Assembly (NCBI GenBank): GCA_963701855.1
Contig: CAVPBK010000001.1
Coordinates: 146,579 to 210,578 of the forward strand
From: Nitrospirota bacterium
Lineage (GTDB): Bacteria; Nitrospirota; Nitrospiria; Nitrospirales; Nitrospiraceae
DNA length: 64,000 bases
Direction of reading: 5' to 3'
This document shows, piece after piece, positions 1-64,000 of the stretch. The notes beneath the pieces were generated by a model, which had not been told where the DNA came from, ran no database searches, and was given only the letters and a program-made list of their open reading frames with translations. The translations under genes were made by a program, and so were the position numbers. The first letter of the stretch is position 1. Each line of letters opens with the position of its first letter.

Positions 1-158
1 ACGAATGATCCCGACAAGGGAACCGGGACAACGTGAATAAGACACCATCGTCCTTTAAGGGGACTGCCCGGCGTTGTTGTTCGTAGCGAGGCGAAGGAAG
101 TGCGGCCAAACATGACCCCACTGGCATTCCAACCCTATTGTCTTCTGGAGATCTCTAA

Positions 159-497
159 TCAAAACCCGTCGAGGGGCACTTTCTTCTTCGCTGCGTATTC
201 GTCGTCGGTGATCAACCCGTCATTGTGAATCTGCTTGAGTCGTTTCAGTTTTCCTTCGAGAGAAGAATCTGGATAAGCGGAAGGAGGCGATCCTTTTTCC
301 TGTCCACCGTCTATCCGAGGAGCGTTCGATAAGAGCTGTTGATAGGCAAGGGCTAACTGTGGCGCCTCAGGGATCAGGAAAGTCCCAAGCCCGTTGTCCT
401 CGTGAGGCAGGCGCTGATATGGCTCATAGAGAGCTCCGGCGATCATGCGCGGCGGATCCTGCCACATCAGCTCGCGGATGCTCGACATCGCATTGTG
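159..497 (-). pseudogene. C-terminal remnant of a SHOCT-domain lipoprotein, paralog of 1015..1956
   Basis: SIRELMWQDP...LAYQQLL...LEGKLKRLKQIHNDGLITDDEY aligns by eye with NIRELVWENP...ISYQPLL...MEERLKVLKRLRDQGLITEEEY of 1015..1956; there is no N-terminal half. Confidence 0.6.
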
Positions 498-501
498 AGT
501 G

Positions 502-852
502 TTACTTGCCAAGACTCCGTATGTAGGCGAGCACGTTCTGTATATCCTGCCCGTTGAGCCGGCTTTTCCACGCAGGCATTGTGCCGTGACCTTCACGAAT
601 CACTGTCCGCAGATCCGTATCCGATTTGCCCCTCACTTGTGGACCAGTCAAATCTGCCGGTGGCGGCCTGAGTGCTTCGCCCATGACTCCGTCTCCCTTT
701 CCACCCTCTCCATGACACACCACACAATTGATCGCATACAGTATTTTTCCTTTTGTGGAATCTCCGCTCTCGGCCGATGTCACTTGGGCGCCCACTCCTC
801 CCGTAAATAAGCAGGATGCGGAAAACAGAACGAGAAGTTTCAAGCCATTCAC
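502..852 (-). CDS. monohaem cytochrome c (class I)
   Basis: signal peptide, CVVCH, PPPADLT, distal Met in TMPAW; GAGG RBS. Confidence 0.9.
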   Translation of the reverse strand: MNGLKLLVLFSASCLFTGGVGAQVTSAESGDSTKGKILYAINCVVCHGEGGKGDGVMGEALRPPPADLTGPQVRGKSDTDLRTVIREGHGTMPAWKSRLNGQDIQNVLAYIRSLGK

Positions 853-1014
853 CTAGTCACCTCTTTCTTTGTTTAAACCGTGGCCGAAATCGTGATCATC
901 AGTTATTTTAAAGGGCCGTGGTGACGCAAGCCGCGTTCCATTCGCTTCCGTTGCGTCAGTATGAGTGACAGAGGGGAGCTTCATTTGGATGCGCCGGATT
1001 TGTCCAGTGGGCAT

Positions 1015-1956
1015 TTAGAGGCGCTCCAACAGCTGGTTTCTTTTATTGCGATACTCTTCCTCTGTGATCAAGCCCTGATCACGGAGTCGTTTCAAGACTT
1101 TCAACCGTTCTTCCATTGAGGGCTGATTGGTTTGCGCTTGAGGAAGACGTGAAGCACTGAAGCCATCTGGTAGTGCGGCCTTGGAGAGGGGCTCAGCCAG
1201 TAGAAGCGGTTGATAGGAGATCGAGATTTCATTGACTGGGGCACTCAGCACCCCGACTTCCTTATGTTGGATCACCGTCTGATGGTCACCGGGGACCAAC
1301 TCATACAAATTGACCTGGCTCGAGAGCGGATTCTCCCAAACCAGCTCACGGATGTTCGGCGCAGTCACGGCATATCGATAGTTGGCCAGGAGCAGATGGA
1401 GGTGCGACCCTTCCATAAACCACCCGCCGGAGGTGATCTCGGAGACGTCCGGTGCGCCAGGCCGGCTCAGTCCAAAGACCACCCACTCTGTTGGTTGTGC
1501 CTGGGCGAAGGCGAGGCTTAAGGTCCGGCTCAGGTAGTCGACTTCATCCTGCGTTAATGCATCATTGATTAGCCCCTTGGGCAATGAAAACAAGACGACC
1601 GGCTCACCCTGTCTTTGAACACGAAGACTGCTCAGGATGATTTTCCATTCCTCGGGACTGAGCGTGAACGGATGAGAAAAGTTCGGTACGCGGTCTCGGC
1701 GTAATCCCGGGGACGGTCCTTGTAGCCGGACGAACCGATCCTCTCCCTCACACTCTCCGCAGACCATGCGACAATTTTCACAGGCCAAGCGAGGCGGGTG
1801 TGCCGGCCCAGCACAACCCTGAAGCAGGCCGGCGATTAGACCTCCGGTGAGCATTGCCACGACCACGCAGGCGCTTGTCGCACGTCGAACTCGCGCATAG
1901 CCGTGCGACGCGCTGACCTGATGATCTTCCTGGAATTCTCGTTTGTGGGCTGTCAC
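1015..1956 (-). CDS. SHOCT-domain lipoprotein
   Basis: lipobox LQGC, Cys-rich N-terminus, C-terminal ERLKVLKRLRDQGLITEEEY (SHOCT-like); start uncertain. Confidence 0.75.
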   Translation of the reverse strand: MTAHKREFQEDHQVSASHGYARVRRATSACVVVAMLTGGLIAGLLQGCAGPAHPPRLACENCRMVCGECEGEDRFVRLQGPSPGLRRDRVPNFSHPFTLSPEEWKIILSSLRVQRQGEPVVLFSLPKGLINDALTQDEVDYLSRTLSLAFAQAQPTEWVVFGLSRPGAPDVSEITSGGWFMEGSHLHLLLANYRYAVTAPNIRELVWENPLSSQVNLYELVPGDHQTVIQHKEVGVLSAPVNEISISYQPLLLAEPLSKAALPDGFSASRLPQAQTNQPSMEERLKVLKRLRDQGLITEEEYRNKRNQLLERL

Positions 1957-2089
1957 GTGATTCGTTCAGACTCCTGATTTACGCGATGATGTCTTGCCGC
2001 TCTTGCTCTGTCAACCGGTGCCTGACAGAGGGACGGTGGTGAGAGGAAGAGAGGAGGTAACACCCACACCGGTGAGTCGGCTGAGCCGT

Positions 2090-2647
2090 CTAGTCACGAA
2101 GCGGCTCATCGAGATCTCCGACCGTCAGACGATCTGGAGGCCATCGGTAGGCGCCCCTTACAGCGGAGGCAACCATCGCATAGCCAGGTGGTTCTTTTCT
2201 GACAAATTGACCGAGGAGGTCTGGTGTCGGGTTTCCATCGATCAGATAGACCACGCCCTTTTCATAACCCGTGGTCGGTGACGGGGCTGGAATGCCGACC
2301 GTGGCCAGCGCATGACTGGCCCGGGCCTTCTTCAACGCAGACAGGTAGGTGCGCACCTGCTCGGGAGTCCATCCTCCGTGATTGGTGACCACGACTGAGG
2401 CGTCTCCGATGACCATCACATCAATCATTGGCATGGGGGCATGCGTCGCCGCGCTGAACGCAGGCGGTGGTGCAGGCTCCGGCCTTCCCCACTCCATGAA
2501 GACTCGGATCATGGCGAAGACAATGAGCACGACGGCACCTCCGAGCAGTACCTGCCGACCGGACAGACGGTGGACCGGAACGGACTGCTCGGGTCGGGAT
2601 GGCATGGGACCCTTTCCTGGCACAGATGAGCGCGCGAATCTTAGCAC
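2090..2647 (-). CDS. hypothetical single-pass membrane protein
   Basis: ORF co-oriented with neighbours; hydrophobic segment VLLGGAVVLIVFAMI; start uncertain. Confidence 0.55.
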   Translation of the reverse strand: MLRFARSSVPGKGPMPSRPEQSVPVHRLSGRQVLLGGAVVLIVFAMIRVFMEWGRPEPAPPPAFSAATHAPMPMIDVMVIGDASVVVTNHGGWTPEQVRTYLSALKKARASHALATVGIPAPSPTTGYEKGVVYLIDGNPTPDLLGQFVRKEPPGYAMVASAVRGAYRWPPDRLTVGDLDEPLRD

Positions 2648-2729
2648 AGAGCTCAGCGAATTTCCTCGCTGGGCTCCCCTCCCTCAAGATATATCGACAC
2701 CGGAGGAGGGAGCTGTGTGCCTGTCGAAA

Positions 2730-4193
2730 CTAGTACGCGAAGTCCAAGCCAACCAACATGGTCTGACCGAGCAGATCCCCGCCTCCTGTGCCGACCCCTT
2801 TGGTCCTGTAGGTGTTGTACTCAGCGTGTAGGGCCAGATCCGTCCGCGTGGATTGGTGAAGGAAGTACCGAACCAGAAACGTTTGGGAGTCAACATTGTT
2901 ATAGTTGTGGTTAAAGGTGGGATCCCCCTGCCGATCGTTGCGGATGATGTCGTACCGATAGGCGAAGAACCAATCGGGCACGTTCAGGAACGGAAGGAGC
3001 GTGGGATAGTAATCCAGCTCGACAAAGCCGCCGTTCCACGAAGCGTTCTGGGCACCGGCGATGCCTTGAGAGACGAAGAGGTTCTTGCTGCTGTTGCCAT
3101 GCACGAAGGCACCAAAGAGATTCCATTCTCCATTAAACGTGGTACTCAGATCCACGCCAATGTTGCTAAAGGGCTGGCCGCTTCCGCCCACAGCTTGACA
3201 CGTGGGGCAAGTCGCGTTCACCGTGGTCGGGGCGTCCCCATAGACCCCGAAGAGGCCAATTCGATGGCCGGTCACGATGCCATATCCCCCGAAGGATTGC
3301 GTGACATGGCCGTAGAAATTGACCCCACGTCCACCCGTACACGACTGGCCGGCCGGACAACCGCTCAACGGACCAGAAAACGTATTGGTTGACATTGCCG
3401 TGAAGCTGTAGCGGAAAAATCCACTGGTGGGCGCGGTTTTCATCAGGCCCGCGAGTTCCGCTCCCGGTTGATTATCCCCGAGCCCAAACGAGTTGGGATT
3501 GGCGTAGGTGCTGGTGGATGTCCCGCTGATCGTGGCTGTATACGGTGTCCCCGGCGTGTAGTGGTACATGACAAATGGGGTGTTGAGCGTCGGACTGCGT
3601 TTTTCGCTGAACGGCAAATCCAATTCGAATTTGCCTATACGGAAGTTCATGAGATAGTCGCCGGGCTTGCTCGTGATGCCCAGATATTTTTCCAGCCTCA
3701 TGAGCCGAACGAAGGAGCTTTCCAAATCGCTGTCGCTGGCGCCGGTCCCAAATCCCGCGCTACCCAAGCCTGGCGTATACACGATGCCGAACGCCACATC
3801 GCGAGTCAATGTGCCGAAACTTAAAATATCGAGGCCGGTGAAGCCGAACCCACCCGTGCTGATCCCGCTGCCATCGGTACGGACACTAGCCGCCTGATAG
3901 CCGATGGTGGTCCGGAACGACACGGGCCAAAAGCCCATGGTGATCCCTTCGTACGTGGGCATGTCCGCATCGGAGCCCATTTGATAGCCCCGATCCCGGA
4001 AGAGGTTGCCGAAGTCGTTCAACTTTGGAAATCCAGGGACGTGGCAGACGTTGCACTTCATGTCGTATTTCCTCGCGAAGGCCGGAATGGCTTCCGCCTC
4101 AGGCGCACGATAGGTGAATTCATGCAAGACGAGGACAATCAATACCAGCACGAGAAACGGAGCCCCTACGACGAATATCTCCCTATAGCGCAT
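2730..4193 (-). CDS. Cyc2-like outer-membrane cytochrome c-porin fusion
   Basis: after the signal peptide: IPAFARKYDMKCNVCH-VPGFPKLNDFGNLFRDRGY, matching the Cyc2/Cyt572 N-terminal pattern (PxFARx5CxxCH..PxLxxxG); the rest is beta-strand-like and ends in an aromatic residue (GLDFAY); GGAGG RBS before ATG 4193. Confidence 0.8.
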   Translation of the reverse strand: MRYREIFVVGAPFLVLVLIVLVLHEFTYRAPEAEAIPAFARKYDMKCNVCHVPGFPKLNDFGNLFRDRGYQMGSDADMPTYEGITMGFWPVSFRTTIGYQAASVRTDGSGISTGGFGFTGLDILSFGTLTRDVAFGIVYTPGLGSAGFGTGASDSDLESSFVRLMRLEKYLGITSKPGDYLMNFRIGKFELDLPFSEKRSPTLNTPFVMYHYTPGTPYTATISGTSTSTYANPNSFGLGDNQPGAELAGLMKTAPTSGFFRYSFTAMSTNTFSGPLSGCPAGQSCTGGRGVNFYGHVTQSFGGYGIVTGHRIGLFGVYGDAPTTVNATCPTCQAVGGSGQPFSNIGVDLSTTFNGEWNLFGAFVHGNSSKNLFVSQGIAGAQNASWNGGFVELDYYPTLLPFLNVPDWFFAYRYDIIRNDRQGDPTFNHNYNNVDSQTFLVRYFLHQSTRTDLALHAEYNTYRTKGVGTGGGDLLGQTMLVGLDFAY

Positions 4194-4364
4194 AATCAAC
4201 CTCCACGGTCGGATTGAAAGGTGCGATACGGTGACAACGTGACGTGGCACCAGGGGGCGAGCCTCGACCTCCAGCCTCCCCAATGCGGGATCGGTTCACC
4301 TCATCCTTCTCTTGTCCGGCTCGCCGTTGATGCGTGGTATCCATGTATCTCCTCAGGACAGGCC

Positions 4365-5207
4365 CTACTCCATCGTGACAGGACGGACGGGAAATTCAAA
4401 TCGTGTGTCCACCGTTTCTTTCGGTTTGACGTCCACTTTCTGTCGAACAATATGCGGGTCGTCGTAGACCGCTCGGGAGGAGTCTATTTTCTTGATCTTG
4501 TATCCCTCATGCCAGGCCACGAGGGTATAGGTGCCTGGCGGTACGCCATGAATCTCAAACTTTCCAGCGGCATCGGTGATCGCAAAATATGGATGATCAA
4601 ATCCGGCGATATAGCCAGACATGTGGGTATGGACGTCGCACTGATAAGGCAACCCGACCCCAAGACCTCGAAGGAGAGTGTGATCAACCTCCCGGTTCGG
4701 AGTGGGCATAGCCACATTAAAAATGCTGCCGCGGTTGGCAGTGAAGAAATGCGGATTGTGGAGAATTGGGTCGAAATTAATTATTGCGACGAGCTGTGTC
4801 CGGACAAACGCAAGGATATGTTCCTTGAATTGGCATAGCTGCGTGTCTGGTTCTTTGCCGGTCTGGTCCTGTCCCATATGGAGCCAATATTTCTCTTCAA
4901 GCGCTTTCCCCTTTTCGACCTGCTCCAGATACACCAGAACGTGCTGGAGCCCTTTGCTCTTTGGATCCACCTTCAACACCGGGGATGGTGCCGTTTCACC
5001 GCATGTATCCAGATCCGCCTTGACCGGGAGCGGGGGAATCGTCGGAATCTCGCCTTCCCAGGTCGCCACGCCTTTGATCGTCCCGCCGTTCGAGACGTTA
5101 ATAACCTCATACTCGGCAAAGGCGGCCTCCGAACCACCTGCCAACACGAGCAGACTGATCGCTAGTATACATGACCAATCCGTAATTCGAGTTTTGATCC
5201 GTGTCAT
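4365..5207 (-). CDS. secreted cupredoxin-like / carboxypeptidase-regulatory-like domain protein
   Basis: signal peptide; HNPH and CDVHTHM (C-x2-H-x2-M, type-1 Cu-like loop); C-terminal GKFEIHGVPPGTYTLVAWHE; AAGGAGG RBS. Confidence 0.75.
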   Translation of the reverse strand: MTRIKTRITDWSCILAISLLVLAGGSEAAFAEYEVINVSNGGTIKGVATWEGEIPTIPPLPVKADLDTCGETAPSPVLKVDPKSKGLQHVLVYLEQVEKGKALEEKYWLHMGQDQTGKEPDTQLCQFKEHILAFVRTQLVAIINFDPILHNPHFFTANRGSIFNVAMPTPNREVDHTLLRGLGVGLPYQCDVHTHMSGYIAGFDHPYFAITDAAGKFEIHGVPPGTYTLVAWHEGYKIKKIDSSRAVYDDPHIVRQKVDVKPKETVDTRFEFPVRPVTME

Positions 5208-5425
5208 CGCGCCTCCTTTTGCGTGAGGTTGTAACCACACTCGATTCGTCCACGAATCTCTTCCGCCAGAGACCCTTCTGGTGTCGGGCTCTCTTCATCT
5301 CTTCAGTTTGGAGTGTGAGCACCATACTCAAATCTGCTCATCATGTTGGAGCGCAGAGACCCTAGCGGCAGTAAAGAAGTTCTGCAACTAGGGAATCCTC
5401 TAGTCTTAATCGTAGAAATTACTAG

Positions 5426-5453
5426 TGAACCTCTCCGCATTTCATAGACACCT
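5426..5453 (+). mobile_element. orphan IS3-family terminal inverted repeat
   Basis: TGAACCTCTCCGCATTTCATAGACACCT matches the left end of the IS3 at 43958 at 24/28 positions. Confidence 0.65.
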
Positions 5454-6140
5454 TCTCCCGGGCTTGAACGCTGCCCACTTGTTTTTCAAATACTCCAACT
5501 AAAGAAGTTCGTCAATTCAAACCTAAGTAGCAGTACGTGCATTTTACATTCCTGATAATCGCCAGATTTCATGGGAGACGACCTCTCAGGCAGCCCACGT
5601 AATTCTTGGATTAGGAAAGTACACTTCGCCTTCGGTAATCCCTCAGAGATGGAGCTTTTGCCACAAATGCAATTTTCATTTTTCCCAAAGAAGCGACAGC
5701 TATATTCTGAACTACTCAGGCAGATAGGCTGAAGGCTTTTAGGGTCGGGCTTCTTGCCCAACAAGGACTCATCTCTGCTTGAACCAAAGGTCGTAGGAAA
5801 CCGAGAAGGTTTTGAATGGCTTGGTTCGCTGCCTTGGGAGATTATGTATAGCCTTCCGCCTGAATACCTGAGCAGGTACGCCTGCTTGTCGATTTCCCTA
5901 ATGCCTGTTAAACGTTGTATCTTCTCGCATGCCTACAGTGTGAGAGTCTTGCGATCATACACAATGCTTACGATGACTCTCTCTTATCTGACAGACCCCA
6001 CGCAGAAATCTCCTCCCTCCTGGCGCGGCAAGTTCCCAATCAAACCCGCATTGTTCATGACAGTCCCTGGCGAAAGCGACTAAGAGTGCGTTCCTCATTA
6101 TTATTTATTATTCGCGCGTGACTTGCGCGAAAAGCGCGGC

Positions 6141-6192
6141 GGGGGAGGTGGTCTGAAGGCTGAAGTGTTCGGAACTCCGACCTTCAGCCTTT
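6141..6192. repeat. hairpin repeat with TGAAGGC-type arms (inverted relative of 26889..26953)
   Basis: its reverse complement AAGGCTGAAGGTCGGAGTTC..CTTCAGCCTTCAGACCACCTC closely matches 26889-26950. Confidence 0.65.
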
Positions 6193-6349
6193 GCACCACA
6201 CCTGTCTCGTGGCATAACGGGGCATCGGGTGCGGAGACATTGCCCCATAATGCCACGAGGAATGATCCGGGCTTTACGATTCTCTACCACGCTGCGCGCT
6301 AACCCCTCTGTTCCTCACAGGTTTGCATGATCACCCCAAAAGGCATTCA

Positions 6350-6365
6350 TGGCATTTCCCTTGCT
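6350..6365 (+). promoter_or_regulatory. sigma54 (-24/-12) promoter upstream of the ybaK-like gene
   Basis: TGGCATTTCCCTTGCT = GG-N10-GC with TGGCA and TTGC, about 60 bp before the ATG. Confidence 0.65.
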
Positions 6366-6424
6366 AACTTACTCTTCATAAGAATTATGCATATTTTCTT
6401 CTCCATTCAGTAAGGGAGGTTGCC

Positions 6425-6910
6425 ATGCCGGTGTTGAAACGACTCCAGAGTTATCTCGACGCGAACAAGATTCCCCATGAAGTGGTAAACCACCCAAAGG
6501 CCTATACCGCCCACGACGTGGCCCATACACTTGATGTGCCGGGAAAACTTGTCGCTAAAGTCGTCGTGGTGAAGGCCGATCAGTACTTCGTGATGACGGT
6601 GCTCCCCTCAACCTGGCGCGTAGATTTGAAACGATTGCGGGATGTACTGGAGGCCCGTGACATCCGATTAGCAACAGAAGCCGAGTGCGCGAATCTGTTC
6701 CCCGATTGCCAAGTGGGAACAATGCCACCGTTCGGAAATCTCTACGGCGTGGAGGTGTACGTCGATCAACTGCTGACAGAAGACGAGTCCATCGTGTTTG
6801 AAGCAGGGACCTATGTCGGCGCGATCAAGCTACGGTACAAGGACTTTGCCGATCTCGTTCGCCCGAAAGTCGCCGCGTTTCATCACGAGCCGTCGAAGAT
6901 CGAGAGCTAG
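6425..6910 (+). CDS. YbaK/EbsC family aminoacyl-tRNA deacylase
   Basis: AKVVVVK, RLATEAE..LFPDCQVGTMPPFGNLYG, SIVFEAG motifs; GGAGG RBS. Confidence 0.9.
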   Translation: MPVLKRLQSYLDANKIPHEVVNHPKAYTAHDVAHTLDVPGKLVAKVVVVKADQYFVMTVLPSTWRVDLKRLRDVLEARDIRLATEAECANLFPDCQVGTMPPFGNLYGVEVYVDQLLTEDESIVFEAGTYVGAIKLRYKDFADLVRPKVAAFHHEPSKIES

Positions 6911-7098
6911 CAGGGAGAGGGATGGCTTGATGAGTCCCCTGTGCTCGCAAAACGCGCACGATACAACAGTGCTCGTTCGATGCGCGCAGTGAGGGACTCA
7001 TCCAGCCATCCTGGATAAAATCAACGAGCAAGCTTGGAAGACCTATTTTGATTGCTCGATGCGGCCATGCTGAACGGCTATTTTGAGCATCCTGCTAG
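6907..7098 (-). repeat. MITE-like palindromic element containing structured core copy A
   Basis: bounded by CTAGCAGG...CCTGCTAG; the core CACTGCGCGCA..ACGAG..GCGCGTT..GCGAGCACA recurs at 46.5 and 47.9 kb. Confidence 0.75.
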
Positions 7099-7646
7099 AA
7101 AAGAGGATGATGGGGAGCGCTTGCTGGTGGAGTTGAATGGAATGTTCCTCCTGCATTGCCGAGGAATCGCCAGGCCCCTTCTTCTTTGACGAGGTAGTGC
7201 ACCTCGCGCGCCCAGCTGTCAATGGTGATGGACTTCCCCGTCTGTTTCTCCGTCCCATAGAGCCCTCCGGTGCAGGTCACATAGGCTTTTCTGATGCCGT
7301 CGGCCTGGACTAATTTCAGCTCGGTGAAGACATGGGATGAACTGATGTCCCGGTAGTGCAGGAAGACCTCCTCCCATACTCGACGCACATCCGATCTTTT
7401 TAACCCGTGATAGTTATAGGTCGTGGCGTAGAACTTCATGAGCGCATAGAGATCAACCTTCTTGACCGCTGCTTCGGCCTCATTGAACGCTGTCACCAGC
7501 TCCCTGATGACCGGCTGATCGGCATCCGCTCCCACGTCCGGTGCAAATTCCACAGCTGCGGCGACGGGAGTCGACGGCCGGCATTGGGTCAGGATCAAGG
7601 TTCCTGCCAGGATCAGTATGATCTTGAGTACGCCTCGTCGCTTCAT
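7095..7646 (-). CDS. secreted NTF2/SnoaL-like protein (paralog of 12943..13479)
   Basis: signal-like N-terminus MKRRGVLKIILIL; shares YNYHGLK, VTCTG, IDSW..EVH, WR..GNAG and HPLF* with 12943..13479. Confidence 0.75.
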   Translation of the reverse strand: MKRRGVLKIILILAGTLILTQCRPSTPVAAAVEFAPDVGADADQPVIRELVTAFNEAEAAVKKVDLYALMKFYATTYNYHGLKRSDVRRVWEEVFLHYRDISSSHVFTELKLVQADGIRKAYVTCTGGLYGTEKQTGKSITIDSWAREVHYLVKEEGAWRFLGNAGGTFHSTPPASAPHHPLF

Positions 7647-7965
7647 GATTGTAGCGTGACGCAATGCTGATGCCATCGCTGTAAGAATGGCAAGCCCTCG
7701 ATAATTCAAGCCGCAACTCTCTTCCTCTATTTTCCACTGGGACCAGGGTCAACAGGATGACGCCTAACTCCCCACGTGACACTGCTTCCCTGCTGCAAAA
7801 CGCTACGCTTCATAGCGCCATCTGACCCAAGATCAACAAGGAAGCACAGGCACATCTGATGCATTCCGAACTATTCGTGCTCAAGGAACAACTGGAAACC
7901 TGTAAGCCATCGAGCGATCAACTTGTCAGCAACCGCGCTCACGCGCCCAACAAAGGAGGAGTCCC

Positions 7966-8166
7966 ATGTCCGTCGCCAAGATTATCGAGATTAGTGCCGA
8001 ATCACCGAAGAGTTTCGAAGATGCCATTCAAAACGGGATCACCCGGGCATCCAAAACCATACACAGCATCAAATCGGCTTGGGTGAAGGAGCAACACGTG
8101 GTGGTCGACAACAGCAAGGTCGCCCTGTATCGCGTGGACCTGAAAGTAACATTCGTGCTGGATTGA
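7966..8166 (+). CDS. dodecin family protein
   Basis: 66 aa SVAKIIEISAESPKSFEDAIQNGITRASKT..YRVDLKVTFVLD; AGGAGG RBS. Confidence 0.9.
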   Translation: MSVAKIIEISAESPKSFEDAIQNGITRASKTIHSIKSAWVKEQHVVVDNSKVALYRVDLKVTFVLD

Positions 8167-8172
8167 CGAGAT

Positions 8173-8835
8173 ATGAGGATGGGCGAGCGAAACTGGTGGG
8201 AGAGGGTTGCCAAGAGCACGGCCTACGCCCTTTCTCTGTTTCTTATCGCCCTTACTTACTCCCTCGCGTTCGGCTCATCGGGCCAGATCTTGGAGCCCCC
8301 CACTGACGTGGTTCGCTCGACGCTCACTGAAGTCTTCCGCATCCTTGAAGACGAGACACTCAAAGATCCGGCCAAGCTCATCCCGCGCCGGCATATGCTG
8401 GAAGATGTCATCGCTTCCCACTTCGACTATACGGAAATGTCGAAGCGATCGCTCGCAGCTCACTAGGCTCCACTTACGGCCGGCGAGCGGGCCGAATTCG
8501 TCGAACTCTTCAAGAACTTTCTCTCCGACCGCTATGCTGAAAAAATCGAAAGCTATTCAGGCGAACAGGTAGCCTATCTCTCCGAACGGATCGAGGGGAA
8601 CTATGCGGAGGTGCGGACCGAGCTGCGGTCGAGCAAAGTCGCAATCCCGATGGACTACCGGCTACAAGGGAAAGACGGAACATGGCACGCTTACGACCTC
8701 ATTGTGGACGGGGTCAGTTTGGTGAAGAATTACCGCAGTCAATTCGAGAAGATCATCCGCTCATCGTCCTACCAGGAGTTAGTCCGGCAGTTGCGCGAAC
8801 GCACCGTCGGCGAGGACAAGAAAAAGAAGGCTTAG
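8173..8835 (+). pseudogene. mlaC: MlaC/Ttg2D phospholipid-binding protein with one in-frame TAG
   Basis: FDYTEMSKRSLAAH*APLTAGERAEF..YDLIVDGVSLVKNYRSQF all in one frame; TAG at 8464-8466 sits where Trp is usual. Confidence 0.8.
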
Positions 8836-9093
8836 CTCACGAGAATGCCCTGCAGCCTCACCGCCTGAGATCCGCCCCTGCCCTATTACGCCGCTACGCC
8901 ACAGTAACTCGATGACAGATCCTGGACCGACGAAGCATCTCTAACGATTGATAGCGCGTCCCTCGAACCGTCACCCCGCCACTGAAGCAGTAGCGGCACC
9001 CTTTGCACGCTGACTGCACAAGGGCGAGTCAAACTAGCACCAGGCTGCTGCCCTTTCTAAGCTCTCTCCACCTCCTTCGGTTATAAGTTAATC

Positions 9094-9112
9094 TTGATTC
9101 TGTCAGAATCAA
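9094..9112. promoter_or_regulatory. perfect 9-1-9 palindrome, possible operator
   Basis: TTGATTCTG-T-CAGAATCAA in intergenic DNA. Confidence 0.35.
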
Positions 9113-9178
9113 CGAGGGCAAGATGCCTCACCGAACTGCAGACTGTGGCATTACAGGATCTGACGAGATTGTAGGGGC

Positions 9179-9403
9179 CTAATTGAGGCGGGCTTTGCCT
9201 TTACCAGCAAAGAGTCTCTCGGCTTCGACTCGCGCGAGGTCTTTCTGGCGATGGGCGAGAATGACCGGATCAATCCGCTCACCGCAGCTCACGCAACGCC
9301 AGTTGATCGATCCGATTTCGAAAACCCGTTCTTCCAGCATCAGTCCGCCGCAGCGATGGCACTGGTCGGTCTGAGTGTTTTTAGCGGCAACAACCTTGGG
9401 CAT
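9179..9403 (-). CDS. small zinc-ribbon protein
   Basis: CHRCGGLM..WRCVSCGE; GGAGG RBS. Confidence 0.75.
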   Translation of the reverse strand: MPKVVAAKNTQTDQCHRCGGLMLEERVFEIGSINWRCVSCGERIDPVILAHRQKDLARVEAERLFAGKGKARLN

Positions 9404-9977
9404 GAACAGATTCCTCCCTCTTGTTGAATGTACTGGATAGCTGTGTGAGCCAAAAGGACAGAAAAGGATTCATCCACGAAATAAGAAAACCAGCCTCCCT
9501 ACGGATATCGAGCCGTAGGCAAGCGTGGCTATCCGAACAACCCGGCAGGCAATCCACTGTTGCTTGTTCCTCGCCCCTAGTCTTCGGGCTCTCTTGAGTG
9601 CCGTACCTCCTACTGGCACCGAGATGGAAGCCTGTCCCTTCGGATCTGATCCCACCACTGAAATAGGGACGATACCCTCAGGCGCGCTGCACAGAGGAGG
9701 GCACCTGCTTGCCCCGGCACATTGCCCCTTCTCGATTGGAGTGGTGCCGAACATCTGGCCACGGCCATTGACTCGCACAGCATAACATCATGTAATCACT
9801 TCAATTGGCCTCACGTTCAGTATCAGCAGGTGGGCCGCCCACCTTGGCATATTCTGTATCTTGTATTTTTGCTATCAGAGGACTACGCTACGACACATCC
9901 GCTAGCAATACTTACTTGCGCCTCGAAGGTACACCGTGGGATTCAAAGAATCAGAACAAGCCCCACAGCCACTCCTA

Positions 9978-10124
9978 ATGAGCCAGCCCTGCACCTGTAC
10001 CCACAGTCGCCTGATCTCCGATTGCGTCTCGGAGGAGGAACACGAGGCCGGCAAGGTACGCTGTGTTGAATGTGGAGCCATCGTGCCGGATCCCTACCTC
10101 AAACGGGACGGCAAGGAGACGTAG
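9978..10124 (+). CDS. small Cys/His zinc-finger-like protein
   Basis: MSQPCTCTHSRLI..VRCVECGAIVPDP. Confidence 0.5.
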   Translation: MSQPCTCTHSRLISDCVSEEEHEAGKVRCVECGAIVPDPYLKRDGKET

Positions 10125-10354
10125 CGCCGGTCTCGCTCTCCCTTTCAGGCTAGCCACTCTTAAAGTTTAGGTCTGCATCGTCTGCCCGCTCACACGATCC
10201 CTCTTCGCTGAGGTATTTGGCAACAGCTTCCTGTCTGTCACTGGCCCAAAACTCCTCAACCTGCCGATTGGCGCAGCTCTCTCTCTCATACTCTAAGCCT
10301 GTAAGTCCCTGTGCTACCGAACTTCTCCTTCTACATTCACACGAGATTATCCAC

Positions 10355-10370
10355 TGGCACCGACAATGCA
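10355..10370 (+). promoter_or_regulatory. sigma54-like promoter for the 10415-hsp20 operon
   Basis: TGGCACCGACAATGCA, GG-N10-GC. Confidence 0.6.
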
Positions 10371-10414
10371 ATGCTCTCCTCCCAGCAACTCATTCCGTTC
10401 TTCGAGGATGGCGC

Positions 10415-10657
10415 ATGGCACAATCTACAACCGTGGAAGTTCAAGTAATCGACATCGTGCGCGGAGCCGATGCCTGTGACCTTGAAGAGATCACGCGTCG
10501 ATGCACCAATCTTACGTGGAACCAGGTATTTCTCGCTGTCGACCGCTTGAGCCGAAGTGGCAAGATCATGCTCGTGCCCAAGGGCCGGGGCCTTTATTCC
10601 GTAACTTTCCCGCATCGGCAGGAAGGACGGACTGATCAACGCTTTCTCCCATCTTAA
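10415..10657 (+). CDS. small winged-helix-like hypothetical protein
   Basis: [40 protein letters not shown]; directly upstream of hsp20. Confidence 0.65.
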
Positions 10658-10674
10658 TCACAAGGAGGTTTCTC

Positions 10675-11148
10675 ATGTCTGATCTAACCCGTTGGCAACC
10701 GACGATGACGCGCTGGAATCCATTCAAAGATCTGGAGGATATGGAGAAGCGCCTCTCGACCTATTTGGGCCGTCCCGCTGTTCGGACCGAGGCCGGGAAG
10801 GAAGCCATGACCGTCGCCGAATGGTCGCCACTCGTTGACATTACAGAGGACGAGAAGGAATATCTCATCAAGGCGGATCTGCCGGAAGTGAAGAAAGAAG
10901 ACGTCAAACTGACAGTCCAGGACGACGTGATGAGCATATCCGGCGAGCGAAAGTATGAGAAAGAGGAAAAAGGGAAGAAGTACCATCGTGTCGAGAGGGC
11001 CTACGGAAGCTTTATGCGGAGTTTCACCTTGCCGGAAGATGCCGATGGCAGCAAGATCAGTGCGGAGTACAAAGACGGTGTCTTGAAAGTACACCTGCCC
11101 AAGTCAGAAAAGGCGAAACCGAAATCGATCGAGGTGAAGGTCTCCTGA
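10675..11148 (+). CDS. Hsp20/alpha-crystallin small heat-shock protein
   Basis: [45 protein letters not shown]. Confidence 0.95.
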
Positions 11149-11235
11149 GGACGACCGAAGAAACGAAGGAAAAACTATGTTGTCCCGTGAGAATTTCCAT
11201 GATTCACACGCGTGGCACAACAGCAAAATGCTCTT

Positions 11236-11381
11236 GCAGGATACTCAAACAGGCCGTCCTCTTCGTCCGCCGTTTGTCTGGTTCATCTGGTCTATCTGGT
11301 TTGTTTAGTTGCTTAACCCAGAGAAACCAAACAAACCAAATAACGATCTTCGTATGCTGGCGGACTGTTTCAGCATCCTGC
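11236..11381. repeat. MITE-like element with 17-bp TIRs enclosing a 9-nt-periodic hairpin
   Basis: GCAGGATACTCAAACAG ... CTGTTTCAGCATCCTGC (15/17 inverted match); interior has TCTGGTT-type units followed by AACCA-type units. Confidence 0.75.
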
Positions 11382-11396
11382 AAAAGGAGGGATATA

Positions 11397-11552
11397 ATGT
11401 TCCGCCATCCTCACTATCTGGAATTTCCGTGGGGCATTCATGGGCAGCGCGCGACCACAGAACCCCATCGTCATCTGTGGTGGTTGATCGCGCTGCTGGT
11501 CCTGCTGGCCATGTTTCTGATCGGCGTGGGCGTCACGCACGGAATCTTGTAG
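11397..11552 (+). CDS. small membrane protein
   Basis: AAGGAGG RBS; 51 aa with one TM helix (LWWLIALLVLLAMFLIGVGV). Confidence 0.6.
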   Translation: MFRHPHYLEFPWGIHGQRATTEPHRHLWWLIALLVLLAMFLIGVGVTHGIL

Positions 11553-11661
11553 AAGGCTAAGGTCGAGGTCAAGGCTAAGCGAAGATAAAACTTTCCTTAC
11601 CTCAGCCTTAGCCTAAACCTCAACCTTCCGCGTACTGGCGGACTTTTTGAGCATCCTGTTA
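11553..11661. repeat. 6-nt-periodic hairpin plus MITE-like end
   Basis: AGGCTAAGGTCGAGGTCAAGG...CCTCAGCCTTAGCCTAAACCTCAACC then CTGGCGGACTTTTTGAGCATCCTG; same layout at 63245-63351. Confidence 0.7.
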
Positions 11662-11705
11662 AGGACACGGGATCAGCGCTCCAGATTTAAGGAGTCAGAC
11701 GAATC

Positions 11706-12377
11706 ATGTTCCGCAATCGCGAAGAAGCGGGCCGGATGCTGGCCGATAAGCTGAGTCAATACCGCAACGATTCGACGGCGTTGATTCTGGCCCTTCCCCG
11801 AGGCGGAGTGGCAGTGGGCTATCAACTCAGCCTCGCCCTCCATCTCCCGCTCGACGTGTTTATTACGCGCAAGATCGGTGCGCCGGGAAATCTCGAATAT
11901 GCGATCGGGGCCGTGGCCGAGACGGGATCGCGCTATCTGAATCAAGAGGCGGTCAGCGCCTTTGGCTTATCCCAGCATGAGCTGGACCGGTTGATTCATG
12001 TCCAAGAGAAAGAGATTGCCAGGCGCAAGAACCTGTACAGGCAGGGACGACCGCTCCCGCGGCTCACAGGCCACACTGTGCTCTTGGTTGACGACGGCAT
12101 CGCCACAGGCTCGACATTCCTGGCCTCGGCACTTGCCATTCGCAGTTTACAACCTCACCGTTTGGTGGGCGTGATTCCAGTCGGACCCCCGTCGACAATC
12201 CGTGAAGTCCGAGCACATGTGGACGAGTTGGTGGTGCTCATGACACCGGACCCGTTCGAGGCCGTGGGAAATTTCTTCGTGGACTTCACGCAAGTCGAAG
12301 ATCGCGACGTAGTGGAATACTTAAATCTGGCCGAGGAGGCGATGCTCGAACGCACGCCCCCTTCACCAGCCTCGTAA
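11706..12377 (+). CDS. phosphoribosyltransferase family protein
   Basis: MFRNREEAGR, LALPRGG, VLLVDDGIATGST PRPP-binding motif. Confidence 0.9.
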   Translation: MFRNREEAGRMLADKLSQYRNDSTALILALPRGGVAVGYQLSLALHLPLDVFITRKIGAPGNLEYAIGAVAETGSRYLNQEAVSAFGLSQHELDRLIHVQEKEIARRKNLYRQGRPLPRLTGHTVLLVDDGIATGSTFLASALAIRSLQPHRLVGVIPVGPPSTIREVRAHVDELVVLMTPDPFEAVGNFFVDFTQVEDRDVVEYLNLAEEAMLERTPPSPAS

Positions 12378-12410
12378 AACGTTTTGTTAGCCACGGAGGT
12401 ACACCGTAAC

Positions 12411-12911
12411 ATGTCCACACATTCCAAGATCCCGTCAGGGTTGGGATCTCGCAGAGACCAAACATATCAAGAATACGAACACGACACCTATAAACTTCAG
12501 GGAAAACTCAAGGAGCCCACTGCCTGTCCAACATGCGGGGCAGTCTTTCTCAAAGGGCGGTGGACCTGGGAAGCGAAACCGGCAGGCGCGCACGAGACTC
12601 TCTGTCCGGCTTGTCACCGGATCCACGATACATACCCCAAGGGCCTCGTCACGATCAAAGGGCCGTTCAAAGATACCCAGCACGAACAGCTGATCGGTGT
12701 CGTCAAGAACACGGAGGAGAAGGAGAAAAAGGAACACCCGCTCTCCCGGATCATGGCGATTGAATCACGGCCTGAGGGCCTGGTCATTTCGACGACCGAT
12801 ACCCATCTGCCCCGGCGAATCGGCGAGGCGCTGGAACATGCCTACCACGGGCAGCTGGAGTTGCATTACGACCAGGACGAAGACTTCGTACGGGTCACAT
12901 GGACCCGCTGA
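12411..12911 (+). CDS. BCAM0308-family zinc-ribbon protein
   Basis: CPTCGAVF.KGRWTW, CPACHRIHDTYPKG, EHPLSRIM, TTDTHLPRRIGEAL. Confidence 0.8.
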   Translation: MSTHSKIPSGLGSRRDQTYQEYEHDTYKLQGKLKEPTACPTCGAVFLKGRWTWEAKPAGAHETLCPACHRIHDTYPKGLVTIKGPFKDTQHEQLIGVVKNTEEKEKKEHPLSRIMAIESRPEGLVISTTDTHLPRRIGEALEHAYHGQLELHYDQDEDFVRVTWTR

Positions 12912-12942
12912 ACCCTGGTTTCAACTTTTGAGGAGAAAAATA

Positions 12943-13479
12943 ATGTGGTCCTGCCCCAACCGATGGATACTTGTCGCAGTAGCAACATTCAGCCTGGTGA
13001 CCGGAACGACGGGACAGGCGGCGACGTCCATTCCACAAGGCTCGATCGTGGAGGTGGATCAGGCTACCGTCAATCAGATATTAGATGTGTTTCACAAGGC
13101 TGAAGCAGCCATCGCGGCAGGAAATCTTGACGGCGTCATGGCACTCTATGCAACCCAGTACAACTATCATGGGTTGAAACAGGCGGATGTTCGTAAGATC
13201 TGGTCCAATCTGTTCGAGGAATACCGTGATATCAGCGAGGTTCATTTCTTTTCGAAGATCGCCAAGGTGGGATCGGGCTCCACCGCCATCATCGAAGTGA
13301 CCTGCACGGGGAGCTTGTCGGGCCTTTCGAAGACCAGCGGCCTCCGAGTTCCCATTGACAGCTGGTATGAAGAAGTGCATTTTCTGATGCTCGAGGGCGG
13401 CGTCTGGCGCATTCGCGGAAATGCCGGCGACCAGTCACGGGTTCTGCCGTTCGGCACGGCGCCGCACCCGCTATTCTGA
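12943..13479 (+). CDS. secreted NTF2/SnoaL-like protein (paralog of 7095..7646)
   Basis: GAGGAG RBS, signal peptide, motifs shared with 7095..7646. Confidence 0.75.
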   Translation: MWSCPNRWILVAVATFSLVTGTTGQAATSIPQGSIVEVDQATVNQILDVFHKAEAAIAAGNLDGVMALYATQYNYHGLKQADVRKIWSNLFEEYRDISEVHFFSKIAKVGSGSTAIIEVTCTGSLSGLSKTSGLRVPIDSWYEEVHFLMLEGGVWRIRGNAGDQSRVLPFGTAPHPLF

Positions 13480-13492
13480 ATGGGAGGCAGCA

Positions 13493-14350
13493 ATGAGAAT
13501 CGTGGTCGGTGTGGATTGGTCGGAAGAGTCTTTTGCTGCCGTGGAACAGGTCGGGTTACTCTACCGGCCGGACGATGTCGTGCTCGTACATGGCGTGGAT
13601 CTTGGCATGCTCCAGTCTCCCATCGTGGCCGGGGCAGTCAATCTGCAAGGGTATGACGAATTCCGCCAGGCCTTGATCGATGCCGGTCGCCAGGCCGTTG
13701 AGCGCTGCCGCAGCCTGCTGCCGGCTGAGACTCCCTCCATCCGAACGATGTGCGAAGTCCAGCACCCAACCGCCTTCATTCTCGACAGCGCCGCCGCAGT
13801 AAAGGCCGACCTCATCGCAATGGGCACGCACGATCACAGCCGGTTGTCAGAAATGTTTGCCGGCAGCATTTCGCACCGCGTCCTGCTCCATGCCACGGTG
13901 CCGACCTTAATCGTAAAAGGAAAGGCTCGACCCGTCGCGCGCGTCCTCATGGCGGTGGAAAGCCGAGAAGACACGATCCGCCTGCACAGGTGGCTGACAT
14001 CGCACCCCTTCAAGAACCCGGTCGCGGTCACCATCCTCTCGGTCGTTCCCTCGCTCGAGATGGTCAATGAGCAATTGATGGTGAAACTCAAAAACTGGTC
14101 CGAGCAAAATACGCAGCATGCTGAGCAGGTCGTACACGACACGTCCCAGACGTTGGCCGGCCCACACTTCACAGTGTCCACCATGGTTCGTACGGGCGAT
14201 CCCGCGACTGTTGTGTGCGAAGTGGGAAATAGCCACGATCTCATCGTGATCGGCTCCCATGGGCGGAAGGGGTTCGATCGTTTCCTGCTGGGCAGCGTGT
14301 CGCACGGAATCGTGCATCGGGCCAATACTTCCGTCCTTGTTGTCCGTTGA
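13493..14350 (+). CDS. universal stress protein (tandem USP domains)
   Basis: RIVVGVDWS; ADLIAMGTH..GSISHRVL; DLIVIGSHGRKG..LLGSVS..VLVVR. Confidence 0.92.
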   Translation: MRIVVGVDWSEESFAAVEQVGLLYRPDDVVLVHGVDLGMLQSPIVAGAVNLQGYDEFRQALIDAGRQAVERCRSLLPAETPSIRTMCEVQHPTAFILDSAAAVKADLIAMGTHDHSRLSEMFAGSISHRVLLHATVPTLIVKGKARPVARVLMAVESREDTIRLHRWLTSHPFKNPVAVTILSVVPSLEMVNEQLMVKLKNWSEQNTQHAEQVVHDTSQTLAGPHFTVSTMVRTGDPATVVCEVGNSHDLIVIGSHGRKGFDRFLLGSVSHGIVHRANTSVLVVR

Positions 14351-14399
14351 GAACAGATGACTGGATGCCCACACCACCAACCAAGGAGAAGTTGACAGC

Positions 14400-14762
14400 A
14401 TGAAAATCCTTAGCGTGATCATTGCGGTGTACTTGGTCCTGCTGGGAAGTACCTGGGCCGCCGGACAGACTGCCCGCGGGAATCCCAAGGAAGGGCAAGC
14501 GGTGTATGAAAAGAACTGCCTCCGTTGCCATGGGAACAAATTGGATGGGAAAGGCCCGGATAGCCAGGATTTGATCGTACGACCGGCCAGTCTTCGGTCT
14601 CTCATCACTCAATCCAAGAGCGATTGGGAATTACTCGTGGCGATCTCGAATGGCGTGTTGTTCAGCCCGATGCACAGCTTTCGCGGCAAGCTGACGGATC
14701 AGCAAATGTTGGATGTGCTGTCGTACATCAGGGCTGTGTCACCCCCGGACGTTGTCAGTTAA
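14400..14762 (+). CDS. monohaem cytochrome c
   Basis: signal peptide, CLRCH, SPMHSF. Confidence 0.9.
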   Translation: MKILSVIIAVYLVLLGSTWAAGQTARGNPKEGQAVYEKNCLRCHGNKLDGKGPDSQDLIVRPASLRSLITQSKSDWELLVAISNGVLFSPMHSFRGKLTDQQMLDVLSYIRAVSPPDVVS

Positions 14763-14951
14763 CCCGCATTATTCATGACGGCTCGTCGCGAAATCGCACT
14801 GTCGCATTGCGAGACGGGCGCGCGGAGCCGCGAGGCTCCGAGGCGTACTTGAACAGCACATTGAGGGAGCTTCGACGAGCCTGCCCGCCGAAGGCTCGTC
14901 ATAGCCGCGAATCCGCGATTGCAGGAGAAACGCTCATGAATTATGTGGGTC
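14761..14951. repeat. MITE-like element with ACCCGCATTATTCATGA-type TIRs
   Basis: AACCCGCATTATTCATGA ... TCATGAATTATGTGGGT; related ends at about 6043, 57846 and 60859-60878. Confidence 0.7.
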
Positions 14952-15140
14952 AATACGAGGTTGGTGTTCTTCCAACGCACAGGCCTGCAGAGGTATACTC
15001 AACAACTCGGCCTGTCTGTTTTTCTTCTCCTGTTCTTCTGCGAGACACCTGTCCGGGCTGGAGAACCGACTCCAGAGATAGCGGTATTCGTTAGCGCCGG
15101 CTGCCCCCATTGCGAGGCTGCGAGAGCCTTCCTACTGATA
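14943..15140 (+). pseudogene. truncated glutaredoxin-like (CPHC) secreted protein
   Basis: signal-like stretch, then IAVFVSAGCPHCEAARAFL, after which similarity breaks off. Confidence 0.5.
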
Positions 15141-15344
15141 AAACCGTTCCGTCTCTGCAAAGAGAAGGAGTGCTCCATGCTGGACGATCCAACACGATTA
15201 CAGCTCGCCAGACTTGCCTCAACAGGAAGCCAAGAGTATTCTCCTGGATCCTTGGGATGTTGCGGATCTGGCAAAAGACGAAGTGAACGGAATGAGCGAT
15301 GGCCCCACGACATTGATTGCAGCAAGTCGAGTGGGTGACCGAGC

Positions 15345-18076
15345 ATGAAGCAGATCCGTCCATTGTTTCAACCGCCTCCGGCATCCGAGAGTCTGGAAAC
15401 TGGACTGGTAATCCTGCGCGATGGCACAACCGCATCCCTCCGCCCGACCCGTTGGGAGGATCAGGCGATGATGCAAGAGTTCATCGATCGGTTGTCACCG
15501 GCATCCAGGCGTCATCGGTTTTTTTCTGAAACCGCGCCCCCTGCCGACATCACCGCGTCGCTCTGTGATTCCATCAACCCCTCCAAGCAACTCACCGTCG
15601 TGGTCTTGAGAACCATCGCTGGAGATCCCCGGATCATCGCCGCCGGCTCATATTGGGCGCGTACCTCCGATCAGGCCGAGGTGGCCATGGCAGTCGACGA
15701 CGACTTTCATGGGAAAGGTCTGGGAACGATCCTGCTTGAACGGTTGGCAATGCTGGCCATACATCGAGGCTTCACCAGACTATGGGCGGTCACACACACT
15801 GACAATCCTGCCATGCGCGAAGTCTTCCGGGAATCCGGGTACCCGACCCATGAAACCTATGAAGGCGGCGACATGCAAGTCGAGCTCTCGCTGCACCCGA
15901 CCGAGAGCACGACGACCCGCTTAGAGTTGCGCGAGCGTATTGCCACGACCGCCTCGCTTCGCCCATTCTTCTATCCTCGTTCCGTAGCCGTGATCGGAGC
16001 ATCCCGCGATCCCAAGAGCATCGGCTACCGGATCGTCGAAGCCCTCGCCGGCAACCGGTTTCTCGGCAGCATCTACCCTGTGAACCTCAAGGCGGCGACT
16101 ATTGCCGGTTTCACCGCCTTCTCGTCCGTGACTGCAATCCCCGGCGCCGTCGATCTGGCGGTGATTGTCGTACCGCGTGATGCGGTGCTGCCGGTCCTCA
16201 CCGATTGTGCCGGCAAAGGCATCAGCTCCGTGATCGTGATCTCCTCAGGCTTTGCGGAATCAGGCCCTGAAGGAAAGCAGGCCCAGGACCGTCTCGTGGA
16301 GACTATCCGTCAACAGGGCATGCGCATGATCGGACCGAACTGCTTTGGGCTCCTGAATACCGATCCTGCCATCCATCTCAACGCCACGTTCACATCGGCC
16401 TTTCCCCCCTCCGGCCGCATGGCCATGGCCACGCAGAGCGGCGCACTGGGGCTCGCAATCCTCGCCGCTGCCCACCGATTACAGCTGGGCGTGTCCTCAT
16501 TCGTCAGCGTGGGAAATAAAGCCGACATCTCCACGAACGATCTTCTGCAATATTGGGAAGACGACCCTTCCACCGACATCATTCTCCTCTACCTGGAGTC
16601 CTTCGGGAATCCTCGACGCTTTGCGAGAATTGCGCGTCGCGTCGCCCGCCGCAAACCGATCGTGGCGATCAAATCCGGCCGGAGCTTTGCCGGACGGCGC
16701 GCGGCCAGCTCGCACACCGCCGCCCTCGCGTCGAGCGAGGTAGCCGTGGACACACTCTTTCAACAGTCCGGAGTAATCCGCGCAGATACCTTGGATGAGC
16801 TCTTCGCCCTGGCTCGAGGGCTTTCCGATCAGCCTTTGCCGAAAGGAAAGCGCGTCGGCATCATCACCAATGCCGGCGGTCCCGCCATCCTCTGCACCGA
16901 TGCCTGCGAAGTGGGAGGATTGTCTGTCCCCGAGTTGTCCAAGGCGGCCACCACCGCCTTGTCGGCCTTCTTACCTCCCGCCGCCTCGTTGAAGAACCCG
17001 GTCGATCTCATCGCATCCGCCGCTCCGGACCACTATACCAACGCGATCACCACCCTCCTCGCCTCCAAAGAAGTCGATGCCCTGATTGTCCTCTACATGT
17101 CCGTAACTGTCGGCGACGCAGCCGGCATTGCGAACGGGATCTTGCGCGGGATCTCCACTGGCAGACAAGCCGGTGACGCCGACATTCCGATCTACATCTG
17201 TTGGATGGCGGAAGGGGATCTCGAACGGACCTTTCAGACAGCAAGCGAGAAAATCCCCACATTTCCATTACCCGAACATCCAGCAGTCGTGCTCAGCAAA
17301 GCTTGCCGGTATGAGGAATGGCGCACCAAGCCCCTCGGTATGATTCCGGAATTCACCGATATGGACTTCGGTACTGCTCGAGCCATCTGTGCCAGAACCC
17401 TGTCTCAAGAAGGGCCTGGATGGCTGACCGTCGAGGACACCAGATCCCTCCTCGCCTCCGCGAAACTCCCTGTGGCGAAGGGCGGAATCGCAAAGACTGC
17501 GGACCAGGCGATGACTCTGGCCTGTGATGTGGGATTTCCCGTCGCCGTCAAGCTCGCATCACACCAGATCTTGCACAAAACCGAGATGGGAGGCGTCCAT
17601 CTGAATCTGGCTGATGAGCACGCCGTTTGCGACGCGTTCGAGGCAATCGGTCTCGTCTCGCGCAGGATCACAAGTTGGATGCGATGGAAGGCGTGCTCGT
17701 CCAGCCGATGCTGTCAGGCGGCACGGAAGTGATGGTCGGCGTCACCCACGACCCGCTCTTCGGCCCCTTAATCGCGTTCGGCTTAGGAGGCATTCACGTG
17801 GAAATCCTCGGCGACGTACAGTTCAGGATTACTCCCCTCACCGACCGCGATGCAGCTGAGATGGTGCGTGATATCAAGGGCTATCGATTGCTACAAGGCT
17901 ACCGAGGCCACCCTGCAGCTGATGTGGAGGCGATCGAAGACGTGCTGCTGCGTCTCTCCCGCCTCGTCGAAGAAATTCCGGAGATCAGAGAGCTGGATTT
18001 GAATCCGATCTTTGCGCTGCCACCAGGGCAAGGCTGCCGGATTGTGGACGCCAGAATCCGTGTCGAACTGAGATAG
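15345..18076 (+). CDS. GNAT acetyltransferase fused to ADP-forming acyl-CoA synthetase domains (Pat/YfiQ-like), frameshifted near 17650
   Basis: N-terminal GNAT (VDDDFHGKGLGT), CoA-binding (SVAVIGAS, GPNCFG, SVGNKAD) and ATP-grasp split across two frames at GCAATCGGTCT (one base short). Confidence 0.85.
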
Positions 18077-18149
18077 CCTCGCCGTGTGCCATTCTGTAAC
18101 CTGAATAGACAACAGCCTCCGAATGCAGATTACTTCGATCTGTTTCACG

Positions 18150-18551
18150 CTATTTGCATTCAGGGAATGCCCACTCCCTCCAGGCCTTGGTGAAAATACT
18201 TTGAGGGCCATGGCAGCGAATCATTCTTCGACCACCATAGATTTTTGTCTGTCCGAACTCGACACCGCGAAAGTGTCGATTTCCATCCCAACAGAGTTTC
18301 CCTGACTCCCCCATCGATAGTCCAACCTCCCAAATCCCCCCACCACTAATCCCATAAAAGTTGGATGGAACGTCAGGGAGATCCATCTTTGCACTGAGAT
18401 CAAGAAAGTCATACCCATTCCGATGATAACTCTCTTGCACCATAGAAAAGAACGCTCTCCCGTGCACAGAAGCCTTTACGGAGTAGTTCTTGAGCTGACT
18501 GCAAACTTCATCCAATACGTCTTGCGGAATATCTTTGATTGGGAAGTCCAC
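18150..18551 (-). pseudogene. AT-rich relic, possibly a trypsin-like peptidase fragment
   Basis: FYGISGGGIW resembles a catalytic-Ser loop; no His/Asp half is visible. Confidence 0.3.
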
Positions 18552-18769
18552 TTCAGATGACCCTCTACATCCGCCAATGAGAATATCCGCTACGGTATCC
18601 CAGTGAGATTCGAATGGTTGACAGTGCTATCACGTAGAGGGCGAGTCCATTCTGAATCCAATACTTATTCAAATGCTCTGGCTAAGGGAGGCCTGCGTGA
18701 TTCCCCAACTCCGCAAGGCAGAACTTAAGGGGTCAGCCCCCTTTCCCATTCCATACAGCTCGCCAAGAA

Positions 18770-19198
18770 TCAAGGCAATGTCTTCAACCAGGCCTGGATA
18801 TCGGCAATCTGTTGCTCCGTCAAGGCGTCTTTTAACGGCGGCATCACGTGCCGCCCTTCTAACACAATCTTCCAGAACGCCTGCTCGTTCGACAGCACGG
18901 GATTGCCCGCCAATCGAGGGCCGATGCCTCCTGTCGCTCGGGGACCATGACAGACGACGCAACTGGCGTTGTAGAGTCCCTCGCCGCGTGTGGTGTCCCC
19001 CGCGGGATGCATTAAAGCCATGCCGCTCGAACTATTTCTATCGACGCCCTGTGGCCCACCATCGCTCGCCCGAGCGAGATGGTCGTCCACGTTGATGGTG
19101 GCTCCTAGGAGGAACACAGAGAGCGCAAAGCGGATCAACAACTTTTGCATGGGCGTGGCTCTATTTCTCTTCCCTTCATCACGGAAGCACTGCGTCAT
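18770..19198 (-). CDS. monohaem cytochrome c
   Basis: CVVCH, GIGPRL, GRHVMPP. Confidence 0.88.
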   Translation of the reverse strand: MTQCFRDEGKRNRATPMQKLLIRFALSVFLLGATINVDDHLARASDGGPQGVDRNSSSGMALMHPAGDTTRGEGLYNASCVVCHGPRATGGIGPRLAGNPVLSNEQAFWKIVLEGRHVMPPLKDALTEQQIADIQAWLKTLP

Positions 19199-19650
19199 TT
19201 GCGTTTTTCGGAGTCTTCACTCCTGAGGAGAGCCAGATAAGCCAGCGTGTCGGTAAGCTCCTGATCCGTCATTCTCGTGTCCGGAAACATGCCTGTGCCT
19301 GGGTGTCCTTGCCGGATTGCACGCGCGCGCTGCTTGTCGGTTTTCAGATATAGCGCCTTCGGATTTTTCAGATCGACCGGTGGCGGATTGAGCTGCACGA
19401 TGAGCGCAGTTGTATCGGCTGCGAGTTTTGGCCGTTGGTCCTTGTTCCCATCAACGCCATGGCAGTAGTAGCACACGCCCTTCCCGTTGAAGACCGCTCT
19501 GCCCCGCTCGGCATCGCCTGCCACCTTTGTGCCCTTGGGTGACGGAGGAGAATTGGCCCAGGCATTCATCTCAGCCATATAGGTAAACTGGATCGCCAGT
19601 ACGCCCACTAGCAGGAGGCTGAAACCGTTTAACCAGCCTGTCTTGTTCAT
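19195..19650 (-). CDS. monohaem cytochrome c
   Basis: signal peptide, CYYCH, GHPGTGMFP. Confidence 0.88.
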   Translation of the reverse strand: MNKTGWLNGFSLLLVGVLAIQFTYMAEMNAWANSPPSPKGTKVAGDAERGRAVFNGKGVCYYCHGVDGNKDQRPKLAADTTALIVQLNPPPVDLKNPKALYLKTDKQRARAIRQGHPGTGMFPDTRMTDQELTDTLAYLALLRSEDSEKRK

Positions 19651-19659
19651 TTGGCCTAC

Positions 19660-19770
19660 TATCTGGTCTGTCTCGTTTGTTTGGTTTGTCTTGTTTATTT
19701 GGTTGAACGAAACTAGCCGGATGAACCAAATTCAACCAGAGAAACAAAACAAACCAGATCAACCAGCTAA
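19660..19770. repeat. 9-nt-periodic palindromic repeat (inverted relative to the 32.5 kb and 63.9 kb copies)
   Basis: its reverse complement matches TTGATCTGGTTTGTTTTGTTT..CCGGTTAGTTTCGTTCAACCAA at 32.5 kb. Confidence 0.8.
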
Positions 19771-20250
19771 TCAGTGTTGTCCGCAACAGAGCTTGTATCG
19801 CTCCTCCGGAATATTCTTCATATTTTGAAAGACGGCTTCACGCACCTTCGCACTGGTCACCCGGTCAATGCCGGGGTAGAGCACCCGTTCTTCTTTCATA
19901 TTGTGAGAACCGAGCAGATTCAACAACGCCTGTTCTTCTTGATCGCTGTCTGGATTCTGATCGGCCACCTTCTGGTGAATGGCTTCAAGTTGCTGCCCAA
20001 TCTGGCGATGCTCCGTCCGCATCACGGAAGTCGCCCCGCCTTCGGATATGCCGGTTTCCTTTTCCCACAACGGAAACAGAACGTCTTCTTCCCACACGAT
20101 GTGGCGTTGCAAGCCGAACTTGAATTCCTTGAATGCCTCCTTGGCCTTGGCGAAGTCGGACTGTTTCAACCTTTGAAAGGTCTTGAACAATTCATCCAAT
20201 CGGTCATGGTCCTGCTCATAAAACTCGGTGATGGTACTCTGCCCACTCAT
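19771..20250 (-). CDS. hemerythrin/HHE domain protein
   Basis: DHDRLD, RHIVWEEDVLFP, MRTEH, HNMKEERVLYP. Confidence 0.9.
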   Translation of the reverse strand: MSGQSTITEFYEQDHDRLDELFKTFQRLKQSDFAKAKEAFKEFKFGLQRHIVWEEDVLFPLWEKETGISEGGATSVMRTEHRQIGQQLEAIHQKVADQNPDSDQEEQALLNLLGSHNMKEERVLYPGIDRVTSAKVREAVFQNMKNIPEERYKLCCGQH

Positions 20251-20269
20251 GATGCCTGCCTCCAATACA

Positions 20270-20773
20270 TTATGAATGCCCTCCGACTTTGAACTCCAAA
20301 TGGCAGGCCACGCAGGCCTTCAGCACGTTGTTGAACTGCGGCAAGATCTGCTTCAAGTCTTTCGTGGGGATGATGCGCGCCAACTCTTCCGCCGCCGCAT
20401 GATGCGCCATAGCCAAGTCGTGATAGGCAGGTGGAAAATTGTCAGGCTGCTGCTGCGCCATGGCCTGCCGATGCATAAAGAATCCCAGATGCGATTCAGT
20501 CAGGCCTTTTGCCAACTCGTAGTCCTCCTCGACCAGCGCGTTCACGATCACCTGGATCGTTTCCAGGTGCTGTAACATTACCGCGCGATGTTCTTTCCCT
20601 GCCGATGACGACAGTGGAATCGGATGCCTAGTATCGGGCGTCATATAAGGAATGGACTGCGGCTCATTGTGGCGGCGATCGACCTCAGTGCAACCAGCTG
20701 ACAATACAACACAAAGAACACCCAGAGTGATCCTTCCAAGGAGGATCTGCCGCCCTCTATATAATGGTGGCAT
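20270..20773 (-). CDS. cytochrome c'-like (class II) lipoprotein
   Basis: lipobox SAGC, helical body, C-terminal CVACH. Confidence 0.8.
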   Translation of the reverse strand: MPPLYRGRQILLGRITLGVLCVVLSAGCTEVDRRHNEPQSIPYMTPDTRHPIPLSSSAGKEHRAVMLQHLETIQVIVNALVEEDYELAKGLTESHLGFFMHRQAMAQQQPDNFPPAYHDLAMAHHAAAEELARIIPTKDLKQILPQFNNVLKACVACHLEFKVGGHS

Positions 20774-20853
20774 GTAAGTTGGCCTTTAAGGGCTTGGACA
20801 AGAATCGCACTTCTGAGCGTAACCCCTGCACGAAGACGACCAGATCATTCAGT

Positions 20854-21327
20854 TCAATGGTGCTGATGCTGAAGGTCATGATCATGACCTTCAGCCGATT
20901 TCTTTCCCGCCTTGATAGTCTTTGGCTTCAGCGGGGTAAATCGGGCACCATAGGCATCCTGTTCCGGCAACTTGACGAATACCACAATCACTGTCTCCGG
21001 TGTGATGTGAAATTCACCGTTCCCCGTAAATATATTCTGTTGTGATGGCCCCAGCTTGACCGCTGTTTTGCCTCCGGCCTTACCCTGTTGGATAGTGGCC
21101 TTCCCCTCTCCCCCATCGGTATGAATCTCTTGCCATGCATGATCGGTCACATGCAGTACCAGCTCTCCGTCCTTGGCAACGAGCTCCAGGTGATAGGGAC
21201 CTGCCGCACGGACTTGCCCGCCATGTGGGGACGCCATCGCATCCAGCGATTCATCGGTATGTGCCCAAACGGGTTGTAATATCATCAGGGAAACAGCGAG
21301 CACGACAGTAACCATCGATACATTCAT
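20854..21327 (-). CDS. His-rich periplasmic putative metal-binding protein
   Basis: signal peptide, PHGGQV..PYHLELV, C-terminal HDHDLQHQHH. Confidence 0.7.
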   Translation of the reverse strand: MNVSMVTVVLAVSLMILQPVWAHTDESLDAMASPHGGQVRAAGPYHLELVAKDGELVLHVTDHAWQEIHTDGGEGKATIQQGKAGGKTAVKLGPSQQNIFTGNGEFHITPETVIVVFVKLPEQDAYGARFTPLKPKTIKAGKKSAEGHDHDLQHQHH

Positions 21328-21470
21328 TTTTTCTCCTCAGGATACAAATGGGAACGGCAAGAGAATCCTCCAAGACACCTTGGCATCCCTCCATCAGATC
21401 ACGAGGTTAACACCAGCGCCTCAAATTTTCACCCGTTCTTATGCCCATCACTGACTGATACGGCATACCC

Positions 21471-21782
21471 TCAGCTGCAACATTTTTCGATATTTTCCTT
21501 CATGGCCTCTCGTCCGGTCTTGACCGCCGCCTCGGCATCAGCCGTTTTCTCTGCGATGAAATGTTTGCCGCGCTCTATGACCTCATCAAGAGCGGCTCGC
21601 GCCTCCTTCGCCTTCTCCAGGACTTCTTCCTCGGCCTTCCTGGCATACCCCCTCACAGCCCGGCGCGTTTCTTCCCCGGACTTCGGGGCGAGAAGAAGAC
21701 CTGCCACCACCCCAGCCATGGCCCCCCCTAAGAATGCGAGTACAACAGCCGGCCCGGAACATTGTGTCTCTCGATTGTCCAT
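21471..21782 (-). CDS. YtxH-domain protein
   Basis: AFLGGAMAGVVAGLLLAPKSGEETR; AAGGAGG RBS. Confidence 0.9.
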   Translation of the reverse strand: MDNRETQCSGPAVVLAFLGGAMAGVVAGLLLAPKSGEETRRAVRGYARKAEEEVLEKAKEARAALDEVIERGKHFIAEKTADAEAAVKTGREAMKENIEKCCS

Positions 21783-21824
21783 AATAATTCCTCCTTAGAT
21801 ATAAAGGGTTCACTTAAGTTGAAA

Positions 21825-21840
21825 AGCGAAGGCCGTGCCA
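21825..21840 (-). promoter_or_regulatory. sigma54-like promoter for the ytxH-like operon
   Basis: minus strand TGGCACGGCCTTCGCT, GG-N10-GC, about 43 bp before the ATG. Confidence 0.6.
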
Positions 21841-21998
21841 GAAAAGCAGAGCCAGGAAACCACTCGTTACCGCGATTTGACGAGGCCTTAAGGGAACGCA
21901 CGAAGAGGAACGATAGATTCCTGGGGCATTTCAGGTCTTAGGGGAAAAGCGGACTGTCGCAAAAAGCAACAATCCTCCGGGCGAGTGAGTCAGGCATA

Positions 21999-22466
21999 TC
22001 ACTTATTTTCTTTCGCGAATGACCGCACATATCGCAGCACCTGCCAGGCTTCTTCTTCCGTCAGTACGAGCGGAATAAAAGAGGCCATCGCCGTGCCCTT
22101 GCTGCCGTTCTTCAAGATCCAGAACAGTTCCCCATCGGTTCGAGCGGCTTGCCACTTCTTGTCGGTAAAATTTCTCGGTAAGGGGCCTTTCAGCGTCCCC
22201 GGCGCAATATCTGCCCCAAGCCCTTTCCCATCCGGCCCATGACAGACCTTGCAAAAGGCTTTCCCTTCATACAACGCTTTGCCTTTCGCAATCATTTCCT
22301 CGCCCTCAGGGAGCGGATTCGTCACAGCACGGGCTGCTTCGATCTGATCGCCTGGTACCCGTGGGCGCATGACAGACTTGTCAGCCGCCCACGTCAGGCC
22401 CTCGACAATCAGGAGAGTTCCAACCACCAATAACATAATTGACGTAATCCTGACTCGATTGGTCAT
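21999..22466 (-). CDS. monohaem cytochrome c
   Basis: signal peptide, CKVCH, PRNFT..TDGELFWILKNGSKGTAM. Confidence 0.9.
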   Translation of the reverse strand: MTNRVRITSIMLLVVGTLLIVEGLTWAADKSVMRPRVPGDQIEAARAVTNPLPEGEEMIAKGKALYEGKAFCKVCHGPDGKGLGADIAPGTLKGPLPRNFTDKKWQAARTDGELFWILKNGSKGTAMASFIPLVLTEEEAWQVLRYVRSFAKENK

Positions 22467-22551
22467 GGCACACGATCCTTCTTCAGGTGAGGTGAAGACA
22501 GGCGGGGAGACCGCGTGACCACGCTCTCCCCGCCACATCTATACCTTTGAG

Positions 22552-23091
22552 CTACTTGGTTCGATGCTTGTGGCCGACCGATTGTGGGTGGCCAACCACT
22601 CCTGTGGGCGCCTTAGCTCCATCCGGCCAGAGATGGAAGATGATCCCGTCTGTCTGGGCTGCAACTGCGGCAACTTCCTTGGCTTGCGCCTCCGGCATAT
22701 CGAGAATCTGGACACGACCGGTGGCAATCTCTACCTCGTGGTCATGGTAGTACTTGTTCCAGGCTTTCAGCGGTACATCCTTCCGCGAAACGGACTTGGC
22801 AACGAAATACTCGACATCCGTGAGCCTCGCATTGGGATCGGTCGATTCAAACAGCAGACATTGCAGGATTTCTGGAGAAATTCCCTTGCAGTAATGGTGA
22901 TAGGGGCCGTGCACGGTACCGTCTTCAAATTTGTGCGGGGCCATGACATGAAGGGTAAAGCCATCGGCCGGACCCGGCTTCTTCTCCGCCGCCGGAGCGG
23001 CTGGAACAGGGGCATGTTCCTGGGCCACCGCCGCTCCCATAGAGAACACAGCAAAACTCAGTACCGACGCGAGACTCAATGCTCGAATCAT
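22552..23091 (-). CDS. DUF1264 (OBAP-like) secreted protein
   Basis: HHYCK..QCLLF..ARLTDVEY..YYHDHEVEI pattern; signal peptide. Confidence 0.75.
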   Translation of the reverse strand: MIRALSLASVLSFAVFSMGAAVAQEHAPVPAAPAAEKKPGPADGFTLHVMAPHKFEDGTVHGPYHHYCKGISPEILQCLLFESTDPNARLTDVEYFVAKSVSRKDVPLKAWNKYYHDHEVEIATGRVQILDMPEAQAKEVAAVAAQTDGIIFHLWPDGAKAPTGVVGHPQSVGHKHRTK

Positions 23092-23295
23092 AATGACCTC
23101 CTAGGGGTTTGATGGGTCTTCGCCCAGTTCATCTAGGCCGAGAAAGACTCTGCACATTCGACTGACTGTGTGAGACAAGTAGCCTCAAATGGATTCAACA
23201 TATTTGCGGAAAGCTAGAAATCTGAATTGAACATTCAACATAAAAGTTGAGCCTTACTGTTACCGGCCGCAGGCATCGCCCTCACAACCGCCCGT

Positions 23296-23848
23296 CTACT
23301 GGCCGCCCATGCCTTCCATCCCACCTCTCCGTCCGCCGTGTCCCATGCCGCCCATGCCGCCACCCGGCCCCATCATTGGTCCCATGCCTTCTCCACGCCC
23401 CATCATACCAGGCTCATGCTCACCACCGAAGTTACGTATGTACTGGATGAGAGTCCATATCTCTTCGTCCGTCAGTTGCCCCCCAAATCCAACCATGGCA
23501 GTACCGGACGATCCGTGCTTGATCACCCAGAAGACTTCGCCTTCCGTACGATGGCGCCAGAATCCGTGGTGCCGGAAATTGCGAGGCGATGGATTCAGTT
23601 GGGCAGCCAATGGCCCATTGCCGTCCCCGTCTTTCCCATGGCAGTTGAAGCAGGCGCCCTTGCCATCGTAGATTGCCTTGCCCTGCGCAACAGTCTCAGG
23701 GGATTTCGGCAAAGGGCTCGTGAGTGCGCGCGCTTCAGCCAACTTGTCGGCCGGCACCAGCTGACTGCATCATGTGCCGTTCGGCGGCCCCAGCGGGAAT
23801 GGCAAGAGAAGCCACGAAGACCAGCAACAAAAACACCCTCGACTTCAT
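23296..23848 (-). CDS. monohaem cytochrome c with Gly/Met-rich tail; +1 frameshift near 23761
   Basis: AGGAGG RBS and signal peptide MKSRVFLLLV from 23848 are out of frame by one base with VPADKLAEARAL..CFNCH. Confidence 0.8.
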
Positions 23849-23908
23849 CACCTTCCTCCTTTGGCTGGCTGATGTGGAGCGTCGACCACCACCGCGCACA
23901 GACATACC

Positions 23909-24355
23909 TTATTGGGCAACATTCGATTCGATGTCGACGCCAAGGCCGATCCAGGCCCGCAACAGATCGTGGCGCGTGATCGTGTAGACCACCTTGCCGT
24001 TTCTCTCAATCGGCAGATTGATGAGCCGTTTGTCCTCCATCAGCTTCACGGCATCCTCGATGTTGGTGTCATCGGTCACGGAAATGCGGTCTTTCACCAT
24101 AATGTCCTCTGCGGCCAGCCGGTTCAGATCCTTCCCCGCTTCCAACGCCCGAAGAATGTCGAACTCGCTGATGAATCCGGCGAACCTCCCCTCTCCGTCG
24201 ACCACTGGCGCTCCCGGCGTATGGGTCGCAAGCAACTCAACGGCGATCCCCATTGCATTCTGTTTTCGAGTAAACACAAGATCGTTCGTGGCACGCACTT
24301 GTCCAATCGTCTTGAACCCTCCGGCAGGAACACCCGGTCTACCTAACGTTGTCAT
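23909..24355 (-). CDS. CBS-domain protein
   Basis: PVVDGEGRFAGFISEFDIL, AEDIM, LPIERNGKVVYTITRHDLL. Confidence 0.9.
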   Translation of the reverse strand: MTTLGRPGVPAGGFKTIGQVRATNDLVFTRKQNAMGIAVELLATHTPGAPVVDGEGRFAGFISEFDILRALEAGKDLNRLAAEDIMVKDRISVTDDTNIEDAVKLMEDKRLINLPIERNGKVVYTITRHDLLRAWIGLGVDIESNVAQ

Positions 24356-24646
24356 GACAACCTCCTCTTCGTGTGATTCTGATCATTGTGACCGATGACC
24401 CCGCACCGGCCCTCTTCGCTCCGCATCTGTTTATGTCCATCCTCTGCCACGATGCAACAAATGCGTCGTGCGCCAAGCTTTTCTTAGACATCCCGTACAC
24501 TCTTCGTTTCACTCGTCCCTCTTGATGTGAGTCACGTGCATGAAATTGGATTCAAGGATTTCATGCCAACTCTCACGTACGCACGCAATGGAGGCAGGAC
24601 TCAACTTTAGGATGGTGCAAGGCATCTCATCTGCCGGACTGATGCC

Positions 24647-25255
24647 CTAATGTTGATGCGCAGCTGCCCCCTCTTTCCCAGGTCCTCCACTTGTCCCATG
24701 CCCTCCGCCTTGCATCTCGCTCATTCCACTCATCCCACCGGTATGCTGGCCCTCTCCCCCCATCATCATCTCCATCATCTTGTCCCGCATTGCGTGAGAT
24801 TTCTCACGCTGTTCGGGAGTCAATAACGCCATCGCGTCGCGCCTCGACTTGATCGCCATGAACAAAAGACCGCCTTCCGCCTTCTTGAGTTGGTCCACCT
24901 TGGCCTGGATCGATGCCGAGTCGGCCTTCTCGTCCTCGACCAACGCATGCAACTCGAGTGTTGCCACCTTGATGTCGGCTTCCGCTCTGGCCTGCGCGCG
25001 ACCCAGGTCAAGCTGCATGGTTGTCAGCTTGCTGATTTGCTCCGATGTGAGGCCGATCTCCTTCCCATGCTTGAGAAAATGCTTCAGGCCATAGCTGCTG
25101 TGTTCGTCCTGTTTACTTTGATCGTAGCCTTCACACATGTGGCCACACATCATTCCTCCATGGCCTCCATCCGCTCGAACAGTTTGGACATTAGGACCGA
25201 GGAGTACCACTGATCCCCATACCAGGATAGCTGCATATCGAAAGGCATTCATCAT
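24647..25255 (-). CDS. Spy/CpxP/ZraP-like periplasmic protein (LTxxQ), Met/His-rich
   Basis: signal peptide, GLTSEQ and LLTPEQ motifs, GHGGMM. Confidence 0.8.
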   Translation of the reverse strand: MMNAFRYAAILVWGSVVLLGPNVQTVRADGGHGGMMCGHMCEGYDQSKQDEHSSYGLKHFLKHGKEIGLTSEQISKLTTMQLDLGRAQARAEADIKVATLELHALVEDEKADSASIQAKVDQLKKAEGGLLFMAIKSRRDAMALLTPEQREKSHAMRDKMMEMMMGGEGQHTGGMSGMSEMQGGGHGTSGGPGKEGAAAHQH

Positions 25256-25374
25256 GACTGATTCCTCCTTCATTCGTTAGGAACACTGGAGCGTTGGGGC
25301 GAAACGCTACTGCGGCAAAACGCGTAAAAAGGGAGCCAGGCTGGCCATTTGAGCATGTCGCGTTCGTCCATTCG

Positions 25375-26433
25375 TTACAAATCTAACTCCACCATCTTGC
25401 GGTGGAATCGGGCGATCACGTTGGGGTCCGGTGTCAGGCGGATCGGGGATTCCTCTTTGCCTTTGTACGGCAGCACGTTCAGCACGTACCGGAGACTTTC
25501 CAATCGCGCCGCCTGCTTGTCGTTGGCCTTGACGATAATCCAGGGGCTGAACGTCGCGTGTGTCTTGCTGAACATCTCCTCTTTGTAGCGGGTGTAGGAG
25601 TCCCACAACTCTTGCGCCTTCTCATCGACCGGGCTCAGCTTCCATTGCTTGAGCGGATCCTGCCGGCGCTCTTCGAATCGCTGCGCCTGCTCGTTCTTGG
25701 AGATGGAGAACCAAAACTTGATGATGGTCACGCCATCCTCATAGAGCATGTGCTCGAATTCCGGAACCTGCTGCAGAAACCGCTGGTGTTCCTTCTTGTT
25801 GCAGAATCCCATCACTGGTTCGACCACCGCCCGGTTGTACCAACTGCGGTCGAAGAACACGATCTCGCCCTTGTTGGGCAGCTGGCGGATATAGCGTTGA
25901 AAGTACCACTGCCCCCGTTCTTCATCCGACGGTTTGGGCAGCGCGACCACCCTCATGGCGCGAGGATTCAAGTGTTCGGTGAACCGGCGGATCGTGCCGC
26001 CCTTCCCGGCCGCATCCCGCCCTTCAATCAGGATCGCAATCCGCTCTCCGTTGCCCTGCACCCACCGCTGGAGCTTGACCAGTTCGACCTGTAACTGACG
26101 CAGCTCTTGCTCGTATAGCAACGTCTTGCGCACCTCCTCGATATCGACGGCCTTGTACTCGAGCAGCTGAATGAAACCCTTTCTCGTATTGATCCGCCGA
26201 AGATCATCCTCGGTCAAGTCGCAGCCCGGTTCGCCGATACGCCCTAACCCCTGCCCGACAGATCCACGGCGCAGCATTCGATAGCCGTCCCCTTGCCGTG
26301 GCACCATCGTTGGAATGGTCTCCAGCTCATTGACATCGAGACGCCCCTGTTCCACGCGCTCATCGATGTCCACCTCATCCCGCCGACCCGCTCGGCTCTT
26401 TGACTTTCCAGTCGATTCGCCATCAGCTGCCAT
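25375..26433 (-). CDS. ppk2: polyphosphate kinase 2
   Basis: EGRDAAGKGG Walker A, FDRSWYNR, WKLSPVD. Confidence 0.93.
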   Translation of the reverse strand: MAADGESTGKSKSRAGRRDEVDIDERVEQGRLDVNELETIPTMVPRQGDGYRMLRRGSVGQGLGRIGEPGCDLTEDDLRRINTRKGFIQLLEYKAVDIEEVRKTLLYEQELRQLQVELVKLQRWVQGNGERIAILIEGRDAAGKGGTIRRFTEHLNPRAMRVVALPKPSDEERGQWYFQRYIRQLPNKGEIVFFDRSWYNRAVVEPVMGFCNKKEHQRFLQQVPEFEHMLYEDGVTIIKFWFSISKNEQAQRFEERRQDPLKQWKLSPVDEKAQELWDSYTRYKEEMFSKTHATFSPWIIVKANDKQAARLESLRYVLNVLPYKGKEESPIRLTPDPNVIARFHRKMVELDL

Positions 26434-26460
26434 ATTGAGATTCCCTTCTTCGTCGCAAAA

Positions 26461-26820
26461 TCAGAATGCCACGTTCCGATCTCGTTCGGCGACGGCCTTG
26501 ATATAGTCTGCCATGCCCTTGATCGTTGCGCCCGCGACCAGATCCCCGGCACCGATCTGCCGCGCCACGGCGCAGGCCCCGCAGACCCAGATGGGAATAT
26601 TCGCCACTTGCACGGCTGCCAGCAAATCTTTGAGCGGCGTCAGATTCACCCCTGTCACATGATCCGCAGTTCCTTTGCGCCCGATTGTCACGGCTTCATT
26701 CCAGAGCCAGAGCACGACCTCATGCCCCTGCTCCTTCGCGACCTTCGCTGCCATGAACGGCAACGTCGCCATCGTGGGATCGTCCGTGCCCCGGCTACCT
26801 GAAATAATAAATGTCGCCAT
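26461..26820 (-). CDS. DsrE/DsrF-like protein
   Basis: VVLWLWNEAV, IWVCGACAVAR. Confidence 0.85.
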   Translation of the reverse strand: MATFIISGSRGTDDPTMATLPFMAAKVAKEQGHEVVLWLWNEAVTIGRKGTADHVTGVNLTPLKDLLAAVQVANIPIWVCGACAVARQIGAGDLVAGATIKGMADYIKAVAERDRNVAF

Positions 26821-26888
26821 GTTTTCCTCCTTCGTCGCTCGTCGATCACGGACGCGAAATGCGAGACGTGCGGGACGGACACAACTCT

Positions 26889-26953
26889 AAGGCTGAAGGT
26901 CGGGGTTCTACCTTCCGATCGCTTCAGCCTTCAGCCTTCTGACCACCTCACCC
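26889..26953. repeat. 7-nt-periodic hairpin repeat
   Basis: AAGGCTGAAGG...CTTCAGCCTTCAGCCTTCTGACC; inverted relative at 6141-6192. Confidence 0.65.
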
Positions 26954-26961
26954 CTTACGCC

Positions 26962-28369
26962 CTATTTGGCTAGCGATCGGACGTAGTGAATCAGCTGCCA
27001 CACCTGCTCATCAGGCAACCCGGGAAACGGCATCATCCCTGTTCCAGGCGAACCGTTCTTGATGATCCAGAACAGTTGACCATCGGGAATGTCCTTCATC
27101 ATCGCGCCACAAGTAAAATTTCGCGGCGGCGGGACCAAGGCTGCCCCCATAATTCCCTTCCCGTCACCCTGTTCTCCATGGCACATCGCACAGGCCACTG
27201 GTTGGGCTGTCTTCAAGTAGAGCGTCTTCCCTGCCTGAATTGCTCCGGCAGATGCAGGAAGCATATTCGTCTTGGCCAAGAACTCGTCCGGCGCCATTGC
27301 CGTCTTGCGCAGCTGCACACAGGCTCCACTCTGCCCTCCGCTCGGAGCGGCCGCCATGTCCGGCACCCCCTTAAACGTCACTTTCAAGTAGGCCATCACA
27401 TCGGCCACGCCCTGTTGCCCTATGGTCAAATTCCAATAGGGCATATTCGGGGATTTGCCTATCGCCACCCCGCCATGATTGATGACGTTGTAGAGATACT
27501 CCATCGGAAGTTTCTCAAATGGAATGTTGGCATGAATCGCCGGCTTGGGCTCCAGACCGGAAGCCGCCGGGCCATCCCCCTTGCCTGTCGCGCCGTGACA
27601 CTGCGAGCAATATTCTTTATAAATCACCTTCCCGCGATCCACGCTGGCCATTCCAAACTCCGGGCTCGTCCAGGGCTCGTAATATTTAAAGTCCTTCACT
27701 CCCTGCACCATGAGAAAGCCGATCACCGCGCGGAGCTGTGGCTCCGTCGCATCAGCGAGGAACTCGCCACTGTGCGGCACGAAGTCTTGTGGATTCAGCC
27801 CGAAACGAAAGAGCCAATCCTGGTCGTACCTCTGTCCGGCCGCCACGAGTGATGCGCTCTGCGGGCCGCCGATGAACTTGCCGTTCTCTTCGATCACGTG
27901 ACAGCCAAGGCAGGCATGCGCCTTGTAGGCCATCCCGCCGAACGCGGCCTCGAACTTCGTCACCTTCGAGAGATCGAACGCGCCGACTTTGACTCGCGAA
28001 TCCTTGTTGTGCTCAGCAAAGTAGTCGGCAATGGCATTGGCCTCCAACTCAGTAACCATTGGATGCTTCGACGGAGCCTCGCTCAGATCCCATCGATAGC
28101 CCTTGGCATACAATGGCGCTTCTTTGCCCGTCAGCCACCGGATCAACCAGGACCGTTGATACTTGCTGCCGGCCCAGATGAGGTCGGGCGCCTTGAGATT
28201 GAAACGAGAGTCGGCCTGGCCTTCCAGCCGGTGGCATTGCACGCAAGTCTGCTGGATAATTTCTTTCGCTCGCGGACTGATCGCTCGCGAACGACAGATG
28301 AGGGGATGACATCAGCCCCACGAACGCGAGTAGCGCACCTCCGATAACAACCCCTCTTCTCAACTTCAT
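26962..28369 (-). CDS. tetrahaem cytochrome c, frameshifted near 28270
   Basis: signal peptide from 28369; CVQCH, CLGCH, CSQCH and CAMCH lie in the second frame. Confidence 0.85.
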
Positions 28370-28409
28370 ATCGCGCCCCCTTTTATCTTGAGTGCCCTCG
28401 TCTGATCCC

Positions 28410-29027
28410 TTACCTCGTCACTAGCCACGCATGAATATCGGCAATGTCCTGAGGACTCAGCACTGAACCCCACGCAGGCATCGCCCCTCGTCCATGCAGG
28501 ACCGTCTCCGTAAACAGATCCTCATGTTTAAGAATTGGAATCTTCACCAGCTTCGGGCCCATACCGCCTATCGCCATGGCGCCATGACAGGCCTGGCAAT
28601 TGTGTTCAAAAATACCGGCTCCTCTGGCCGGGTCCCCCTTGAGCTGATCTTCAGCCACCATCTCCTGCGTGAGCGGCTCCGCCTTCCTCAATTCACTGTC
28701 GAGCGGCGGCAGTCGATCCGGCGCGCCCGGGTGATACCGCGCCGACAGATACCGCACGAGCAGGTCTGTCTCGTCCTTGGAAATCTCCGCACCCCAATGT
28801 TCCATTTTCCCGACCGTGGCCTCCCATCGCGCGCGAGGCAACCGCTGTTGTACGATGAGATCAGCGCTGTGACAGACGGAACAGCGCGCGATAATCAGTC
28901 CCTCTGCACGTAGCGCCAACGAGGCGCTGACCGTTGCCATATCTTCCTCTTGCGCTGCCGTCACAACGGCCAGGCCCGCAAGTCCGATCACCAATGAGAA
29001 CATAATGCTTCCGCTAACCTTCGTCAT
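28410..29027 (-). CDS. dihaem cytochrome c, SorB-like partner of the molybdoenzyme
   Basis: CSVCH..QQRLPRARWEATVGKM; CQACH; ATGA overlap with the upstream molybdoprotein gene. Confidence 0.85.
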   Translation of the reverse strand: MTKVSGSIMFSLVIGLAGLAVVTAAQEEDMATVSASLALRAEGLIIARCSVCHSADLIVQQRLPRARWEATVGKMEHWGAEISKDETDLLVRYLSARYHPGAPDRLPPLDSELRKAEPLTQEMVAEDQLKGDPARGAGIFEHNCQACHGAMAIGGMGPKLVKIPILKHEDLFTETVLHGRGAMPAWGSVLSPQDIADIHAWLVTR

Positions 29028-30223
29028 AGAGCCACCGTCACCGAGACGTGATCCCACCCATTCCACAAAAACCCGCTTGGGTTCCAAGGAGTCGTTGCCG
29101 GTTGCGTCGCTCCCCGCACATCGGTCGCGCGGCAGAGAATGGTGAACGTGCCGGCGGTCTCGGCCTTCCAGACGAATTGCCATCGTCGCCATGCGTAGGG
29201 ATGATCTTCCCCCACCAGCCGCGCTGTGTCCCACGTTTTCCCTTCATCGAACGACACTTCGACTTTCGCAACCTTGACTTCTCCGCCCCACGCCACGCCT
29301 TGAATAATAACGAGACCGGACTTCACGGTCTCGCCCTCTTGCGGCGCCGCGACGAGTGACTTCACCACCATCGCTTCCACCGGGATCGACTGTCCGCTCG
29401 CTGCTGCGCCCTGTTCCACAGGCGTCGTCGGCATACGATAGGCCGTCTGCATGTAAAACCCCTTCGCCTCCTCGGCCTGCACTGTGATATCCGTCAGCCA
29501 CTTGGTGCACGAATCCGCCATCCAGCCCGGCGTAATCACTCGTAATGGCGCTCCATGCAACAAAGGGAGCGGACGCCCGTTCATCTCATAGGCGAGAATC
29601 GTGTCCGGATGAAGGGCTTTCTTCAGTGGAATACTTCTGGTAAACAGCGGCACAGAGGCCACGACCGGTCGATCCGCTCCTTTGAACTGCACATGATGCG
29701 CTCCGGCTTGAACCCCGGCCTTGGCTAACACGTCCCTCAGCCGCACCCCCGTCCATTGCGCATTTCCGACCGCCCCACGCTCCCATTGAACGCCAGGGAC
29801 CTTGGGCCGATGAAATGCGCGACCATTGCCGCTGCATTGCACGACAGCCGTGACGGCGATTTCTTCGCTCTGCTTCAACTCTTTGAGCGTGAAGGTCCGT
29901 GGTCGGTCCACCATACCGCTCACGCTCAGTCTCCAGTTCGGATCGGAAATCAGTTCTGCAGGAGGCGGGCCGAAGTGGCTGCGGACAAAGAAGCGGGAAT
30001 TCGGCGTGAGGTAGGAAGCGAACTCTTGCACCGGGGTTTCGGCATCCAACGGTCGCGCCACGCGCACAGTAAGGCGGTCGGTCTCATTCTTCAAGACATC
30101 GCGCTCCTCAGCCTGCGCGCGTGGGATCACGTGGCCCAGCGCGAGTGTAACGCCCAGCCCCTGGACGGCCCTTTTCAGCAAGGTCCGCCGCGACAGAGAC
30201 CGGGAGGCCGATTCTTCTTTCAT
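29024..30223 (-). CDS. sorA: sulfite oxidase family molybdoprotein (SorA/SoxC-like), Tat-exported
   Basis: SRRTLLK Tat motif, FFVRSH, QCSGNGR, AYEMNGRPLPLLHGAPLR, KWL, dimerisation domain. Confidence 0.88.
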   Translation of the reverse strand: MKEESASRSLSRRTLLKRAVQGLGVTLALGHVIPRAQAEERDVLKNETDRLTVRVARPLDAETPVQEFASYLTPNSRFFVRSHFGPPPAELISDPNWRLSVSGMVDRPRTFTLKELKQSEEIAVTAVVQCSGNGRAFHRPKVPGVQWERGAVGNAQWTGVRLRDVLAKAGVQAGAHHVQFKGADRPVVASVPLFTRSIPLKKALHPDTILAYEMNGRPLPLLHGAPLRVITPGWMADSCTKWLTDITVQAEEAKGFYMQTAYRMPTTPVEQGAAASGQSIPVEAMVVKSLVAAPQEGETVKSGLVIIQGVAWGGEVKVAKVEVSFDEGKTWDTARLVGEDHPYAWRRWQFVWKAETAGTFTILCRATDVRGATQPATTPWNPSGFLWNGWDHVSVTVAL

Positions 30224-30636
30224 GACGGTTTGTCTCCACGGTGATGGGGATTGAGTTCGATCGCCACGCCGGCAGGCACCGCGATGGATTGATGCACGGT
30301 GCAGCCATGCGCCACCTTGAGGAGCCGCTCGCTGTGTTCGGCCGTGACGCGGTGCGGCAAGTGAATCGCCAGTGTGACCTGGCCCACCCGATGCGGCTGT
30401 TCCGCCATGGTCCATTCCGCCTCGACGCTTAACCCTTTGGTCGAGATCTGATGGCGGTCACAGTAGCGACCCACGAAATAACCGACACAACCGGCGAGTG
30501 AACCGACAAAGAGTTCGACAGGACTCATGCCGGCATCCTGCCCGCCATCTTCGACCGGCTGATCGGTCACGACCCGGTGCTTGCCGCTCGTGATGTCATG
30601 GCGAGTCCCGCCATGGTAGGCCACGGTAAGTTTCAT
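30220..30636 (-). CDS. OsmC family protein
   Basis: DQPVEDGGQDAGMSPVEL..LAGC, HGCTVHQS. Confidence 0.88.
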   Translation of the reverse strand: MKLTVAYHGGTRHDITSGKHRVVTDQPVEDGGQDAGMSPVELFVGSLAGCVGYFVGRYCDRHQISTKGLSVEAEWTMAEQPHRVGQVTLAIHLPHRVTAEHSERLLKVAHGCTVHQSIAVPAGVAIELNPHHRGDKPS

Positions 30637-30683
30637 TGTGACCGCTCCTGACGCTTCACGTTTAACCTTTTATGCCTCACTCA

Positions 30684-31523
30684 CTAATACGGTGCATCCG
30701 CTGGCTTGCCGCCCTTCGGCCAATCGTTCGATTTGCCTGGAAAATCCGGCCGCGGTTGAGCGTTGATATAGGCGGCGACATCGTATGCATCGTCATCCGA
30801 CAGGCTCCAGCCCCAGCTACGCGGCATGTTCGATTTGATAAAAGCGGCAGCAACGCTCACCTGCACCATGCCTGAGCCAATCGTGTAGGACTGCGGCCCC
30901 CACACCGGCGGCGCCGTCATCGTTCCCAGGCCGTCGGAGCCATGACAGAAGACACATTTGCTCGCAAACACTTTCTTACCGTTGTCTGAATCGAGTGGTC
31001 GCTGTGAGGCAATGCGCTGGAGGCCCCGCCAAGGCAACGTCGCACCGCTCGGCACTCCGCGTGAGAGCCAGGTGATATAGGCCACGACGGCCTGGAGCTT
31101 GGAACTGTCCGGCGGAAGCGCTCGCCCATTCAGGTTCCGTTCGAAACACTCGTTGACACGATCAGCGAGCGTATTCACCCGCCCGCTGCGGGGACGGTAC
31201 TCGGGATAGACCGCGGCAAGACCGACGAATGAGGCGGCGTTCGGGTTGAGCCCGCCGTCGAGATGACAGTTGGTGCAGTTGAGGCGATTGCCGGCATAAG
31301 GCTGGCCATACTCCTGTGTATTGACAACAATCAGATAACCAAGCCGAATCTGTTCACCAAGTTGACTCCCTGGAATAGTTTCCGGAGAGGGCGGAGAAAA
31401 TTCTATCGGCGTACTGCCGGTTTGACCGGCCCCACGAGGCTCCTCGGTCATGACCCGAGCACTCTCGCCTGAACAGCTCAAGAGCACAGCCACCCCAAGA
31501 ATAGCTGACAACAGCCGTATCAT
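30684..31523 (-). CDS. tsdA: TsdA-like dihaem thiosulfate dehydrogenase (lipoprotein)
   Basis: GNRLNCTNCH, YPEYRPRSG, RVNECFERNLNG (Cys ligand), CVFCH, PPVWGPQSY, FIKSNMP. Confidence 0.8.
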   Translation of the reverse strand: MIRLLSAILGVAVLLSCSGESARVMTEEPRGAGQTGSTPIEFSPPSPETIPGSQLGEQIRLGYLIVVNTQEYGQPYAGNRLNCTNCHLDGGLNPNAASFVGLAAVYPEYRPRSGRVNTLADRVNECFERNLNGRALPPDSSKLQAVVAYITWLSRGVPSGATLPWRGLQRIASQRPLDSDNGKKVFASKCVFCHGSDGLGTMTAPPVWGPQSYTIGSGMVQVSVAAAFIKSNMPRSWGWSLSDDDAYDVAAYINAQPRPDFPGKSNDWPKGGKPADAPY

Positions 31524-31696
31524 GCTTCTCTCTTGTGCCAAGACTGTGCCACTAACAGAGGTAACTAGCCTATTATTTATCCCGTCAAATCAGCCGATTA
31601 GCCGTCAACGTCCGATCGCCCTGGAGCTAAAAGCCACAGTGCTGACCCAGTGATTGTTGCGGGATGCCACAGGAGACTAGCGAGGGGCTCACCGAC

Positions 31697-31729
31697 CGGC
31701 CATCGTAGCCGAAATGGCTACGATGGCCG
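31697..31729. terminator. perfect 14-bp stem-loop downstream of sodC (no U tract)
   Basis: CGGCCATCGTAGCC-GAAAT-GGCTACGATGGCCG. Confidence 0.4.
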
Positions 31730-31790
31730 TGAACGACAGACTATCCGGCAAAGGAGAATAATGAAGATTTGATCAAGCGTAGGCGAGCGT

Positions 31791-32372
31791 TCACTCCTTC
31801 ACAATCACACCGCACGCGATGCGAGGCCCGCCTGGCGCATCCTTTGTCACAGGATCAGGCAGATACTTATCGTCAAACTCATGGATAATGAAGGCGCTCC
31901 CATCCTTATCGAAGAGGGTGTTCAACCCCTCGGACAAAGTCACCCTGCTCGTGATTGTATACAGCGACCCGTTCCGATCATCGTTCACGGAGAGGTTCTG
32001 GAGATCGCCGAGATGGTAGGGATGGTTCCCTAATCCTGGTGTGACGTTCGCCTCCGGATTTATTGCCGCATCCACATTCCCATCATAATGCCCCTTAGCC
32101 GCTGCGAAGGGTTCACAGTTGCCGACCTCGTGAATGTGGATCGCATGGCGTCCTGGCTTCAACTTGCTTTCCGGCGTGCCGGTGAGCTTCAGCTTGATCG
32201 TGACGCGCCCTTCATACTTCTCATAGAGATGCGCCTCGCCCGTAATACCGGGACCGGCGATGACGGCCTTCGCATGCAAGGGGGTCTCGAGCTTGCCCTT
32301 ATAATACGAGCAGCCGGCAAACGGCACGAGTGCCGACACCACAATCGCAGTTCCCACAAGTATCCGATTCAT
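31791..32372 (-). CDS. sodC: Cu/Zn superoxide dismutase, lipoprotein
   Basis: HAIHIHE, KGHYD, HLGDLQN, FIIHE, GGPRIACGVI; lipobox FAGC. Confidence 0.93.
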   Translation of the reverse strand: MNRILVGTAIVVSALVPFAGCSYYKGKLETPLHAKAVIAGPGITGEAHLYEKYEGRVTIKLKLTGTPESKLKPGRHAIHIHEVGNCEPFAAAKGHYDGNVDAAINPEANVTPGLGNHPYHLGDLQNLSVNDDRNGSLYTITSRVTLSEGLNTLFDKDGSAFIIHEFDDKYLPDPVTKDAPGGPRIACGVIVKE

Positions 32373-32437
32373 GCATCCTCCTTGGTTATTCGATTCTCAG
32401 ACGACACGACCGGCCTTAATTCGGTCGATCGGGTATC

Positions 32438-32607
32438 CTAGCAGAATGTTGAAAAAGTTCGCCAACAGCTTTTGTTCATTTGGTCTGTTCGGTCTATTTG
32501 GTTTATCTGATTGATCTGGTTTGTTTTGTTTATCTGGTTGATTTCGTTCATCCGGTTAGTTTCGTTCAACCAACAACCAAACAAACCAAATGAACCAGAT
32601 TAACTAG
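32438..32607. repeat. MITE-like end plus 9-nt-periodic hairpin
   Basis: CTAGCAGAATGTTGAAAAAGTTCGCCA, then TYTGGTT units, core GGTTAGTTTCGTTCAACCA and AACCA units. Confidence 0.8.
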
Positions 32608-32638
32608 TTTCGCCTCACGCCATGTATAGAGGCTCAGT

Positions 32639-33748
32639 TCATCCCAGTTGGTTCTCCGAGGCGCAGGCTTTGCTGTACAATTCAACTCGGTTCCGCCCTC
32701 TGTGCTTGGCGTAATACATGGCCTGATCCGCGCGAGTCACGAGTGTCTCGACCTGATCGATTTCCGGAGATAACATCACGACCCCGATACTGACCGTTAC
32801 CACGGTGGAATGATGCTCCCACGTAAACTGCTCCTGTGCGATTTTTAACCTAATGCGCTCGGCAATCTGCAGGGCGCCGGATTGATAGCACTCCACCAAT
32901 CCAATCACAAACTCCTCACCCCCGTAGCGGCCCATGATATCGGGCGGACGGATGATTCCCCTGGCCAACTGCACTATATGGAGCAACACGTGATCGCCGA
33001 ACAGATGCCCATGCCGGTCATTGATCTCTTTGAAGTGATCCACATCGAGAAACAACAGCGCGAACGGGCGCTCATAACGGCGGCTCCTGTGAAACTCCAT
33101 GGCCAGCGCCTCCATCAGTGCGCGCCGGTTGTCCACCGGCGTAAGAGCGTCCCGTCGGGAGAAGTCTTCAAGCTGCCGATGGGCGTCCTTCAGTCGATGC
33201 AGGCTGTCTTCCAAACGCTGCATCGTCGCATAGTAATAGGTCTCCACGACAAAGATCTCATCGAGGGTGAGGATCTTGTTCAGCGTGAGGACCAATGAGG
33301 ACAGCCTGCTCGCGTCTCCCGAATAACGAACCGCGAGCCGTTGCAGGATGAACCCGAAGAGCTTGTGGTACGCGCCCAAATACCACTTCTGCTTGAGTCC
33401 GACTCGTTCGTGAGTGAGTCCAATCTGAAGCCGTGCCTCCGCATACGCGACGCCATCGCCGAGTTCCCCAAGGCTGAGTAAATACTGGCGCTGTGTCCCC
33501 TTGAGTCGCTCCACGAGTTTCGCATCGGACAAGATCCCGCGTAATTCCTCGAATTGCAGCAAGTGATCGTAGAAGTCCCGGATGATCTCGTCCACATGTG
33601 ACACGATCACATCGCGGATCTCGACAAGGTTCCGCCCGTCTTGTTCACCAAAGGAAAGAAATGCCAGCCTGGTCTGCAGCTCCTCCCCTGTGATCTGCAG
33701 TTGATCGCACAGACTGCTCGCCGCCTGCTCGCCCTGTTGTTCAGCCAT
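32639..33748 (-). CDS. globin-coupled diguanylate cyclase (DosC-like)
   Basis: sensor globin (FYDHL..RLQIGLTHERVGLKQKWYLGAY) plus GGDEF domain (DVDHFKEINDRHGH, RYGGEEF). Confidence 0.92.
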   Translation of the reverse strand: MAEQQGEQAASSLCDQLQITGEELQTRLAFLSFGEQDGRNLVEIRDVIVSHVDEIIRDFYDHLLQFEELRGILSDAKLVERLKGTQRQYLLSLGELGDGVAYAEARLQIGLTHERVGLKQKWYLGAYHKLFGFILQRLAVRYSGDASRLSSLVLTLNKILTLDEIFVVETYYYATMQRLEDSLHRLKDAHRQLEDFSRRDALTPVDNRRALMEALAMEFHRSRRYERPFALLFLDVDHFKEINDRHGHLFGDHVLLHIVQLARGIIRPPDIMGRYGGEEFVIGLVECYQSGALQIAERIRLKIAQEQFTWEHHSTVVTVSIGVVMLSPEIDQVETLVTRADQAMYYAKHRGRNRVELYSKACASENQLG

Positions 33749-33806
33749 ATGGACTTTCACTCGCACGACGCGCAAGCCCTAATTCCATGTGTCTCGTGTT
33801 TCCCGT

Positions 33807-34280
33807 TTAACGCTCCGCCGAGAATCGATATAAATCATGGCATCCTGTGCAGCGGGCCGTCATGCTGGAGAGGCGCTGGAGAATCTGTTGGGGGGTCTCT
33901 TTCTGGACAATCGCATCTGCGAGGGCATCCATGTCCTTGTGGATCGACATACCCATTTGCTTGAACGGCAGCGGCAGCTTCGCCATGAGCGCCGGGTTTA
34001 CGTCAGCAGCCATGTGCATTCCAGCCGAACGGGCCGCCTGTTCAATCTGCGCTCGATTTGCCTCCTGATCCTGGCCGGCCAAGCCTGTGACCACGCCATG
34101 AACCGCCTTCAGGAGCATCCGCATCTCGCCCAAGATCAAGTCTCGCTCTGCCGGCGCCAATACGACTTGCATCCGTCCATCTGTGCCTTCCGTCGTCCAC
34201 CCTTGCACGAAGAACCAGCCGGCTAGCGCAATCGTCACGATCCACAGCCCCAACACGACTCGGCAGAGCGTCGATCTCAT
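33807..34280 (-). CDS. cytochrome c'-like (class II) protein
   Basis: N-terminal TM/signal, helical body, C-terminal CTGCH. Confidence 0.82.
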   Translation of the reverse strand: MRSTLCRVVLGLWIVTIALAGWFFVQGWTTEGTDGRMQVVLAPAERDLILGEMRMLLKAVHGVVTGLAGQDQEANRAQIEQAARSAGMHMAADVNPALMAKLPLPFKQMGMSIHKDMDALADAIVQKETPQQILQRLSSMTARCTGCHDLYRFSAER

Positions 34281-34657
34281 CGAAGCCCGCTGCCCATGCC
34301 GCCGGTTTGTTCAGGAGCCAGAGTTCTCACATAGGCGAGCACATCCCAAATCTCATCGTCTGTGAGTGCTTCCCTCCAGGCTCCCATCGCAGTATTCTGC
34401 CTGCCGTCATGCACGCTCTTAAATAGCCTCGCGTCCAGCTTTTCTTGAACCGCCAGGGAGGTGAGGTCAGCGACTGGAGGTGTGAATTTCATCTGCCCAT
34501 CTCCCTTCCCGTCGACCCCATGACAACGGATACAGATCGTCGAATAGATGACTCTGCCGCTGAGCACATCACGCTCCGGCTGAGACACATTCAATTCTTT
34601 CATGCTTGCGCCTCCGGCTAACGCCAAAAGCGCAACTCCGACAAGTACAGCTTTCAT
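34277..34657 (-). CDS. monohaem cytochrome c
   Basis: GGAGG RBS, signal peptide, CIRCH, PPVADLT, TAMGAW. Confidence 0.9.
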   Translation of the reverse strand: MKAVLVGVALLALAGGASMKELNVSQPERDVLSGRVIYSTICIRCHGVDGKGDGQMKFTPPVADLTSLAVQEKLDARLFKSVHDGRQNTAMGAWREALTDDEIWDVLAYVRTLAPEQTGGMGSGLR

Positions 34658-34932
34658 CGTGTCGCCTCCCACCCTTCTTATCCGATGACTATCCTTGCGA
34701 GTGAGATGCCAGCCAGGCGTGGAAATGGGCGAGGCTAAACCTCCGCACAAACAATGCGTTAGAAGCGGGAACTCGGAGGCGACACCGACAGATCCGTCGC
34801 AAGTGGCGAGAAAGACCCCGATCGAGTATCTGGTCACTGTCGCAAGACGCCACAGAAGAAAGGCACTGCCACGCTGCGGAAAACCAATTTAGACAGGGCA
34901 GAACATCGATGGCTTGCACGTCTGGGACAAGC

Positions 34933-34991
34933 CCGGTCTGTCTGGTTCAACCAAATAAACGAGACAAACCAGAGAAACCAGATGAACCGGG
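34933..34991. repeat. short 9-nt-periodic palindromic repeat
   Basis: GTCTGGTTCAACCAAATAAACGAGACAAACCAGAGAAACCAGATGAACCGG. Confidence 0.7.
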
Positions 34992-35002
34992 TTAAGCTTT
35001 CA

Positions 35003-35031
35003 GTGACAACTCAAAAGGGGTTGGCTATACT
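35003..35031 (+). promoter_or_regulatory. sigma70-like promoter of hicBA
   Basis: GTGACA-N17-TATACT, about 40 bp before the hicB ATG. Confidence 0.6.
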
Positions 35032-35073
35032 GCTAAAGCGATTGCAGCCCCCGAACTGAGAGGTGACAGATCC

Positions 35074-35298
35074 ATGGCGAACAACAGCTATACGGCAATT
35101 GTTGAAAAAGAAGGCGACCTATATGTGGCGCTCTGCCCAGAATTAGACGTGGCCAGCCAGGGAGCGACAATTGAAGGGGCAACATCCAATCTCAAGGAAG
35201 CGGTCGAATTGTTCCTTGAAACCGCTGACGCGGCGGAAATAAAACATCGGCTTCATACCGAAGTGTTCATCACACGCTTCGAAGCGGCGCATGGGTAA
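35074..35298 (+). CDS. hicB: HicB family antitoxin (short)
   Basis: YTAIVEKEGDLYVALCPELDVASQGATIEGA..NLKEAVELFLE. Confidence 0.9.
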   Translation: MANNSYTAIVEKEGDLYVALCPELDVASQGATIEGATSNLKEAVELFLETADAAEIKHRLHTEVFITRFEAAHG

Positions 35299-35512
35299 AC
35301 TGCGCGTTCTTTCCGGTCGAGATGCCTGCCGGATTCTTGAAAAACACGGCTTTCGCGAGGTCAGGCGACGCGGTAGTCATGTGGTGATGCAGCAGAGAAC
35401 CGACGCGGGGACCGTCACAGTCCCGATTCCTGATCACCCGGAACTCGCCATCGGCACACTCCTTTCGATCATCCGGCAGAGCGGCATCACCCGCACAGAA
35501 TTCGAGCTCTGA
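35291..35512 (+). CDS. hicA: HicA family toxin
   Basis: LEKHGFREVRRRGSHVVM..VPIPDHPELAIGTLLSIIRQSG. Confidence 0.92.
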   Translation: MGKLRVLSGRDACRILEKHGFREVRRRGSHVVMQQRTDAGTVTVPIPDHPELAIGTLLSIIRQSGITRTEFEL

Positions 35513-36112
35513 CACCCGACCGATCCCCTCCCCGCCATATCGGCTTCCGCACGTAAACGAGATCTGGCCCCGATTCCGAGCGGTGCCTGTCCCCCTTCTT
35601 GTTCCACGGCTGTTAAGCCAGCTTCGGAAGATGGCCGCTAAGCAAGGGAAGCCCTATCAGTCACTGATTCATGAACTCTCAGAAAAGGCCGCCTCCAAAG
35701 CCGCGTGAGAGCATCTTGCCCGCAGTCATTCATTGTTCTCGTTCATCTGGTTCATTTGGTTTCTTTGGTTCGCCTAGTGGGCTTGCCGGTCCGGCCAACA
35801 AGATAGACCAGAACCCACCAACCACGTCTCGCATCGAAGCCCTGGTCGCTCTCGCGTGAACGTAAAGATGCGAGGTCAAGCAAAGACCCCAGTGCTTGCC
35901 TTCGATGGGAAGGATAAGCCGTATATCAATCCGTGCAAATACTTGGATTTCACCATTCTGCTGAGTTGACACCCGCAAGTAGCAGGTCGTAGCCTGCTTT
36001 TGTTTCACTCCTCATTTATTACTTCTTGCAGATTCAGTCAAAGATGCGAAAGTTATGCTAATTAGAAAAATGCATAAGCGATGTTGGTTAGCAGGGGGAC
36101 GGGGACAATGAT

Positions 36113-39100
36113 ATGTGGGACGTAGGCTGGGTCAGACTGTTTCAACCTCTTATCTCTGTGGTGCGGGCAGCCGCGCAATACAAAACACGCCTGTCTAGGG
36201 AGCGACAAGCGGGACGTAGGTTGTTTGAATCGCATGAAGACAAGCTGATTGACGCTGAGTTCGATAAGACGATCGCTCGTCTGAGAGGAGAGGAAGTAGA
36301 AGATCGTTGGCTGAGTCAGATTCGGACATTCATTGAGCACCCACTCGTTACCCCTCAATTCCTTCGTGAACAAGATATAAGAGATTGGCTCGCTGAAGAT
36401 CGTGTTCGTTGCGATTTGAAGGCATTGGCGTCTGCTCGCCTCTTAGGTGTTGTTGAAGATGATAACAATGTGAAACAGCGGCTTATCCAAGCCCATTCAA
36501 GTATTTCAGGTAAGCCCAAGGCATTCGCCGTTGAAGCAATCGACAGCGTAGTGGCGATCCTTGTCGCTGGCTACAGGGCTAGCCTCAAGGGACCGTTGGC
36601 TCCCGTAGCAGGGCTGATCCAGGCAGGTGTCACAGAGCAGAGAGAGGGATTCGGAAGAGTGAGTCAGGAAATCTCTGGTGTTGGCGAGAGGCTCGATAAG
36701 CTTGGCCCAGACAACATAGTAGTAACAGCCCATACGAATCAAGCCACAAGAGAGCTAGACCGTATTATCAAGAGGCGTGGGCTTTTCGGTGATCGCGCAC
36801 GTGAAGAAATTCGCGTGCTAGTTCAGCAAATCGTGAAGGACGACCTCCGTTACGCGGATCAAGGATCAAACAAAACCTCTCCTGGGCGGCACGGCTTCAC
36901 ACTGCTGATGTTCAACATATCCCATCTGCAAGAAGCTACCTCGGTCAACTCCGCAAGCTTGATCCTGGATATGACACTCGAATTGTCAACGCATACATCA
37001 TGGAAAGGGAAGGCGATATTAATGGGGCGCTGCATCTGTTGCGAGATATCAATGATCCTGATGGGCATTCTGCTCTTTGGTCAGTCCTAAGTCGGACACG
37101 CGGTAAAGAGGCTGCGCTGCTTTCGTTTGAGGAGCAACCAGGGCATGAAGATGCTGGATTCCTAACTGGCTTAGGATGGTCAAACTTGGCATTTTCACTG
37201 GCCGAGATGGATGAGTGGGAGAAAGCATGTGATTTACTCGCAGGTGTTCAGGGGCATTTAGTTGAATGGCCAGACCTCGCATTTGTCGAAGGGGTTATCA
37301 ACGCGGCCATGCTACTTCCGCTCGAGGTGCGGGATATGGCTCTTCGAATGAATATCTTTCACCCACAAATACATACGATCAAAGGGCCTGACGTAGACCA
37401 GCGACGGGTTCGTGCCCATAGTTGTTTTGAGCAAGCCGAAAAACTCATGACCGAGATCGGCGAGGATAAACGGGCAGAGGTAGCGAAAGTCTGGTTGTTG
37501 TGGCTCAGACTCACGGACGAGAAAGAAGAGATTGCAGAGGCAGCGCGGGGGGAGTGCGAGAGGCCATGAAAGATCCTGCACGGGCTGTTGATTTTCTGCC
37601 TTTCGCCCTTGCATTCGGAGTTGATTTTGATAGGGGCCCACTCCAGCGTTACCTTATACAGCGGACGAAGATGGGTGGTTTGGAGGGACAGGAGGTTGTT
37701 GCCGAATTCCTTTTGGCCGAAACCACTATGACTGCCCGCGAGCACGCGAATTTTCTAGAGCGAGAAGAGGGTCGCCTGGCCATGGAAGTTCCAATAGCGA
37801 CTCTTGCGGGGAAAAGAATTGAGGCGCTGCTAGCAGATGGGCAGATTGCCCGATCAAAGCATGTGTTGGAAGAGCACAAGAGTGACTTCGCTGAAAATGA
37901 CTACGATCGTCTTCGTGCCATGATCCATAAGAAAGAGGGGGGAGATCTCAGAACCACATTTGAAGAGATTTATTCACGGACTGGACTATTGTTCGACTTG
38001 CAGAATCTCATTCAAGAAATTGGACAGGGTCGGGATTGGGTAACATTATGTCCGTTGTTAGAAAAGCTGTTCCAGCTTGAACGAACCAGGGACAACGCGA
38101 GTCGGCTTGTCGATTGCATGCAGCGTGATCCAAAGTCCGGATATGCTTCTATCGTTACATTCTTCCAAGAAAACCCGGGTGTGTCCGATTGGGGTGACGA
38201 TCTCAAGTCCGCCAACGCATGGGCACTTTTCTATATGGGTCGGTCAATAGAAGCTCGGGTAATAAATGACCAGCTTCTCAATACCCGAAACAATCCAGCT
38301 GATCTTCAGCTCGATATGAATCTTGCCATTCAGTCGGGAGACTGGGAGCGATTCCCAGCGATCGTCGATCGTGAATGGGACAAGCGAGATACATATGATG
38401 CCAATCTACTACTTCGCCTAGCGTTGTTAGCTGCTGAAGCTGATCCAATCACTAGTAGCCAGCAATCGAGCTTGCCAAGCTCGCGGCAAGCAAGGCACCG
38501 AATGATCCAAGCGTGCTCATGAATGCCTATTCGCTCACTGTTTCAATGGGGCGAGACCATGACGCAGATCCATCATGGATGGCTCGAGCGGTAGAGTTGT
38601 CCTCGGACAGTGGTCCGGTCCATCGAGTGGACATGCGTACTCTTGTTCAGGAGATGATGCCTGCCCACCGTGAGCGTGAACGATTAATCGAGCGCAACTT
38701 ACTCCAAGGGGAGGTGCCTCTGCATATGGCGGCAGCCGTGCTCCATATGCCACTGTCGCGGATACTCATTGACCTACCACGGCGGAATGCGGAACAGGGT
38801 GATGGCCGCCGCCGTGTGATTATTCCGATAGTTTCAGGGGCGCGACAGATCATCGGACTTCAACCGTCCTGGGTAGTGGGGCTAGATGTCACCTCCCTAA
38901 TGGTGCTGGGATTTTTGGGCCTCCTCCGAAACATCCTGAAAGCTTTCAACTGTATTATTCTTGCCCCTGAGACCATGGTTGTTCTTCTCAACGAACGGCG
39001 ACGTGTGCGCTTTCATCAACCATCGCGCATCAACAGCGCTGAAGAGATTCGTGATCTCATTGAAAAAGGTCAGCTAAGGCCTGTGACGTCATCTATGGAA

Positions 39101-40419
39101 CCACCACCGTGGCTTGTCGAGGAGGTGGGGCCGCACCTTGCTGAAATGCTTGAAGCTCGCCCATATCAATAATGGCCGCGTAGTTCGTCCTCGTCCTATA
39201 TACCAATTGCGCACATTTCTTGAGAAAGAAGCTGACCTGAAGGATTATGACAAACTAATTTTGTCGACCACGGACTGTAGGACGCCTTCTTGTTGAGGAC
39301 AGGGAAAATTAGTCGTGAGATATATGTGAAGGCTGAGGAAGTATCTGGTTGCACACGAGCAAAGGCCAGGAAGTCAACACGCTTCACAGCTTGCTTCCAT
39401 TTTCGGCGCTCCTCCTAATATCTCGATGACCTCGCCGCTACATACCTACAGCAAGCTGGGCTCCTCGCAGTCGGTGTGTCGTTGCGGTGTTAGATCTTTG
39501 GGTCCATCCATCCATGAGAGAAGAGCAGTCTGCTCTTGTGGTCGCGAACAGAGAGGGTGAGCGTCTTAATGAAAAAATAGACGACATTCGGTCTGTACTA
39601 CGAGAAGCCCTAGACAATAGTAAGGCCGTTTTTCTGCCGCGACATGATGTCGATGATGAGATGATCGGATCTCTGTCAGGATTTCTTGCCGACACTGGAC
39701 CGTGCGATATTGTCTGCATCGATGACCGATACCTGAATCGCCATGGTCTCCTCACAGACAAAAAGGGACGCAATGTGCCGATCACATGCACTCTGGATCT
39801 AATTAGTTACCTGGAAGCTCAGGGATTAATAGATGTCGAGAAGAAACGTGCGACCTTGCATCGACTCCGGGAGGCGGGCTTCGCTCTGGTACCGGTAGAC
39901 CCTGATGAGCTTGAGCAATTGTTGCGGGCAGCACTATTTGATCAGGACAACCAATTGATCGAAAGTTCCGAGCTAAGGGCTATCCGACAGCTCCTTATGC
40001 GCATTCGCAGCTCGGATATGGTCCAGTGCCCACTTGAGACACCCTATCTCACCAGGCTACATCTTGCTTGTATCCTCACAATTCGCTCCCTATGGCAAGA
40101 CGATAATATGCCTGTAGATCGGACAGTGGCTCTTACCAACTGGGTTTGGGTAAACGTGGTACCTTCACCAATTGACTGGGAGCGAACAGTTCACGACGGC
40201 ATTCCAGTTCGAGAACAATATGTCAGGCACCTGACCCCCCTGTTCAGTCCCATGGGACGCCTAAAACCAACGCGCTATAAGGCATTCTTAAAATGGATTG
40301 AGCAAGCTGTGTTGGAGCCATTGTTGCCAGCCAATGATAGCTTGATTGACGATCTGGCCAAGCAACTAAAGATTGAAATCGGCCAGTTAGTCGAGAGGTT
40401 GAGTGATGGGAGTAGATAG
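36113..40419 (+). pseudogene. large (~1,400 aa reconstructed) helical-repeat/TPR protein with two PIN-like segments; multiple frameshifts
   Basis: consecutive overlapping + strand ORFs join by frame changes near 36870, 37550, 38455, 39160 and 39280-39490; PIN-like starts VVGLDVTSLMVLGFLGLL and YLDDLAATYLQQAGLL, with a later VCIDDRYL. Confidence 0.65.
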
Positions 40420-42322
40420 AGCCCTGATCGCTAGACATTTGTGTGATCTTTTGCCGTCGCAACTCCAAGCGCGAGTATTAGGAGATCATGCTTTCATATC
40501 TCAGTATGGTCCGCTCTCGCGGACGATTGTGACCATCGGCGCTGGTATTTCCATTGATCAACTTGAGCTACTTGCTGCTGTGCGTCGTGTGCTTGCTGGC
40601 AAGGGCAATCAAAGTGTGAACGATGTCTCTGCTCGTCAGCTCCTCGTTACGGCTGATCGTCACACTGTCACTCTAAAGGGGGTGGAGCAGAAAGAGCTGA
40701 ACCAGATAGCTGATCTTCCCGACCTTATGGTTCTTTCGCCCAACCGTGATCACCGGATGTTCGCACTAAATCGTGTGATCGACAATCTTGGCCCAACAAC
40801 TCCTGACTTTTCCGCATTGCAGATGGCAGCTGAGGAGCGTGAACTCACTGACGCGGAAATTGCAGATCTATTAGAAGAGATCAGTACTGGACTCGAAGCT
40901 CACCGAGCAAGAATCGCGTTGGCGCACACCTCAGACCAAATCCAGCTCGACGATATCGTGCCAGATTCCCTTGCTTATTTTGAACGTTTCTGTGGACCGA
41001 ACCCACGTAACGCTATACCAGAGGAGTACCTGACTGGGATATTGCCTGCATACAGGCGACAATTGCTAGGCAGAAATATTGCGCGAGGGCTGGAGATCTG
41101 CCTGCTTGGTGCTCTGCGGGACGATCTTATGCCAGCTGCTTGGACTGGCGAGATAAATGATGACGACATATGGAAGGCACTAGAGACAATCGATACGCGG
41201 GCTAACCCATTTATGCTTCTTGGTGTACTAGATATCGCGATCACTCGTCAGCATGACGAGCGATACAAGACATTGGCAGCCGAGACGATGAGAAAACTTG
41301 TGCAGGAGCAATTGCCCCGTCCAGATGGTGTTGACTGCTATGAGATCCTCCCTCTGTTTGCACAGCTTGTCTTGGACCGCATTAACGTACTTGAAGACGG
41401 AGCCTTGTGTGAACCATTTTGGAAACGGATGTGTGCATGGATGCATGCTGGCTTACTAATGCAGTCAACTCTGCATATACAGATCAAATTGGAAGCGTTG
41501 CGCGGATGGGTTCACTCTAATCGAGATATGGCTGGAACCTATGCTCAGATGATTGATCTGCATCGTGAGCCGATGTATCGAGCAGGGGAAATCTCACATT
41601 CCCTACTTCGAGAAGAAATCATAGGTAGGCTCGTGATACTCAGGGTTAGACACCAGGCCGCTGGTCGCTCGGTACCACACTCTGAGGATGTTGACGCGGC
41701 TATGACACGCCTTGCCAGCAAGGGCTCCCCGCTAGGCTGGGCAATGCCAGGACCTCTAGATGGGCATCGTAGGCCAGCTGATCAGAAGGGGCGTGCCCTG
41801 TCAGAAACCGATGTTAGCCATGTTATGAAAGAGCTTTCAAAGGATCCTTATGGTGCAATCTGGTCCAAGTTGGCATACTTTTCTCAATGTTTTGACCTCG
41901 GTGAGAAGATCCTGGAACGGGCATGTGAGGCAAGTGCAAGTACAGCCTTGGATGTTGAGCAGTCGGAGAGAGAGAACAAACTCGGTCGGCTTTTCGATAT
42001 CTGTCTTATAGCTGCAGCCCACCGGAATAAAGATTTGGCGCGCTCAATCTCCGCCGCGGCCCTAGCGAGAGCACCGCGGGCAGTAGATGGAAGTTCGGCA
42101 ATGTCGATCCTTCATATCCTTTTACTCGCCAGCGCAGCATTTGAGCATGAGGACGAGTGGTCCTCATGGATTGGAGAACAACTCGTAGGTCTTGCTTACA
42201 ATCTACCGTCAGGTGAAGCAACTAGAGTCCTTCGGGAACATTTGAACGAAATCAAGAGAGTCCTACCGATTAGCTCACCAGTCTGTTCACGCGCAGACGC
42301 AGTGGCATCAGCAGCAAATTGA
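40406..42322 (+). CDS. large hypothetical protein (638 aa), coupled to the TPR-PIN-like gene
   Basis: intact ORF overlapping the upstream stop by 14 bp; no recognisable motif. Confidence 0.8.
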   Translation: MGVDRALIARHLCDLLPSQLQARVLGDHAFISQYGPLSRTIVTIGAGISIDQLELLAAVRRVLAGKGNQSVNDVSARQLLVTADRHTVTLKGVEQKELNQIADLPDLMVLSPNRDHRMFALNRVIDNLGPTTPDFSALQMAAEERELTDAEIADLLEEISTGLEAHRARIALAHTSDQIQLDDIVPDSLAYFERFCGPNPRNAIPEEYLTGILPAYRRQLLGRNIARGLEICLLGALRDDLMPAAWTGEINDDDIWKALETIDTRANPFMLLGVLDIAITRQHDERYKTLAAETMRKLVQEQLPRPDGVDCYEILPLFAQLVLDRINVLEDGALCEPFWKRMCAWMHAGLLMQSTLHIQIKLEALRGWVHSNRDMAGTYAQMIDLHREPMYRAGEISHSLLREEIIGRLVILRVRHQAAGRSVPHSEDVDAAMTRLASKGSPLGWAMPGPLDGHRRPADQKGRALSETDVSHVMKELSKDPYGAIWSKLAYFSQCFDLGEKILERACEASASTALDVEQSERENKLGRLFDICLIAAAHRNKDLARSISAAALARAPRAVDGSSAMSILHILLLASAAFEHEDEWSSWIGEQLVGLAYNLPSGEATRVLREHLNEIKRVLPISSPVCSRADAVASAAN

Positions 42323-42826
42323 GAGAAAGAAGCGCTGTCAGGAAATGTTTTCGACTCATTCAAACGGCGTCCACCAAATATATGAAGAAGATCTCACGAA
42401 ATTTCCCTATTCTTAATGGTCCTTCAAAAACTGTATTAGTGGACATTGCACAGCAAGGATCAGACGGGGCAGGTGTAAATGCTACCTACTACCGTGCTCA
42501 GCATGATGAATACTTAGATCTCTTGGATAAACTTGAAAGGGTGGGGTTCTTACGGAAAGAGCTGGATAGATATTGGGTGACTTTTCAGGGGCTAATCCTA
42601 CTCAAGGATGAGAAGTCCTATGCTCTCATTAGGAACTGCGAAAACATATTTGCGGTGCTCCAACAGCACTACAAATCTAAGCCAAAAACTAAGATACTGG
42701 TTGCGGACCTCGCGGGCATAGCCAAGCTATCTTTTGGTCAAACTGCTGAATGTTTGGGGTATATGTGTGAATTCCATTTTACGGGTAGCCATACTACTTT
42801 TTTTGACGATCCCGCCACCTCGTTTA

Positions 42827-43370
42827 ATGAAGCTCCCCGCAGCAAGCTGCGGGGTATCACAGAACTAAAACATCCGGAGCTGACGAAGATCTTCCTGCGG
42901 CTGCCCTTGCCGCTGCACGTACCGTTCGACAGTCTGCCAGTTTGCCCGTTCCCCTACCGTGGCCACGTAGTACCCATCGGTCCCAAACTCCCCGCCCCAC
43001 AGTACCCGCTTCACCGCGGGCTTTCGGCGAAAGATCTCCCGCGCCGTGATGCTCTTGAATATCTGCACAATCCGGCCTGGAGCCACTTTCGGATGTGCAC
43101 TGCAGAGCAGATGGATATGATTCTTGTCCGTCCCGATCGCCTCCATCTCGATCGGAAACCGTTCCGCGATCTCGGCCGCCGTCTCCTGGATAATCGTCGT
43201 CACCACCTCATCCAACAGCGATTTCCGGTATTTCACGGGAAAAACAATATGGTAGTGGATTTGCCACGCACAGTGCGCTCCCTTTCTGACTGCCTCGCTC
43301 CTCTGGTCCGCCATACTCCAGAGGGTACCAGAAAAGATTGTCCCCGTAGCAAGCTACGGGGAATCACAAG
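42827..43370 (-). mobile_element. IS200/IS605-family element (tnpA only)
   Basis: subterminal hairpins CCCCGCAGCAAGCTGCGGGG and CCCCGTAGCAAGCTACGGGG; 544-bp excision restores the host frame (ends +/-1). Confidence 0.9.
42865..43314 (-). CDS. tnpA: IS200 Y1 (HUH) transposase
   Basis: YHIVFPVKYR, NHIHLL (HUH), YVQRQ catalytic Tyr. Confidence 0.95.
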   Translation of the reverse strand: MADQRSEAVRKGAHCAWQIHYHIVFPVKYRKSLLDEVVTTIIQETAAEIAERFPIEMEAIGTDKNHIHLLCSAHPKVAPGRIVQIFKSITAREIFRRKPAVKRVLWGGEFGTDGYYVATVGERANWQTVERYVQRQGQPQEDLRQLRMF

Positions 43371-44020
43371 TTGAACCAGCTGAAACAATTCTAAGGTACA
43401 GCAGCTTCAAAGAGATTGTTGACGAAAGGATCTTGCTGAAGCAGAAACAAGAGCAAAAGACTTCGAGTCGCAACTATAAATTCTTGCCGAGTCCGCTTCA
43501 TAGTGAGGGGCAGGAAGATTTGCTTCAAGCGGCTGGTCTTGTTGGCTCCTTTAATGCTAATGACGCATGGAAGGCGATAAAGAGTGCTTACGATACAGAC
43601 AAGAAAGCATTTGGGAGAAGAATTCGGTTTGTTTCGGATGCATTCAAAAGAGAAATCATCTTCCGTGACGTTGCACAAGCATTTCTCTTGGCAGAAGCCG
43701 GATTCTCTAAGCCTGCGGTCATACTTGCTGGCAGTGTACTTGAGGAACTTCTGAGACTCTTCTTGGAATTCAAGAAGGTCACGCCAATAAAGGAGACATT
43801 CGATGGCTACATTAGGACATGTGTAGATAAGAGACTCCTCAAGTCCCCTGTCCATCAGTTGACTGATTCTGTCCGTCAATTTCGAAATCTAGTGCATTTG
43901 GAGGTGGAGAGCTCTTCAAAGCACACAATTTCGAAAGCAACTGCCAAAGGCGCTGTTTGACCCTCCCCTGATTTCATAGACACCTCCATAAGTGGGAGAA
44001 TGATGAAATCGGAGGTCAGC

Positions 44021-44317
44021 ATGCCAAAAATAACGCGACGTCAGTTTACTGACGCATTCAAGTCCGAGGCAGTCCGGCTCACGCGGGAATCGGGCCGGCC
44101 GGTGGCCCAGGTGGCTCGGGAACTTGGGATTTCTGACAATGTGCTGTATCGCTGGAGGAGCGAACAGCAACAGGTCGAATCCCAGGGCCGCACGCGCCAG
44201 GCGGTGCGGGTCGAGCAGGACGAGCTGACACGGCTCAAACGAGAAAACGAGACGCTGCGGAAGGAACGGGATTTTTTAAAACGTGCGGCGGCGTTCTTCG
44301 CGAGGGAATCCCAATGA
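44021..44317 (+). CDS. IS3 OrfA
   Basis: HTH (VAQVARELGIS..LYRW) and coiled coil; GGAGG RBS. Confidence 0.92.
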   Translation: MPKITRRQFTDAFKSEAVRLTRESGRPVAQVARELGISDNVLYRWRSEQQQVESQGRTRQAVRVEQDELTRLKRENETLRKERDFLKRAAAFFARESQ

Positions 44318-45177
44318 GATACCGCGCGATCCAGGAGCATGACCGTCGCTATCCGATCCGGTTGATGTGCCGCGCCCTCGCTGTATCGGCTGCGGGCTAT
44401 TACGCGTGGCGCATACGGCCCGAGAGTACCCGTTCGGTGTCCGCCCGGACCGTGCTCTCGGCCATCCGGGTGATCCATCGAGAGTCCCGCGAGACCTACG
44501 GCAGTCCCAGCATCTGGGACGCCTTGATCAAGCAGGGACACCGCATCGGTGAACATCGCGTGGCCCGGTTGATGCGCCAGGACGGCATCCGTGCCAAGAC
44601 CGTGAAGAAGTGGCGAGCCACGACGCAGTCCCATCATCGGTTCCCCGTGGCGGCGAACACCCTCAATCGCCAGTTCACGGTCGAGGCTCCAAATCGGGTA
44701 TGGGCCGGGGACCTCACCTACGTGTGGACTACCGAGGGCTGGCTCTACCTCGCCGTCATCCTCGACCTCTACTCGCGCACCGTGATTGGCTGGGCCATGG
44801 GCACCAGGCTCATCGGAGATCTGGCCGAACGTGCCCTCATCATGGCGCTGGCGAACCGGATACCCGCGACTGGGCTCCTGCACCATTCGGATCGCGGCAG
44901 TCAGTACGCCGCCACGAGCTACCAGCGTCTGCTCGGCGAGTATGGCATCATCACCAGCATGAGCCGCACCGGCAACTGCTGGGACAACGCCTGTGTCGAG
45001 AGCTTCTTCGGGACACTCAAGCGCGAGCTCGTCTACCATCGGCATTACGCAACCCGTGAAGACGCGAAGCAAGACATCTTCGAGTACATTGAGGTGTTCT
45101 ATAATCGGAAGCGCCGTCACTCGACCCTTGGCTATGTCTCCCCGGCCGAGTACGAAGCGAGGACGGCTGTGGCTTAA
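44314..45177 (+). CDS. IS3 OrfB DDE transposase
   Basis: WAGDLTY, HHSDRGSQY, DNACVESFFGTLKRE. Confidence 0.95.
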   Translation: MRYRAIQEHDRRYPIRLMCRALAVSAAGYYAWRIRPESTRSVSARTVLSAIRVIHRESRETYGSPSIWDALIKQGHRIGEHRVARLMRQDGIRAKTVKKWRATTQSHHRFPVAANTLNRQFTVEAPNRVWAGDLTYVWTTEGWLYLAVILDLYSRTVIGWAMGTRLIGDLAERALIMALANRIPATGLLHHSDRGSQYAATSYQRLLGEYGIITSMSRTGNCWDNACVESFFGTLKRELVYHRHYATREDAKQDIFEYIEVFYNRKRRHSTLGYVSPAEYEARTAVA

Positions 45178-45374
45178 CCCGGTGTCCACGGAATCGGGGG
45201 AAGGTCAGTTTCTGCTATCTTTACGATCGTGAATGACTTTGATCAGGACTGATGGTTGGTCTGGTCTATCTTGTTTGTCAATCTTCCCCCTAGTCAAAAA
45301 AAGAAAAGGCACCGGGAGTCTTTTTTCGCTACACAGCCCACCGTTTCTCTATCTTCTCCTTTGGGAGCGGGCTA

Positions 45375-46397
45375 GAGCGTTTTTGGTTTATGTCTTTACA
45401 TAGCCTGAGGATGCAAAGTAGCGCGTGCATTCGTCGGGTGTGAAGCGGTCAAGCAGCCTCCCGATTTCATTCCAGAGCGCGTCCACGATGCGCGTGGCGG
45501 CTTTGCGGAGCAGCGCTTTGAGTTTGGCGAACAGTTTTTCGATGGGATTCAGATCGGGGGAATACGGCGGGAGATAGCGGATGTGTGCCCCCACCGCCTC
45601 ATGCGCCTCTTTGACGCCCGCCACTTTGTGACTCCGTAAGTTGTCGGCGATGACGATGTCGCCCGAGTGCAGCGTCGGGCATAAGCACTCCTGGACATAT
45701 TTTAGAAAGAGGGCTCCCGTCATGGCGCCATCCGCCACCATCGGCGCGGAGATGTCATCATGACGCAGCCCAGCAACGAAGGTGGTGGTGTGCCAATGTC
45801 CGTGCGGTACAGAGGCAACGCACCGTTCGCCGCATGGGGCGCGTCCGTAGCGCCGCGCCATGTTCGTCGATGCCCCCGTTTCATCTAGAAAGACCAGTTT
45901 CGTGATGTCCAGAGCGGGTTGGGATGCCTGCCACTCACGCCGTGCGGCTTGCACGTCGGCGCGATCTCGCTCGCTGGCGTGTAGGGTTTTTTTTAAGCGT
46001 GAGCTTCCATTTGTCGAGTTGATGCCACAAGGCGGGTACCTTAATCGCAATCCCGTGTGCTGCCAATCGGGCACACATCTCCGCGAGTGTCAGATCTCCT
46101 GTTTCCTTCAGCCAAGCCCGCAGGGTCGGCTCCATCCCAGCCAACCGGGACTGCCGATGGCCTCCAATTGGTCGACTGCCACGCTGTCCCGTCTGCGTGA
46201 GTCGGTTCCGCACCTGATACACCCAGACCCGGCTGACTTCAAATCGCTCTGCAATGGCCGTCGGACGATCCCCACGCTCCAGTGCTCGCAACACCCGGTC
46301 CCGTAGATCCTGCGAATAGGCATCCATCCTGTTACCTCCATCAAGAACACAATGGAGGGTATCCTACAGAATGTATACACTTAAATCAAAACTGCTC
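45375..46397 (-). mobile_element. IS630-family insertion sequence
   Basis: imperfect TIRs GAGCGTTTTTGGTTTA / GAGCAGTTTTGATTTA flanked by TA (CTAG context). Confidence 0.88.
45388..46327 (-). CDS. IS630 transposase (two ORFs joined by a probable -1 frameshift)
   Basis: MDAYSQDLRDRV HTH; A8 run at 45987-45994; FLDET, IADNL, LPPYSPDLNPIE. Confidence 0.9.
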
Positions 46398-46406
46398 TAG
46401 AGAGTC

Positions 46407-46610
46407 GCCCACTGCGCGTGACATTCTCACCCGCCCACCCACTGGCACGCCGAGACGTGCCATTAGCCCGAGCGAGGGTCTTCCCATGTTTCCTATTTTG
46501 CCCTCAGGGGAGTCGCCAGACTATCCTTCACTGCGCGCATCGGACGAGCACCATTCCATCGTGCGCGTTCTGCGAGCACAAAGGATGGTCTGGCGACCCC
46601 CCGCTCCCCC
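46407..46610 (+). repeat. palindromic element, structured core copy B
   Basis: GTCGCCAGACTATCCTT-CACTGCGCGCATCGGACGAGCAC..GTGCGCGTTCTGCGAGCACA-AAGGATGGTCTGGCGAC. Confidence 0.75.
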
Positions 46611-46669
46611 TTCTGAGCCCGCGCGTCCGTGGCGAATTACGATTCGCTCGCAAGCCGAGAGCTCTTGCT

Positions 46670-47119
46670 CTATTGAAAGAGCAACGAGACTGAGCCATCC
46701 TTTGCGACCTTGGCGATAAACGGTTTCGTGTGGTTCTTCAGAAACCGGGTGATGCGGGGGAGTGCCTTCACGAAGATCTCTGCCATTTCTTCGCCTTGTA
46801 GATCACCTGATGTGAGGATAAATGCCGCTACGCCTGCCTTCATGAGCGCCAGCCGTTCAACGTGTCGATACCGGATGCGATGGTCTTTGGTCAGGACAAT
46901 CCAGCCGCGCTGCCCGGCCTCGACGAGCCAGTCTTCATCCTTGGCATCGGGAGAAAAGTGATCGTCGTGGATGTGGAGCGTGGCGCCAGCCTGGCGGAGC
47001 GCTGTGGCGACACGGTTCTTCCCCAGAGAACGATCAAGGAAGAAGACGGGCGCGTCAGGCGGCTTCGACGGAGAGTTCGCACCTGATGGCTTCTTCGATT
47101 TCGAGCCGCCGCCGTCCAT
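46670..47119 (-). CDS. VapC45-like PIN toxin
   Basis: FFLDRSLG, DAKDEDWL..GWIVLTKDHRIRY; overlaps the DUF433 gene; start uncertain. Confidence 0.85.
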   Translation of the reverse strand: MDGGGSKSKKPSGANSPSKPPDAPVFFLDRSLGKNRVATALRQAGATLHIHDDHFSPDAKDEDWLVEAGQRGWIVLTKDHRIRYRHVERLALMKAGVAAFILTSGDLQGEEMAEIFVKALPRITRFLKNHTKPFIAKVAKDGSVSLLFQ

Positions 47120-47774
47120 AATCGTCTGCCAAGTCGTCCACGGATTCGCCGGCCTTGTAGCGTTCCGCGATCACAGCCGTTGGAATACCGGTGCCTGCCA
47201 GCACAGGCCGGCCAAAGGATACTTGTGGATCAATGACGACGGCCCTGGGCTCTTCTTGGAGGTCGCGTTTCCGCGTGAACGGATACAGTCTGACTGGGAT
47301 GCCCTTGAGATCTCGTTCGATTCGATGGAGGTGTGCCTGGAGGACTTCTTGGATGGCCAATTGTCCTTCTTGAGAGATGTTGATCAATTGACTGAATTTC
47401 TTGATGAAGAGGTTCAATCCATCGGTGTCGAATTCCTGGTCGGCCAAGGGATGTCTCGAAGGAAATTGTTTCGAGAGGTAGTTCATCGCAGTTTTGACTT
47501 TTTCCAATGGGATCTCATGCTTGCGGCGAATGGCATCGAGAACGTGGATCTCTACGAGATTCATGAAGGAGAGCAACTTCACGGCTGGATCGGGCACCTG
47601 GATGATTGGTCTGGAGAAGCGCATGCCGGTGGTGCTGCGGTAATGCCGGCCTGAAACCCAGTCTCGGATGGTCGTGCGTGGAATGCGCAGATAATGTGCG
47701 GCTTCCATGACGCCATAGGAAGCTACTTCTCGCACATCAAAGTGTTTGTCGAACGCTATCGCCTTCTGTTTCAT
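47055..47774 (-). CDS. DUF433 / VapB45-like antitoxin
   Basis: N-terminal HTH (EAAHYLRIPRTTIRDW), LSFMNLVE, IDPQVSFGRPV..AGESVDDLADDY. Confidence 0.88.
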   Translation of the reverse strand: MKQKAIAFDKHFDVREVASYGVMEAAHYLRIPRTTIRDWVSGRHYRSTTGMRFSRPIIQVPDPAVKLLSFMNLVEIHVLDAIRRKHEIPLEKVKTAMNYLSKQFPSRHPLADQEFDTDGLNLFIKKFSQLINISQEGQLAIQEVLQAHLHRIERDLKGIPVRLYPFTRKRDLQEEPRAVVIDPQVSFGRPVLAGTGIPTAVIAERYKAGESVDDLADDYGRRRLEIEEAIRCELSVEAA

Positions 47775-47865
47775 ACGATTGGTAGGCACTGTATCGCTCT
47801 CTTCATGACCGGTCAAGTAGCGGGAAGCTGAATGCAAGGGATCGGGAGTCTTTTCTCGCCGCAAC

Positions 47866-48054
47866 GACCAGACTGTCCTTCACTGCGCACGTCAAACGAG
47901 CACGCTTTACAATGCTCCCTCCAAGCTCGCTCGTCACCTCTCAGGGATGGGGGCTGACTGATCTTCCACTGCGCGCGTCCAACGAGGGCCTTCTCAGGCC
48001 GCGCGTTGCGCGAGCACAGAAGATCATCAGGCTCCATCCCTCTTCTTCTTGCTA
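47866..48054 (+). repeat. palindromic element, partial core plus full core copy C
   Basis: GGATGGGGGCTGACTGATCTTC-CACTGCGCGCGTCCAACGAG..GCGCGTTGCGCGAGCACA-GAAGATCATCAGGCTCCATCC. Confidence 0.75.
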
Positions 48055-48486
48055 CCGGATGGTCGGTTCCAAGCTGACTCTCGCCTTCATGGAGTTGGAA
48101 ATCAGACAGTTCGCCTCGGCTTTCTCGATCAACTCCTTGGCTTTGGCCGCATCAGTGCTCGCCGGAAGCGTGATGGTTGGCTTCAACGTAATGGCAGTGA
48201 ACTGGAATTTTCCATCGACCAATTCCAGCCGCCCTTCGGCCACACTCTCGTACGAGGTAAAGGCCAGACCTGCCCGCTCCGCCACCGCCAAGAACGTCGT
48301 CATCAGACAGATATTGGCGGACGCGACGAATAGATCCTCCGGTGACCAGATGCCTTCGTGCCCCTTGAACTCCGGCGGAGTTGCAACCTGGATATCCGGT
48401 TTACCGGCACAGGAGATAACTCCCTTGCGTTGCTCCGTCCATTTGATTGCGGTGTGATAGGTGTAGACCTTGCTGCGAACTTCCAT
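48052..48486 (-). CDS. OsmC family protein
   Basis: PPEFKG..WSPEDLFVASANICLMTTF, AEANCLISNS. Confidence 0.9.
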   Translation of the reverse strand: MEVRSKVYTYHTAIKWTEQRKGVISCAGKPDIQVATPPEFKGHEGIWSPEDLFVASANICLMTTFLAVAERAGLAFTSYESVAEGRLELVDGKFQFTAITLKPTITLPASTDAAKAKELIEKAEANCLISNSMKARVSLEPTIR

Positions 48487-48522
48487 CCTGTGCCTCCTCT
48501 ATTCATCCCCTGATACGTCTCC

Positions 48523-50166
48523 TCATGCAGTTCCAAGCGCTTTCAGGTGCTCCGAAAGACGAAGATTCTCGCTGTAATCCACCTGGCAGTCGATCACGGC
48601 CGGTTTTCCGCACGAGAGCGCGGCGTTCAGTACCGGCTCCAATTCAGACGGTCCCTCGACGCGGTAACCGATCGCTCCAAAACTCTGTGCCAAGGCAACG
48701 AAGTCCGGGTTGCCGAACTCAACACCGGAGGTCCTCCCGAACTTCATCTGCTGCTTCCATCGAATGACCCCGTAGCCGTTGTCACGCCAGATCAGCACAA
48801 CGAGTGGAAGGTGCAGTCGTACAGCGGTCTCCAGTTCCTGGACATTCATCAGGAACCCGCCGTCCCCTGTCACAGCCACGACGCGCCTCGCGGGACAGAG
48901 GAGCTTGGCCGCAATGGCCCCAGGCAGCGCCATACCCATCGCCGCAAATCCGTTGGAAATGATGCACGTGTTCGGGACCTCGCAGGGAAACATCCGGGCC
49001 ATCCATAACTTATGCGCCCCCACGTCGCAGATGACCAGATCCTCCGGCGCCAGCGCCTGTCGCAGATCGCGAACGATATGCTGAGGTCGCAGGGGCCATC
49101 CAGATGGCTGCGCCCACTCCCTTTCGTAGGCGGTCTGCACGCGCCGGCGACTCTCTTCGGCCCAGGCAAGATCGAACGAAGCAAGCTGCTTGCCGATCTG
49201 ATCGAGGGATAAGGCGATATCTCCCAATACGCCGACATCCACAATATAGTGCGCATCCACCTCGGCCGGCGACACATCCACATGCACGATATGCTTGTCG
49301 CGGTTCGGATTCCACAAGCAGGGAGCGTACTCCACAAAATCATACCCCACCGCCACAACGGCATCGCTCTGCTCGATCACCACAGCCGGATGATCCCGCA
49401 TCTGTAATCCAATTGTATGGAGAGACAACGGATCACTGTCTGGAACGACACCCTTGCTCATGAACGTATGGACCACCGGCACGTTCGCCTGTCGGGCGAA
49501 CCGGCGGACCGCCTCATGCGCCTGACCCCGGATCACCCCGTTGCCGACCAAGAGGATTGGCCGACGTGCCTGAGCCAAGACCTCGACAGCCCGGTTCACT
49601 TGGCGCGCCAGCGGCTCCGGCAAGGACGGCGCCTGCACACGCAACGGCCCGTCCAGCTCACCATCACTCACCGTGTCCGCCGCGACGTCCTCCGGCAGTT
49701 CCAGATGGGTCGAGCCGGGCTTTTCGGTCTGCGCGACCTTGAACGCTTTGCGCACCGTCTCGGCCATGGTCCGGGGATGAAAGATCTCGGCGTTCCATTT
49801 CGTGACCGGCTTGAACATGGACAAGACGTCGATGAACTGATGCGATTCTTTGTGCTTCCGATCCAGCGAGGCTTGTCCCGTGATCGCAACCAGCGGGGCG
49901 CGATCCAGATACGCGTCTGCCACACCGGTGAGCAAATTGGTTGCACCGGGCCCCAGAGTAGAGAAACAGACCCCGGCCTTTCCTGTCAGCCGCCCATGGA
50001 CATCGGCCATGAAGGCCGCGCCTTGCTCGTGTCGGACGGCAATAAACCGGATCTGCGAATCCACGAGCGAGTTCAAGACGTCCAGCGTCTCTTCTCCGGG
50101 CACGCCGAAGATCCACTGGACTCCTTCATTTTCCAAACAACGCAGCAGTAGCTCCGACCCTTTCAT
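48523..50166 (-). CDS. acetolactate synthase large subunit (ThDP-dependent)
   Basis: FGVPGEE, RHEQGAAFMAD, GPGATN, GDGGFLMN..RDNGYG. Confidence 0.9.
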   Translation of the reverse strand: MKGSELLLRCLENEGVQWIFGVPGEETLDVLNSLVDSQIRFIAVRHEQGAAFMADVHGRLTGKAGVCFSTLGPGATNLLTGVADAYLDRAPLVAITGQASLDRKHKESHQFIDVLSMFKPVTKWNAEIFHPRTMAETVRKAFKVAQTEKPGSTHLELPEDVAADTVSDGELDGPLRVQAPSLPEPLARQVNRAVEVLAQARRPILLVGNGVIRGQAHEAVRRFARQANVPVVHTFMSKGVVPDSDPLSLHTIGLQMRDHPAVVIEQSDAVVAVGYDFVEYAPCLWNPNRDKHIVHVDVSPAEVDAHYIVDVGVLGDIALSLDQIGKQLASFDLAWAEESRRRVQTAYEREWAQPSGWPLRPQHIVRDLRQALAPEDLVICDVGAHKLWMARMFPCEVPNTCIISNGFAAMGMALPGAIAAKLLCPARRVVAVTGDGGFLMNVQELETAVRLHLPLVVLIWRDNGYGVIRWKQQMKFGRTSGVEFGNPDFVALAQSFGAIGYRVEGPSELEPVLNAALSCGKPAVIDCQVDYSENLRLSEHLKALGTA

Positions 50167-50175
50167 GATTATCCC

Positions 50176-50250
50176 TTCTTCTGGTCTCTCTGGTTTATCC
50201 GGTTAGTCTGGTTCAACCAACAAACGAGACAATGCATATAAACCAGATCA
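50176..50250. repeat. 9-nt-periodic palindromic repeat
   Basis: TCTGGTCTCTCTGGTTTATCCGGTTAGTCTGGTTCAACCAACAAACGAGAC. Confidence 0.7.
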
Positions 50251-50338
50251 TCCCTCGCCCGTCCCGTGCCCCTGCCCACAACGTGTCGGCCATTCCACCT
50301 TCTGCTGTGCCGAAATGGTTTTCCCACAGTCTGCGGGA

Positions 50339-50605
50339 CTAGCAGGCTGCGAAGAAGGCAACCACATTTTCGATATCCTGATCGGATAGGACGCTTTCCC
50401 ATCTTTCCATTGTACTGTTGACCCGTCCCTTATGCGCCGTGCGAATAAGCTGGGGCGCGAGTTGCGTATACACCTTCGCCGACGTGAGATCCGCAACCGG
50501 CGGATTGAACGTCGTATAGCCATCGCCCTTTCGGTCGGCCCATAGCAACCGGCACAGTCTTGTTTGAAAGCCACCTGCCCCGAGTTGGGAGCGTGAGCCG
50601 CGCTT
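50339..50605 (-). pseudogene. degenerate cytochrome c (paralog of 34277..34657)
   Basis: CAGCY in place of CxxCH, a frameshift, then KGDG..PPVADLT..STMERW..LSDQDI. Confidence 0.65.
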
Positions 50606-50607
50606 GG

Positions 50608-50684
50608 GACGTCGGCCACTTTGTGAGGTTGAGCTCTTTCCTCGCCGGCACAAGAAAATCATTGGAATTGATTTTCATCTTCAT
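50608..50684 (-). pseudogene. 5' remnant resembling a PPK2-family phosphotransferase N-terminus
   Basis: MKINSNDFLVPARKELNLTKWPT directly after atpG, then runs into the cytochrome remnant. Confidence 0.45.
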
Positions 50685-50697
50685 GATTTGACCCTGC

Positions 50698-51609
50698 TCA
50701 ATCCCTCGCGCTCCGAGGCGCCTTCCCTTTTGAAAGCGCCTCGAAGCCTGAAATGACGTCGAACAGTTCCTCGTCGATGCCGCTCTGGCGCAAACGATGG
50801 AATGTCCCGTTGAGGTGCTCCAGCAATTCGTCGATGTTTTTGTCGGCGCGTTGCATCGCCGCCAGGCGGCTCGCATTCTCGCTTGCGAGGGATTCGGCGC
50901 AGGCCCTGAAGAGGGAGACGAAAAGGTATTCGTGGATGAGCCCCCGCAAGGTCGCGATGCCGCTACCCATGACCTCGGGCAAGTTTCCCGTCGGCCAGGG
51001 AAGTTCAGCCAGTCTGCGTCGCCAGGTCTCGTCCAGCGGTAGCAGTCGTTGACTGACGGGCGCATACAGCGCCCCGGCGGTAGGGCGGTTATAGAAGAGG
51101 TGGAGTTCGGCAACCTCACCACGGCTGTGGCGGGTCTCGCTTTCGACGAGAATCTGCCCGACGAGTGGAGTGATGGCCTTGACGGAGTTCGGCACAGCGA
51201 AGAGTCCAGTCAGCGGCAACCCCGAGTCCAACAGACGGCCGTGCACGCGGTCACCGACCGCCCAAATCTGATGTTTGCCGGGAAGAGCGGCCAGGGCTTT
51301 CACCGCAAAATCAGCCACCACATCATTGAACTGGCCCACCAGCCCTTGATCGGAACCGAATACGACTGCACCGACGGAGGCCTTATCGGTGCGGCCGTTA
51401 CCTTCTGGAAACAGCGCTGTTGGCTCGCTTTCCCGGAGACAAATGCTCAACCCCAGTTCTACAGTTCGGTAGTAGTCGGCCAATGCGCGCACTGATTGCT
51501 CATATTGGACGATACTCGAAGCGGCCAAGGCTTTCATTGTGCGAACGACGGACTGGAGATCGCCGGCACTGCTGATCTTTTTCCGTAGACTCGTCGTCGT
51601 ATCGCTCAT
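50698..51609 (-). CDS. atpG: N-ATPase gamma subunit
   Basis: [34 protein letters not shown]. Confidence 0.93.
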
Positions 51610-53249
51610 GACTTTTCCTCGGCCTCTGCCTTTGAGTTCGGTGTAGCCGCGGGATCGGGCTTCGGTTTGATGTCCGCATCAGGCGTAGGTCCGCCTTTGG
51701 ATCCGGGGGTTGATCCTGCCTTAGGCTGGAAACGGACGAGCGAGCGGCGGGCGATTTCGATGATTGTTGTGCGATCCTGATCGCTCAACTTATCGGCGGT
51801 TTCGAATCGCACACACACCTCCGCCGGGATGTTCGCCGCCGCCTGGCGCAAAACGCGTTCAGCGGCCGCCATCTGGTCAAGCGGTACGCGGTCGAAGAGT
51901 TTCTCGGTCAACGCCAGCAACACAGCGATTTGTGCGGCCACAGACACCGGCGCGAATTCCGGCTGCTTGAGGCAGGCACGAATTCGCCGCCCATGGTCGA
52001 TGATCTTGCGTGTGTTTTCATCCAGCCTGGCGCCGAACCTGGCAAAGGTTTCGAGCTCTTCGAACTGCGCGTAGGCGAGCTTGAGATCGCCCGCCACGGC
52101 ACGGTAAGCCGCGCGTTGCGCCTTGCCGCCGACGCGCGAGACAGATTTGCCCACATCGACCGCGGGCAGCACGCCTAATTCAAATAACGACGGCGAGAGG
52201 TAAATCTGCCCGTCCGTGATGGAAATGAGGTTGGTCGGAATGTAGGCGGAAATGTCCTGCGCTTCAGTTTCGATAATAGGCAGCGCGGTCAGCGATCCAC
52301 CACCGAGTTCCTGGTGCAGGTGCGTTGCGCGTTCCAGCAGCCGCGCGTGAAGGTAGAAGATGTCGCCGGGAAACGCTTCGCGGCCGGGCGGGCGACGCAG
52401 CAGCAAAGACAATTCGCGATAGGCGCGCGCATGATGCGTAAGGTCGTCGTATACAACCAGCACGTCGCGGCCTTGCGCCATGAAATGCTCCGCGATGCTG
52501 GTCGCGGCGTATGGAGCGACATAGGCGAGGCCGGGTGGATCGTTGCCTTCGGTTACGACCACAATGGTGTAATCCATCGCGCCCTTTTCCCGCAGAGCAG
52601 CGATCACTTTGGCCACGCCGGACGCGCGCTGGCCAATGGCGCAATACACGCAGAGCACATTCTGGTCGCGTTGATTGAGAATCGTATCGAGCGCGATCGT
52701 GGTCTTGCCGGTCTGTCGGTCGCCAACGATCAGTTCACGCTGGCCGCGCCCGATGGGGATGAGCGCATCGATGACCTTGATACCGGTTTGCAACGGTATG
52801 GTAACGGGAGCGCGGTCCATGATGTGCGGTGCCGTTCGTTCGATAGGTAAACGCCCGCTGGTAACCACCGGGCCATTGCCGTCCAGAGGCCGGCCCAATG
52901 GATTGATAATGCGTCCGATCAATGCGTTTCCTACCGGCACATCCATCACGTGCCCCCTGCGTTCGACTTCATCGCCCGCATGCAACTGCCAGTAGTCGCC
53001 CAGCAGAACCACGCCGATTTCGTCTTCATCGACGTTGAATGCGATGCCATACACATCTCCGGCAAACCTCAGCACCTCCTCAAAACCCACGCCGGGGAGA
53101 CCGGAGACTTTTGCGATGCCTGTGGCGATGCTGGTGATCGTGCCCACCTCCCGCGGCTCAAGTTGTGGCGTAAACGCTTCCCGTGCGTGGCGCAATCCCG
53201 CGAATGTACTGTCGAACACCTGCTGCAGGCTTTTAGGATCCGTGTTCAT
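51606..53249 (-). CDS. atpA: N-ATPase alpha subunit
   Basis: [20 protein letters not shown]. Confidence 0.96.
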
Positions 53250-54067
53250 TGGCTCTTTGTTTCGCCCTTAGGCTCCTCCGGTTTGGGCGTGGCTTTAGCT
53301 TCAGGATTGTCCTTCCCTTTCAGCAGTTCGTCGACGCCCTTTTCGAGGGACGCGAGGTAATCCGCGATGCTCCAAGCCAGCTTTTCTCCATTCGTGGTGA
53401 GTTCGATTCCACTGATCAAGTCCGGCGCGGTCTCGAATCGGACGTGGATTTCGGCCGAGAATGTTTCGTTGAGCGCCCGTTGTATCACCGCTTGTTGCTC
53501 CGCAGGCAGGTCAAACGCGCTGCGCACGAGCGCGGGATTAGGGGCTGTCTTGAGCGCCGCGGCGAGACCTGCTTTCGCCCTGTCGTCCATCTCCCGCAAC
53601 CGGCGAGTGAACACGTCACCCAACCGTTCTTCCAGACTCGTCGTGGCAAGATCCGTCAGCGTCTTTCGCGCGACGGCAAACACTTCTTGCTGGGTCCGTC
53701 GACTGATGGCGTGATTGAGGTTATGGGCCTCGATTCTCAGCGTTTCCTGTCGTTTGGCACTCATCGCATCGGCCGCCTGCCGCGCTTCGTCGAGGAGCCG
53801 CTGACGTTCGGCTTTCGCCTCGTCCGTCGCCTGGCTGAAGAGTGCAGCACGCTGCCGGTCGAACTCCTCGTTCTTATGCTGGAACTCGTTGCGCTCCTTT
53901 ATGGCTTCGGCCTTTTTCGCGTCCGCGTCCGCGAGTTCCGCGGCGATCCGCTTCTCCCGCGCGTCGATAGCGTTGAGAATGGGCCGATACAGGAAGCGCT
54001 TCAACAACCACACCAGAATGAGGAAGTTGACGACTTGCGCACTGACGGTAAACCAGTCGATCAGCAC
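53246..54067 (-). CDS. atpF: N-ATPase b subunit with fused delta-like C-terminus
   Basis: [30 protein letters not shown], coiled coil, DLISGIEL. Confidence 0.93.
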
Positions 54068-54070
54068 GTT

Positions 54071-54352
54071 TTACTTTCCTGCCGCAATGGCAATCACGTG
54101 GTTCCAAAACGGGTTGGCAAACAGGAGAATCATCGAGACCACGAAGCAATAAATCGCAATGGACTCGATCATTGCCAGGCCGACGAACAAGGTGCGTGTG
54201 ATCGTCGTTGCGGCATCGGGTTGCTGCGCCAGCGAACTTAATGCCGTGGCGACGGCACGCCCTTCGCCGAGCGCAGGCCCGATACTCCCCAGGGCGATCG
54301 TGATGCCGGCGGTGACGATTGAGGCGATTGCGATGAGCGTCATGCTATCCAT
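54071..54352 (-). CDS. atpE: N-ATPase c subunit
   Basis: GPALGEG, QQPD, LAMIESIAIY, ANPFW. Confidence 0.95.
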   Translation of the reverse strand: MDSMTLIAIASIVTAGITIALGSIGPALGEGRAVATALSSLAQQPDAATTITRTLFVGLAMIESIAIYCFVVSMILLFANPFWNHVIAIAAGK

Positions 54353-54383
54353 AGTGTGTCCTTTCATGGTTGGCGTAGTGGTT

Positions 54384-55079
54384 TCAGCCCTCAGGTTCGA
54401 GCCCTGGTTCCGGCTTGCGCGCACGCGTGGCGGCCGCGATATACACCGTGGCCAAGATGCTAAAAATATAAGCTTGCACCATACCGGTCAGCAGTCCGAG
54501 CGCACTCATGGCGATTGGAAAGATGAAGGGCGTGATGGTCACCAGAATGGCGAGGATCATCGTCCCGCTCATCATATTACCGAACAGACGGACAGCCAGG
54601 GCCAAGGTGCGCGAGAGTTCGCTGATGATGTTGAACGGCAACATGATAAACGTCGGTTTCAAGTATTCTCTGAGATATCCGCCCAGCCCGCGATCACCGA
54701 TGCCGAATAGCGGCACAGCCACAAACACACAAATCGCCAGTGCTGCGGTGGTGGAGAGTGAACCGGTCGGCGGCTCATAGCCGGGAACGATGGTGAAGAG
54801 GCTCGCGATTGCGACAAACAGGAACAAGGTGCCCAGAAATCCTAGATATTTCTCCGGCTGCCGCAGGCCGACCTCTGCGATTTGCTCTTTGATGGCGGTG
54901 ACGACCATTTCCAGGAGATTCTGCCAGCGAGAACGTTGCAGACCCGTGGAAAGTTTGCGCGTCACGAGTATTGATCCGGCCACCAGCACGAACATCAGGC
55001 CCCACGTGAATGCGATGGTGCCGTTGATCTTGAGAAACCCCTGTTGCCAGAAAATGATGTCGTCTGGGCTAAGGTGCAT
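54384..55079 (-). CDS. atpB: N-ATPase a subunit
   Basis: PPTGSLST, LALAVRLFGN, QAYIFSILA. Confidence 0.95.
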   Translation of the reverse strand: MHLSPDDIIFWQQGFLKINGTIAFTWGLMFVLVAGSILVTRKLSTGLQRSRWQNLLEMVVTAIKEQIAEVGLRQPEKYLGFLGTLFLFVAIASLFTIVPGYEPPTGSLSTTAALAICVFVAVPLFGIGDRGLGGYLREYLKPTFIMLPFNIISELSRTLALAVRLFGNMMSGTMILAILVTITPFIFPIAMSALGLLTGMVQAYIFSILATVYIAAATRARKPEPGLEPEG

Positions 55080-55383
55080 GACTCCCCTCCAGCGCCCGGG
55101 GAGGGTGGTTTTCTCCCGTCGGCTGCATCAGCCACGTCCCGACGAGACGGGCCATGACAAATCCAAGGAGACACAGCAGCAGCTGCTCCCAATGACCGCC
55201 CGAGACAAAATAAAATCCAGCCAGGGCAACGCCCATTCGGAGCAGCAGGCTGCCGAGAAACCAACGCGCCACCCGGTCGGACGAAAGGCCCTGACGCACC
55301 GTCCACCAAAGACCGCCGAGAAACATCGCTCCGAGCAACACGCCCATGACCAAGGCGGATGCCAGACTCAACGGTTCATTCAT
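55069..55383 (-). CDS. atpR: N-ATPase AtpR subunit
   Basis: FLGGLWWTVR..SLLLR..GFVMAR; position between atpQ and atpB. Confidence 0.88.
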   Translation of the reverse strand: MNEPLSLASALVMGVLLGAMFLGGLWWTVRQGLSSDRVARWFLGSLLLRMGVALAGFYFVSGGHWEQLLLCLLGFVMARLVGTWLMQPTGENHPPRALEGSHAP

Positions 55384-55706
55384 GGCTATTCTCCTCTTGC
55401 TCGCGTATTTCCCTCTGTTCCTTGGCCACCCAATGCCACGCAGTCACGCAACCGAGGCCCAAGCCGATTGCCAATAGCATAAGTGTCCAGGAATGGCTCC
55501 ACGGGTGATGCTTGTCTAGCCAAATTCCGAGTGCCGCGCCGAGCAGCGTCGGCACCGCCACCGACCAGCCCACCATGCCCATCATGCCCAAGCCGGACCA
55601 GACGACTTTCGTGGCATGACGTTGCGCCTTGAGCTTGCGCGCTGCCTTCACACCGACCTGATGGCTGAATTCCGTCGCGCCCGCCCCAGATTTTTCTTCA
55701 GGCTCT

Positions 55707-55714
<8 letters not shown>
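55376..55714 (-). CDS. atpQ: N-ATPase AtpQ (AtpZ/AtpI-like)
   Basis: GLGMMGMVGWSVAVPTLLGAALGIWLD. Confidence 0.88.
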
Positions 55715-57765
<2,051 letters not shown>

Positions 57766-57842
57766 CTACTGCCCTCTGCACCTGTCCCATGCCTATCGAG
57801 ACAGGCGGAACTCACCAATCCGACGAAAACCATGGCGGCCTG

Positions 57843-57912
57843 CTAGCCCGCATTATTCATGAAGCGTCTGCTGAAAGCGCAGATACGCGGCTGTGACGGG
57901 CAGCCTCGCCGC
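57843..57912. repeat. partial MITE of the 14.8-kb family at the ackA/xfp junction
   Basis: CTAGCCCGCATTATTCATGAAGCG..CGCGGCTGTGACG matches the inverted right end of 14761-14951. Confidence 0.65.
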
Positions 57913-58050
57913 AAATCCGATTTCTTCTACGAACCCTTCATAACGATTGCTCATGGTGAAGCATGCGGCGGTCTTCGGAGATTCGTCGAACTCAAGGATC
58001 TTGACCTTCAGGGAGAAGCTTCCGCTATTGACCGCCAATACCTTCATCAT
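57905..58050 (-). pseudogene. ackA: 5' remnant of acetate kinase
   Basis: [25 protein letters not shown]-coupled to the P-type ATPase, cut at the repeat. Confidence 0.75.
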
Positions 58051-60869
58051 CGTCGTAGCACCTTTATCAGTTCCATCAGGAGAAATGGAAGAAGGCCCGT
58101 GGCTCCCATCAATACCCAATCTTCGATCGGCAACGGGGCGATCTTGAAGATCGGCGCGGCGGCTGGGACGGTGAGCACGGCAACCTGAATCCCGAGAGAG
58201 ATCGAGAAGGCCAAGAGAAGCGGACGATTGGTCCACAGCCCAACTTGAAACAGAGACAAGCGTTCACTTCGGCAGTTGAACGCTTGCACCAATTGCGCGA
58301 TGACCATCACGGTAAATGCGACGGTTCTCGCTTGCTCAACCTCTTGATGGAGACCGTACAGGCTATAGGCGAATACTCCCAACGCGATCGCGCCCAGCAT
58401 GACCCCCTGCGCCCCGATAGCCAGGAGTGTGCCGCCGTCCAACAACCTGGCCTCCGGCCGTCTGGGCGGCTGCTTCATCAGATCAGGCGACTTGGGATCC
58501 ACTGCCAGCGCCAAGGCCGGAAATCCGTCCGTCACCAGATTCATCCACAGAATTTGAATCGGCAACAGGGGCAACGGAAGCCCGATCAACGTCGCAAACA
58601 ACATGACCAGCACCTCGCTGACATTGCACGACAGGAGAAAATAGATGGTCTTGCGGATGTTGTCGAAAATGCCGCGACCTTCTTCCACGGCCGCGGCGAT
58701 TGAGGCGAAATTGTCGTCCGTCACCACCATGTCGGCGGCCTCTTTCGTTACATCGGTTCCGGTTATCCCCATAGCCACCCCGATGTCCGCCGCTTTGACT
58801 GCGGGCGCGTCGTTCACGCCGTCGCCCGTCATGGCCACGATGGCTCCCCGCGACTTCCAGGCTTTGACGATACGCAGCTTGTGCTCCGCCGAGACTCTCG
58901 CATAGACGGCCACGCTGTCCACGATCCGGACCAGTTCATCGTCTGACAGTCGATCGAGTTCCACCCCCGACAACGCCTGGATCGGGCCCTTCACCCCGTT
59001 CAGTTCTTCTGCAATCGCCACGGCCGTATCCTTGTGATCTCCCGTAATCATAACCGTCTGAATGCCGGCATCGTGACAGGCCTGAACGGCGGCTTTTGCC
59101 TCAGGCCGCAGCGGGTCTTTCATGGCCGCAAGCCCGAGAAAGGCCAGTTGGTCCTCCAACTCTTGCGCCCGATAGGCGTCAGGCTCGCGATCCAATCGCC
59201 GACGGGCCATTGCCAGCACGCGCAATGCCTGATGGGCGAATGATGCATTCGCGTCGAGGATGGCAGCGCGAATCGATTCCGTGATCGGTTCGATCGTGCC
59301 GTCCATGGCTAGCCGATGCGTACAGTGCTGTAACAACACATCCGGCGCGCCTTTGACGTATGCGACCGGTCCGTCCGGTGTCCGACGTACGATCGTCATC
59401 ATCTTGCGCTCCGGATCGAACGGCACCTCTCCGAGAAAGTGATAGGCCAAATCGAGTTTCTCGATCGTGAGAGCTGCCTTCGCCGCCACCACGAGCAAGG
59501 CGCCTTCCGTCGGATCGCCTAGAATGCGCCACGTTCCCTCGTCCCTCCGCAGTATGGCACCGTTGCAGAGCACTGCCGCCGTCAGCAGATCGCGCAAGGC
59601 CCCGCGCGAACCAGGCTCAGGTTGAGGTCGAGGGTGAGTCAGAACGGGTGACTCTTGGACGTCCTTAGCCTTAGCCTCAACCTCAACCGCCTCTACAATC
59701 TCCCCCACCGGCTCATACCCTTCTCCTGTAACGTCGAATACCGCGGCGCCGACGAACAATTTCGTGACCGTCATTTCGTTCTTGGTGAGGGTACCGGTCT
59801 TATCGGAGCAGATGACCGTGGCGGACCCGAGCGTTTCGACCGCGGGCAGTTTGCGGATCAGCGCATGCCGCTTCACCATGCGGGTCACGCCCAACGCCAG
59901 CGTGATGGTCACCACAGCGGGCAATCCTTCCGGAACGGCGGCCACCGCGAGACTCACCGCCGTCAACAGCATCAAAATTGCCGGCTCGCCGCGCAGATAA
60001 CCCAAGGCGAACACGACGGTCACGACCGCCAGCGCCAGCCACAACAGTGTGTAACCGAATTGTTCGAGCCGCCGTTGCAAGGGAGTCTCCGCCCGTTCTG
60101 CCTCTGAAGCTTTTTGGATCATCGCAGCGATCAGGCCCAACTCAGTACGTAAGGCAGTCGCCACGACAAGTGCCCGTGCTTTGCCTGATACCGCAACGGT
60201 GCCCATAAAGATCATGTTCATCCGATCGGCAAGCGGCACGTCGGTTGGGCCGAGCACATCGATACCCTTCTCCACCGGTGTCGATTCGCCGGTCAGAGAG
60301 GCCTCCTGCGTTTGAAAGTTCGTCGTGTAGATCAGCCTGGCATCGGCGGGAATGCGGTCGCCCGCTTCGAGGAGGATCAGGTCGCCGAGGACTAACTCCC
60401 GCGCGGGAATGGACCGGAGGATGCCGTCACGGAACACCCGAGCCGTCGCCATCGACATTTTCCGCAGCGCCGCCAAAGACCGCTCTGCCCGGAACTCCTG
60501 GACAAATCCAAGAACTCCGTTGAGCAACACAATGGCCAGGATGGCCGCCGCATCGAGCCAGTCTTCCAAGAGACCCGAGATGACCGCCGCCCCGATCAGC
60601 ACCCAGACAATGACGCTCGTGAACTGGGAGAGAAACAGCCTCAGGAGTGACGGTAGCGGAGCTTCGGGAAGTTCATTGGGGCCTTCCCGCTGAAGCCGTT
60701 GCCGGGCTTCGTGATCGGACAGGCCCCCATCGAAGCTCGTTTGGAGTTCCTTCGCCAGGGCATCCGGCGAACGTGAATACCACGTTCCAATGAAGGGCAA
60801 TGCAGACTCACTCTTTCCGTCCTGCACTTCACGAACGACGCTCCACGCGCAAGAGCGCTCATGAATCAT
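58047..60869 (-). CDS. P-type cation-transporting ATPase (type IIA-like)
   Basis: [35 protein letters not shown]; start uncertain. Confidence 0.95.
59613..59688. repeat. 6-nt-periodic hairpin repeat lying in frame inside the P-type ATPase
   Basis: AGGCTCAGGTTGAGGTCGAGG...CCTTAGCCTTAGCCTCAACCTCAACC, same family as the intergenic copies at 11553 and 63245. Confidence 0.7.
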
Positions 60870-60889
60870 GCGGGTTAGGGATTATGTGC

Positions 60890-61258
60890 TTACTTACGTT
60901 CCTGCTTCCGTTTATGTTTCATGTCATTCTCCGGCTTCTCTTCCTCCACGTCGATCACGGCTCCCGACTCCGCATCAATGTGAACCTCCATCACCTTGTT
61001 CTCTGCCGTGACGACTTCGACTTCCCACACGAGTGTGTCGTGTTTCTTCTCCAGTTCGGCCTCGACAACCTTGCCCGGCACCTTCTCCGAAGCTGTCTTG
61101 ATCGCCTCGTCGATCGTCACCTTGGCCTTAGCGGCCATTTCAACTGTCTCTTTCGATTCATCTTTCTTCCCCTTACCTTTCTGATCGCTCCACGCAGGAC
61201 CGTTCAACACCAACACGGCGCCGATCGCCACGGCCATTATCCCTACTAGCTGCTTCAT
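60890..61258 (-). CDS. PepSY-domain secreted protein
   Basis: signal peptide, VTIDEAIKTA..GKVVEAELE..WEVEV..VHIDAESGAV; AAGGAGG RBS. Confidence 0.9.
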   Translation of the reverse strand: MKQLVGIMAVAIGAVLVLNGPAWSDQKGKGKKDESKETVEMAAKAKVTIDEAIKTASEKVPGKVVEAELEKKHDTLVWEVEVVTAENKVMEVHIDAESGAVIDVEEEKPENDMKHKRKQERK

Positions 61259-61340
61259 ACGAACCTCCTTATATAGTGTGGTTGCGTACGACGCTTGCTC
61301 GTGATGACCACGGGCTCGCATGCGTCACATGCTTCGATTG

Positions 61341-61356
61341 TGCAAGACGTAGGCCT
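61341..61356 (-). promoter_or_regulatory. possible sigma54 promoter for the PepSY operon
   Basis: minus strand AGGCCTACGTCTTGCA, GG-N10-GC with TTGCA. Confidence 0.4.
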
Positions 61357-61485
61357 CTTGAAATCCTTCTATAAGCAGCGCAAAAGACCCCTCCTGACCC
61401 GTTTTGCAACAGAGCAGGCGGCTTCGGTGTGGAGTTTCGCATCAGATGGCGGCTGGTTTTTCGCTGCGCTTTAACCGACTCAACT

Positions 61486-63195
61486 TCACGCCTGACCCAA
61501 TCGGTAGGCATCATGGAGGTACTGGGAGACCATGCGTTGCGTATTGAAAAACGCTCCGTTCAATGCAATTACGTGCCGCATGATCTCGGCAAAACGTTCA
61601 TGCTCCCGATAAAAACAAGGCACAACCTTCTCTTCCAATTTTCTATAGAGTTCCACTGCGTGACAGCCATCCATCCCAGTCTGAGGTTCCAGACAAGCCT
61701 CCACCCGGTCGCCGATCGACCAGCCGGTCACACCTTCGAGGTGGCCCTCGATCCACCAGCCGTCGAGCACGCTCAGGCTAGGGATCCCGTTCATCGCAGC
61801 CTTCATCCCACTCGTCCCCGATGCCTCCATCGGCGGCAACGGTGTATTGAGCCACACATCGACGCCGGCACAGAGCATCTTGGCTACCTCCATGTCGTAA
61901 TTGGTCAGATACGACACCTGAATCACCCCTCGCAGCGCATCACGCATCTGATGGATATGCGTGATCAGGTCTTTACCATCGTGGTCGCGCGGGTGCGCCT
62001 TGCCGGAGAAGACGATCTGGATCGGCCCTGCCTCACGAGCAATATTTTTGAGCCGGTCGAGATCCTGAAAGATCAGACCGGCACGTTTGTAGGCCGCAAA
62101 TCGACGGGCGAATCCGATCGTCAACACATCGCGATCGAATCCCGCGTTCGATTCCCGATTCACATGCTCGACCAACGTGCGCTTGGCTTCCACATGGGCT
62201 GCCCAGATGTCCGAAGTGGGAATGCTCACGGCATAGCGCAGCGAAAGTTGATCGCGTCGCCAATCCGGCAGATGGGCATCGAAGAGCTTCTGAAAGGACG
62301 GAGCGGTCCACGTGACCGCGTGGACTCCGTTGGTAATGGAATGGATTGGGTAGCCGGGGAACATGCTGTGAGAGACCTCCCCATGCTTCATCGCAACCCC
62401 GTTCACATACCGGGAGCCCCGCAGAGCAAGTTGCGTAAGATTGAGCGTCTCCTCAACACCGCAAGCCTTCAGTATTGCCCACCAGCGATCACCTAGCACC
62501 TGACACGCGAGCTTTTCGGGAAATTTATCGTGCCCTGCCGGCACGGGAGTATGGGTCGTAAACACGCACTGTTCGCGAATGGTTTCGATAAGCTCGTTTG
62601 AAATCGAATCCGACTGGTTTTGCGAGGCCAGCTTCTCCTCTCCAAGGGCAAGGACAAGCAAGGCGGCGTGACCCTCATTCATGTGGAACCGACGGATGTC
62701 TGCATATCCGAGGGCCCTTAATAGTCGAAATCCTCCAACTCCCAGCACCATTTCCTGACACAAACGATACCGATCGTCTCCCCCGTAGAGCACATCCGTA
62801 AGCGTCCGGTCCCAAGGCTGGTTTTCACTTACATCGGTATCGAGCAGATACACCGGAACGACATGCCCGGACTCACCAGTTACTCGATAGCGCCAGGCCC
62901 TGACATGGACCGTGCGTCCTTCGATATCGACCGTGGTGCGCTCGTCGATCAATTCCGCGAAATCATTGAGCGGCCACGCGACGGGCTCCTCGCTTTGCTG
63001 ACCGTGCGCATCCAGCCGTTGAAAAAAGTACCCTCGACGGTGCAGCAAGGACACCGCCACCATCGGCACATCGAGATCCGCAGCTGAGCGAATCGTGTCG
63101 CCGGCGAGTACACCAAGCCCTCCCGCATAGGTCGGCATCCCGGACTCAAGACCGATCTCCATGGAAAAGTACGCGACGAGCGGCAGTTGCACCAT
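61486..63195 (-). CDS. glgP: alpha-glucan (glycogen/maltodextrin) phosphorylase, short form
   Basis: AYFSMEIG..GGLGVLAGD, HMNEGH, FARRFAAYKR, EASGTSGMKAAMNG (PLP Lys). Confidence 0.93.
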   Translation of the reverse strand: MVQLPLVAYFSMEIGLESGMPTYAGGLGVLAGDTIRSAADLDVPMVAVSLLHRRGYFFQRLDAHGQQSEEPVAWPLNDFAELIDERTTVDIEGRTVHVRAWRYRVTGESGHVVPVYLLDTDVSENQPWDRTLTDVLYGGDDRYRLCQEMVLGVGGFRLLRALGYADIRRFHMNEGHAALLVLALGEEKLASQNQSDSISNELIETIREQCVFTTHTPVPAGHDKFPEKLACQVLGDRWWAILKACGVEETLNLTQLALRGSRYVNGVAMKHGEVSHSMFPGYPIHSITNGVHAVTWTAPSFQKLFDAHLPDWRRDQLSLRYAVSIPTSDIWAAHVEAKRTLVEHVNRESNAGFDRDVLTIGFARRFAAYKRAGLIFQDLDRLKNIAREAGPIQIVFSGKAHPRDHDGKDLITHIHQMRDALRGVIQVSYLTNYDMEVAKMLCAGVDVWLNTPLPPMEASGTSGMKAAMNGIPSLSVLDGWWIEGHLEGVTGWSIGDRVEACLEPQTGMDGCHAVELYRKLEEKVVPCFYREHERFAEIMRHVIALNGAFFNTQRMVSQYLHDAYRLGQA

Positions 63196-63244
63196 TGATG
63201 GCCCTCTCAATGACCTCACTTCCGCAGGATAACCGCGTGAGATA

Positions 63245-63351
63245 GGCTGAGGTCGAGGTTGGGCGAAGGCCTGACCTTCTTCATCTTAGCCTCAATCTGA
63301 GCCTGAGCCTTAACCTTTTCCGCGCTGGCGGACTTGTTCAACATTCTGCTA
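63245..63351. repeat. 6-nt-periodic hairpin plus MITE-like end
   Basis: AGGCTGAGGTCGAGGTT...CTTAGCCTCAATCTGAGCCTGAGCCTTAACC then CTGGCGGACTTGTTCAACATTCTGCTA. Confidence 0.7.
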
Positions 63352-63828
63352 ACTCAACGTTGCATGAATCCAACCGCCCACATAATGCGTGATCGCGATC
63401 ACGCTGATGCCAATGACTAAATGCTCCGCAATGACTTTCCAAGCCGGGATCTGCTGGACCCGCGCCAAGAGATAACTTAGCACCGTGAGCAGAGAGAGAC
63501 CCCATCCCACGCTCACCGTCATGGCCGCCTCTAACGGCAACAGCAGCACCGGCACGACAAAGGTCAGAGCGATCAGGAACTTAGCCACAAAGGTAGCGAT
63601 GGTCGATTCCCAGATTTCCGACACGACCCCGTTATTCTTCGACTCCTCCGCAATGTGCATGCCTAAGGCATCCGACATGGCATCAGCAATCGCAATCGTC
63701 AGAATGCCGCCAATGACGACGGCTCGTGAGTGAGTACCTGAATGGAGTCCCACCATCAACCCCAATGTCGTAATCACGCCGGACGTGAGACCAAAACTCA
63801 GACCACTTTTTAACGATGCCTTCATCAA
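63349..63828 (-). CDS. VIT1/CCC1-like membrane protein
   Basis: FGLTSGVITTLGL, AIADAMSDALGMHIAEES, multiple TM helices. Confidence 0.8.
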   Translation of the reverse strand: MMKASLKSGLSFGLTSGVITTLGLMVGLHSGTHSRAVVIGGILTIAIADAMSDALGMHIAEESKNNGVVSEIWESTIATFVAKFLIALTFVVPVLLLPLEAAMTVSVGWGLSLLTVLSYLLARVQQIPAWKVIAEHLVIGISVIAITHYVGGWIHATLS

Positions 63829-63864
63829 CCTTTCATCGCTAATCCGCCACGCTTGCGCGTGAAG

Positions 63865-63982
63865 TGTCTGTCTGGTTCATCTGGTCTATCTCGTTGATCT
63901 GGTTTGTTTTGTTTATTTGGTTCATCTGGTTAGTTTCGTTCAACCAAAAACCAGAGAGACCAGAGAGACAAAACAGACTAGC
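63865..63982. repeat. 9-nt-periodic palindromic repeat
   Basis: TCTGGTTCATCTGGTCTATCTCGTTGATCTGGTTTG..GGTTAGTTTCGTTCAACCAAAAACCAGAGAGACCAGA. Confidence 0.8.
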
Positions 63983-64000
63983 GACCAGTTTCAGTATCCT

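Follow-up and report, generated by a model that had tools for sequence, protein, structure and literature searches.

A probable two-part, double-PIN offshoot of a known defence family in a Nitrospirota contig

Genes 1 and 2 of the locus described here (Table 1), which lies in a 64,000-nucleotide stretch of a Nitrospirota contig (the window), are the halves of one protein and make up a two-part unit rather than a three-gene system; the unit is an offshoot of a known defence family and is already catalogued in Pfam. There is a good chance that they represent the two subunits, A and B, of a defence protein derived from TPR-GreA/B-C-PIN (TGP) systems, that is produced as a pair of translationally coupled chains or as a single chain of ~2,060 aa. 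This reading is founded on matches to PF24407, PF20698 and PF24388, on fusion and fission among relatives, and on the PIN fold, conserved acidic residues, defence-rich neighbourhoods and swaps of the N-terminal effector. Judged from its sequence, the unit is probably a large RNA-cutting machine, with a predicted anti-phage role. Gene 3, which the initial annotation had counted as the effector of the same system, appears to be an unrelated passenger that mobile elements have disrupted.

Table 1. Features of the locus and its flanks (positions within the window).
Feature	Positions	Strand	Remarks
HicB-like + HicA pair	35074..35512	+	outside block shared with L046
Gene 1 (subunit A)	36113..40419	+	in pieces here: frameshifts in assembly
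Helical N-terminal domain	36113..36817	+	~235 aa; first helix hydrophobic
TPR-like helical repeats	36820..38640 (approximate bounds)	+	weak TPR Pfam matches
HTH_upst_double_PIN (PF24407)	38648..38845	+	E 5e-19; 68.8 bits vs cut-off 27
PIN repeat 1	38864..39375 (approximate bounds)	+	conserved D927, E963, RxRFHQPS loop
11 single-base insertions vs L046	39158..39490	+	cluster; probable local sequence error
PIN repeat 2	39410..39880 (approximate bounds)	+	D1104, D1202-D1203-R1204, D1227; weak-to-clear PF20698 in relatives
Gene 2 (subunit B)	40403..42322	+	639 aa; intact
Beta-rich N-terminal domain of gene 2	40526..40714	+	region matched by PF24388 Permuted_GreAB-C in relatives
Gene 3, first piece (winged-helix-like region)	42382..42826	+	
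IS200/IS605-type element inside gene 3	42827..43370	-	tnpA 42865-43314
Gene 3, second piece	43371..43958	+	HEPN-like motif RQFRNLVH at 43874-43897
IS3-family element	43959..45207	+	GTT target duplication; removes gene 3 end
Gene 3, last codons behind IS3	45211..45252	+	
IS630-type transposase reading frames	45388..46327	-	outside block shared with L046
DUF433 + PIN_10 TA-like pair	46670..47864	-	outside block shared with L046

Two genes, one protein

Gene 1 had been reconstructed as ~1,400 aa of helical repeats followed by two PIN-like starts, and the size agrees with its intact relative in locus L046 (93% identical), which has 1,438 aa in the order helical N-domain, TPR, HTH, double PIN, helical tail. 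The TPR Pfam matches are weak but repeated, in the window and in relatives, and designed TPRs are matched at E 0.011-0.019. An atlas search with the N-domain reached 0.78 at best and gave no family assignment; a domain resembling the window's is found in 180 of 210 relatives, with TIR/SEFIR, caspase or nucleosidase in others.

Gene 2 overlaps the stop of gene 1, as originally noted, but is not the unrecognised dedicated partner it had been taken for: in 93 of the 252 relatives with the PIN module it forms the last third of one ~2,060-aa protein (the remainder being 147 split and 12 other forms). On a tree of 231, the fused and split states have switched at least 13-17 times, and the frame offset at the gene 1/gene 2 junction is identical in 16 of 17 split loci. 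The gene 2 product consists of a small beta domain and then ~520 aa of helices, and has no evident catalytic motif. The VIA search returned generic helical repeats only (residues 460-639, best Z 9.6; the remainder was barely tested), Foldseek against PDB and viral structures gave nothing at E<=0.001, and PDB sequence profiles gave nothing useful for gene 2 or gene 3.

The initial annotation saw no GreA/B-C domain, which holds only in part. In the usual place, between TPR and PIN of gene 1, neither Pfam nor a GreA profile gave a match (the profile is insensitive, having missed a by-eye GreA-like stretch in relative L010), but Pfam's permuted version maps to the start of gene 2 in relatives, a label unconfirmed by GreA-C profiles. 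The window's own gene 2 matches PF24388 at only E 0.55 (12.6 bits); in relatives values reach 4e-12, with L027 above the cut-off at 45.9 bits, L019 just under it at 26.8 and seven others weak. GreA-C profiles, both natural and permuted, did not match gene 2, the score lying within the shuffled range, and the SP motif is present in 0 of 76 alignment rows; the putative GreA link of gene 2 depends on a Pfam name. A by-eye likeness between the pre-PIN regions of gene 1 and of the TGP part of L010 is not claimed (1.3% in profile alignment).

The double PIN

The PIN-like sequences were located, VVGLDVTS at 38873 and LDDLAATYLQ at 39422, with IVCIDDR later at 39709, and the two segments are recognised as repeats by hhalign (94%), repeat 1 being without the strand-4 aspartate. 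Residues D927, E963, D1202, D1203 and D1227 (L046 numbering) are 92-99% conserved among 239 sequences. Gene 1 matches the PIN of TGP systems (PF20698) weakly in the window (E 0.084); relatives give 5e-6 to 2e-13, two of them (L021 and L027) above the cut-off. In a fold search with a model of the double PIN, PIN chains rank first (Z 8.3, rmsd 3.3, 123 aligned), at a Z close to what the tool gives as background; Foldseek with the same model found no match in the PDB at E<=0.001. The proposal of a TPR sensor joined to a PIN RNase fold and a second PIN is supported by the TPR matches, PF24407 above its cut-off and the fold-search lead.

The aligned ranges in the fold search suggest that the two PINs, as modelled, may be intertwined to form one composite active site. 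Coevolution analysis of this swap had a mixed outcome by the mean-field method; by pseudo-likelihood, the top 100 pairs included 33 of swapped and 22 of unswapped type (p 0.09), at a cut point picked after the mean-field run. Coevolution leans towards the swapped arrangement without deciding. Precedents, by analogy only, are DS-3 of DefensePredictor, a validated defence protein whose PIN is assembled from separated parts (PMC13092281), and SMG5-SMG6, in which two PINs complete one active site (PMC12923823). A more elaborate possibility, which we consider doubtful, is a widespread immune family in which the PIN repeats would be intertwined, repeat 1 contributing its first half and repeat 2 its second half to one composite RNase site. 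This site would be gated by the TPR sensor and by the separable 639-aa subunit, which would carry a permuted GreA-like reader of RNA polymerase state, and the unclassified helical N-domain would be the default cell-death effector.

Known systems and defence context

TGP systems have a TPR array before a PF20698-type PIN and variable N-terminal effectors (TIR, PNPase, peptidase, nuclease), and are mostly standalone genes of ~1,100-1,400 aa with few conserved neighbours (PMC8195603). Genes 1 and 2 have in common with them the TPR before PIN, the variable N-terminal effector slot and the few conserved neighbours; the kinship suggested at the outset is supported by PF20698 matches in relatives and by the swappable N-terminal effectors. 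They differ in that the PIN is doubled, GreA/B-C is undetected between TPR and PIN (by an insensitive profile), and an extra 639-aa subunit or fused tail brings the total to ~2,060 aa, compared with ~1,100-1,400. The published TGP table itself includes rows that have TPR+PIN but lack GreA/B-C, as well as a single 2,304-aa protein of the architecture TM+SIR2+TPR+PIN+PIN+TM (PMC8195603).

According to the portion of the source available, the TGP member Agp (Bab/Agp, E. coli ECOR25), a 1,094-aa protein with one PIN, protects against T5 by abortive infection, and its amyloid motif signals to a separate Bell-domain protein (10.1101/2024.11.07.622273). Mutating either GreA/B-C or the PIN abolishes protection (the PIN mutant was unstable), and in that portion activity due to the PIN only is not demonstrated (10.1101/2024.11.07.622273). 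Compared with Bab/Agp as so described, an upstream Bell-type gene was not seen at this locus. Adt1 (TPR-DUF3800) was set aside as belonging to a different nuclease family, again on a partially available source.

The initial annotation had proposed the system as an undescribed candidate; the architecture is already covered by Pfam, whose PF24407 (HTH_upst_double_PIN) and PF24388 (Permuted_GreAB-C) are domain labels for parts of it. A functional test of the double-PIN branch was not found in the literature covered (the original accounts behind these two entries lay outside it). PADLOC-DB 2.0 matched none of the eight window pieces, nor gene 3 of L046 at 1e-10, and among 15 intact relatives gave one weak LmuA match, to an extra N-terminus of L010; no relevant NCBIfam model matched the window genes or relatives. 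The expected defence-gene context of gene 1/2 homologs is supported: 20 of 125 neighbour proteins matched PADLOC at E<=1e-30 compared with 6 of 132 control proteins, with the strict cut picked afterwards, the neighbours hand-picked and a single genome as control, and at E<=1e-10 the enrichment is weak (25/125 and 15/132, p 0.06). Relatives of genes 1/2 occur on 10 plasmid records; none were found in phage records or IMG/VR. Intact pairs include those of L046 and G144 and one on a Methylophaga plasmid.

Gene 3, the state of this copy and a possible mechanism

The three genes are co-oriented and lie in a lower-GC block, as first described (GC 0.51 over genes 1-2 vs a mean of 0.556, equally low in 1.3% of 709 6-kb genome windows). 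Of the flanking TA pairs reported, HicA (2e-18), DUF433 (4e-12) and PIN_10 (2e-22) are well matched, HicB only weakly (E 0.006-0.035); IS200, IS3 and IS630-type transposases were all found by profile search in or beside the block. The IS3-family element has a 100% identical copy on contig C6. A close copy of the cassette was absent from 60 related genomes searched, in which the IS alone matched.

Gene 3 is split into three pieces by two internal IS. Its supposed winged-helix N-terminus has a weak match (HTH_45, E 0.044). The HEPN-like C-terminal motif RQFRNLVH is present and conserved among 74 sequences: R320, N321, H324, E273 and E274 are invariant, R317 is at least 90% conserved, and the R317-H324 spacing is six. 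Weak DUF4145 matches occur in 10 of the 74 (best E 0.0027), none of the matches passes a curated threshold, Pfam has no dedicated model for the family, and PDB sequences gave no match. Atlas leads point to HEPN-type proteins (0.84-0.86), and DUF4145 and Ymh-type HEPN proteins share with gene 3 invariant ExxL-type glutamates and the RNxxH motif.

Is gene 3 part of the system? A genuine three-gene system, present in a single Nitrospira-like lineage and with gene 3 recruited as a HEPN effector and switched on by genes 1-2, would account for L046, where all three genes are intact and co-oriented in a single block despite flanks unlike the window's; HEPN domains adjoin or are fused to TGP proteins in the tables of Kaur et al. 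2021 (PMC8195603), and gene 3 has close relatives (64-94% identity) whose neighbours lie outside the data covered. This is nevertheless improbable: among 33 other gene 1/2 loci, 30 of them with at least 1.2 kb downstream, the gene 3 profile follows gene 2 in L046 only; the 62% identical G144 locus is without gene 3; and among 201 family genomes the window's own is the sole one common to both match lists. Moreover, the GC of gene 3 (0.43-0.45) is much below that of genes 1-2, and its HEPN-like domain is preceded by many different N-termini in relatives. Five further genomes (L051-L055) gave weak gene 3 matches, which were set aside as probable noise. A toxin-antitoxin-like or addiction module instead of a phage sensor, in which gene 2 would hold the gene 1 PIN RNase in check and the two together would stabilise islands or plasmids, is just as improbable: the overlapping two-gene layout, the plasmid records and a gene 2 without evident catalytic motif fit it, but the differential decay on which addiction depends is lost when both are fused into a single chain, as has happened repeatedly, and 600 aa of TPR together with exchangeable N-termini (TIR, caspase or nucleosidase) are traits of sensor-effector immunity.

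A separate question, bearing on this copy only, is whether the cassette as a whole is a relic in decay, with real frameshifts in gene 1. Frameshift-like splits are rare elsewhere in the genome (3 among 121 orthologues with 42,250 codons), IS copies align gap-free, the adjoining gene 3 is truly disrupted, twice, and three deletion sites in gene 1 fall outside the insertion cluster. This makes decay a possibility of some weight, but sequence error is more likely: the 11 insertions are of mixed letters packed into 330 bp with few substitutions, synonymous and non-synonymous codon differences stand at 122:94 in gene 1 and 74:60 in intact gene 2, and gene 1 has no internal nonsense change and retains its catalytic codons.

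If genes 1 and 2 encode a TGP-derived, two-subunit defence protein, one possibility is that the A+B complex is auto-inhibited at rest until an invader signal is sensed, either by the TPR array or by the rapidly diverging beta domain with which subunit B begins. That beta domain might also dock on RNA polymerase, as the TGP proposal has it. The signal would unlock one working PIN RNase site made from the double PIN, and the N-terminal domain would be engaged, stopping or killing the infected cell. Gene 3 would be a separate HEPN-like effector acquired by this lineage's cassette and later broken by two IS.

The window copy itself is damaged or mis-assembled, so the value of the finding rests with the family: a candidate two-subunit branch of TGP-type immunity, missed by PADLOC and NCBIfam, is now defined, and intact copies exist in cultured bacteria. 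The natural split and fused forms make sensing and cutting separable by experiment, a question left by the Agp work as far as its available portion goes, and an intertwined PIN, if true, would be a new way of building and locking a defence RNase.

Genes 1 and 2 as one unit

The co-oriented genes noticed in the initial annotation are indeed three in one orientation, at 36113-45252, the window being the final 64 kb of contig C1. Genes 1 and 2 form a single unit. Relatives of gene 2 comprise 806 representatives at E<=0.001 and 22 genome loci, and many are the C-terminal third of a single protein of ~2,060 aa. The 252 proteins with the full PIN module divide into 93 fused, 147 that end soon after the module and 12 in neither class, which does not support the separate unknown partner first proposed for gene 2. 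A tree of 231 distinct rows, drawn without the 12 unclassed proteins, requires at least 17 changes between fused and split forms, 13 of them forced by well-supported branches, and the state differs even between forms 91% identical; the split label follows protein length, and contig edges or errors may account for some cases. The split form is real, because the frame offset is constant (identical in 16 of 17 split loci), the stop is overlapped (also 16 of 17), and complete plasmids from cultured Agrobacterium and Methylophaga carry this form.

Gene 2 adjoins in five of the eight loci fetched via gene 1, and three cyanobacterial loci carry instead an 870-aa tail that gave no match to the gene 2 profile. 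These three, on plasmids (L066, L067, L068), encode single proteins of 2,126-2,216 aa combining double PIN and tail; that of L066 has a caspase N-terminus and is positioned after a multiubiquitin, ThiF and DUF6527 operon. At a further locus (L004, 1365-11371), gene 1 is reduced to a 106-aa remnant before gene 2, with a helicase and an Hsp70-like gene ahead. The unit is rare: gene 2 was found in 3 of 201 family genomes, and 5 of 301 phylum genomes, the window's own included, have PF24407 above its cut-off.

Domains and the double PIN

The window matches PF24407 (HTH_upst_double_PIN, 5e-19), while PF20698, the PIN of TPR-GreA/B-C-PIN (TGP) systems, scores 0.084 in the window and 5e-6 to 2e-13 in relatives; the two PIN repeats align mutually at 94% probability. 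With a model of gene 1 residues 835-1438 (pLDDT 90.9; numbering here follows L046, a metagenome contig with an intact relative), a wide fold search placed PIN chains on top (best Z 8.3, rmsd 3.3, 123 aligned); Foldseek with the double-PIN model found nothing.

The model suggests that the double PIN is probably intertwined, its halves swapped between repeats. In 32 of 50 fold-search rows the match runs from model residue 80-89, in strand 1 of repeat 1, to 389-461, at the end of repeat 2, and none of the 50 is limited to a single repeat. From these alignment ranges we infer that, in the model, the first half of repeat 1 would combine with the second half of repeat 2 into one domain, since a rigid single-PIN match, 100-130 residues at 3-4 A, covers that span. 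Conservation in 239 sequences fits such a swap: D927 (98%), E963 (92%), D1202 (97%), D1203 (99%), D1227 (97%) and Q971-P972 (100%) are strongly kept, D1104 (84%) and E1136 (59%) less so, and position 1027 lacks an aspartate; E1006 (91%) fits poorly. Coevolution also leans toward the swap, with pairs L952-A1170, L952-F1172, R991-D1126 and V1025-L1106, and yields the unswapped pair P1100-I1198 as well; in the top 100, 33 pairs favour the swap against 22 (p 0.09, with a cut point set after the first run).

Gene 2 is modelled (pLDDT 93.6) as a small beta domain (42-104) and ~520 residues of helix, for which structure searches gave no specific match. The beta domain is highly variable. PF24388 (Permuted_GreAB-C) matches it in relatives: among 67 proteins scanned, that of L027 is above the cut-off, that of L019 just below and seven others are weak, and the window's own gene 2 scores E 0.55. 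Kinship with GreA itself gave no profile match, and the SP motif is present in 0 of 76 rows. Both PF24407 and PF24388 presumably originate from the Nicastro / Burroughs and Aravind group.

The N-terminal 235 aa of gene 1 are common to 180 of 210 long relatives; others have nucleosidase or caspase N-termini, or Pfam matches under accessions that we take to be TIR or SEFIR (six proteins), DUF4062 and DUF676. A 2,471-aa Acidobacteriota protein (P0022; L010 and L011, 4490-11905) has a full PF20698 PIN at 988-1126 (7e-18), preceded by a stretch that by eye is GreA-like and followed by the double PIN and gene 2 module; it is a TGP-like protein joined to the double-PIN system, with three PIN units in total.

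Gene 3 and the condition of this copy

Gene 3 is probably a passenger: of the 33 gene 1/2 loci, with 1.2 kb or more of downstream sequence in 30, L046 alone matches its profile, and the three-gene system of the initial annotation is not borne out. In G144, a genome whose gene 2 is 62% identical, an IS-like pair stands in place of gene 3, and in G135 an ORF that by eye resembles restriction specificity stands ahead of a gene 3 relative. A partnership with genes 1 and 2 confined to one lineage is conceivable; gene 3 also has relatives at 64-94% identity. The proposed HEPN-like effector keeps its motif, with E273, E274, R320, N321 and H324 of the C-terminal domain invariant in 74 sequences, and has no curated match: DUF4145 matches are weak (10 of 74), and the atlas leads to DUF4145 and Ymh clusters at <0.9. 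Gene 3 may thus be called HEPN-like by motif; the domain is placed behind many different N-termini.

Positions of features in the window
Feature	Position	Remark
Block in common with L046	35962-45279	93% nucleotide identity
IS200/605-type element in gene 3	42827-43370	
IS200 copy	42865-43314	four sites differ from the genome's two other full copies
IS3 in gene 3	43959-45207	GTT duplication; identical copy on C6
DUF433/PIN_10 pair	46641-47528	
Dispersed repeat examples	19661-19722, 50180-50247, 63900-63981, 47878-48040	blastn

Gene 3 is truly broken by two IS. One IS200 difference turns the Trp of EFWTDGYY, which with its usual Trp we take to be an IS200 motif, into Gly. In L046 the genes are intact at 1,438, 639 and 357 aa, with no IS and different flanks; two dispersed repeat families (~85 and ~165 bases) from its flank match the window's own genome 199 and 98 times by blastn.

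Is gene 1 itself decayed? Against G144 it has nine frameshifts and zero internal stops. Compared with L046, four bases are missing at 36862-36875 and one each at 37552 and 38460, and 11 additional single bases lie within 39158-39490; several more plus-one/minus-one pairs cancel mutually and are probably alignment noise. Synonymous to non-synonymous codon differences are 122:94 in gene 1 and 74:60 in intact gene 2, and the sole stop counted is the natural end displaced five codons. This pattern would fit local consensus error better than decay. Genuine frameshifts are a possibility of some weight, if not one we favour: the rest of the genome is clean, with 3 frameshift-like splits in 121 orthologues (269 G144 ORFs tried). 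Another broken unit (L070, 5404-14004, in genome G337) has gene 1 cut in three by two similar inserted elements.

Setting and putative mechanism

The nearest named relatives of gene 1 (P0280, P0282) are both labelled Nitrospira sp. GC is 0.51 in genes 1 and 2 against a genome mean of 0.556 (1.3% of 709 windows are equally low) and 0.43-0.45 in gene 3. Of the flanking toxin-antitoxin and IS genes initially reported, HicA, DUF433, PIN_10 and three transposase types were matched, HicB weakly. The DUF433/PIN_10 pair recurs, 88% identical, behind a gene 3 relative in G135 (L050, 1438-3462), and for this reason may mark a spot of defence-cargo exchange in the genus.

Neighbours scanned were 125 proteins from 29 loci: four from farther out and 121 hand-picked among the 181 ORFs within 3 kb, a choice that left out most ORFs that overlap or resemble transposases; the control was 132 proteins drawn from the 269 G144 ORFs. 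PADLOC matched 25 of 125 against 15 of 132 at E<=1e-10 (p 0.06), and 20 against 6 at E<=1e-30, a threshold set afterwards (p 0.003). Such strong matches, at 13 of 29 loci, include restriction-modification I, II, III and IIG, BREX, SoFic, HEC-01 and others. This neighbourhood lends moderate support to a defence role, because related loci are non-independent and the control is a single genome. Ten plasmid records have matches, and searches among phages gave none. Immediately ahead of the Methylophaga pair, L065 1046-7568 holds a WYL gene and four co-oriented genes without annotation (266, 953, 458 and 184 aa), with no PADLOC match at 1e-10, possibly a further defence operon.

The likeliest mechanism for genes 1 and 2 is an auto-inhibited sensor-RNase backed up by an abortive response. 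Architecture, fold, conserved residues and context are observed. By analogy with TGP, phage would be the trigger, RNA would be the target of the PIN nuclease, and the gene 1 N-domain would bring about cell death; docking on RNA polymerase, the weakest step, is unlikely.

TGP is defined in Kaur 2021 (PMC8195603), which includes TPR+PIN rows as well as a single TPR+PIN+PIN protein; the small share of its table considered here contains no two-gene form. The literature search found no paper testing the double-PIN two-subunit architecture, which may already be described in Nicastro 2023, Burroughs and Aravind 2020 or supplements. What stands of the earlier interpretation is a probable TPR/double-PIN sensor-RNase akin to TGP in a defence context; the three-gene system does not, nor does undescribed status, as Pfam models exist. 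The unit would resemble TGP in its working, but TGP has a single PIN in a standalone protein, whereas here there is a double PIN with a second subunit or tail; because of this difference, genes 1 and 2 are filed as a variant branch of TGP, already tagged by Pfam.
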